Below are positions 1 through 40,252 of a stretch of 40,252 bases of DNA, piece by piece. The notes under the pieces were generated by a model. The model was not told the DNA's origin and made no database searches. It saw only the letters and a program-made list of their open reading frames with translations. This DNA is from Candidatus Nezhaarchaeota archaeon WYZ-LMO8 (GTDB lineage Archaea > Thermoproteota > Methanomethylicia > Nezhaarchaeales > WYZ-LMO8), in assembly GCA_004347965.1 (NCBI GenBank), contig QNVF01000006.1, positions 1-40,252 on the forward strand. The letters are read 5' to 3'. Each line of letters begins with the position of its first letter. Within the stretch, counting starts at the first letter, position 1. The position numbers and the translations under genes were made by a program.

Positions 1-838
1 CAGATAATCTCGTGCTTGTAAGCTTCTTCAACTCTCTCTTAATCCCACTTACAAACTTCTCATCGCCTTTTATCCAGCACCATCCCATCCTATAGCCTGG
101 AAGACACCAGTTCTTGGATAACCCACCAAATCCTATAATGTTGACGTCTTTACCTATAGAGCCTATGCAGCAATGTTGTCCTTCAAATACCCACTGATCA
201 TAAAGCTCGTCGAAGGCCACAATAAGTTCATGTTCAGCAGCTAAATCTAGAATTTCCTTTAAGTTCTTCTCCTTCAATATCGATCCTGTTGGGTTATTAG
301 GTGTACACACCATGATGTACTTGGTCCTAGGGGTTATCTTCCTCCTCATGCGATCTACGTCCACTCTCCACCCCTCTTCCTCTATCACTTCGTATGTCAC
401 GGGCTTACCGTCGAATAAGTAAACGTAGTTAGGATAGGCAGGATACCAAGCTGATGGAATTAAGGCCTCATCACCAGGATTTATGAGCACAGCGTTTAAA
501 TACATAAATCCCTCCGACGTGCCTAAGAACGAGAAGACGTCGTCAGGATCAACTTCGTTACCGTGATACCTCCTTTCGTAAAACGCTACAGCCTCTCTAA
601 ATTCAAGACTTGCCTGAGAATCTCCGTAAAATGCCCAGTAAAGGTTCTTCTCGTCGTTTGAAGCCTCAATAAGCGCCTCTCTAACATGTTTAGGAGGCTT
701 AAATCCCGAAGCTCTTACAGCATCTCCAAAGCTTAATGAGATGATTCTCTTACCTCTCTTTGAATACTCCCTTGCTAGTTCTAGCATATCGATTATTGGA
801 TAAGTTATCGGCTCAACTCTTTTCGAGAATTCAATCAT
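1..838 (-). CDS. PLP-dependent aminotransferase class I/II (Asp/Ala aminotransferase family), C-terminus truncated by window edge
   Basis: Manual translation from ATG at 838: MIEFSKRVEPITYPI...CTPNNPTGS...AFDELYD...GGLSKNWCLPGYRMGW, containing the NNPTG, DExY and SK-x5-GYRxG fold-type I motifs. Not in the ORF track because it is open at the edge. Confidence 0.9.
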   Translation of the reverse strand, partial: MIEFSKRVEPITYPIIDMLELAREYSKRGKRIISLSFGDAVRASGFKPPKHVREALIEASNDEKNLYWAFYGDSQASLEFREAVAFYERRYHGNEVDPDDVFSFLGTSEGFMYLNAVLINPGDEALIPSAWYPAYPNYVYLFDGKPVTYEVIEEEGWRVDVDRMRRKITPRTKYIMVCTPNNPTGSILKEKNLKEILDLAAEHELIVAFDELYDQWVFEGQHCCIGSIGKDVNIIGFGGLSKNWCLPGYRMGWCWIKGDEKFVSGIKRELKKLTSTRLS

Positions 839-1005
839 GGTCGTTCGATTTTGTACACTAATGCGATTAGAAATTTAAAATTAACCCAAGATTATAGCTC
901 CTAAGCAATAGCAAAGTGAATCTTTAATTTAACGAGCTTTCATGAGAACTAGTCGTTCTAGCCAATTAAGCACGTGTACAGATGCGTCTCATTGCACAAT
1001 GCGTT

Positions 1006-2271
1006 TTAGACAGCTATCTTATCGCCTGGCTCACTTAAGTAGAATTCACGGTTCTCTATCAGTCTCTTCAGGTACTCTGATAAGACCTCAGCCTTCTTCC
1101 TACATGACTGTCTCAACTTAATTGGTATCTCCACATTACCTAACTTCACGCTTCCCAACTTCGCTTTAAAAGCACCTTGAGGGCACAGCCAAGTACATGC
1201 ACCACACTCAAAGCACTTGTACTTCACTAAATCGCCTTTACCACGAAATGCTTCCGTTGGACAGTACAATGCCACAGGGCATGGTGAAATTTGGCATGTC
1301 TCACACATACTCTTATTGTAGCTTACTTCCAAATCTGTTCCCTGCCAAACCTTAGCGTAGCTGTCGAAGCCTATCACCTCCCTGTTGTTCACATCAGCTA
1401 TGGGTAGTTGCACTTCTTCGTCGATTCTCTTGACTCCTTTGAGAACTTCATAATCAATTATTGGAATAGCTGCGGCTATTGTGATGAAAGGTTCAGGACC
1501 TAACGACGTTATAAATTGACCCACATAGTACGAACTCATACCCTTAATATCAGCGGATATTGATAGATTTGGTCTCTCTCTTGTAGCTCTAGTACCAGCT
1601 CCAATTACATATCCATAAGCTTTGTTCACTAAAACTTTTGTACCAACACCTATAGTCTTAAGTAGTGGGTCCTTCTCCAATGGATTTATCTCGCCGCATC
1701 CAGATACACTCGCCATCTTCAAACCTTCCTTCATCTCCAAGATCGAGAATATCGATTTTACAGGCTTGTCTCGAGGATTTACGAAGGCCATGTAATTTCT
1801 AAAACACGACCTAGTAGTTATCATCTTGGCATAGATCATTTCTTGCAATGTGATATTGCTCTCTATCACCTTCCCCTCAACGCTTTCAACCCTCACCTCA
1901 ATCCTCTTTCCCTCTATCAAGTCTCTGATGAGGCCTCCTCCTCCATACTTAGTAGGATTGTAGATGCTCGTGCTAGTCCCATACAAGACTACGTCGACTA
2001 TACCTAACCTTTCGTTTGGACACGGTCCTGGAAATGCAGGTACGTCATTCAGTAAGACGCTCTTGGCCTTAGTAAAAACACCCTTCTCTGTAACCTTAAA
2101 TGATAGAACAGCCATGGTGCCACTCATGACGCCGCATGTAGCTGAGGTAACAACGTCAACATCTTCTATTTTCTCTCCTCTCCTAACCATATTACAGAGT
2201 TCTTTCGCTGTAAGAACAACGGCTTCTCCCTTCCTTATTCTCTCATTTATCTCCTTAATTGATCTCAACAT
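1006..2271 (-). CDS. Methanogenesis marker 16 metalloprotein-like (DUF39 / homocysteine biosynthesis sulfur-incorporation family with C-terminal 4Fe-4S ferredoxin domain)
   Basis: N-terminus SIKEINERIRKGEAVVLTA, DVDVVTSATCGVMSGT, GPCPNERLG and SGCGEINPLEKDP motifs; C-terminal CxxC...CP and CFECGACTWLCP clusters. Confidence 0.85.
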   Translation of the reverse strand: MLRSIKEINERIRKGEAVVLTAKELCNMVRRGEKIEDVDVVTSATCGVMSGTMAVLSFKVTEKGVFTKAKSVLLNDVPAFPGPCPNERLGIVDVVLYGTSTSIYNPTKYGGGGLIRDLIEGKRIEVRVESVEGKVIESNITLQEMIYAKMITTRSCFRNYMAFVNPRDKPVKSIFSILEMKEGLKMASVSGCGEINPLEKDPLLKTIGVGTKVLVNKAYGYVIGAGTRATRERPNLSISADIKGMSSYYVGQFITSLGPEPFITIAAAIPIIDYEVLKGVKRIDEEVQLPIADVNNREVIGFDSYAKVWQGTDLEVSYNKSMCETCQISPCPVALYCPTEAFRGKGDLVKYKCFECGACTWLCPQGAFKAKLGSVKLGNVEIPIKLRQSCRKKAEVLSEYLKRLIENREFYLSEPGDKIAV

Positions 2272-2349
2272 ATCACTCCCTCACTTATCGAGTCTTGAAG
2301 GATATCTTTAAATTTCCCTCGAAGCTGTAAGAACTTCAAGTGTGATGCA

Positions 2350-3063
2350 ATGAAGCTTCTTAGAAGACATTATTGCATAAAAGAGTCTAGCGGAGAAATA
2401 ATATGCGACTCCACAGTTGGATTAGAAACCGCATTAACCTCGATAGCTTATCACAGAGAATGTTTAGAGAACTATGTTCGTAGGAACCTCGTCTTCAAGT
2501 ATGCCCTAAGCCCTATAGGGGCTGAGGATGATGCCCCCCTCGTTGTTAAGAGAATGGTGGAGTGCTCTAAGATCGCGAACGTAGGACCCATGGCCTCAGT
2601 AGCAGGCGTCTTAGCTGATTTAGCTGTAGAAGCAGCATTAAAGTCAGGGGCAAGAATCATCTTGGTGGAGAATGGTGGAGAGATTGCTGTAGCCGGAAGT
2701 GGAGAGTTCGTAATCGGTATAAGGGCTGGCAGCATCATACCCTTTGGCCTTAAGGTAAAGCCCTGTGATTTGCCCATCGGGATAGCCACAAGCTCGGGAA
2801 GATATGGTCATGCGCTAAGCTTTGGAGAAGCAGATGCCGTCACCGTAATAGCAGACAATGCAGGATTAGCTGATGCTGCTGCCACAGCGATATGTAATGC
2901 TACAAGAGGAGAAGATGCTATAGAGAGAGGCATAGAGAGGGCTATGGAGATTAAGGAGATAAGAGGTGTAATAATAGTAGTTGGAGACTTGATAGGCATT
3001 TATGGAAGACTCCCAGAACTAATCGAAGTAAATTGCGACCACTTAAACGCAAAGACATTATGA
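2350..3063 (+). CDS. UPF0280 family protein (ApbE-like, COG2122; sulfide-assimilation associated)
   Basis: VGPMASVAG, VENGGEIA, GIATSSG.YGHALSFGEADAVTV and LADAAATAICN motifs. Confidence 0.9.
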   Translation: MKLLRRHYCIKESSGEIICDSTVGLETALTSIAYHRECLENYVRRNLVFKYALSPIGAEDDAPLVVKRMVECSKIANVGPMASVAGVLADLAVEAALKSGARIILVENGGEIAVAGSGEFVIGIRAGSIIPFGLKVKPCDLPIGIATSSGRYGHALSFGEADAVTVIADNAGLADAAATAICNATRGEDAIERGIERAMEIKEIRGVIIVVGDLIGIYGRLPELIEVNCDHLNAKTL

Positions 3064-3425
3064 ATAAGAGACTCTTAATGTAAAACGTAAGACCTCACTT
3101 AGTCTCTGATAATGAGAGCATTAATTTCTAACATAAGTACTGCCTTGGTTTTGAGGATCTCGAGAGCTTAACCCATCATTGAAGGCTATGCGCATTTAAG
3201 GGTTACGGCTGATAATCAATGAACCTCTAGAAAAATCCTCACATCTTAATTAAGCCTTAATGCTCCATGATATGCTTTCACACCGAAAGTGATATTGGAT
3301 ACTTTTATAGCCAGTAGCAAACTATGCTGTTTTACGACTTAAATCTTTGGTTGTCCCATCTATGGTATACTAAAATGTCCAAAAAGTATATAAAAATTTA
3401 TCTGCAAGAAAGAGAGGGGGTCTTT

Positions 3426-4481
3426 ATGGGCAGGTTAAGTAAATGGCTTCTAGCTATCTTAGTGATAGCAGTTGTAGCTTCCATAGGAGCTATAGCTTTA
3501 GTGCTCACGCCCTATTCTAAACCTGCTACCACTCCTGTTGAAGTACGCATAAGCTATCAGCCAAGTTGGCATCATGCCACCTTCTTCGTAATGGTTGAGA
3601 AGGGATGGCTTGAAAAGATCTTTGGTGACCAAGTTAAGATCACTATAAGAGAAATTTCAACTGGACCAGAGCAGATGACTGCCTTAGTTGCTGGTGAATT
3701 AGATGTAGTGTACGTTGGTGCTACGCCACCACTCCCAGTAATAGCGAAGGGCTTTGGAGCAAGAATAGTGGCGGTAGCTAATACTGAAGGGTCAGCGTTA
3801 GTTAGTAGAGCAGATCTCAATTATCAAGGACCAAGCTCCCTCGTGGGGAGGACAGTTAGCACTTATCCTCCAGGCTCAATACAACACACCTTAATGAACT
3901 ATTGGTTAAAGAAGAACAACATAGATCCAGGGACGGTTAAGATTATAGGTCAATCACCAGCAGATCAGCTAAGTTCATTTGTAGCTGGAGCCGTGGATGC
4001 TATACTAACTCCTGACCCGCATACCTACACGGCAGTTTTAAAGTATGGAGGTAAAATAGTGGTTACTTCAGATGAAATGTGGCCTAAACATCCTTGCTGC
4101 ATAGTTCTAATGACCAAGGAGTTTATCGACAAACACAGGGACTTGGCAGCGAAGTTCGTTGCACTACACATTATAGCGAGTGAATACATAATGAACCCCA
4201 AGAATAGGGAGGATGTGAAGGGAATACTGTTGAAGTGGCTGCCCATAGAGAAGGAAGTGGCAGACTACTTTCCAGGTTCAACGAGGTTTCATACAGATCC
4301 AAGAGATCAAGAATGGCGTAGTGGCTTAGACCTCATGTGTCAAGTGCTATATGAGCTTGGACGAACTGCGAATGCTGAAGGTAAGCTCGTGAGATTAAGA
4401 GTTGAGGACGTGGTCGATACAGCGCTTTACGAGGAAGCATTAAAAATAGTTCCTCAAATAAAGGCTAAGTTAGGTCTCTAA
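3426..4481 (+). CDS. ABC transporter substrate-binding protein, nitrate/sulfonate/bicarbonate (SsuA/NMT1-like) family
   Basis: N-terminal TM/signal segment; GELDVVYVGATP, NTEGSALV, PPGSIQH and WPKHPCC motifs. Start refined to ATG 3426 after a G-rich RBS (ORF open from 3324). Confidence 0.9.
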   Translation: MGRLSKWLLAILVIAVVASIGAIALVLTPYSKPATTPVEVRISYQPSWHHATFFVMVEKGWLEKIFGDQVKITIREISTGPEQMTALVAGELDVVYVGATPPLPVIAKGFGARIVAVANTEGSALVSRADLNYQGPSSLVGRTVSTYPPGSIQHTLMNYWLKKNNIDPGTVKIIGQSPADQLSSFVAGAVDAILTPDPHTYTAVLKYGGKIVVTSDEMWPKHPCCIVLMTKEFIDKHRDLAAKFVALHIIASEYIMNPKNREDVKGILLKWLPIEKEVADYFPGSTRFHTDPRDQEWRSGLDLMCQVLYELGRTANAEGKLVRLRVEDVVDTALYEEALKIVPQIKAKLGL

Positions 4482-4482
4482 A

Positions 4483-5268
4483 GTGAAGTTTAAAAACCTC
4501 TTACTATACCTTACCTCTCTCATAGCATTTCTCTTAGTTTGGGAGCTATACTGCCAGCTGATTGTGAGGAACCCAATGTTCTTACCTCCTTCATCAAGAG
4601 TTTTCGCTACATTCATTGAACTAATGATTTTTGGAAGACCTCCTAGCTTCTTCCTACCCTACGACATGCTTTACAGTCTCTTCCACTATTCCATAGGCTT
4701 CAGCTTAGCGCTAATCGTAGGTTTTAGCATGGGGCTTATTACTGGATGGATCAAACTTGCCAATGAGCTTTCATACCCTATAATCGAATTAATAAGACCC
4801 ATACCACCAATAGCGTGGATACCGATAACAATATTGATGTTGAAGTTAACTGATGCTGCAGCAGGCTTCATAATATTCATTGGAGCGGTATTCCCCATGC
4901 TCCTGAATACGAGACATGGAGTTGCCTCTGTTGAAGTTAGATACCTTGAAGCAGCCATGACCCTTGGAGCGACAAGCAGCTTAACCCTCATCAGAAAGAT
5001 CGTTATACCAGCAGCTTTACCATCAATCATGACCGGTATCAGGGTCTCTTCAGGAGTAGCATGGATGTGTGTTGTAGCTGCTGAGCTTTTTGGCGTAGCA
5101 CCATATGGACTAGGTTACAAGATAGATCTAGCAAGGTTCTACTTAGCTACTGACATAATAATAGCCTACATGATCGCAATAGGGATCTTAGGTTTAATGC
5201 TCGATAGAGTGTACAGGGCAATTGAAGAGAAAGCTCTGGCTTGGAGGGTTGGACTTGTCATTGCGTGA
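4483..5268 (+). CDS. ABC transporter permease (SsuC/TauC-like)
   Basis: Hydrophobic; ELIRPIPPIAWIP, EAA loop EAAMTLGA and WMCVVAAEL motifs. Confidence 0.92.
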   Translation: MKFKNLLLYLTSLIAFLLVWELYCQLIVRNPMFLPPSSRVFATFIELMIFGRPPSFFLPYDMLYSLFHYSIGFSLALIVGFSMGLITGWIKLANELSYPIIELIRPIPPIAWIPITILMLKLTDAAAGFIIFIGAVFPMLLNTRHGVASVEVRYLEAAMTLGATSSLTLIRKIVIPAALPSIMTGIRVSSGVAWMCVVAAELFGVAPYGLGYKIDLARFYLATDIIIAYMIAIGILGLMLDRVYRAIEEKALAWRVGLVIA

Positions 5269-6052
5269 AGTGGTCTTAAGTGTAAGGGGGTTAAAGAAGG
5301 TGTTTGAGGGTTCTCCTAGCGTTGTTGCTATCGAGAGCTTGAACATGGACGTTTATGATGGGGAGTTCCTCTGTATAGTGGGGCCAAGCGGCTGCGGCAA
5401 GACGACGCTACTTAGAATTCTTGCCGGGCTTGAGAAGCCAACGAGTGGAGAAGTTCTGCTTAAAGGGAAGCCGATTAAGGGTCCAGGCCCTGATAGGGTC
5501 ATGGTCTTTCAAGAGTATTCCCTCTTTCCTTGGAGGACTGTTCTAGGTAATGTCATGTTCGGCTTAGAGCTGAAGGGGTTATCTAGGCAAGAAGCTATCA
5601 GGGAGGCTATGAAGTACATAATGCTTGTAGGCCTTGAAGGATTTGAAAACATGTATCCTCACGAACTATCCGGTGGGATGAAGCAGAGGGTGGCGTTGGC
5701 AAGGGCTTTAGCTTGCAACCCAGATGTCCTCTTAATGGATGAGCCACTAAGCGCATTAGATGCTCAGACAAGAAACTACATGCAAGAAGAGCTCATAAAG
5801 ATATGGGATAGGACTAGGAAGACCATAATCTTTGTAACTCACAACGTTGAAGAAGCTGTGTACCTAGGCGATAGGGTCATGGTGTTGACGGCTAGACCAG
5901 CTAAGATCAAAAGCACAATCGAGGTAAACATTGAGAGACCAAGAAATAGATTTGCATCAGAATTCTTAAAGTTACGAATGAAAATACTAGATATGCTGAG
6001 AGAAGAAATAGAAAAGGTAATGATTAGAAGCAATCATAGTCTAAGACCTTAA
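5261..6052 (+). CDS. ABC transporter ATP-binding protein (SsuB/TauB-like)
   Basis: Walker A GPSGCGKT, signature LSGGMKQR, Walker B LLMDEP, H-loop VTH. Start refined to TTG 5261 (ORF open from 5222). Confidence 0.93.
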   Translation: MREVVLSVRGLKKVFEGSPSVVAIESLNMDVYDGEFLCIVGPSGCGKTTLLRILAGLEKPTSGEVLLKGKPIKGPGPDRVMVFQEYSLFPWRTVLGNVMFGLELKGLSRQEAIREAMKYIMLVGLEGFENMYPHELSGGMKQRVALARALACNPDVLLMDEPLSALDAQTRNYMQEELIKIWDRTRKTIIFVTHNVEEAVYLGDRVMVLTARPAKIKSTIEVNIERPRNRFASEFLKLRMKILDMLREEIEKVMIRSNHSLRP

Positions 6053-6076
6053 TTTAAGCTTGAGGAGTTCCTCAAA

Positions 6077-6640
6077 ATGGAAAAGCGACTACGTGACTTA
6101 GGCTCAAGATCTTTGAGAGTGCTATTGGCTTCTCTGAAGTCCGATGAAGAGCTAGCTAAAGAGTTAAAGAGGATCCTTGAGGACTTAGGGATTAGCGTTA
6201 GCAAGTTCTCTTCGTTGTCAGGCGTGCCGCTTAGCACTATAAAGAAGATCTTGAGGGGGAGAGGAGGAGTGACCTTGTCAACGCTTCGAAAAGTACTGAA
6301 GGCGATAGAGTTAGTGGAGGAAGGACCTAAGAAACCATTCGTGGCCATTATAGCTGCTGTAACCACTCTAAGTAGGCTGCGATCGCTAACCCTTAAACTT
6401 CAAGATCGCATTATAACCATTAAGGAGTATGGGGTATCAACCCTTGATGAGGCTATTAAAGCAGCTCTAAGAGCTCAAAGCGACGGTGCGGCAGCGATAG
6501 TATGTGCCCCGATAGTCGCTTACCTCATAAAGGATTTCGTGACAATTCCGATAGTGACGTTGGATGTGTGTTATGAAGACATGGAGCGAGCCATTAAGAT
6601 AGCTGCTGAGAAGATCATTGAGAGATCCAAAGGGATGTGA
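6077..6640 (+). CDS. Cro/C1-type HTH transcriptional regulator with C-terminal alpha/beta effector domain
   Basis: LGISVSKFSSLSGVPLSTIKKILRG HTH; C-terminal AAAIVCAPIV domain; lies directly downstream of the ABC operon. Confidence 0.75.
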   Translation: MEKRLRDLGSRSLRVLLASLKSDEELAKELKRILEDLGISVSKFSSLSGVPLSTIKKILRGRGGVTLSTLRKVLKAIELVEEGPKKPFVAIIAAVTTLSRLRSLTLKLQDRIITIKEYGVSTLDEAIKAALRAQSDGAAAIVCAPIVAYLIKDFVTIPIVTLDVCYEDMERAIKIAAEKIIERSKGM

Positions 6641-6720
6641 GCTTCTCTATTCAGTCATGTAGCATAAGGTTGAATCTAAAGCGCTTACAACAAAGATTAT
6701 AGCTTGTCTCTCACAAGCTT

Positions 6721-7977
6721 ATGGTGGGTGAAAGTTTGGAAAATAACGAGGTTCTAGAGAAGCTACTCAAAAAAGAGATAAAGCCCTATGAGGTTGAAAG
6801 ATTCGTTAGCGACGTTAACAAGGCTGCTGAAATAAGAAGAATCTTCTTGGAAAAGACTCTAAGCATACAACTTAGGAACATAAGTTATTACTCCATAGAC
6901 CTCAACATCACCGCTAAACGCAATATAGAGAGCCCCATAGGAGTTTGCCAAGTACCCATGGGGATAGCAGGCCCCTTAAAGGTTAAGGGTGATTATGCTG
7001 ATGGAGAGTTCTACATTCCGCTTTGCACAACTGAAGGAGCTTTAGTTGCTAGTGTTAATAGAGGATGTTCAGCTATAACCGAGTCTGGTGGAGCAAGAGC
7101 GAAGATAATAAGAGACTACATGGCTAGAGCACCATTGTTCATAACGCCAAGCGTTGAACACGCGTACAAGCTAGTTCAATGGGTCAAAGAACATCGGAAG
7201 GAGATAGAGGAGACGTTTAACAGCGTAGATCCTTTTGTGAAACTAATAGATGTACAACCTTGGATTGTTGGTAGAAACGTATGGCTTCGCTTTATGGCTA
7301 ACACCTTCGACGCCATGGGCATGAACGGGGTCACACTAGCTTGCGACAAGACTGGTAGGTTTATCGAGGAGAACGTGAAGTTTGCAAGAATGGTCAGCTT
7401 AAGTGGAAACCTATGCGTCGACAAGAAGCCAAGTGCTGTAAACTGGCTTCTTGGTAGAGGCAAGACCGTGGTTGCTGAAGCAATTATAAAGAGAGAGGTA
7501 GTAATGGAGAAGCTTAAGACCACGCCTGAAGATGCAGCTGATGTTTGTGTTAGGAAGAATCTTATTGGGAGCGGACTTGCACATGCTTACGGACTAAATG
7601 CTCATGTAGCTAATATAGTCGCTGCCATATTCATAGCTACAGGACAAGACTGTGCTCAGGTCGTAGAATCATCAATGGCCATAACGACGGCTGAGGTCAC
7701 TTCTGACGGGAACCTCTACATATCGATAACCATGCCGTCACTCGAAGTAGGAACTATTGGAGGTGGAACGGGTCTTCCAACTCAGAGAGAGGCTTTAGCA
7801 ATAATGGGTTGTGCAGGACCGGGAAACCCTCCTGGCTCTAATGCTAAGAAGTTCGCTGAAATAGTTGCGGCAGCATGTCTAGCAGGAGAGCTCTCATTGC
7901 TTTCAGCACTAGCAGCAGGTCACTTAGCTCAAGCTCATGCTAGACTTGGTAGGGCCGCGGTCATTCCATCGAGGTAA
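6721..7977 (+). CDS. hmgA: Hydroxymethylglutaryl-CoA reductase (NADPH), class I
   Basis: TTEGALVASVNRG, DAMGMN, SGNLCVDKK, ATGQD, GTIGGGT and LAGELSL motifs. Confidence 0.97.
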   Translation: MVGESLENNEVLEKLLKKEIKPYEVERFVSDVNKAAEIRRIFLEKTLSIQLRNISYYSIDLNITAKRNIESPIGVCQVPMGIAGPLKVKGDYADGEFYIPLCTTEGALVASVNRGCSAITESGGARAKIIRDYMARAPLFITPSVEHAYKLVQWVKEHRKEIEETFNSVDPFVKLIDVQPWIVGRNVWLRFMANTFDAMGMNGVTLACDKTGRFIEENVKFARMVSLSGNLCVDKKPSAVNWLLGRGKTVVAEAIIKREVVMEKLKTTPEDAADVCVRKNLIGSGLAHAYGLNAHVANIVAAIFIATGQDCAQVVESSMAITTAEVTSDGNLYISITMPSLEVGTIGGGTGLPTQREALAIMGCAGPGNPPGSNAKKFAEIVAAACLAGELSLLSALAAGHLAQAHARLGRAAVIPSR

Positions 7978-8158
7978 GGCTTGTTGAGACTTAGAATCAT
8001 AGATCTACGTAGAACTTATATGACATAAGTCACATCAAGACATGCTCCTAATATCGTAGACTACATAGTTGAGTTAATGATTACCATCATATCGCTGTGC
8101 TAAAGAGGGGTTACAACATACCATACAAAACCTATTTTTTACATCATTGTGATATGCA

Positions 8159-8572
8159 TTACGTAGACTCCATATGGTGATCAACTAACTTTATACCAAG
8201 CATTTCTGCGATTTTTGCTTGTGCTTGATCTAGTGTGAGTAGAGGTTCTTTTAGTTTCAGTGCTAGCGCTACGTATAGTGCATCGTATACTGTGATGTTG
8301 TGCTCTAATGCTAACATGAAAGCTTGGTCTATTAACTCTTTTTCATCAATTAATTTTACGTTTACGTCCACCATTTTCCGTAGTGCTTGAATTTTTAGGA
8401 GAGCATCTTCAATTGATATGATGTTCCTTTTATATGCCCTCCATATAGCATTAAATACTTCTTTTAAAGCATGATCGACTGTACATGAATTCTTTAATAG
8501 ATCCACGAGTTTCTCCCAACCAGGTTCCATGAGAACAAAAGATACTAGGATGGAGGCGTCAACCACTATCAC
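8159..8572 (-). CDS. vapC: VapC-family PIN domain toxin
   Basis: IVVDAS...KEVFNAIW...ITVYDALYVALA...LLTLD acidic PIN tetrad. Confidence 0.93.
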   Translation of the reverse strand: MIVVDASILVSFVLMEPGWEKLVDLLKNSCTVDHALKEVFNAIWRAYKRNIISIEDALLKIQALRKMVDVNVKLIDEKELIDQAFMLALEHNITVYDALYVALALKLKEPLLTLDQAQAKIAEMLGIKLVDHHMEST

Positions 8573-8789
8573 GATCTTCCCTCACGAGAACAGTAGCGAT
8601 TCCACTAGGAACTTCACTAGTCTTCTTCAATAACTCTACTACCTCCCTCATATTCAATTCTCTTTCAATTTCCTCTAACCTCTTAACAAGATATTTCCTA
8701 AGCTCCTCGTTCCAGTTAACATAATTCTTCAACTTCTCCATCTTCTTCTTGACATGTGAAGGAACCTTGAAGCTCACAACGCTAGACAA
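8559..8789 (-). CDS. VapB-type ribbon-helix-helix antitoxin
   Basis: SSVVSFKVPSHVKKKMEKLKNYVNWNEELRKYL...LVREDRDSG; overlaps the vapC start. Start refined to TTG 8789 (ORF open from 8846). Confidence 0.85.
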   Translation of the reverse strand: MSSVVSFKVPSHVKKKMEKLKNYVNWNEELRKYLVKRLEEIERELNMREVVELLKKTSEVPSGIATVLVREDRDSG

Positions 8790-8810
8790 GGTAGACTCAA
8801 CAAGGTATAT

Positions 8811-8830
8811 TATATAAGTAGACTTATATA
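8811..8830. promoter_or_regulatory. Perfect inverted repeat TATATAAGT-ag-ACTTATATA over the TATA region of the vapBC operon (candidate autoregulatory operator)
   Basis: 9-bp arms at 8811-8819 and 8822-8830, about 20-40 bp upstream of the antitoxin start. Confidence 0.6.
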
Positions 8831-9483
8831 GTTTACCTAGGATCATAAACTTAGAGAAAACTATGTTCTAAAGATCCTTCATCTCTTCGTGTAAAGGATC
8901 TCTACATCTTGACCTTAATGTCTCATAGGTAATTTGTCTTATAATGATCTTTTTACTTGGTGTTATGATTTAAGGTTTACCTCTTATTAAACTTTCTAGT
9001 TAAACTCTCCAATCGTCATTTTATTAAAATTGTATTTACTTATTCATCTAAATAATGAAAGTGGTGAGATATTGGTGTTGCTAGACTCTTACTTTGTGAT
9101 CGTAATGTTTACTAGTTAGTCTATAAATCATAAGGCGTCTTTTTAGTTGTAAAGCGATATCTGCATGAAGTTTGTTTTCATAAATTTTTAAACGCCTTTA
9201 GAAGACGATTTAAAAGCTTATGAGATCTAGAGTAATGCGTTAGAACACTTCAGATAAGCTTTGACGCATTACATAGCGTGGTCAAGGGAAGGTATGGAAA
9301 TTTGAAGATTGTTAATGCTAGAGCTACAAGAAGTCGATCCTAATTTTGGTTAAAATGTCTAGGGGTGATGGAGGTCTTGAATTTGTTGCTGAGTACTTGC
9401 TCGATAAAGGTCCTCAACCGTTTTAAGTTATGTAATCTTGAACTTGAAGATAGAGGTAAACTAAGCCCCAGGTACGAAGACAG

Positions 9484-10152
9484 CTAGGTTCTAACGTTGC
9501 TTGACTTACATACATCGTTTAAAGGGCACTTGTGACAATTAGGTCGCCTCGCTTTGCAAACTTCTCTTCCAAACTTTATGAGAGCTAAGTGAAATAGAGC
9601 TCGCTCATTGGGAGAAACGAAGGATTCAAGAATCGCCCTCACGCCCTCATATCCAGCTCCCTCATCAACCAATCCAAGTCTCTTGACTATCCTCTCAATA
9701 TGAGTGTCTATTGGTATCACTGGTGCATTAGCTTTAAAGGCTAGCATGACATCAGCTGTCTTGTAGCCCACAGCTGGAAGTTCCATCAACTTAGATCTTG
9801 CATATTCAAATCGCATTGCTAGAATTTCCTCCAAACTCATGCTCCAGCTCCTAAGTTTTTCAGCTATTTCCTTAATCCTTCGAGCCTTAACCCTGTAAAG
9901 CCCAGCGACCTTCAATGCATCCTCGATTTCTGAGACATCGGCTTTGAGTATGCTGTCAGTCGACAGTAAACCTCTATTCTTCATATTAGCTATGGCCTTC
10001 TCAACATTCTTCCAGTTAGTATTCTGAGATATTATTGTGCTTATCAATAATTCAAAGGGGTTTAGGGACGTGAGCCTTAGTAGTATTGGAGCAATGTCGT
10101 CATAAAAGCATCTAATGATGTTAAGTAACTTGGACTTCAAGTAGGAGGTCAA
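9484..10152 (-). CDS. nth: Endonuclease III (HhH-GPD DNA glycosylase/AP lyase with 4Fe-4S)
   Basis: NPFELLISTIISQNT, LPAVGYKTAD HhH, PIDTH and C-x6-C-x2-C-x5-C FCL motif. Confidence 0.92.
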   Translation of the reverse strand: MTSYLKSKLLNIIRCFYDDIAPILLRLTSLNPFELLISTIISQNTNWKNVEKAIANMKNRGLLSTDSILKADVSEIEDALKVAGLYRVKARRIKEIAEKLRSWSMSLEEILAMRFEYARSKLMELPAVGYKTADVMLAFKANAPVIPIDTHIERIVKRLGLVDEGAGYEGVRAILESFVSPNERALFHLALIKFGREVCKARRPNCHKCPLNDVCKSSNVRT

Positions 10153-10321
10153 TAAAGCGCCACCCCAAGCTTACAGCGTTCTATACAGCATTTAACTGAG
10201 GTATTCAAAATCTCTGGCCATTTTAATTGTGCTGTCCTCACATAATTTCTTAAGCCAGACTTGTGAAAGCGTTATATATACGGTCCTATGAACCCTTCAC
10301 GAGGAGACTGAGGGATTCGAG

Positions 10322-10558
10322 ATGTTGCCGCTATCGATGAAGAGGTTTGTGGTAGCACTATGCCATAACTGTGGAGAACCTAGAGTAGTAAGGATGCCAG
10401 CAAGATCGTTCATGTGCTTTAGATGTGGTTCTAGAAACGCAGTCTCAAAGGTAAAGCTCATAGGTGCTACCGATGACATAGATGAAGCAACTTACATAGC
10501 TAAAAAGTTCAAGATGGGAAGGTATAATTCTTCGTTCTTCTCAGAGGGGCTTTCGTAG
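10322..10558 (+). CDS. Small zinc-ribbon protein (DUF1922-like)
   Basis: CHNCG...CFRCG pair; alternative start at ATG 10337. Confidence 0.7.
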   Translation: MLPLSMKRFVVALCHNCGEPRVVRMPARSFMCFRCGSRNAVSKVKLIGATDDIDEATYIAKKFKMGRYNSSFFSEGLS

Positions 10559-10584
10559 GGAGGTTTGCATAGAGGCTAGCCTTC

Positions 10585-11433
10585 ATGGCAAGACACCTGA
10601 TCATCTGTTGTGGTGCTAGAGTAGAGATAGCTGGCTCTGAAGTCATAGTCCTCGATGAACCGCTGACGAAGCGCTGCCCCTTACAGACCATAGCCTACGG
10701 TTATGATGTGATTGATAGAGAAGTTGTAAAGAGAAAAGTAGAAATGAAGATAAATAAGCTGGGTTTCGCATCTAAGGAAAGGCTCTTTATAACTGAGCCT
10801 AGAATACCCTATGGAGCTTCAGAGATCATAATGTCGTGCCTGGAGGACGGTCTATTTGACTGTGCCGTAACAGTATGTGAAGGTTCTGGAACAGTGCTAG
10901 CTTCGACTCCAGAGCTTGTTCAAATGATTGGTGCCTTTCTATCGGGGGTGGTGGAGACAACGCCTGTACCTGAAATAATTGAGAAGTTAAAAAAGAATGG
11001 TGGAATAATTCTCGACGAAATCCGAGCAGCGATAGATCAAGTGGGGGGTGTAGAGCTCGCTGCTAAGAAGGGCTATAGGAGGATAGCAGTGACAGTAGCT
11101 GGATTCAGAAGCTGGGAGATCCCAAAGATAAGAGAATTGGAAAGGAAGTACGAAGTGAATGTCACGATATTTGGCGTCTGCACAACTCGCTGTGAGCTTG
11201 GTGATCTCGAAAACCTCGCGTTATCAGACCTGTTGTGGGGCTGCAACTCAAAACTTATTAGAGAAGAGATAGCTCCTAAAGCACTATTTCAGCTAGGAGT
11301 ATCGATACCGGTCTTCGCATTAACTGAGAGGGGTAAGAGGGCTCTATTGATCCATTTAGCGAAGATGAAGGAGCCTCTTGTTGCTTTCAGAACAAAACTT
11401 CCATACTTAGTCCCTGGAAGGTCTCCTGAATGA
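10585..11433 (+). CDS. Methanogenesis marker 8 protein-like (DUF2099)
   Basis: CPL, YGASEII, DCAVTVCEGSGTV, PELVQMIG.FLSGVVETTP and IDQVGGV motifs. Confidence 0.85.
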   Translation: MARHLIICCGARVEIAGSEVIVLDEPLTKRCPLQTIAYGYDVIDREVVKRKVEMKINKLGFASKERLFITEPRIPYGASEIIMSCLEDGLFDCAVTVCEGSGTVLASTPELVQMIGAFLSGVVETTPVPEIIEKLKKNGGIILDEIRAAIDQVGGVELAAKKGYRRIAVTVAGFRSWEIPKIRELERKYEVNVTIFGVCTTRCELGDLENLALSDLLWGCNSKLIREEIAPKALFQLGVSIPVFALTERGKRALLIHLAKMKEPLVAFRTKLPYLVPGRSPE

Positions 11434-11467
11434 CGTAGTTTCATGGACTAGTAAAGCGTGAATTAGT

Positions 11468-12028
11468 ATGAGGTACCTTAAGCTAGATCTTCATACTCAT
11501 CCATTTGAAGCATTAGGTTTCCCAAGCCCTAGCATAGATGTGGTAGCCAAAATAATCAGGCAGGTAAAGAGGTTGGGTCTCGATGGCATAGCAATAACTG
11601 AACACGAGGAGAAACTCTATGGCTTTAAAGCTGCAGAAATAGCGAGAGAGTATTTCCCTGAAGTGATCATAATACCAGGCGTGGAGATTGAAGTTAATGG
11701 CATAGGTCCTGCGACACACAGGCAAGTTGTAGAGCTATACTTAAATGATAAGGTTTTCAGATTTCAAGTACATCCATACGATGAGCGCCCTGAAATACTG
11801 GTTACTTGTCAAGGTATTGAGATTAAGAACTATCTACACAAGGAAATAGACGAAGAGCTAGCCCTACAGTTAGCATCAAAGTTCAGCTTACTACCACTAA
11901 GAAACTCAGATGCGCATAGGCTCGAAGACATAGGTAAGTACTACAACGTGGTTAGTCTTGAGCTTCTATATAGCAAGAGCCTTCCTAGACCTTCTATCGC
12001 ATCTAGAAACGCTAAATCCTTTCATTGA
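11468..12028 (+). CDS. PHP-domain metal-dependent phosphoesterase
   Basis: LDLHTH, GIAITEH, IPGVEI, HP and NSDAH motifs. Confidence 0.85.
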   Translation: MRYLKLDLHTHPFEALGFPSPSIDVVAKIIRQVKRLGLDGIAITEHEEKLYGFKAAEIAREYFPEVIIIPGVEIEVNGIGPATHRQVVELYLNDKVFRFQVHPYDERPEILVTCQGIEIKNYLHKEIDEELALQLASKFSLLPLRNSDAHRLEDIGKYYNVVSLELLYSKSLPRPSIASRNAKSFH

Positions 12029-12195
12029 TATTATGGGCTCAGCATTGGAGTCAAACATCATTCTTCAGACATGCAATGGGACATCATTGCCCAAAAACTT
12101 ATATCAGGACACTTCCTCAAAAACTTATTTGAGACTCTCTAAACCTCTAAGGTAAAGCTTGGCGTGGAAGAATCGAGAAACGTGAGGTATGATTC

Positions 12196-12441
12196 ATGGA
12201 CCTGATGTTCCTCATCGGGTTATTGCTGACAGTGATTGGGGCAGTTCTCGTGGTGATTTCATCCATTAAGATGATTAGGATGAGTGGTGGGAAGTATGAA
12301 TCATCAGGAATAATATTGATAGGACCCATACCAATTGTATGGGGTACTTCTAAGAAGCTTATGGCAGTTATGGGAGTTGTGACTGCCATAGCACTACTAA
12401 TCATAGCCTTATTGTGGACTGCAAGCTTAATTGGTGGTTAA
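12196..12441 (+). CDS. DUF131 / TIGR00304-family small membrane protein
   Basis: SSGIILIGPIPIVWGT signature flanked by TM helices. Confidence 0.85.
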   Translation: MDLMFLIGLLLTVIGAVLVVISSIKMIRMSGGKYESSGIILIGPIPIVWGTSKKLMAVMGVVTAIALLIIALLWTASLIGG

Positions 12442-12442
12442 A

Positions 12443-12892
12443 GTGAGCTATGTCAAGGTAGTTTTTCTAAAAGATGTTGGAGCCTTCGTTGGTAGTGATG
12501 GCAAGATATACGGACCCTACAAATCCGGTGATGAAGCAGTAATACCAGAAGATGATGCTAAGGCTCTAGCACTTAGAGGTGCTGTGGCAAGGATTGGAGG
12601 TTACGTTATCGAGGAGGGTACTAAACCCAGTCCCGCAGCCCTTAAGAGCCTTCCATCAAAGATGGAATTCCCGCTCCTGTTCCCCATCCTAATGTCCATA
12701 GGGTTCATTCTGATAATTGTGGGTCTAATGCTCATGTCGCTTTCAGCGATGAAAGTCTCTGGTATTATAGCTATATTCCCATTTCCTCCGATAGTAATTT
12801 CAGGGCCTGAAGCTATACTGATAGCTATACTACCAATGGCCATAATCTTAACTCTCATCATCTTATTCTTATATCTAATCACGAGGTTTTAA
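12443..12892 (+). CDS. Fusion: N-terminal GINS B-domain-like module plus C-terminal DUF131-like membrane domain
   Basis: N-terminal VKVVFLKDVGAFVGSDGKIYGPYKSGDEAVIPEDDAKALALRGAV resembles the Gins51 C-terminal B-domain; C-terminal TM helices with SGIIAIFPFPPIVISG. Probable start GTG 12443 (ORF from 12431). Confidence 0.7.
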   Translation: MSYVKVVFLKDVGAFVGSDGKIYGPYKSGDEAVIPEDDAKALALRGAVARIGGYVIEEGTKPSPAALKSLPSKMEFPLLFPILMSIGFILIIVGLMLMSLSAMKVSGIIAIFPFPPIVISGPEAILIAILPMAIILTLIILFLYLITRF

Positions 12893-13476
12893 TTCTTAAA
12901 TCCTAATTGAACAATATCAGTCTTCAACAGACAGTCAATAAGCTTGGGGCTTATCACAGGTTTACCATTCACAAGTGGGTAGCTGAAGGGCAAGTAGATC
13001 TCGAGATCGCCACACTTTAAGGTTAAGCTATCAGCTACAGGGATATCACTCAGCTCTACTCCTTGAGCCACCTTGAGGGCCATGTATATCGCTCCATCTA
13101 TGGAAAATTGTCGATTACCTAGACTTCTAGCCCTAGCTCTCCTCATTTTTGATGTTATTAAAGTGAATGTCCTACCCCTAGGAGGATGATCTCCAAGTAT
13201 TCCTCCAACTACTACGCTTTCAACATCATTGAAATCTGATGGTTCTAAGAGCTTGTCAGCTCTAGGATCGAGAACTATAACTCCCTCGTTGTCGAAGAGT
13301 TCGACAGCGCTCTCTCTGTATACTTTCCCAAGTTTCTCTAACGTCTTAAATCCCCTCTTCACGTTTGTGAAAGCTAAGTTATCCTTCCCGACAATCAGTG
13401 ACGCATGCTCATACTCTATGAGGACCCACTTGCTTAAGCGAGGCTCTAAGTGTTCTATCACAAAAAGTTGACTCAA
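12889..13476 (-). CDS. SPOUT-fold SAM-dependent methyltransferase, Sfm1/DUF431-like
   Basis: FVIEHLE, W.LIEY, VLDP.A, VVGGILGDHPPRGRT and QFSIDGA motifs. Confidence 0.88.
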   Translation of the reverse strand: MSQLFVIEHLEPRLSKWVLIEYEHASLIVGKDNLAFTNVKRGFKTLEKLGKVYRESAVELFDNEGVIVLDPRADKLLEPSDFNDVESVVVGGILGDHPPRGRTFTLITSKMRRARARSLGNRQFSIDGAIYMALKVAQGVELSDIPVADSLTLKCGDLEIYLPFSYPLVNGKPVISPKLIDCLLKTDIVQLGFKN

Positions 13477-13552
13477 TAAGCTGCACCAACCTCTTTAGCT
13501 ATTACCTCAAATAAGAGACTAGCTCCCTATATCTTTACGGGCTCTTGAGCTG

Positions 13553-14431
13553 GTGAAAATGAAGTTAAAACCTGAATGTATACCATGCATATTAGACGTG
13601 AGACGACGAGAACTAGAGATGCTCGGGCTAGAGGAAGAAGAAGCATCTAAAGTAATGGTCGAGGTGACTAAGTACATGAGTAAGCTACTGAGTACGGACG
13701 TGAACGTCACCAGATTAGCATCATTGATCTACAGGAAGTTTAAGGAACTAACGCTTGAAGATCCATACTTCTGTATTCGCGAGAGGGCGTTAAGCAGGTT
13801 TAATGAAATAAAGGATTTTTGCCTTAGAATTCTTGAGGGATTTGAGGGTTACAAGAGGTTTAGTGAAGCTGTTAAACTATCTCTTTTAGGCAACAGCTTT
13901 GATTATGGTGTAGCTGAGTTTAAACCTCCAGAGCTAGGGTCCATAACTGAGCTTGTGAGCTCAATGATCATAGAGAAAGATCAAATACCTCAGCTCTACG
14001 AAACGTCAAAAGCAGCGAAAATTGTTTTCTTGTTGGATAACGTTGAGGAACTACCTTTTGATTACGTTCTTCTAAGTGAGCTTAAAAGGTTGGACTCGAA
14101 GATCACGGTCATAGCTAAGTCGGGCACGTTTCAGAACGATACTACTATAGATGACACCAAGAAGGTTGGTCTTCATAAACTAGTAGATAAGTTGATGGAT
14201 AGCGGAAGTGATGGTTCCAGTATATTCTTAGAAGAGGTGTCAGAAGAGGTCAAGAGAGACCTCATGACCTCTAACCTCATAATAGCTAAGGGGATGGCTC
14301 ACTACGAGTACATAGCAGATACACCTCTTAAAACTAAAACCTTCTTCCTCTTAAGGGCTAAGTGCAAGGTTGTAGCTAGAGAGCTTGGCGTGAACGTTGG
14401 GAGTTACGTTGTTTTTCGAGCTCTTCCTTAA
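13553..14431 (+). CDS. DUF89 / ARMT1-like damage-control phosphatase
   Basis: ECIPC, GNSFDYG, LLDNVEE, NDTT, IAKGMAHYE and LLRAKC motifs. Confidence 0.9.
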   Translation: MKMKLKPECIPCILDVRRRELEMLGLEEEEASKVMVEVTKYMSKLLSTDVNVTRLASLIYRKFKELTLEDPYFCIRERALSRFNEIKDFCLRILEGFEGYKRFSEAVKLSLLGNSFDYGVAEFKPPELGSITELVSSMIIEKDQIPQLYETSKAAKIVFLLDNVEELPFDYVLLSELKRLDSKITVIAKSGTFQNDTTIDDTKKVGLHKLVDKLMDSGSDGSSIFLEEVSEEVKRDLMTSNLIIAKGMAHYEYIADTPLKTKTFFLLRAKCKVVARELGVNVGSYVVFRALP

Positions 14432-14446
14432 ATGCTTTCAAACGGG

Positions 14447-14975
14447 GTTCAGCTCCTATACAAGTTTACGTAAGTTGATTTCATGCCACATTTTGTTCCC
14501 CTGCATCGGTCTTGGGTCTGCATCGCCCCTCGGGGGCGTTCAGGGGCACCCCTAGACCTCCACATCTTGCGCATCTTACCAACAGGTTTATACACGCTAT
14601 GATGTTTCTATCGCCTATAAAACCGCATTTGGTGCACCTCAGCACTCTACCACTAGAATCTTTAAGCCTACCTCCGCATCTAGGGCACGTAGATGATGTC
14701 TTCCTCGGATTAACATGCTAACATGTCTAATCTCAAGACCTCTCTAGAGCTTCGTAGCCTACGGTAAACTGAATCCTCCCGTAGAACCACAGAAATAGCT
14801 TCTTGTTGAAAGCACTATTACCGTTAACTCTGCTTCTAAGCTTGTTTAGGTTTTCGAGAACTACGATAGAGCTATATTCATTGGCTAGCTCTGTTACTTT
14901 TTCACTTATCCTGTGAGCGTAGTCCCATGCGATGCTCTTCATTCTTTTACCGTGTCTCTTAACTGCTCTAACGTG
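14447..14975 (-). pseudogene. tnpB: Truncated, frameshifted tnpB (IS200/IS605 family) C-terminal remnant with right end
   Basis: Fragments VKRHGKRMKSIAWDYAH..IVVLENL..RIQFTVGYEALE / VNPRKTSSTCPRCGG..LRCTKCGFIGDRNIIACINL / MKSTYVNLYRS* lie in different frames; near-tandem duplication CATGTTA-G-CATGTTA near 14711-14725. Confidence 0.88.
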
Positions 14976-15078
14976 ATGAGGTCAAAGAGCATTAAAAAGC
15001 TGGGTGTCATAGTGTCTTGTAGAGCTTCACGCGTAACACAATTAACTCTGACACTCCTACAAAATTTATGGTAAAATC

Positions 15079-15783
15079 ATGTTCTCACGTTATGCAGCTC
15101 TAGTTAAGAACATGAGGGGAGTCGTAGCATTTGACCCAGCTGAGGATATCTCACAAGATCTTAAGTGGCTCATTAGCAGGTTTAAGTATCGAGTTCTCGG
15201 TATTTCTCCATCCCTTGCAAAGAATTTGACGAGGGTTGTTAAGCCACTAGTACCCTTAGTATATCCTCATCGAGAGGTCATGGAATTCGTGGACTTCGTG
15301 TCTAAGGTCTTGAACTTAAGGCACGATATTGCTGAGGCGATATGTCTGGCCTCATGCTATGTTAGCCCCCTACTTACATTAGGGTCTAGAGCACAAAGCA
15401 TCATAAAGGAAATAGCAGTGAATGAAGTAACTTCAAAAGTTGAGATTGGTGTAAGAGATTGGAAGCTTCATCTCAGGATAGCGGACTACAGCGTTCTCGA
15501 TCTCTATGAGTGGAGTACGACTCAAGCGCAGAAGTTATGGCTTAATGACGTAAACGTGGAGGAGATAATGTCTGAGAGAGCTTTAGCAATAATGAGGGAT
15601 GAGAAGCGATATTGGCGGCTTCAAAGAGGAAGCCTAGAGCCAAGGACCTTCCTAGTCTATTTAGACCTCATACAAAGCCTTCACAAGAAGGGCATGGACC
15701 TCAAAGCCTTAACCAAGTATGATGGGAACGTGGTTTCAGCATGCTTAGCAATAAACGTCTCAGTTCTCGTGAAACCATGCTAA
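15079..15783 (+). CDS. Hypothetical protein
   Basis: 234-aa ORF with host-like codon usage; no recognisable motif. Confidence 0.7.
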   Translation: MFSRYAALVKNMRGVVAFDPAEDISQDLKWLISRFKYRVLGISPSLAKNLTRVVKPLVPLVYPHREVMEFVDFVSKVLNLRHDIAEAICLASCYVSPLLTLGSRAQSIIKEIAVNEVTSKVEIGVRDWKLHLRIADYSVLDLYEWSTTQAQKLWLNDVNVEEIMSERALAIMRDEKRYWRLQRGSLEPRTFLVYLDLIQSLHKKGMDLKALTKYDGNVVSACLAINVSVLVKPC

Positions 15784-15788
15784 GGAAG

Positions 15789-16928
15789 TTAAGATACCCT
15801 GATTTTGTAGACCCTAGCCGGTAGATTTCCATGCTTTACGCTTCTTGAATCTAAAACTTTGAGATTCACGCTCTCTAATGCCGTCTCGAAGATTTTTGGG
15901 CAACCAACTATTGCTGTTAAGATTGTGCCACTAAGATTTTGTGAGATAGCTTTTAAGAAATTCGTGTAAAGATCTTTAATGGCTTTCGGCCTACCATGTC
16001 TAATACCGTAAGGTGGATTAACAATTACGAACTTCGTGCTCAAATCACTATACGTTTCCTTCCTTGTGCAGTCTCTAACTGCAAATTGTATTGTGTCATC
16101 AACTCCTGCAGACGAAGCATTTGACAATGCTCCTTTAATGTGCTTTGGTGATATATCAAACCCATAGATTTCAAAGTGATCTCTATTAGCTTCCTCCAAT
16201 GCCTTCTCCACCTCTTCTCTATGAACTTTGGGATCGTAGAGAGGTAACTTCGTGAAAGCCATGCTCTTCCTAAAGAAGCCTGGAGGAAATCTTCTAGCCA
16301 TGAGGGCTGCCTCTATAACTATCGTCCCTCCACCACACATTGGGTCTAAGAGCCCCTCACCCTTCCATCCCGAGAACCTCAACATACATGCTGCCAAAGT
16401 AGTCTTTAAGGCCGCTGGATGATCATAGACTCTGTAATTCCTCTTGTGAAGTGATTCTCCTGTGGTGTTGACGCCTATTACGACCTCGGAATCTTTAACG
16501 TAGACATCCACCTCTACGTCAGGGTTCTTGAGGTCTACGCGGGGTCTAACACCCTTAACTTCCTTGAAGCTATCCACTATGGCTTGTCCGACCATAGCTG
16601 AAGCATCGATGCTTGTGTAATCGTGTTCTCCAACTCTTGTGGTCCTTACAGCAAAGCTTTGGTCTAATTTCATGACTTCGAAGTAGTTGATCGACTTAGC
16701 AAAGCGATAAATATCGTTTAGTCCAAGAGCTTGACCACGACCGAGCACTAACATCAATCTATGAACGCACCTTGACCTGATGTTCACTCGATACATTAAG
16801 TTAGCTTCTCCTCGAAAAAACACTCTAGCAGTCTTAACTTCGATACTACGTCCCCCTACATCCTTAATCTCTTGAGCAGCTACGTCCTCGAAACCCTCAA
16901 TCGTTGTAATCATGAACTCTAAGCTCAT
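15789..16928 (-). CDS. trm14: tRNA (guanine(6)-N2)-methyltransferase (THUMP + Rossmann MTase)
   Basis: THUMP domain, SLHKRNYRVYDHPAALK, LDPMCGGGTI and NPPYG motifs. Confidence 0.88.
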   Translation of the reverse strand: MSLEFMITTIEGFEDVAAQEIKDVGGRSIEVKTARVFFRGEANLMYRVNIRSRCVHRLMLVLGRGQALGLNDIYRFAKSINYFEVMKLDQSFAVRTTRVGEHDYTSIDASAMVGQAIVDSFKEVKGVRPRVDLKNPDVEVDVYVKDSEVVIGVNTTGESLHKRNYRVYDHPAALKTTLAACMLRFSGWKGEGLLDPMCGGGTIVIEAALMARRFPPGFFRKSMAFTKLPLYDPKVHREEVEKALEEANRDHFEIYGFDISPKHIKGALSNASSAGVDDTIQFAVRDCTRKETYSDLSTKFVIVNPPYGIRHGRPKAIKDLYTNFLKAISQNLSGTILTAIVGCPKIFETALESVNLKVLDSRSVKHGNLPARVYKIRVS

Positions 16929-17826
16929 TAAATCTAGCCTTCAAGTTTCTCTCTATTAAACTCTTAGCCAAGCACTCTATATACTGGAATCTCAACTCTC
17001 GTTTCAAAGAGTCAATTAAGGCTTCTATTAGCTTTTTGTTATTATAAGTCAAAACATGCCTTACCTCTGAAATGTTTAGGATCAGTCTACTCGGCTTTAA
17101 CTGTGAAATCTTTAGTTATTTAGGTCTTCGTTGAAACTTATTCAATAAATTATCTATGAGGTATAGCTTCGTTAAATCACAAGCTGAACTTAGTTTACCA
17201 AACTGTCCACCATGAACAAAACAAAGATAAGGTCCTAAATAAGTCTCCAAGAACGACCATGTAAACCATAATCTTAAGCATGTATAGCTAGGTTGAAAAG
17301 TATTGTTCAAGCGGTCATAGCTTCCCAACTCTAGGGTTCTGAGACATTAAATATTTCATGGTAACAAGGTTCTGAAGTTCTTCTATCCATAGTTAAAGGC
17401 TTTCTTCTGACATTCTTTATGTTATTAGAGTTTAACCTCCAGAAGACCTCTTTGTCACGTATTTGGCGTTTTTATAGCATCCTTATTATTTGGGGTTACA
17501 GCAAAAGTAGACATCTTCTGCACTATGTAATATTCTTCATTTCATTAATACTTAAACATGAGCTATATACGCATTGATGCTTCACCAATTACCAAGAGAG
17601 CTTAACGAGCTCATTTCATCAGCCCTGGTAGCATGCATACTCTAAGATATTTCATAAAACCAAGCTCACTAAAATCTTAAGTTTTATTTTAATATCATTT
17701 CTGTTTGGTTATTTTGATCATTGATTTCTAATTAATATTTGACTACGACTTTGGTGGAATAGGGTTGAGTAGCAGGTAATGTATATGTTTGGTTTGGGAA
17801 TTAAAAATGAAAATTCAGGTTGAATT

Positions 17827-19383
17827 TTAATACTTTGCTATCTCTTCTTCTGGCACATCCGGTTCTCTTCTCTTAAAGACAAGACCCAGACTTTTTATAA
17901 CTCGATAAGGTTCAAGGGCCTCTGGGGGAACTTCTTTTACTGAAACTATTACTCCTTGTTTTCTTAGTGTGTCTTGTAAAAGTGTCACGTCTAGATCTGT
18001 TGGACTAACATTTGTTTTTATTGATAGTGCAGCTGCTGTCCCAGCTGCTTGACCAGTACAAATGCTTGGTGTACAGTACCTCAATCCACCAATTGCAAAG
18101 AGCCCTGCAGAAATCACAGTCCCAGCAGCTAACAGATTAGGAATGTCTTTAGAAACAAGAGCGCGATATGGAATATCATGTGGTAGTATCTCGTATCCGA
18201 ACCTGCCAACTAACTCAAATATATCCGGAGGCATATTATTGATCGCTACGGAATCTTCGAACGCCCTTCCTTCCCGCATATCCCCGACAGTAATTACGTA
18301 CTTGCCTACAATTCTATGACCACTTAAAACTGGATATGCCGGTGTTCGCTCCACGTAAGCTTTTTCGAAGCCAGGAACGTTTTCTTTAAGAACTTTAAAT
18401 ATTGCCCAAACCTGTTTCCTCATATCTTTTTCTGCATTTGTAAGTTCTTCTACGGACCATGGAGGTTTATCATCGAATGCGTATACTGGCCCCATTACAT
18501 AAACTCTTCCAGCATTGTACACGTCAAAGATCGTTGCACAAACTAGAGCATCGTGTTTTATGTATGCGCCCTTTTCTTTTGCTTTCTTCACGATGTCCAT
18601 GCCACAATACATCTGACCCCATTGCTCTGGATTTGATAACCTGAAATTAACGAACTTCTGGTAGTCTACCCCACCAACAAAGAATGCTATCAAGGTTCCA
18701 GGATACTGACCTTTTCGCTTTCCTACTGGTATGCCTTCATCTCCCATGCATGCTGCTCCAGACTTCCATGCAACTAAGCCTGTACCAGTTGTGTCTATTA
18801 CAACTTTTCCGAGAATTGCCTTTCTACCTTCAGGTGTTTCTACTATAACTCCTCTAAGTTCGTTCTCCTCTTTTAGAACGTCAACAACTAGAGTGTGATA
18901 AAGTGTTTTTACTCCAGCTTCATCCATTAAAGTATCTAGCAACAGCTTATAGTATTCTAGATCGAATGTTACCCCCCACGCTCCCCACCATCCAACATCG
19001 GTTTCAAGTACTCTCTTTGGAATCCTATCCTTGCCTAGAAGCGAAATTAGTATCGACTTCATTCTTCCACGTTCATAAGGTGGTATTTCCTCAAATTTTC
19101 TTAGGGCTCCAGCTTCTCTCAGTCGTTTAAGAATCTCTATAATAATTCCTCCATGTAATGCGGGATCTACAAAGGTAAAAATCGGATTGTTACCTTGAGT
19201 TTGAAGACCACCTAATGAATTGAACTTCTCTAGTAAAATAGTTTTAGCACCATTTCTCGCTGAAGCTAAAGCTGCACCAATTCCAGCTGGTCCCCCGCCA
19301 CAAACGATGACATCTGCCGAAGCTAAGACGTCTAGTTTTTTAGGAGACTCATATATCTCCATAATTTCATCCTCCATCCTCAT
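17827..19383 (-). CDS. FAD-dependent oxidoreductase (HI0933/GidA-related FAD_oxidored type)
   Basis: DVIVCGGGPAGIGAALASARNGAK, IDTTGTG, IPYRALV and TGQAAGTAAAL motifs. Confidence 0.88.
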   Translation of the reverse strand: MRMEDEIMEIYESPKKLDVLASADVIVCGGGPAGIGAALASARNGAKTILLEKFNSLGGLQTQGNNPIFTFVDPALHGGIIIEILKRLREAGALRKFEEIPPYERGRMKSILISLLGKDRIPKRVLETDVGWWGAWGVTFDLEYYKLLLDTLMDEAGVKTLYHTLVVDVLKEENELRGVIVETPEGRKAILGKVVIDTTGTGLVAWKSGAACMGDEGIPVGKRKGQYPGTLIAFFVGGVDYQKFVNFRLSNPEQWGQMYCGMDIVKKAKEKGAYIKHDALVCATIFDVYNAGRVYVMGPVYAFDDKPPWSVEELTNAEKDMRKQVWAIFKVLKENVPGFEKAYVERTPAYPVLSGHRIVGKYVITVGDMREGRAFEDSVAINNMPPDIFELVGRFGYEILPHDIPYRALVSKDIPNLLAAGTVISAGLFAIGGLRYCTPSICTGQAAGTAAALSIKTNVSPTDLDVTLLQDTLRKQGVIVSVKEVPPEALEPYRVIKSLGLVFKRREPDVPEEEIAKY

Positions 19384-19951
19384 TTTGGATGTTGATTTAT
19401 TTATAAAATTTTTTACTTTGACAAATTACTGTTGATTTGATACCATATTCTCCAAGCTTCATTAAAAATATCGCATGCAAGAAAAGCTTAGAGATTGACG
19501 GGTAAAATGAAGGTTAAGGTTTAGGGATTTGATTATTCCAATCTATAAAACTTTTCCTCTTACATCGTTCCTCGTATGTAACTATAGATAGGTCAACACC
19601 TCATTTCTCCGTTTTTACCATCCTAATGGTCTCCTTAAGATAGCGTGAAGATTCCAAAATCCTATTTCCTAAAAATACATCTCAAGTACATGTGAGTTCC
19701 TTGACAGACAACCAAGAGGTTAAGCTTGTTCCTCGTGAGCTGAACCATGTGAAACAAGAACGTCGTTAAGAGCCGAAATACTGGTCCATAAGCTCTGCTT
19801 TGGATCAAGCATCAATTTGCTCTAAATATTGACATTAACTTTGACTTAAAAGTGTTTTCCCCGTCCTCATGGTCCATTACGCTTTTAAGAATGTCGAAAC
19901 CTAAATTTCTCGATAACCACTTACCAATGCAGGCCTCTAGGTGATGATCTA

Positions 19952-21373
19952 TTGGTAATAAAGGTCTATAATACCCTAACTCATAAGATGGAGGTTTTTG
20001 AGCCATTTAATCCTCCAATAATCAGATTGTATGTTTGCGGTCCCACGGTGTACGATTATACGCACGTGGGGCATGCTAGGACTTACGTCGCCTTTGACGC
20101 CATTAAGCGTTTTCTTAAGCTTAAAGGATTTGAGACAGTTCACGCTCAAAACATCACTGATATAGACGACAAGATAATCGACAGAGCTAATAAGGAAGGT
20201 GTGAGCTGGAGAGATATAGCCGAAATTTATACCAATGACTATCTTGAAGCACTAGAGAAGTTACGCATTGAAGTGGATTTTAGCCCTAAAGCAACTCAGC
20301 ATGTAGACGAGATGATAGACTTCATATCCAAGCTCATCGAAGCTGGTTTCGCTTACGAGAGCCATGGAAGCGTTTACTTCAATGTCGATAAGTTTCTAGA
20401 ATACGGTAAACTATCAAGAAGAACCAAGGGTGAGGAGTGGAGACAGGAAGAGCAGTTTATGCGAGAAAAGAGGAAGCCATATGATTTCGTTCTCTGGAAG
20501 AAAGCAAAGCCAGGAGAGCCTTATTGGGAGAGCCCTTGGGGTCCTGGGAGACCTGGATGGCATATAGAATGCTCAGTTATGAGCTGCTTCTATTTAGGCA
20601 CAAAGATAGATATTCACGGTGGAGGAACTGACCTGATATTTCCACACCATGAAAATGAGATAGCTCAGAGCGAGGCTAGATATGGAGTAAAGCCGTGGGT
20701 CAAGTACTGGCTTCATACCGGATTCCTAACTATTAAGGGGGAGAAGATGAGCAAGAGCTTAGGAAACATAATACCTCTGAAGGACGTCTTTAAGGAACAT
20801 AAACCCGAAGTGCTCAGATTAATGCTAGTACTTACACACTACAGGAGCACCATCGATTTCTCTTACGAGCTCCTAGAGCAGTACGAAAGAATCTATGATA
20901 GGTTAAGGAGCTGTGTAGATCTTCTGATTAGAATAGCGCATAAAGAGAACCTAAACTTCAAGATCTCTAACCAAGATCTAAAGATAGCTGAGAGAATAGA
21001 CGAGTTTCTCTTAGGTTTCATAAAGTCTATGGAGGACGACTTCAATGGTGCGAAAGCTGCACCTTACCTCCACGACCTCATCTCGATATCGTACACTTCT
21101 ATAATACCATCAGGTAAGGCTGAGTTAGCACTAAGAGCTCTTAATGCCTTCAAGAGGATGAACCAAGTTCTAGCCGTACTTGACGACGTTTTCCACACCA
21201 AAGGGTTTGAAAGAGAATTCGTAGACAAGCTAGTGAAGATAGTAATCGATGTAAGGCATATGCATAGAGCTCGTGGAGACTACGAGGTAGCTGATAAGAT
21301 AAGAGAGCTATTGGCGTCTCTTGGAATAAAGGTGATGGACTCAAAAGATGGATCAACGTGGAGCTACGTCTAA
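19952..21373 (+). CDS. cysS: Cysteine--tRNA ligase
   Basis: YVCGPTVYD, HVGH, PGWHIECS, DIHGGGTDLIFPHHENE and KMSKS motifs. Confidence 0.97.
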   Translation: MVIKVYNTLTHKMEVFEPFNPPIIRLYVCGPTVYDYTHVGHARTYVAFDAIKRFLKLKGFETVHAQNITDIDDKIIDRANKEGVSWRDIAEIYTNDYLEALEKLRIEVDFSPKATQHVDEMIDFISKLIEAGFAYESHGSVYFNVDKFLEYGKLSRRTKGEEWRQEEQFMREKRKPYDFVLWKKAKPGEPYWESPWGPGRPGWHIECSVMSCFYLGTKIDIHGGGTDLIFPHHENEIAQSEARYGVKPWVKYWLHTGFLTIKGEKMSKSLGNIIPLKDVFKEHKPEVLRLMLVLTHYRSTIDFSYELLEQYERIYDRLRSCVDLLIRIAHKENLNFKISNQDLKIAERIDEFLLGFIKSMEDDFNGAKAAPYLHDLISISYTSIIPSGKAELALRALNAFKRMNQVLAVLDDVFHTKGFEREFVDKLVKIVIDVRHMHRARGDYEVADKIRELLASLGIKVMDSKDGSTWSYV

Positions 21374-21690
21374 CCCAATCTACAAGGAAAACCATTCGTA
21401 GTGATGGTGGTATAGCGTCATCACCACCTAACTAGGTAGGAAATTATGAGGAAACCAATCTTACAACGATTTTAACTTCATCGATGTTCATGGACCGTAA
21501 AGATAGCTAAGAAGACTTTGAGAGGTGAAGTAAACAGTCCTGAAACCGGAGCCCCTTAATAAAATGTTGCACCTCTCAGTTAAGGCTCTTTAAAACGACT
21601 TTAAGAACTGAACAACTCGAAGACAAAAGGTTTATCTGGCTTTACAAAGGATCTTCTCACTCTAGTGTTAGCTAAGGAAGTGAAAGATCT

Positions 21691-22434
21691 TTGGACGGAG
21701 AGTTGTTGCTATGGATTGGATGTACGTCATCCTATAGAGTTCCTGACTTGGCATCATCATTCATGCATATACTGAGGGCACTTAAAGTAGATTTCAAGTA
21801 CCTCGGCTCTAATGAAGGGTGCTGCGGCTCCATACTGCTTAGGCTTGGCTTGAGGAAGGAGTTCTCAGAGGTTGCGAAGAAAACGCTTAACTTAATACGT
21901 AGCACGGGAGCTCGAAAGCTTGTAACTCACTGTCCTGGTTGCTTGAGAGCCTTCAGATTAGACTACCCACTGCAATTAGGCACAGATCTGGGTTTGGAGG
22001 TTCAACACTCAACTCAAATTATCCTCGACCACGTAAAGCCCTCGATTCTTAAGCCAGTTGAGATTAAAGCCGTATATTTTGATCCATGCCATTTAGGCAG
22101 GCATATGAACGTGTATGAACCACCTCGCCACCTCTTGAACATGATACCGGGCATGAAACTAATAGAGTTGAATGAGAGTAGAGAAGCATCACTTTGCTGC
22201 GGAGCTGGAGGAGGTGTTAGAGCATGCTTCGAAGAGTTAGCGCTAGCAGTAGCTCAAGAAGTTTTAGATTACATCAAGCTTACGGGTGCTGAAGCCATCA
22301 TAACTGCCTGCCCCTTCTGTTATCATAACTTTAAGACGGCCTCAGATGGATCTCTTAAAGTTTTGGATATAACTCAGGTAATCCAAGCATCCATAGAAGG
22401 GGGTCTCCATGGATCATTGGGCGGAAGATCTTAG
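21691..22434 (+). CDS. CCG-domain (Fe-S)-binding protein (LutA/GlpC/HdrD C-terminal-like)
   Basis: Two CCG repeats: GC..EGCCG..HCPGC and DPCHLGR..LCCGAGGG..ACPFC. Confidence 0.88.
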   Translation: MDGELLLWIGCTSSYRVPDLASSFMHILRALKVDFKYLGSNEGCCGSILLRLGLRKEFSEVAKKTLNLIRSTGARKLVTHCPGCLRAFRLDYPLQLGTDLGLEVQHSTQIILDHVKPSILKPVEIKAVYFDPCHLGRHMNVYEPPRHLLNMIPGMKLIELNESREASLCCGAGGGVRACFEELALAVAQEVLDYIKLTGAEAIITACPFCYHNFKTASDGSLKVLDITQVIQASIEGGLHGSLGGRS

Positions 22435-23722
22435 AACACAGATATTGGAGGGCTTGGCGGATCAAATTAGAAGAATAGCATTAAAAAGAGCATGGATCTC
22501 CTACGTTTCTAGTAAAAGTGCAACTCTTTCTAAGCTACTTCACTTAAAAGAGCTAGGGCTTGAAGTTAGGAGGATCAAGGAACACTCCATTGAAAAGATG
22601 TATGAGCTCGTGAAAGAGGCTTCTGAAGCCATAGAGGAGTGCAATGGACACATTTACTTAGCTAAGACTGGTGAGGAAGCTAGGAGGATAGTGGCTGACA
22701 TAGTCGGCAAGGGAAAGCTGGTAGTTAAGTCGAAGTCATTGACTTGTGAAGAGATAGAACTAAGAGAGTACTTGGAGGAGGTCCTAAAGTGCAAGGTCCT
22801 TGAAACAGACTTAGGAGAGTTTATAGTTCAACTTAGGAAGGAGAAGCCTACCCATATAATCAATCCATCAATTCACGTGCCTAAAGAGGAAGTAGCTAAG
22901 ACGCTCTCAAAGCTTGCTGGTAAAGAACTACCAGATGACACTTCAGTCCTAGTATCATTTGTTAGAGAGTACTTAAGGGAGTATTACGTCAAAGCTGATG
23001 TAGGACTAAGTGGTGCTAACGTTGTTGCAGCACAAACTGGAACTATTTTCATAGTAGAAAACGAGGGAAACGCTAGGTTCTCAACTAACGCACCACCAAT
23101 ACACATTTGCGTAGTCGGAATGGAGAAGGTGGTACCCACTTTCAGCGATGCCTTTAAGATAATCGAACTACTTCCAGCCTACGCATCTGGCATACCAATG
23201 GCTTCCTACGTCTCGCTCATTACTGGTCCAAGTAAGACAGCAGATATAGAGAAGAGACTCGTTTACGGCGTTCATGGACCGAAGGAGCTACACGTGATAT
23301 TCCTAGACAATGGAAGAACCGAGATCGCTAAGCATCCAGTACTTAGAGAGGCCCTGTACTGTCTCAGGTGTGGAGGATGCTTATATGAATGCCCGATATA
23401 TCGGATTCTCGATGGAAGGTTTGGTCATAACTACTTTGGAGGCATAGGGTCTATATGGACGGCATATACGAGGGGATTTGATAAAGCCCTCTTTGCCTAT
23501 TTGTGTACAGGTTGCGGTAGGTGCAAGGAAATGTGTCCAGTTAAGATAGACGTGCCAAAGCTAGTTGAAGAGTTAAAAGCAGAGCTCGTAAAGCTAGGCT
23601 TTAGACATCCTAAAGTCGAGATCCTCTTTAAGAACATACTTTCAAGTGGAAATCCATGGGGAGCCCCTCAGGAACTTAGAGAGCTGCACGCTAAAAATGC
23701 CGGAATCACGATATCAGCGTAA
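22409..23722 (+). CDS. LUD-domain lactate utilization protein B-like Fe-S protein
   Basis: VVKSKS, ETDLGE, ENEGN, ITGPSKTADIE, GVHGPKELH, CLRCGGCLYECP and CTGCGRCKEMCP motifs. Confidence 0.9.
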   Translation: MDHWAEDLRTQILEGLADQIRRIALKRAWISYVSSKSATLSKLLHLKELGLEVRRIKEHSIEKMYELVKEASEAIEECNGHIYLAKTGEEARRIVADIVGKGKLVVKSKSLTCEEIELREYLEEVLKCKVLETDLGEFIVQLRKEKPTHIINPSIHVPKEEVAKTLSKLAGKELPDDTSVLVSFVREYLREYYVKADVGLSGANVVAAQTGTIFIVENEGNARFSTNAPPIHICVVGMEKVVPTFSDAFKIIELLPAYASGIPMASYVSLITGPSKTADIEKRLVYGVHGPKELHVIFLDNGRTEIAKHPVLREALYCLRCGGCLYECPIYRILDGRFGHNYFGGIGSIWTAYTRGFDKALFAYLCTGCGRCKEMCPVKIDVPKLVEELKAELVKLGFRHPKVEILFKNILSSGNPWGAPQELRELHAKNAGITISA

Positions 23723-23880
23723 TAGCTCATGTGCAACTTCATCGTACCAGTGTAAAAAGCGGAGGCTAGCTACACCATTCATTCTTTTCATGGTATGAGG
23801 AATGGAAGAGCATGAAATCAATAATTTCAAGAACTTATTCAAGTGACCTTATTTTAAGCGAGTCCTTCGAAATGAAGGCT

Positions 23881-25560
23881 TCAAGTTGCTTCTTTTCTTC
23901 GACCTCTCTGCTCCTCAAAGATCTTACTTAACGTTTGAATGGTGTCAACTTCCAGTGGTGACTTATCGTCCCTAATTCTAATTATCCTTGGGAACCTCAA
24001 TGCCAAGCCGGATTTATAGTGTGGGCTCTTCTGAACTTCGTCAAAGGCTACTTCAACAACTATTTTAGGCTCAACGTAGACTACTCTGCCTTCTTCCTTG
24101 ATAGCTACTTCTTTCAGTCTCTTAGTTATCCAAATGAGCTCCTCGTCAGTTAGACCGGTAAAGCACTTCCCAACAACCTCAAATTCGTTGTTTTCAGGAT
24201 TGTAAGCCGCTAAGTACAAGTCACTTAGCATTGAAGCTCTATATCCATGACCGTACTCAGCTGCTATAACTACAAGATCTAGGGTATTGAAAACTGGCTT
24301 TATCTTTAACCACTTCTTACCTCTAACTCCCGGTGTGTAAGGTGATTCTAAGTCTTTAGCTATGAGGCCTTCGTGACCATCCTTGAGAGCCTTCTCATAG
24401 AAGGTTTGAGCCTCTTCGTACTTGCTCGTAATTAGAGTTTCGATAATCACATCCTCGCTGACTACGCTTCTTAATATCTTCCTCCTCTCAATGTACGGTT
24501 TGTCTATCAACGTCTCACCATTTAAGTAGAGTATATCGAAGAAGTAGAGCTTCAATGGTATTTTGCTTACTAGCTCGCTCACACTTCTCTGTCTTCTAAA
24601 CCTCCTCATTAATAGCTGGAATGGAGCTGGCTTACCATTACTCGTAAGCGCTATTACCTCACCTTCAAAGACAGCGCTCTCAGCTGCAACCCTTTTTACT
24701 ACTTCAACTACCTCAGGTAGGCTTGTGGTCACGTCGGTTGCTCTTCTGCTAAATATCTTCACTTTGTCGTTGAGTTTATGAACTTGTACGCGAGCCCCAT
24801 CAACCTTAATTTCGAATGAAGCTCTTCCTCCCAACTCCCTCAGAGCTGATAGTAAGTCGTTAGCCTTCTCTGCTAGCATTGGCTTAACAGGGTGAAAAAG
24901 AACTATCCTCTGTCTTCTAAGTCCCTCAACTCCTTTAAGTTTAGCTATTCTCGCCGTCAAGCCAAGATCGCTTGTAAGCATATGAGCTCTCCTAACGAGC
25001 TCGTATGGCAAGTTAAAGGCATCAGCGATGGCTTCCTCCATTAATCCCTCGCTAAACCCATGTCTTCTCTCACCTAAAGCGAGCTTCACAAGGTACTTCA
25101 CCTCTACTGGTCTTCTAGCCCTCAATAACAGCCCATGAAAGAGCCTAATCTTCTTACGTCTAGAACCTTCTCCAGAAGCTCTTGCTATTGATTTAAATCC
25201 CTCGTAGACGTCCTTGATTGTTAAGTCGCCCTCAGAAGCCGTAAGCAACGGTATGCATCCTATCTTCTCAGCTATTCTCATGGACGCTAGGCCCAAGTCG
25301 CCGGTCGACTTGAAGACCTTGAAGAACTCACTCTTAGATGACGAGAACACCTTGATAACGCACCCAATAACTCCAGAAGCTCCAAGCCCTATCTCTGGCT
25401 CCCATGGCGGAAATAGTTCACCAATTATGAACCTAACTGCAAGCTCAAGATCGTTCACTTCTAGGTTCTTAATAAAGTTCGATACTAGAGAAATCATGGA
25501 GCTTCTAGAGCTAATAGCTTCGATCTCATCACAGAGTCTACATACATCGACGAAGAGCAT
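23881..25560 (-). CDS. lig: ATP-dependent DNA ligase
   Basis: DBD + NTase + OB; motif I EIKVDGAR, EGE, FFDILY, EGLIAK, WLKIK and LRFPR. Probable start ATG 25560 (ORF open from 25596). Confidence 0.96.
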   Translation of the reverse strand: MLFVDVCRLCDEIEAISSRSSMISLVSNFIKNLEVNDLELAVRFIIGELFPPWEPEIGLGASGVIGCVIKVFSSSKSEFFKVFKSTGDLGLASMRIAEKIGCIPLLTASEGDLTIKDVYEGFKSIARASGEGSRRKKIRLFHGLLLRARRPVEVKYLVKLALGERRHGFSEGLMEEAIADAFNLPYELVRRAHMLTSDLGLTARIAKLKGVEGLRRQRIVLFHPVKPMLAEKANDLLSALRELGGRASFEIKVDGARVQVHKLNDKVKIFSRRATDVTTSLPEVVEVVKRVAAESAVFEGEVIALTSNGKPAPFQLLMRRFRRQRSVSELVSKIPLKLYFFDILYLNGETLIDKPYIERRKILRSVVSEDVIIETLITSKYEEAQTFYEKALKDGHEGLIAKDLESPYTPGVRGKKWLKIKPVFNTLDLVVIAAEYGHGYRASMLSDLYLAAYNPENNEFEVVGKCFTGLTDEELIWITKRLKEVAIKEEGRVVYVEPKIVVEVAFDEVQKSPHYKSGLALRFPRIIRIRDDKSPLEVDTIQTLSKIFEEQRGRRKEAT

Positions 25561-25660
25561 TATTAACGAGCCCCCAACTATGGGCAAGATAAGCATGCAA
25601 TAACATTCTTACAAGTTAAATTGTCCACCGACTTAGAGCATCAACATAGCTACTCATGAA

Positions 25661-27067
25661 TTAATCCTCTCGTCTATCGTTGAACCACTTAAACAGTCCT
25701 CTAGGCTTAAATGTTCTCCTTCTTGAATTTAGAACTACATCCTCAAGGAATCTATCCCTAACAGGTTCATAGACCTCTTTGAAGAACTTCTGCTGGTCTA
25801 AAAGTACTTCCTTCTTAAAGCTCTTCAGGTACTCTAAGGCTGCCTGCCACGCTTTCTCATAAGCAACTACAGTGTTTATGTTCTGCATTATTTGCCTATC
25901 GTAGTCTTCAGGTCTTTGTTCTTGATCTCCTATGATAAACCAGCCTCTATCAGACACGAAAGCCAATTCATCACCTACTTGAATAGCTTTCTCCTCCCTC
26001 ATATCTTCACTCATCCTCTTCACGATCTTCGCCATCTTCTTAGACGATACCTCTTTGGCATGTCTCTTAGCCCATGCGTAAAATATTGCTCTATTCAATC
26101 CAAATGACTTTGCCTTCTCTAAGTCTCCAGTCAATAAGTAGTAGCGGGCTGCTTGAAGTAGTCCCATGACTTGAAATCGCCCAATTCTTCCTTTCCTCTC
26201 GATCTCCGCGACCTTGGGAGCAGCAATGGTGGTCCTAGCTTTCACTTCTATGGTACCAAGCCAGCCCTTATAACCACCTATCACTTCAAGGGCTTTAATG
26301 GCAGCTTCATCGCCCTCACCATCAACAAAGCCTCTCCACTCCTCATCATGCTTAAAGTTCTTAGGATCAGCCCACTCGAGCTCGAAGCTGTCTAGAATGC
26401 TGGGCTTAAAGCATACACAGCATAAATCCCTTCTCCTATGAAGTGCCAAAGGAGCTGTGAATACTCTTTTCAAGTCTATCTCATTTTCCACCTTAAGTCC
26501 GCTAGATCTTGACGCTACATCAAGTATACTGCTCCTACATCTTTCTAAGACGTAGTCCACTAATGAGTACGCAATGTCCAATGGATTATGTTTAAGCAAA
26601 ACATCGCTTGAAAAGCACTTTTCATGTACGTGAACGTGAGCCCCCTCACCACTCCACTTTATGAAGACAGAGTTAATTACTCCCAACTTCTCGAGCTCAT
26701 CAACTATGATTCTAGCTACCTCTATTACGTCTCTCCACCTCTCCAATTCTCCATCTATATCCCATATTGGGGAAGCGTAGGCTATGTTCTCGCGCTTCTC
26801 CAAGTCAAGCTTCGTAGCTAACTTACCATAAACATTCACGGATCCGTAAATGGTTCTGGGCTTAACACCTTTAAACTGCTTAATTAAACTCTCAACATCA
26901 AGTGGCGTATCAATCTTGAGGGGCCTTCCATCCCTCCAATACCTCAAGAAAACTCTGCTACCTAAAGTTCCTCCTTCGAGGGCAACCCACCTGCCTTTGC
27001 AGTAATCGGATATTTCCTTCTTAACCACCTCCTTCGAGTAATGTTGCTCAACGAGCTCGTAGTCCAC
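25661..27067 (-). CDS. Archaeo-eukaryotic primase (AEP)-like domain fused to an uncharacterised helical C-terminal domain
   Basis: Motif I PIWDIDG, motif II KWSGEGAHVH, downstream EID.KRVFTAPLALH; C-terminal GRFQVMGLLQAARYY..AKSFGLNRAIFYAWAK. Probable start GTG 27067 (ORF open from 27196). Confidence 0.75.
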   Translation of the reverse strand: MDYELVEQHYSKEVVKKEISDYCKGRWVALEGGTLGSRVFLRYWRDGRPLKIDTPLDVESLIKQFKGVKPRTIYGSVNVYGKLATKLDLEKRENIAYASPIWDIDGELERWRDVIEVARIIVDELEKLGVINSVFIKWSGEGAHVHVHEKCFSSDVLLKHNPLDIAYSLVDYVLERCRSSILDVASRSSGLKVENEIDLKRVFTAPLALHRRRDLCCVCFKPSILDSFELEWADPKNFKHDEEWRGFVDGEGDEAAIKALEVIGGYKGWLGTIEVKARTTIAAPKVAEIERKGRIGRFQVMGLLQAARYYLLTGDLEKAKSFGLNRAIFYAWAKRHAKEVSSKKMAKIVKRMSEDMREEKAIQVGDELAFVSDRGWFIIGDQEQRPEDYDRQIMQNINTVVAYEKAWQAALEYLKSFKKEVLLDQQKFFKEVYEPVRDRFLEDVVLNSRRRTFKPRGLFKWFNDRRED

Positions 27068-27392
27068 GAAAACACACCAACAAATTATTAAGCCAAGGAG
27101 TCCAATAAAGTTAAATAGAAATTGAATGACTTCAGCTAATAGCTCGTATGTACTCCTTGATCGCGACGCAAGCTTTATAAAGAGTAAGCATAGCAAGACT
27201 GGCAGGTGCTAAGGATGCTTGGTGATCTAGTTTACCTCGACTAGCGACTTAGCACATCTTCAGCTCGAGAGATTTAAGTGGACTATAGAACAAGCATCTA
27301 AGAGCTCCCTTTACTCCAACAAGCTTAAGAGGGTTGATGTCCACTCCCTCAAGGATCTAACGAAATTACCGTTTACAACAAAGCAAGACCTT

Positions 27393-28454
27393 TTGTCTTC
27401 ATATCCATATGGTGCTTTAGCAGTCAATTTAAGCGACGTTATCCTCATACTCTCGTCTTCTGGTACTACTGGGAAACCAGTATTAACATTCTACACGGAG
27501 AAGGATTACAAGCTGTGGATGGAGAGGTTAGTCAGAAATCTCGAGCTCATTGGGATAGGTAAGGGAGATATCTTCGTAAACACCTCAAATCAAGGGATGT
27601 TTACGGGTCGAGGATATAGCGAGGCAGCATTACTCGCTGGAGCAGCATCTATACCTATAGGCCCAGCATCACCGGAGAGACACTTAAAGTTCATGGTAGA
27701 TCTCGGCGTAACTTCATTTCACGCAATACCATCATTTGCGCTTAAAATGGCTAATTTAGCTAAAGATACTGGGTTGACTGAGAAGCTGAGACTTCGAAAA
27801 GCTGTTATAGGAGCTGAGACTTGGAGCGAATCTACGAGGAGAAGGATAGAGGAATCTCTTAATGTAGACGCATACGACAACTATGGTGTTGCAGAGCTAG
27901 GAGGTCCAGGGATAGCGATTGAGTGTTCAGAGAAGAATGGCTTGCATGTCTGGGCAGACCATTATTTAGTGGAAGTAGTGGACATCAAGACAGGGGAGCA
28001 GGTATGTGAAGGCGAGGAGGGAGAGCTCGTTGTAACAACGCTAACTAGGGAGGCTATGCCCCTCATAAGGTATCGTACTGGAGACATAGTTGAGCTGCTA
28101 CCAAGTGAATGCTCTTGTGGTCTCAAGACACCGAAGGTATCGAGGATCAAGGGCAGAGCTGACGAAATGGTTAAGGTTCGTGGTATAAGTCTATACCCCA
28201 AGATCATAGAGGAAGTAGTCTCCAGCATGCCAGAACTTACAGGAGAATATCAGATCGAGCTTTCAAACATAGACGACATAACCGTGATCGTCGAGGTCAA
28301 GAAGTGGGTTCAAGAAGTTGATAGACTTGTCAACGAGCTCAAGAGCAAGATAAAGGAGTTAACGTTACTCAACGTAGCCATAAAGATTGTATATGAAGGC
28401 AAGATAGAGCACCAAGGAAAAGCTAAGAGAGTTTTAGATCTAAGACAACTATAA
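27393..28454 (+). CDS. paaK: Phenylacetate-CoA ligase family protein (N-terminus disrupted by an apparent frameshift near 27230-27240)
   Basis: SSSGTTGKP, GAETWSE, DNYGVAE, MPLIRYRTGDI, GRADEM and GKAKRV motifs; conserved N-terminal region continues upstream in frame to 27231. Confidence 0.85.
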   Translation: MSSYPYGALAVNLSDVILILSSSGTTGKPVLTFYTEKDYKLWMERLVRNLELIGIGKGDIFVNTSNQGMFTGRGYSEAALLAGAASIPIGPASPERHLKFMVDLGVTSFHAIPSFALKMANLAKDTGLTEKLRLRKAVIGAETWSESTRRRIEESLNVDAYDNYGVAELGGPGIAIECSEKNGLHVWADHYLVEVVDIKTGEQVCEGEEGELVVTTLTREAMPLIRYRTGDIVELLPSECSCGLKTPKVSRIKGRADEMVKVRGISLYPKIIEEVVSSMPELTGEYQIELSNIDDITVIVEVKKWVQEVDRLVNELKSKIKELTLLNVAIKIVYEGKIEHQGKAKRVLDLRQL

Positions 28455-28534
28455 CGCATTCCTCCCGAGCTTTTAGCAAACTTTTTTACTGTTCTCTTTA
28501 ACCACCTATCTTTAAGACCTTCGGAGGGTTTACT

Positions 28535-29242
28535 TTGGAAGTTTTAGGCTTAGTATCAAAGAGAAGGAAGATTAGCAAAGACGACTTCTACAAGAAGCTC
28601 ATTTACGGTAAGGGAACAGTATACGGTGTCGACAGGGACGTCCTAGTCAATGCCATAAATAACCTATCATTAGAAATGTCTTCAACGCCATTCGGTTTAG
28701 CGTGCAAAGTTCTCTCAGCAACAGCTAAAAAAGATATTGGAAGCATAGTTGTTCTCAGCGAAGTAAAGCCATTGGCCAAGGAGCTTAGAGAACTGCTGAT
28801 ACTGACTGGCTTAGCTGCAGACGACATTTTAGACCTCCCTTACGCCAAGGACATATTTACGTCGAAGAAGGCTAAGAGGTCCGTTGTCTATAGTCACATA
28901 AGATCAACCGCCGAATGCTTCATCATAAGCTCTCTGCTAAGAGGAGAGATCCCTCAATCGCTAACAGAGAAGATCTTGGAAGCTACATTAATGATTCAAC
29001 CATCAATAGTCAAGGCGGTGGAGAAAGCTGGTAAAGACGGCTTACATGTATGGAACATAGCGTGGAATGCACTATCTTCAGTTAAACCACTTATGGACGT
29101 ACAGAACATCCCCCTAATGCTTTTAGCATTACCTTATGCAGCTCAACAAGTAAAGTTGACTGCTGCCTACATGTACATGAAGAAGAGACTTCAAATCGAC
29201 ATAGATACTTTATTGGCACAGTCGATTGTGAAGTTAAAGTAG
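28535..29242 (+). CDS. Hypothetical protein
   Basis: 235-aa ORF preceded by GGAGG RBS; no recognisable motif. Confidence 0.65.
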   Translation: MEVLGLVSKRRKISKDDFYKKLIYGKGTVYGVDRDVLVNAINNLSLEMSSTPFGLACKVLSATAKKDIGSIVVLSEVKPLAKELRELLILTGLAADDILDLPYAKDIFTSKKAKRSVVYSHIRSTAECFIISSLLRGEIPQSLTEKILEATLMIQPSIVKAVEKAGKDGLHVWNIAWNALSSVKPLMDVQNIPLMLLALPYAAQQVKLTAAYMYMKKRLQIDIDTLLAQSIVKLK

Positions 29243-29364
29243 CTCCTTCATAACCATTATCGATCAAAAAACTTGGCAACGTTAAGTGAAGCTCGGTGAG
29301 CTTAAGACTTAGAGGCTCTATAATTATTAAGTTTAATAACTATTAATGACGTGAATTTAGGATT

Positions 29365-29814
29365 GTGAATCGAGAAGGCCATATAGGCTTAACATTGGCA
29401 GTCACTAGCTTGATCCTTCAAGTAATCAATGTAAAATTGCACGAAAGCGTCCTACTAATTTTGCTCTCTACCAGCCTATCGGTACTTCCAGACATAGATC
29501 TTAGACTTGAGGTTAAGCATAGAAGATATACCCACAACATCGTTGTTGCGATACCAATCAGCATCCTTATAGGTCTCCTGACGAGCCATCTTAGCCTAAG
29601 CTTCTGGATAGGCTTCGTAGCAGGTCTCTTAGGCTTCATCTGCCACATAGCTGGCGACGTCTTAACGTACTCAAGCTTCCCACCACTGTGGCCTATAGTC
29701 AAGAGTGAAGTGAGCTTGAAGCTATTTAAGTCCAATGACAAGTTAGTGAACTCCCTCTTCATGTTCATAGGAATATTGCTCTTCTTAGTACTTATTGTTA
29801 AGTTAACTAGTTAG
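29365..29814 (+). CDS. Membrane-bound metal-dependent hydrolase (YdjM/DUF457-like)
   Basis: GH, LPDID, HRRYTH and HIAGDVLT motifs with TM segments. Confidence 0.88.
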   Translation: MNREGHIGLTLAVTSLILQVINVKLHESVLLILLSTSLSVLPDIDLRLEVKHRRYTHNIVVAIPISILIGLLTSHLSLSFWIGFVAGLLGFICHIAGDVLTYSSFPPLWPIVKSEVSLKLFKSNDKLVNSLFMFIGILLFLVLIVKLTS

Positions 29815-29923
29815 CATTCATTGTGAGGTCTTGTGATCTTCACAGAAGCTTGTTAAGTTAGAAGAGTTAGAGATCAAGCTGGTACCCTGAACCTTTAAGA
29901 CCTCTAACTCGAAGTGAGCTTTC

Positions 29924-30544
29924 GTGCGTAAGAAGAGGGTGATATTCCTTGGTAGGCACATTATGATGAAGAAGGACTTTGCAGAGTTAGTACTAGCTGG
30001 TATCAAGACTGCGACCATAAGGCTCGGAATAGTGAAGCCAAAGAAGAAGTATGTTTTGCTCCACAGCGGTGGTAAGGTTCTAGCAGAGCTCGAAATAACT
30101 GGTGTTAAGGTCAAGAAGGTTCGAGAACTCGTAGACGAAGATGCTAAGCAAGATGGCTTTGAGAGTAAGGAGGCCTTCATCGAGGCCCTCAAGAAGATTT
30201 ATGGAGATGTCAAGGAGGACGACGATGTTACAATCCTAAGCTTTAATGTTTTGAGGAGGATAGAAGGTTCAGAGGCTAGTGAGACCTCTCGATATTTGGG
30301 CTTAAGACCAGCTGACGTGGCCAGCATAGCCTTACGATACGGTGTTAAGCTTCATCCAAGGGACCTCATCATCCTTAAGAAGGTTGCTGAGACTGGAAGC
30401 ATTAGGAGAGCTGCAGTTGCACTCTTTGGCGATGTGACTAGGAGGAAGGCCATAAGGGTAGCTTTAAATAAGGCCATAAAGAAGCTCATTGAGTTAGGAG
30501 TCATAGCTAAGAAGGACCTTGAAGAAGGTAGAACCCAAGGCTAA
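29924..30544 (+). CDS. ASCH domain protein with C-terminal HTH-like domain
   Basis: GIKTATIR ASCH motif and DAKQDGFES..F..ALKKIY; C-terminal ETGSIRRAA HTH. Confidence 0.85.
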   Translation: MRKKRVIFLGRHIMMKKDFAELVLAGIKTATIRLGIVKPKKKYVLLHSGGKVLAELEITGVKVKKVRELVDEDAKQDGFESKEAFIEALKKIYGDVKEDDDVTILSFNVLRRIEGSEASETSRYLGLRPADVASIALRYGVKLHPRDLIILKKVAETGSIRRAAVALFGDVTRRKAIRVALNKAIKKLIELGVIAKKDLEEGRTQG

Positions 30545-30592
30545 GTCGAAGGAGTATTTAAGGAAATCTAACTGAACTGAAAAGCTTTAAGA

Positions 30593-31591
30593 TTAGACTA
30601 CGAGCCTAACCTTCATTCCCACGCATCTGGATAAGGCTTTATCATAAGCAAGTTTGGCGGTGACAGCATCTTGGATTGCTAAACCAGTTGATGTGAAAAC
30701 CGTTATCTCGTTAAGCTCTTCTCTACCTCTCTTTAGGCCAGCAACTATCTCCCCCAATTCACCGTACACCTGCTCCCTCTTGAATAAACCTTTAGCTATT
30801 GGCACATTGATCTCTCCACCATGGATAGCCTGCTCCAAGTCATCGACCACAACCTTAGCCCTCAGTAATATGTTTGGATCTATCTCCTCCTTGCCTGGTG
30901 CATCAGCACCTATGCAGTTGAAGTGCACCCCAGCCTTAATCCACTGATCCATGACTATTGGTTCGCGAGAAGGTGTAGTGGTGACAATGATATCAGCCCC
31001 TTCAACGGCCTCTTTTGGCCTCTCATGCACCTGAACTCCCACACCACTAAGCATCTTTGAAGCGTAATTCGCGAATGCCTTAGCGTTCTCCTCAACCACA
31101 TCATAAACCCTTATCTCCTTCAAGTTCTTTAGTACAGTGCTTATGGCCATAAGCTGAGTTCTAGCTTGAGTACCAGCTCCTATAAAGCACACAACCTCAG
31201 AGTCTTCGCGGGCAAGGTACTTAACAGCAATCCCACCAGCTGCACCAGTCCTCATGGCTGTCAACCAGCTCCCACTCATTATAGATAAAGGGAATCCCGA
31301 CTTTGGGTCCACGAGAACAACTATGGCCATAACTGTTGGCAGTCCATACGCTATCCTGTTTCGCGGATGGGAGTTTACGACTTTGACTGCAGAAATCTCT
31401 AGATTCTCAAGGTATGAGGGCATGACCCTCAAGTCGCCATCGTACTTTGTGTAGAAAAGGTAGACCTTTGGGGGCATCTGGACTTTGCCAAGACACTTCT
31501 CTCGAAACGCTACTTCTACTACTTCAATGACCTCTCGCATATCAAGAAGCTCTTTCACATCGTCATCAGTTAAGATGAGGGTCTCGTACAA
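30593..31591 (-). CDS. ala: Alanine dehydrogenase, ornithine cyclodeaminase/mu-crystallin family
   Basis: MPPKVYL, GDLRVMP, KVVNSHPRN, TAMRTGAAGG, IGAGTQA, GADAPGKEE and STGLAIQD motifs. Probable start TTG 31591 (ORF open from 31639). Confidence 0.88.
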   Translation of the reverse strand: MYETLILTDDDVKELLDMREVIEVVEVAFREKCLGKVQMPPKVYLFYTKYDGDLRVMPSYLENLEISAVKVVNSHPRNRIAYGLPTVMAIVVLVDPKSGFPLSIMSGSWLTAMRTGAAGGIAVKYLAREDSEVVCFIGAGTQARTQLMAISTVLKNLKEIRVYDVVEENAKAFANYASKMLSGVGVQVHERPKEAVEGADIIVTTTPSREPIVMDQWIKAGVHFNCIGADAPGKEEIDPNILLRAKVVVDDLEQAIHGGEINVPIAKGLFKREQVYGELGEIVAGLKRGREELNEITVFTSTGLAIQDAVTAKLAYDKALSRCVGMKVRLVV

Positions 31592-31708
31592 CAAACTCAC
31601 CACAATAGGTCTTACCTCAAAGACTAAATGCCTTTCCATAATTTACTAGCTGAGAACATGAAGATCAATAAAGTTAATTAACTTATTGATGAGGTCATAA
31701 ACATACCA

Positions 31709-32467
31709 TTAAGCTCTCCTTTCGAATATATCAATCCCCCTCCTCCACCTCTCTATTACGTTCTCCACCTCCTTAGCCAGATACTCGCAAACCTCCTCAA
31801 GGAACCTCTTAGCCTTCTCCACATCAAAATCTAAGATCGGCTTCTCTTTCCTGTAAGCTAGTGCTGAAGCTGGAAGGGGGTAAGCCCAAAGCCCCTCTTG
31901 ATATGGGACGTACTCATCATCGTCGTAAAGCTCCTTCTTTAGAAGATCATCTCTAGAGGCTATTAGTGCCGCGGTCTCTTCAGCTAATGCATGCCCTTGA
32001 CCAACTGGATAGTACTTGTCGACTACGCTTCTAGCTGCAAGCCACCAGTCAATCACCATGCCCTTTACGCCGACCTCCATGTAGGCCTCTCTAATTGCCT
32101 CCTTTATTGAATCCGTGTTTCCTCCATGACCGTTAACGAAGATGACGTGCTTAAAGCCCTTCTTGCCAAACGAGATTGCGAGCTCCTTGATCATGGACCT
32201 GAAGGTCCCCGCAGTCAATGTGAGGGAGCCAGGATACCCTATCATGCTTCTAGTGACTCCGTAGGGGATGGTTGGAGCTAAGACCCCGCCGATCTTTGAG
32301 CACAGAACTTCAGCTATCTTTTCTGGGATGTAGACATCAGTACCCAACGGCAAGTGCTTGCCGTGAGCTTCAATTGTGCCCACAGGCACGAAGACAGTGT
32401 CAAGCCCCTCATCCAGTAATTTCTTGAGCTCAACCCACGAGAGCTCAGCTAGCTTCAAGACCTTCAA
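31709..32467 (-). CDS. Creatininase / creatinine amidohydrolase family protein
   Basis: PVGTIEAHGKHLPLGTD, NGHGGN and HA..EET motifs. Confidence 0.92.
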   Translation of the reverse strand: MKVLKLAELSWVELKKLLDEGLDTVFVPVGTIEAHGKHLPLGTDVYIPEKIAEVLCSKIGGVLAPTIPYGVTRSMIGYPGSLTLTAGTFRSMIKELAISFGKKGFKHVIFVNGHGGNTDSIKEAIREAYMEVGVKGMVIDWWLAARSVVDKYYPVGQGHALAEETAALIASRDDLLKKELYDDDEYVPYQEGLWAYPLPASALAYRKEKPILDFDVEKAKRFLEEVCEYLAKEVENVIERWRRGIDIFERRA

Positions 32468-32534
32468 GTCTCGTCACCGCTAAGCTTAGCGACAATAGAG
32501 GATATAAACATTGCAAGCAAGATCGCTCATCGCC

Positions 32535-33209
32535 CTAGACTCTATAGAGCAGCCTGAATGGAGCTACGTACTTCTCAACAACTTTATAGTCAGACTCGTA
32601 TATGTGAGCGCTGGTGGACAAGAGAGTAAGCCTTCTAGTACCTCTCGGATACATCTCCTCAGCCAGCGATGCTATCGCATAGAGGTTTGGGTATAAGGCT
32701 TTGGCGTAATCGTGGCTCCTAAAGACTGCGGTTATGTGGAGCTTTCCCTTTCTTAACCTGAACTGAACCCAATTCCAGCACGGTGGGTCGTTGTGCCGAG
32801 TGCTATCTGAGTCCTTTAAGGGATTGTACAGTACGGCGACCGCCTGATTTGTATTTGGGAACTTCGATAGCTTCTCCTTAACGAACGCTACTTGATCAAA
32901 CGTTGCACCGCACCTTGGACAAGCATAAGCTCTAAGTCTCTCACCATACGTGTACGTGAAGCCCATCCTATCTGATGACATGAACTGCTTGACATAAGCT
33001 TCTAATTGAGTTGAGCTTAAGCACCCTATGTTCTCAAGAACCTCTGGATGCTTCGTGGGCTTCGATAAGTCCTCAACGTAGAGAATCAAGTCCTCTACTT
33101 CTAGGATCTTGGAGTCCTCCTTCGTAACCCAAGAGCCGTGATCCAATACTGCTAAGACAGCCTTAAACCACCCATCGTATATGCTCCTAGCCCTCACTAG
33201 AAGAGGCAT
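32535..33209 (-). CDS. thyA: Thymidylate synthase family protein (archaeal ThyA-type, divergent)
   Basis: GFTYTYGERLR, DQ, PPC catalytic Cys, FRSHD, conserved Asn and SAHIY. Confidence 0.8.
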   Translation of the reverse strand: MPLLVRARSIYDGWFKAVLAVLDHGSWVTKEDSKILEVEDLILYVEDLSKPTKHPEVLENIGCLSSTQLEAYVKQFMSSDRMGFTYTYGERLRAYACPRCGATFDQVAFVKEKLSKFPNTNQAVAVLYNPLKDSDSTRHNDPPCWNWVQFRLRKGKLHITAVFRSHDYAKALYPNLYAIASLAEEMYPRGTRRLTLLSTSAHIYESDYKVVEKYVAPFRLLYRV

Positions 33210-33333
33210 CTCTCACCAATTAAAGGTTGGAATTGAAGCTATTTATCTCAGTCGCCTAAGAACCTCAAAGTCACAAGCCACAATTAAGCTCTCCGAGGAG
33301 ACGTCGAGGAACCGAACAACTACGTGGTAAAGA

Positions 33334-33366
33334 AGGGTTTGAGGTTGGGCTAGCCACCCTCACCCT
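33334..33366 (-). terminator. Imperfect GC-rich hairpin just downstream of the 33374..33943 stop codon
   Basis: AGGG-tt-TGAGGTTGG-gctag-CCACCCTCA-CCCT, followed on the minus strand by TCTTT. Confidence 0.35.
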
Positions 33367-33373
33367 CTGGTTG

Positions 33374-33943
33374 CTATTGTAACCAGGGTATATTGATCAC
33401 TATCTTGATCTCTAAGTCGGTGTATCCAAGGCTTCCGATGCTAGCGTAGAAGATCTTCGTAAACAGGTTGTACATCGTGGCAGAGGCGATCTCCTGTACC
33501 ATGCCTTCAGGGAAGTCAGCGACAGTCATATTTACTCCATTGAGCGTTCCACCACTACTACAGAGATATACAGCCTCCATCTTCACATTTTCCATACTGG
33601 CTTCTCCGAAGGTAAGGATCGCTGAAACGTAAATCGGACCTGGAAGACTTGGTATATCTACTTTGAGCGTTCTATTTACAACTTGACCTCCTGGACAATT
33701 TATGGACCCTACCTCTTGGATTATCACGGGGGCAGCTAGCTCTGTTGTTTCGTCAATAACCACTTCGCTCTGTCCACCTTTCATGACTACGTTAGTGAGG
33801 TGGGCTTCTGGAATGGTGATGTCGATGGTCTCGTATATTGCATGTGCGTAGAGCACTGCACCCCATACTACCTGCGCTACCGACATGGCTAGCAGTAGTA
33901 GCACTACTGCCGCAAGCCCTCCCACTGTTATTTTCCAATTCAA
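33374..33943 (-). CDS. Membrane-anchored/secreted beta-rich protein, DUF6230-like
   Basis: N-terminal TM helix, beta-rich body, and C-terminal MVQEIASATMYNL...SIGSLGYTDLEIKI resembling the DUF6230 C-terminus; paired with a DUF6114-like gene. Confidence 0.55.
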   Translation of the reverse strand: MNWKITVGGLAAVVLLLLAMSVAQVVWGAVLYAHAIYETIDITIPEAHLTNVVMKGGQSEVVIDETTELAAPVIIQEVGSINCPGGQVVNRTLKVDIPSLPGPIYVSAILTFGEASMENVKMEAVYLCSSGGTLNGVNMTVADFPEGMVQEIASATMYNLFTKIFYASIGSLGYTDLEIKIVINIPWLQ

Positions 33944-33972
33944 ACTTCAACCCTCCCCTTCCTCTCAAGCGG

Positions 33973-34776
33973 CTAACCGCCGCGTTGAGAGGGGGACCAG
34001 GAGTGGGCGCACGCCCCTCCTAGGATTGCTAATATGCTTCCTAGAGTCATCCCTCCGAAGCACGTGAACCACGATATGAAGCCTATGAAGGGGAGTATGA
34101 GGCCAACAGCTTTAGCTGCACCCTCTCTTGGGTAGGAGAGGAGGAAGAGTGAGGGTAATGCTAGAGCTCCAGCTGTACCGAAGAACTTCGGCCACTCAAT
34201 GAGCCATAGCTGAGGAAGCGTGAGAATTGGGTAGAGACAGAGGAATGCTGCTAGGAGACCTAGGTAGGACCCCCAGAATGGCACCCTAGCCCTCAACCTC
34301 CTCCACTTCTCCCTCAAGAGGAAGTAGCCTATCGTTGGGGGGATAACTATGGCCAACGTGACCATGGGGGTCACAGTCATAGCGTTGAGTATGGCGAACA
34401 AGAAGGGGAGGGGAGGGGGAGGAGCCACTCCAACCAGCATTAGAGCGAGGTACAATAGGACTCCTATAACCACGAAGATTGCTATTAAGGAGCCAACAAC
34501 TACTCTAGGCACTCTCTCAAGCGGAATAAAGCCTGCCTCTATCGAGTCGATGACTATGGTTCCTAAGAGGAGGAAGGTGAGGAAGACGACCGTTATGGTT
34601 ATCGCCGCAAAGAAGGATCCGAGGACGAAGGCGTAGGTGCGAGGTACTACCCCTATTAACATCCATGAAGCCAATGTTGCAAGGAAGAGAAGGGGGAGAA
34701 CAATCCTCCTCCTATTCCAAAGTTCAAGAAACCACATTACGATGCTGCCTATCAAGGAGTACGCATCCCTTCCCAT
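33973..34776 (-). CDS. Polytopic membrane protein with C-terminal DUF6114-like domain
   Basis: WRRLRARVPFWG...FGGMTLGSILAILGGACAHSWSP resembles the DUF6114 pattern (WR..RPFWG...GG...G..L...GG....W.P). Confidence 0.65.
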   Translation of the reverse strand: MGRDAYSLIGSIVMWFLELWNRRRIVLPLLFLATLASWMLIGVVPRTYAFVLGSFFAAITITVVFLTFLLLGTIVIDSIEAGFIPLERVPRVVVGSLIAIFVVIGVLLYLALMLVGVAPPPPLPFLFAILNAMTVTPMVTLAIVIPPTIGYFLLREKWRRLRARVPFWGSYLGLLAAFLCLYPILTLPQLWLIEWPKFFGTAGALALPSLFLLSYPREGAAKAVGLILPFIGFISWFTCFGGMTLGSILAILGGACAHSWSPSQRGG

Positions 34777-34812
34777 GAAAGGGTCCTCTACATCAAAATA
34801 TTAGTATTTTTG

Positions 34813-34830
34813 TTATTATTATTATTATTA
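34813..34830. repeat. (TTA)6 microsatellite upstream of the DUF6114-like gene
   Basis: TTATTATTATTATTATTA read directly. Confidence 0.8.
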
Positions 34831-34939
34831 CTTTTATTTCTCTTGCCTTACATTTAAACCTTATCTCATTTCACTCTCGAAGTCTAGCTTTCTTAGATAA
34901 GTACGTAGAGGTACTGAAGATGAACAGAATCGAGTTCCC

Positions 34940-35947
34940 CTACGCTACTCTTCCATAGCCTCTCAATCCTCTTGAGATCCAAGGTATTGCAATCTCAAGT
35001 CTAACAGCCTTCAGATACCTATTGATGTCCTTGACCTCGAAGGTTGGTTGAAAGGTGTATTCTAGAATGCTTTTTCGTACAATGCTTGGCTCTACATCTA
35101 TTAGGTTACTTAGCTTAGTTGCTTGGTCTACATAGTCTCTCTTTGACAATGAATCTATGAGCTTCTCGATCATTAAGTTAGCAAGTTCCTCTTCCACTGG
35201 ATTTACAGCCAGTACACAGCAAGGATAAGGACCTATGTAGTCGCTGAACCTAACCATCCTCTCATGACCCTTAGACTCTAAGATGCTCGCGTAGGGCTCC
35301 CATATGCTTAGCATTTGAACCTCCTTCCTCTCTAACGCTTCGACCATGCGCTGCGGGCTTTCGAAGTAAATAACCTCAACATCGCTAAGACCTCTCTCCC
35401 TCAGATAAGTTGCCAAGCAAGCGTCCATTGTGGAGGCAAATGTTGAGCCAGCCCTCTTAACTTCGTTTAACTTAACTCCCCTCATCAAAACAATGCTTCC
35501 ACCACCACTAACCCCAGATGCTACGATCCTAAACTTCCCCCTAGACGTAGCATAGAAGACCAGCTGTGTTATGAGTGGTGAAAAGCAGGCGTCTATCTTG
35601 CCCTTAACCAAGTCACTCATTACTGCAACTCCATCATTGTAGACCTTCATGTAGACTCCAAAACCTTCCTCTTCAAGTCTAGACTTAAAGTCGAATATGA
35701 AGGGGTATTCAGCAGCTCTCACAATACCAATCCTTATAAGCTTGCTTGGTGACTCTACTCCCTTCAACCAAACCCTGAAGCCGGAGCCGGGAACCCTCCT
35801 TCTAACGATAGTCCCCTTACTTTCAAGCTTCGATAAAAAGTAGGATATAGTCGATTTGGAGAAACCTATGCGCTCAGCTAATTCAGATTGAAGGACCCCC
35901 TTAGCGCCCCTCTCTCTCAAAAGCCTTAGTATGGCTTCCTCTGCCAT
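34940..35947 (-). CDS. Winged-HTH regulator fused to an NMT1/SsuA/THI5-like substrate-binding domain
   Basis: GVLQSELAERIGFSKSTISYFLSKLESKGTI HTH, then IRIGIVRAAEYP, SGGGSIV, STMD, IWEPY and YPCC SBP-fold motifs; no signal peptide. Confidence 0.8.
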   Translation of the reverse strand: MAEEAILRLLRERGAKGVLQSELAERIGFSKSTISYFLSKLESKGTIVRRRVPGSGFRVWLKGVESPSKLIRIGIVRAAEYPFIFDFKSRLEEEGFGVYMKVYNDGVAVMSDLVKGKIDACFSPLITQLVFYATSRGKFRIVASGVSGGGSIVLMRGVKLNEVKRAGSTFASTMDACLATYLRERGLSDVEVIYFESPQRMVEALERKEVQMLSIWEPYASILESKGHERMVRFSDYIGPYPCCVLAVNPVEEELANLMIEKLIDSLSKRDYVDQATKLSNLIDVEPSIVRKSILEYTFQPTFEVKDINRYLKAVRLEIAIPWISRGLRGYGRVA

Positions 35948-35985
35948 CTCCTAGGGAATTGATGGAAAAACTTATATATTTTCTT

Positions 35986-36007
35986 TTCGAATTGGTAGTA
36001 ATTCGAA
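35986..36007. promoter_or_regulatory. Perfect inverted repeat TTCGAATT-N6-AATTCGAA between the TATA box and start codon (candidate operator)
   Basis: Arms at 35986-35993 and 36000-36007; TTATATAT at 35972-35979; ATG at 36013. Confidence 0.65.
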
Positions 36008-36012
36008 GAAAA

Positions 36013-36189
36013 ATGAAGAGCTGGTTAGTAATCACTTGCTTCATAGCCTTACTATTGCTAGCCTACTTATTCCCTTACACAATCCTAAGATCTCCAGAGC
36101 TTACTTGGTTCACGTACCTCTTCTGGTGTATTGATGCGCTGGTAGCCATAGCCTTAATGTTCTACGTTATGAGAAGCTGGAGGGTCTAA
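36013..36189 (+). CDS. Small two-TM membrane protein, probable accessory subunit of the solute symporter
   Basis: Two hydrophobic helices; stop codon 1 bp before the SSS gene. Start refined to ATG 36013. Confidence 0.75.
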   Translation: MKSWLVITCFIALLLLAYLFPYTILRSPELTWFTYLFWCIDALVAIALMFYVMRSWRV

Positions 36190-36190
36190 A

Positions 36191-37687
36191 TTGGACCCTA
36201 TGACCGTTTTAGTCTCAATAATAGCTTTTCTTGCTATATGCTTCTTCATAGCTCATCAAGGCAAGCTAAGGACTGAGAGGACCATTGAGGATTACTTCAT
36301 AGCTAGAAGGAGAATAGGGGGCTTCATAGCGGCTATGACCTACTCAGCTACAACATATAGCGCTTTCATGATGGTTGGTCTCGTTGGATTGACAGCTATA
36401 CACGGTGTTGGAGCATTAGGCTTCGAGCTCGTGTACTTGATGGGCTTGATGCTTGCTGTTCTACTTGGCTTGAGGTTCTACGTTGCTGGTAAAAAGCGGA
36501 ACATCATCACACCAGCTCAACTGCTTACGGAGAGGTATGGGAGTCCATTGCTTGGAATGACAGTTGCCATTCTCTATCACGTTTTCCTGATACCCTACAT
36601 GGCAGCTCAGTTGATAGGTGTGGGTGTTTTGGTTAGCGGATTGACTAATAACGCCATACCATTCGAGATAGGTGCACTGCTAGTAATTGTAGCGACCCTT
36701 GCCTACACATTATGGGGTGGAATGAGGGCCGTTGCTTGGACGGATACACTGCAAGCTATCGTGATGCTTGCATCGTCCCTCACAATGCTCTTCATAGCGT
36801 TTCAGCTAGCTGGAGGTGTGGGTGCGGTCTTTGAAAAGTTAGCTCAAGATTCGAGTGTGCTAGGAGTTCCTGGTCCTCACAATAGGTTTACGCTAATAGC
36901 GTTCATCAGCATGACCGTGCCCTGGTTCTTCTTCTGCGTATCCAATCCCCAAGTTGTTCAAAGATTCTACATACCGAAGTCTGTTGGAGCTCTTAGGAAC
37001 ATGATAGGAGGCTTCTTAATCTTTGGCTTCATCTATACGGTGATAGTGACTCTGTTAGGTCTCGTCGCTCACATACTTGTTCCTCACATCAGAGATCCGA
37101 ACATGGTCACTCCCACACTACTCACCATGATATGGGAGCCTATAGCAATACTCGTACTCCTAGGAATATTGGCTGCTAGCATATCGACCCTCGACTCGAT
37201 AATGCTCACTCTTAGTTCTGAGTTTGCAATGAACGTTGTGAAGGTCGTAAGGCCAAGATACGACGAACTCAAAGCTTTAATGATTAGCAGAGCTTTCATG
37301 ATAGTCATAGTGTTAGCGACGATAGTATTCTCCTTCACTAGGGGCTTCATAGTGGAGCTAGCAGTTATGTCCTCAAGCTGGCTTCTACAGTTTGTTCCAG
37401 CCTTCATAGCTGCTCTGGTGTGGAAGCGTGCAAATAAGATCTCAGCTTACGCTAGCATAGTAGTAGGTGTTGCCGTAACCGGGATACTAACCCTTGCGCG
37501 CTACATACTACAACCAGGTAAACTGAGTTCGTGGATGCAAACTATATTACAACTCGATCCAGGGGTTTGGGGTCTCTTAGCAGCAACGCTGACCTTGCTA
37601 GCCTTTTCTGTCTCTACGAAGACTGATGAGAGGGGGCAACGCTTCGTTAAGGAGATCGAAGAAGCATTAAGAGAGCTTCTTAAGTAA
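36191..37687 (+). CDS. Sodium:solute symporter family transporter (PutP/PanF-like)
   Basis: EDYFIA.R, ATTYSAF, GGMRAVAWTD.LQ, PQVVQRFY and AASISTLDS motifs; about 13 TM helices. Confidence 0.93.
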   Translation: MDPMTVLVSIIAFLAICFFIAHQGKLRTERTIEDYFIARRRIGGFIAAMTYSATTYSAFMMVGLVGLTAIHGVGALGFELVYLMGLMLAVLLGLRFYVAGKKRNIITPAQLLTERYGSPLLGMTVAILYHVFLIPYMAAQLIGVGVLVSGLTNNAIPFEIGALLVIVATLAYTLWGGMRAVAWTDTLQAIVMLASSLTMLFIAFQLAGGVGAVFEKLAQDSSVLGVPGPHNRFTLIAFISMTVPWFFFCVSNPQVVQRFYIPKSVGALRNMIGGFLIFGFIYTVIVTLLGLVAHILVPHIRDPNMVTPTLLTMIWEPIAILVLLGILAASISTLDSIMLTLSSEFAMNVVKVVRPRYDELKALMISRAFMIVIVLATIVFSFTRGFIVELAVMSSSWLLQFVPAFIAALVWKRANKISAYASIVVGVAVTGILTLARYILQPGKLSSWMQTILQLDPGVWGLLAATLTLLAFSVSTKTDERGQRFVKEIEEALRELLK

Positions 37688-37758
37688 CTTCTTAAACGAT
37701 TTAAATCTCACTTAGCTTAAAATTACTCATACTTAGCTTTCTTCAGGAGCTGACGTCT

Positions 37759-38544
37759 GTGATAGTAAGGAGCCTACCTGAGGATGAGATTACCAAGATA
37801 ATAGTTGAGCACGCTTGTAAAGACTGGATTAAGATATCAAGGACTGACATCATAATTGTTGGAGCAGGACCCTCAGGTATGACGGCAGCAAGATACTTGG
37901 CTAAGAAGGGCTTTGAAGTAGTGCTTTTTGAAAGGAGATTGAGCTTCGGTGGTGGTATAGGAGGAGGCGGCATGCTCTTCCACAAGGTTGTGCTGGGAGA
38001 GCCAGCCGATCAAATATTGAGAGAGGTTGGCTGCAAGCTAACTCCAGTTGGTAATGGGATCTACGTAGCAGATGCAGCAGAAATGCTTGCTAAGCTAGCT
38101 TCAGGAGCAATTGATGCAGGTGCCAAGGTGATACTAGGTGTTAGCGTGGACGACGTGATATTTAGGGAGAACCCATTGAGGGTTGAAGGGGTAAGCATAC
38201 AGTGGAGTGCGGTTCAAATAGCTGGCCTCCACGTAGACCCAATGTTCGTTAGATCTAGAGCAGTGATAGACGCTACAGGTCACGATGCTGAGGTTGTGAC
38301 TGTTGCTTCTAAGAAGATACCCGATGTGTCGATAACCCTCATGGGGGAGAAATCTGCTTACAGTGAATTATCAGAGCAGCTAGTCGTAGAGAAGACGGGA
38401 AAGGTTATAGAAGGTCTTTACGTTGCTGGAATGGCGGTAGCAGCGGTTTATGGTCTTCCAAGAATGGGACCCATATTCGGCTCAATGCTTCTATCGGGGA
38501 GAAGGGTAGCTGAGATCGTTGAGAAGGATTTGAGAGAAAGATGA
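37759..38544 (+). CDS. thi4: Sulfide-dependent adenosine diphosphate thiazole synthase (His-type Thi4)
   Basis: [32 protein letters not shown] and [14 protein letters not shown] motifs. Confidence 0.95.
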
Positions 38545-38675
38545 TTTGCGCGATATGCAGAGCTAGAGTAGCTCAAATGGTCTGTAGAAGGTGCTCAAGG
38601 CATATCTGCCAACAATGTCATGCAGGGCACGGTCTCTGTACACTTTGCAAGCGAGAGCTGCCGAGAGCAACTTAA
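38541..38675 (+). CDS. 44-aa Cys-rich zinc-finger microprotein
   Basis: [44 protein letters not shown]; four CxxC motifs; ATGA overlap with the thi4 stop; below the ORF-track cutoff. Confidence 0.75.
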
Positions 38676-38713
38676 GCCTTTTTGCTTTTTAGAGTACTTA
38701 TTTGTGAGAGAAC

Positions 38714-39466
38714 TTGAATGACGAGATTCTTAAGCTACCTATAGTTAAGAAGAACGAAGTTGAGATATCCAAGATACTTGTTGGGACATCACCCTTCATA
38801 GCTGCAGGTCAATTCGAGAAAAGCTACTTATACTATCTCGAGTTCGTGATGAAGAGAGGTGAAGTGGCTAAGATATTGTCCTGGTGCTTAAATAATGGAT
38901 TCACTTGGATTCAGGCTATTGACGTAAGCTTCCTAGCAAGCGAAATAGGCATAGCTTATGAGCATGCTAGTCAACCTCCCATAATAGTCCTTAGTACGTG
39001 GGACAAACCTAATAGAGCTATTGAGAGGTTCAAGAAGTTCGACGTGAAAATTGTTTTGGCTCATGCATCAGTAGTCGATCACCTTGATGTCCCTCTAATT
39101 AAAAAGTTTCTAGCTCAAGTTAGAGAATTGGGATTTACTCCTGGAATTGCAACCCATACACCTAACAAGACCCTACATAAGCTGAAGCATGTTGATGAGA
39201 TAAGGGTCGTAATGGTGCCTTTAAATTATGCAGGGCTATTTAATGAGGACGTTGATGAAACCCTTGAAATTTTGAAAGAGATGAACGTTGTCGTAATAGC
39301 TAAGAAGGTTCTTGGAGCTGGAAGGCTACCGGTAGAAAGATCTCTTCTATGGGCTCTCAGTAGACCTGAGATAGACTCTATTGCTTTAGGAGTAGCTTCA
39401 CTTAGCGAAGCGGAATACACATTGCTCTTAGCTCGTCAGCTAGCTTGTAGAGCTAGCGTTAACTGA
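38714..39466 (+). CDS. Aldo/keto-reductase-like TIM-barrel protein
   Basis: ISKILVGTSPF, PGIATH, MVPLNYAG, VIAKKVLGAGRL and ALGVAS motifs. Confidence 0.6.
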   Translation: MNDEILKLPIVKKNEVEISKILVGTSPFIAAGQFEKSYLYYLEFVMKRGEVAKILSWCLNNGFTWIQAIDVSFLASEIGIAYEHASQPPIIVLSTWDKPNRAIERFKKFDVKIVLAHASVVDHLDVPLIKKFLAQVRELGFTPGIATHTPNKTLHKLKHVDEIRVVMVPLNYAGLFNEDVDETLEILKEMNVVVIAKKVLGAGRLPVERSLLWALSRPEIDSIALGVASLSEAEYTLLLARQLACRASVN

Positions 39467-40099
39467 CTTAGACTGTTCCAATGCTAAGCTCCATGCAGCC
39501 ATTAACGCGCCTCTTTCAGCCATTGAGTATTGGTCTGCGATACCTATCAGAATAGCGTCTCCTTCTTGAGGCTTAATAGCATCAAAGATGTACTTTGAGA
39601 CGTCAGGCCATCTAGCCATGACGTCATCCTCCACGGTCGGTATGGCTAGCTTCCCTTTAACTAGGAGCATGGTTATCAAGGCCTTTGCCCCCCTTCTAAC
39701 TGCTTCGTCTCTAAGCTTGATGACGTCAACTCTGGGTGGAGCACCTTTAACTAGAACTCCAACGCCAACACCACTGATACCGAAGCTCTCTACGGGAACT
39801 CTAGTTATACATGAGATCTTAGAGACAATGACATCAGCTACATCTCGCCCACTAGGTGTTAAAGAGCACCCCTTCCTTGATTCCTCTATTAAGCCCATGG
39901 ACTTCATTCTTGTGATTAAAGTCCTAGTAGATCCCTCACCTAACATCAAGATCTTAGACAGCCTGGTTCTTCCGATGGATCCCTCCTTGAGCAAGGTCAT
40001 TAATAGCTTAATCACGTGATACTCATCGAACTTAGGTGAAGGACCAATAGCACTAGATGTGAGCGTCTCAATGATACTTACAACCTTACTTAACATCAT
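39440..40099 (-). CDS. Winged-HTH + DUF4443-like protein
   Basis: IGRTRLSKILMLGEGSTRTLI HTH; LRDEAVRRGA and EGDAILI motifs. Confidence 0.75.
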   Translation of the reverse strand: MMLSKVVSIIETLTSSAIGPSPKFDEYHVIKLLMTLLKEGSIGRTRLSKILMLGEGSTRTLITRMKSMGLIEESRKGCSLTPSGRDVADVIVSKISCITRVPVESFGISGVGVGVLVKGAPPRVDVIKLRDEAVRRGAKALITMLLVKGKLAIPTVEDDVMARWPDVSKYIFDAIKPQEGDAILIGIADQYSMAERGALMAAWSLALEQSKSVNASSTS

Positions 40100-40157
40100 A
40101 AGTGTCTCACGTAGTTTCTCTCACTGTAATTTTTATACGTTGAATAAGCTCTTTAGC

Positions 40158-40252
40158 TTAATGGTTGCTTCTACGGTTTAAGCATTGCCCACCATAGTGC
40201 TTTGAGTAGTACTCGTTTACATCCACATAACATCCACAATAAGGGCAAAGCA
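40158..40252 (-). CDS. C-terminus of a protein with a CxxC...H...C zinc finger (partial)
   Basis: ...LCPYCGCYVDVNEYYSKHYGGQCLNRRSNH*, open to the window edge. Confidence 0.45.
   Translation of the reverse strand, partial: LCPYCGCYVDVNEYYSKHYGGQCLNRRSNH

Follow-up and report, generated by a model that had tools for sequence, protein, structure and literature searches.

Within the window, i.e. the whole 40,252-nucleotide stretch of DNA analysed here (contig QNVF01000006.1 of Candidatus Nezhaarchaeota archaeon WYZ-LMO8), we found a gene whose product joins a GINS B-domain, through a flexible linker, to a DUF131-like module of two membrane helices, directly downstream of a canonical DUF131 gene. 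This combination of a B-domain and a DUF131-like membrane module is a new domain architecture. B-domains are usually treated as replisome parts, in GINS and in PriS; a Gins51_C-type module is found here on a membrane protein, and also on extracellular stalks, helicases and primase-helicases. As for the DUF131 family, previously uncharacterised, it appears in tandem pairs of opposite charge bias, the second member of which bears a swappable domain, predicted to be cytoplasmic. A link of the membrane B-domain with replication is possible and unproven.

A GINS B-domain on a DUF131-like membrane protein

The locus is organized as follows.

12196..12441, + strand: canonical DUF131 gene, 81 aa (PF01998, TIGR00304, hydropathy, K/R count)
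12433..12437, + strand: SD-like GGTGG, 5 nt 5' of the GTG of the fusion gene, within the 3' end of the DUF131 gene
12443..12892, + strand: fusion gene, 149 aa (GINS B-domain, disordered linker, DUF131-like two-helix module)
12452..12592, + strand: GINS B-domain, Gins51_C (PF22090, Foldseek, invariant columns)
12605..12667, + strand: flexible linker, residues 55-75 (pLDDT < 50), net positive beside TM1
12677..12754, + strand: TM helix 1 of the DUF131-like module, residues 79-104 (AlphaFold2 secondary structure, hydropathy)
12755..12805, + strand: short loop bearing the Pro-rich hairpin IFPFPPIVISGPE, little K/R, predicted outside
12806..12886, + strand: TM helix 2, residues 122-148; a conserved penultimate K/R comes after it

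The DUF131 stop codon lies at 12439-12441, and a single base separates it from the fusion gene. The 10 close homologues all have their first residue at the position of GTG 12443, so that the fusion gene is 12443..12892 and encodes 149 aa; the first-pass annotation of this DNA had the extent right, and both ORFs are present as it described them. Profile matches are numbered below in a 153-aa frame, the 149-aa gene itself starting at GTG 12443. The position of the SD-like GGTGG inside the DUF131 gene suggests that translation of the two genes may be coupled. A scan for promoters and terminators with bacterial-type models, the host being archaeal, returned 5 sites for 5.2 expected. A look-up of RNA data sets gave no holder for 11468-13476.

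Residues 8-54 of the fusion protein (153-aa frame) match PF22090 Gins51_C with 43.2 bits (cut-off 27, E 3.3e-11), over profile positions 1-47 of 48. In a phmmer search, the C-domain of T. kodakarensis Gins51 was the only PDB match below E 0.01 (5ghr_B, 8.4e-4; 3anw_A, 4.1e-3). Residues 1-40 of the AlphaFold2 model have a pLDDT of 85-91, and the top Foldseek ranks were 5ghs_D, 3anw_A and 5ghr_D/B (E 2.6e-4 to 9.7e-4), the model superposing on the Thermococcus Gins51 C-domain with an rmsd of 0.8-2.1 Å over 49-53 columns at 34-37% identity; eukaryotic Psf1/Sld5 B-domains followed in the ranking. The small beta-sheet and single helix of the N-terminus superpose on solved B-domains. Both sequence and predicted fold confirm that this N-terminus is a genuine GINS B-domain, so that the Gins51 B-domain pattern initially read in the first ~50 aa, for which a structural match to the region of residues 1-55 had been called for, was correct. 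No match to PF05916 (Sld5), the helical A-domain of the GINS core, was found in the protein, which by that measure is not a Gins51 subunit. Among 11 family members, 28 columns are invariant in residues 5-58 vs 12 in residues 77-153, which indicates that selection acts on the B-domain; the invariants specific to the family are acidic (E35, E40 and D42, 153-aa frame).

The fold is that of the T. kodakarensis Gins51 B-domain, the "hook" for GAN and DP1 (3ANW, 5GHR/5GHS, 7E15). The fusion keeps its YGP hairpin and contact-strand Asp, and in both proteins the domain sits on a flexible linker. It differs, however, in having no A-domain, in placing the B-domain at the N-terminus rather than the C-terminus, on two membrane helices and outside any GINS tetramer, and in having an invariant Glu for M164 and an acidic residue (Asp or Glu) for V170. 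Re-use of the B-fold outside Gins51 has been described for the C-terminal domain of PriS and for Gins23 (Swiatek and MacNeill 2010, PMC2861644); those copies stay in replication proteins, and the searched passages of that article contain neither "membrane" nor "transporter". The organism's own PriS also ends in such a domain. Our literature search returned no paper describing the B-domain outside GINS and PriS, and none naming DUF131, PF01998 or TIGR00304.

Given that the source is a metagenome-assembled genome of 78 contigs, 93% complete, an assembly chimera or a mis-called ORF had to be considered. It is refuted, with next to no probability left to it. First, a search of 5.8 billion proteins gave 10 homologues of the fusion protein, in separate protein clusters, and the architecture is present in 10 of the 401 sampled genomes of the phylum. 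Second, an independent hot-spring assembly, from a run of another study, contains a 1965-nt contig that spans 11468-12941, across the junction, with 0 differences. Third, the ESM Atlas returned the protein's own cluster only, with 52 members. The fusion is thus conserved in relatives, as its authenticity demanded. In a tree of 80 B-domains, the 14 fusion domains group together as a single clade (support 100/99), hence a single origin of the fusion; the deep forks around the attachment of this clade have a support of 39/72, with Gins51 and the SBP type as candidate donors. No second copy of the fusion-type B-domain was detected among the 10,633 six-frame ORFs of the genome with a narrow HMM built from the fusion family.

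Paired DUF131 genes and the predicted topology of their products

The upstream 81-aa protein scores well above the cut-offs of both PF01998 DUF131 (38.3 bits, cut-off 22) and TIGR00304 (51.5 bits, cut-off 33). Hydropathy places its TM1 at about residues 4-23 and its TM2 at about residues 55-78; its K/R-rich loop bears the hydrophobic hairpin GIILIGPIPIVWG. With 5 K/R in this loop vs 0 in the tails, it is predicted to have its loop inside and its termini outside.

In the fusion protein, the linker (residues 55-75) is modelled with a pLDDT below 50. The first-pass annotation had called it Pro-rich: the linker is there, but with 3 Pro in ~14 residues the adjective was mildly overstated. Further on, AlphaFold2 predicts two helices (79-104 and 122-148) flanking a Pro-rich hairpin, with an interhelix loop of low confidence (pLDDT 57-60). 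This half shares the helix, Pro/Gly hairpin, helix plan of DUF131, but it falls below both curated cut-offs (TIGR00304: weak match at 15.2 bits for a cut-off of 33, E 0.013, residues 86-149 of the 153-aa frame; PF01998: no match), is devoid of the basic loop, and has a reversed charge bias. In the TIGR00304 match, IFPFPPIVISGPE aligns with the GPIPIV hairpin of DUF131. The tie to DUF131 comes from protein P0038, which matches fusion residues 48-150 (E 1.2e-4) and itself passes PF01998 (26.1 bits). The paralogue at locus L032 (28.8 bits) makes a second bridge. The membrane part can thus be called DUF131-like, and it stands in tandem with a canonical DUF131 gene, as had been proposed at the outset. 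Used alone as query in a word-indexed search, the membrane half retrieved only 4 close homologues.

A DUF131 gene lies directly upstream of the fusion gene in 7 of the 10 loci encoding a full-length fusion (L004-L009, L013), and this pairing holds in two lineages with differing flanking genes. The two genes are not obligately linked, since the upstream DUF131 gene is absent from the other three loci (L010-L012, on short contigs) and since in genome G254 the DUF131 gene occupies the ancestral locus and the fusion a separate contig. The PHP, DUF2099, SFM1-like and ARMT1-like neighbours were dropped as partners because it is in family f1 alone that they accompany the pair; in genus g15 they do not.

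As a general rule, homologous small membrane proteins encoded in tandem and of opposite K+R bias assemble into antiparallel pairs. In 10/10 tandem pairs, the K/R of the canonical DUF131 protein are concentrated in its loop (4-5, vs 0-2 in the N flank and 0-1 in the C tail); its paralogue has few there (0-2), with 1-3 ahead of TM1 and one or more behind TM2. From this charge bias, the two paralogues are predicted to be oppositely oriented in the membrane. The fusion protein has 2 K/R vs 1 D/E in the 15 residues before TM1, and no signal peptide was seen on it by sequence and hydropathy; the positive-inside rule predicts that the B-domain is cytoplasmic, which is the topology that the initial proposal called for. 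Antiparallel pairs of small membrane proteins are known, such as paired SMR transporters and Fluc/CrcB (see PMC9574504, PMC3755343, PMC4560821), and the tandem homologous genes with opposite K/R bias found here in 10/10 pairs resemble these systems. DUF131 proteins differ from them in having only two helices and a hairpin each, and in that one of the two bears a soluble domain; they are not known to have a transport function, and their topology is a predicted one.

The domain borne by the second paralogue is not always a B-domain. At loci L032 and L034, and in protein P0038, a B-box/HIT-like zinc finger with eight Cys takes its place, and the paralogue at L033 has a C-terminal Hsp20-like tail. 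A canonical DUF131 gene is directly upstream in all 3 non-B-domain loci examined (L032, L033, L034); it is on these three loci and P0038 that the swappable character of the domain is based.

In our proposal, each of the two genes provides one subunit of a small DUF131 membrane complex. The canonical protein would lie in the membrane with its basic loop facing the cytoplasm and its paralogue would be inverted, giving an antiparallel heterodimer whose Pro/Gly-rich hairpins, one per subunit, would dip into the membrane from the two opposite sides. The paralogue would hold the GINS B-fold domain on the cytoplasmic side by a disordered tether of ~20 residues. There, most likely as B-domains do elsewhere, the domain may act as a small protein-binding hook through its exposed edge strand (G-D-E-A-V-I-P), either recruiting a soluble partner to the complex or coupling the complex to it. 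Orientation and heterodimer are both deduced from the charge bias, and the hook function from the behaviour of other B-domains. To this cytoplasmic adaptor on an antiparallel DUF131 heterodimer we give an even chance of being right; for the DUF131 pairs, an antiparallel heterodimer with two re-entrant hairpins is a concrete structural hypothesis.

The acidic B-domain could alternatively stay within the complex, docking either on the basic loop of the partner DUF131 protein or on the membrane module of its own chain; it would then gate or stabilise the complex and recruit no outside protein. The partner loop, with its 4-5 K/R, is on the same predicted side as the B-domain, the family-specific invariants are acidic, the tether is short, and the genes are apparently translationally coupled. 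We hold such a plug to be unlikely, given that zinc-finger and Hsp20-like domains replace the B-domain elsewhere with no obvious change in the partner loop, and that the two genes are unlinked in G254.

B-domains outside the replisome

Eight of the 42 representative matches that were scanned are extracellular solute-binding proteins carrying a B-domain outside the cell; a DEAD helicase, a Prim-Pol/D5 protein and coiled-coil proteins are further carriers. The Gins51_C-type domain is thus mobile, and its presence cannot be read as "replication". The public name of one fusion homologue, P0008, recorded as "DNA replication complex subunit Gins51", is an over-annotation.

By E-value, the closest non-fusion matches are the tails of solute-binding proteins (P0013, 5.4e-14; P0016, 7.0e-13; P0017, 6.1e-11), in which an SBP_bac_5 domain led by a signal peptide precedes the B-domain, and a C-terminal anchor ending in K/R comes after it. 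These nearest copies are extracellular; judged by homology, the N-terminal domain of the fusion might also be translocated and act at the cell envelope. More broadly, the stalk domains of SBP_bac_5 proteins (P0016, P0017, P0025, P0032, P0045, P0046, P0051, P0064) are the nearest non-fusion sequences (E 1e-13 to 1e-3) and also lie near a membrane anchor. In those proteins, however, the extracellular domain, frequently duplicated, precedes a Ser-rich coiled stalk and one C-terminal anchor, whereas the B-domain of the fusion is N-terminal and predicted cytoplasmic. An eight-Cys zinc finger is expected to be cytoplasmic, and the homologous membrane module bears one at the very place of the B-domain. 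An extracellular role appears improbable in view of this finger, of the missing signal peptide on an N-terminal tail of 75 residues with 10 K/R, of the opposite K/R bias in 7/7 B-domain pairs, and of a tree in which the fusion domains are not nested within the SBP clade.

Candidate replisome partners

The first-pass annotation had proposed that the domain tethers or sequesters replication proteins at the membrane. As stated, this is unsupported: the domain is promiscuous, a key contact residue is replaced by Glu in 14/14 fusions, and no PolD was found in this genome. In its general form, the B-domain would hold or sequester a CMG-associated protein, candidates being GAN/Cdc45, the second RecJ-like protein, the GINS core and PriS. 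Were such binding real, an archaeal replisome would for the first time be linked to the membrane. In favour of this reading, the domain is a bona fide B-domain whose nearest solved relative is the GAN-binding Gins51C. A GAN orthologue of 481 aa (L031:212-1657; 5ghr_A, E 1.1e-59) is encoded in the genome, as are a second RecJ-like protein (L030:1396-2697), next to an ORF named by eye as Toprim (DnaG-like), and a PolB-like fragment.

Contact residues were compared with those of T. kodakarensis. The equivalent of Asp163, which H-bonds to the GAN strand, is D in 12/14 fusions and E in 2/14. At the equivalent of M164, the key hydrophobic GAN contact, all 14 fusions have Glu, and at that of I166 they have V/I/L/A, in a column that is variable among 30 Gins51-type B-domains; the hydrophobic contacts of the Gins51 hook (Tk M164, I166) are thus not reproduced in the fusions, although 5 of these 30 Gins51-type domains also tolerate Glu at M164. 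Passages of PMC5100581 give L313, V315, A316 and L319 of Tk GAN as the contacts for Gins51. The organism's own GAN has I, L, A and L at these positions, so that its hydrophobic docking patch is kept and would be faced by the invariant Glu; its own Gins51 also keeps a hydrophobic residue at the M164 position (E-D-V-I-F). These comparisons make a moderate argument against GAN hooking, and the partner of the membrane B-domain is probably not GAN bound in the manner of Gins51. A complex prediction between the own GAN (481 aa, 31-row alignment) and fusion residues 1-60 (17-row alignment) scored 0.00 in a run without controls, and speaks neither for nor against an interaction.

As for PolD, the equivalent of V170 is Asp or Glu in 12/14 fusions, and a V170D change in Gins51 abolished DP1N binding according to PMC9023282. 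DP1 was dropped as a partner because no DP2 was found in the 93% complete genome.

The tether reading is further weakened by the hydrophobic GAN patch and Gins51 just described, and by the zinc finger and Hsp20-like tail that swap in on the same membrane module. Comparison of the fusion loci revealed no replication gene conserved beside the pair, and B-domains occur in many non-replisome proteins. We regard a replisome tether or decoy as a minority possibility, and prefer the adaptor reading.

A more specific version concerns Nezhaarchaeales. The own Gins51 (G000:C43, 17..535) was found via its A-domain only, with the Gins51 of a relative as query; a Gins23 (L002:1288-1833) is present too. The check asked for at the outset, that the genome's own gins51 keep its B-domain, came out in favour: gene and B-domain are present, the latter in remodelled form. 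In family f1 the Gins51 B-domain is devoid of the G.D..YGP hairpin in 9/9 sampled relatives and in the own genome (10 sequences), and the canonical form is kept on the membrane protein in 7/9 of these relatives. In this order, the canonical hook might have moved to the membrane protein, with a membrane copy that would still bind GAN or the second RecJ-like protein and couple the replisome, or a pool of its nuclease, to the membrane. If true, this would give the old idea of membrane attachment in replication an archaeal counterpart, and DUF131 pairs a first function. We consider such a transfer unlikely. In genus g15 a canonical Gins51 (PF22090, E 3.3e-15) coexists with the fusion; the two B-domains are therefore not complementary, which speaks against the tether reading.

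The tandem gene pair and the two halves of the fusion protein

The pair consists of two adjacent open reading frames:

12196..12441, forward strand: canonical DUF131/TIGR00304 membrane protein, 81 aa (PF01998, TIGR00304)
12443..12892, same strand: fusion gene, 149 aa, start placed from homologues; a longer frame opens at 12431

The upstream product scores 38.3 bits against PF01998 (cut-off 22) and 51.5 bits against TIGR00304 (cut-off 33). The limits of the fusion gene were set from its 10 close homologues, because all 10 start at the residue matching GTG 12443. This start lies one base past the DUF131 stop codon (12439-12441) and follows a GGTGG at 12433-12437, which suggests that the two genes are translationally coupled.

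The first-pass annotation had proposed an N-terminal GINS B-domain followed by a DUF131-like membrane half, and both parts of this architecture were borne out. PF22090 (Gins51_C) covers DNA 12452..12592 (profile positions 1-47 of 48, 43.2 bits for a cut-off of 27, E 3.3e-11), and the only PDB sequence matches at E <0.01 were T. kodakarensis Gins51 C-domain chains. In an AlphaFold2 model from a 17-row alignment, pLDDT is 85-91 at residues 1-40 and below 50 at residues 55-75, and helices at 79-104 and 122-148 flank a small hairpin. Foldseek ranked 5ghs_D, 3anw_A and 5ghr_D/B first in the PDB (E 2.6e-4 to 9.7e-4, rmsd 0.8-2.1 Å across 49-53 columns, 34-37% identity), followed by B-domains of eukaryotic GINS subunits from CMG structures. 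The C-terminal half matches TIGR00304 weakly (15.2 bits, E 0.013), and its layout (helix - IFPFPPIVISG - helix) mirrors that of the upstream protein (helix - GIILIGPIPIVWG - helix). Two intermediates join it to DUF131: the database protein P0038, which matches fusion residues 48-150 (E 1.2e-4) and is itself above the PF01998 cut-off, and the second, DUF131-like subunit (hereafter paralogue) of locus L032, also above it with 28.8 bits. By these links, the half appears to be a diverged DUF131 paralogue. Within the literature search made, the B-domain/DUF131 architecture is new.

Distribution and gene context

The fusion is real, conserved and narrow in range. A search of 5.8 billion proteins returned 10 proteins of 142-151 aa (51-92% identity), all with PF22090 and, where the source was named, from Nezhaarchaeota/Nezhaarchaeales or 'Thermoprotei' MAGs; the Atlas cluster of the fusion protein has 52 members. 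The full-length fusion is present in 10 of 401 genomes sampled from the phylum: WYZ-LMO8 itself, 7 of the 9 other genomes of its family (f1), and 2 of the 3 genomes of genus g15 (family f4). It was not found in the f1 genomes G224 and G368 (85% and 72% complete). The remaining matches in these genomes are B-domains alone, in frames of ~160-230 aa (Gins51-type) or ~680-850 aa (solute-binding proteins). A hot-spring metagenome contig from a different study spans 11468-12941 with zero differences, bridging both genes and the domain/membrane junction; with the conservation in relatives, this shows that the fusion is not chimeric. In a tree, 14 fusion B-domains form one clade (support 100/99), for which the tree gave no resolved attachment point.

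In 7 of the 10 full-length loci, the gene just upstream of the fusion is a canonical DUF131 gene, and the pairing is also found in genus g15, amid wholly different flanking genes. It is absent in the other three loci (L010-L012), on short contigs. In one of these genomes, the congener G254, the DUF131 gene still sits in the ancestral PHP - DUF131 - SFM1-like locus (L049, G254:C239) without the fusion, with a 120-nt gap at the fusion's usual place, and the fusion is on a separate short contig (L012, G254:C208) with other neighbours.

The genes of the 40-kb window are those of an ordinary chromosomal stretch (ABC transporter, HMG-CoA reductase, CysRS, lactate-utilisation genes). The distance to the pair is 11 kb for a DNA ligase and 2 kb for an HhH-GPD glycosylase; nothing in the window points to a replication link of the pair. 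Genes for a DUF2099 protein (10585..11433; 228.8 bits, the cut-off of 'methanogenesis marker 8', TIGR03275, being 232.7) and, following it, a small PHP-domain protein (11468..12028) hold their position relative to the pair in family f1. Six window ORFs of 189-511 aa gave no Pfam family at E <=1e-5: 25661..27196 (-), 2350..3063, 15079..15783, 28535..29242, 33374..33943 and 38714..39466. By eye, the short Cys-rich ORFs 14481..14645 (-) and 14397..14595 resemble a TnpB/OrfB-type transposase fragment, namely its zinc-ribbon end.

Predicted membrane topology and the proposed heterodimer

Lys and Arg residues were counted around both helices in 10 tandem pairs, whose paralogues bear a B-domain (7), a zinc finger (2) or an Hsp20-like tail (1).

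Lys and Arg residues around the two helices in the 10 tandem pairs
Subunit: loop; N flank; C tail
Canonical DUF131: 4-5; 0-2; 0-1
Paralogue: 0-2; 1-3; at least 1

In all 10 pairs, the bias of the canonical protein is opposite to that of the paralogue. From the positive-inside rule, the predicted topology is loop inside and both termini outside for the canonical protein, and both termini inside, soluble domain included, for the paralogue, in agreement with the cytoplasmic B-domain expected from the first reading. The fusion protein has no signal peptide, and this, together with an eight-Cys zinc finger at the same place in other lineages, fits a cytoplasmic soluble domain.

An opposite charge bias between tandem homologues is known to mark antiparallel dimers; examples are the paired SMR transporters and Fluc. 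The DUF131 pair resembles them, and by this analogy we infer that the canonical protein and its paralogue form a heterodimer in antiparallel orientation, in which the two Pro/Gly hairpins would enter the membrane from opposite faces. DUF131 thus gains a testable structural model.

Three loci matched by the membrane half of the query only (L032, L033, L034) all have a canonical DUF131 gene ahead of the paralogue. The paralogues of L032 and L034 bear an N-terminal B-box/HIT-like zinc finger (Pfam matches weak, under cut-offs), P0038 is a further zinc-finger form, and in L033 the C-terminus of the paralogue is extended by an Hsp20-like tail (E 0.13, a lead). Going by these forms, the B-domain is one of several small interchangeable interaction modules set on the paralogue. 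The best-supported reading, to which we give about an even chance, is that the fusion protein is the second subunit of an antiparallel DUF131 pair and carries its B-fold domain as a cytoplasmic adaptor; that the domain would instead act as a plug within this complex seems quite unlikely.

B-domains in the replisome and elsewhere

The first-pass annotation had further suggested that the fusion could tether or sequester replication proteins at the membrane, with GAN/Cdc45 as the known binding partner of the Gins51 B-domain, and had asked whether the genome's own Gins51 keeps its B-domain. The latter (172 aa, G000:C43 17..535, L027/L035, at the extreme start of contig C43) has no Pfam match, PF22090 included; its model (pLDDT 82) matches 3anw_A across 180 columns (E 2.8e-8). 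The protein ends in a remodelled B-domain: the strand E-D-V-I-F is kept, and a short helix (residues 133-138) replaces the G.D..YGP hairpin. This form is common to WYZ-LMO8 and all 9 sampled f1 relatives (10 sequences aligned; L036-L044); the canonical B-domain persists in sister families, being found in f7, in f8 and in genus g15. On C43, Gins51 is followed by three ORFs that were named by eye as ribosomal proteins L44e and S27e and eIF2-alpha. PriL and PriS extend past the start of contig C61 (L028), Gins51 begins 17 nt into C43, and PriS and Gins51 are adjacent in genome G112; a PriS-Gins51 operon is probably divided by the contig break. The genome also encodes a Gins23-type protein (181 aa, B-A order) adjoining an ORF that by eye resembles an RFC small subunit. 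GAN has an orthologue of 481 aa (E 1.1e-59 to 5ghr_A), besides which the genome codes for a second, 433-aa RecJ-like protein and for an NrnA-like DHH protein; PolD DP2 was not found in it (93% complete).

Oyama et al. 2016 (PMC5100581) describe strand 4 of Gins51C binding the GAN DHH domain: D163 hydrogen-bonds, M164, I166, I140, V184 and I186 pack on L313, V315, A316 and L319, and D163A or the double mutant M164A/I166A abolishes the complex. Ungapped alignment of Y-G-P-F-x-x-G-D-M-A-I-I-P with the fusion's Y-G-P-Y-K-S-G-D-E-A-V-I-P gives D163->D, M164->E and I166->V. The M164 equivalent is Glu in 14/14 fusion domains, 5/30 Gins51-type domains (V/I/L in 19/30) and 0/15 SBP-type domains. The own GAN retains I, L, A and L at the four hydrophobic patch positions, and the own Gins51 strand bears V and F. 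For DP1N, Oki et al. 2021 (PMC9023282) report that V148D or V170D abolishes binding; the V170 equivalent is D or E in 12/14 fusions. These contact residues argue against the canonical GAN and DP1N binding modes, only moderately, since the I166 column varies among Gins51 proteins and some carry Glu at the M164 equivalent. A replisome tether we regard as unlikely.

Searched exhaustively, 1.84 billion representatives yielded 56 matches at E <=1e-3, of which 42 were Pfam-scanned (P0004, a fusion family member, and 13 short or Gins51-sized matches were omitted). PF22090 was present at E <=1e-3 in 39/42 (36 over cut-off), SBP_bac_5 also in 8 and the Sld5 A-domain of true Gins51 in 4; several proteins of 200-1229 aa hold tandem B-domain copies. 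Five solute-binding proteins that were read show a signal peptide, the SBP domain, 1-2 B-like domains, a Ser-rich coiled stalk and a single anchor ending in K/R, and a hydropathy scan found the C-terminal anchor in 8/8 SBP_bac_5 proteins; their B-domain is extracellular. These copies are the best non-fusion matches to the query (Gins51-type matches score ~1e-5); an extracellular role for the fusion's own domain, predicted to lie inside, is very improbable. The finding widens the meaning of 'GINS B-domain'.

The eight archaeal proteins (P0016, P0017, P0025, P0032, P0045, P0046, P0051, P0064) have one or two stalk Gins51_C-like domains between binding domain and anchor; our literature search found no account of a GINS-type B-domain outside the cell. 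The domain is C-terminal in P0026 (913 aa, Prim-Pol/D5 primase-helicase), which could be a mobile-element replication protein borrowing the host hook, and in P0034 (302 aa, DEAD-box helicase fragment). In P0057 (582 aa, five SLBB domains), the query matched four stretches (E 7.0e-4), a hint of distant B-domain/SLBB beta-grasp likeness, or chance. The fusion homologue P0008 is publicly named 'DNA replication complex subunit Gins51', an over-annotation, because it has two TM helices and no A-domain.
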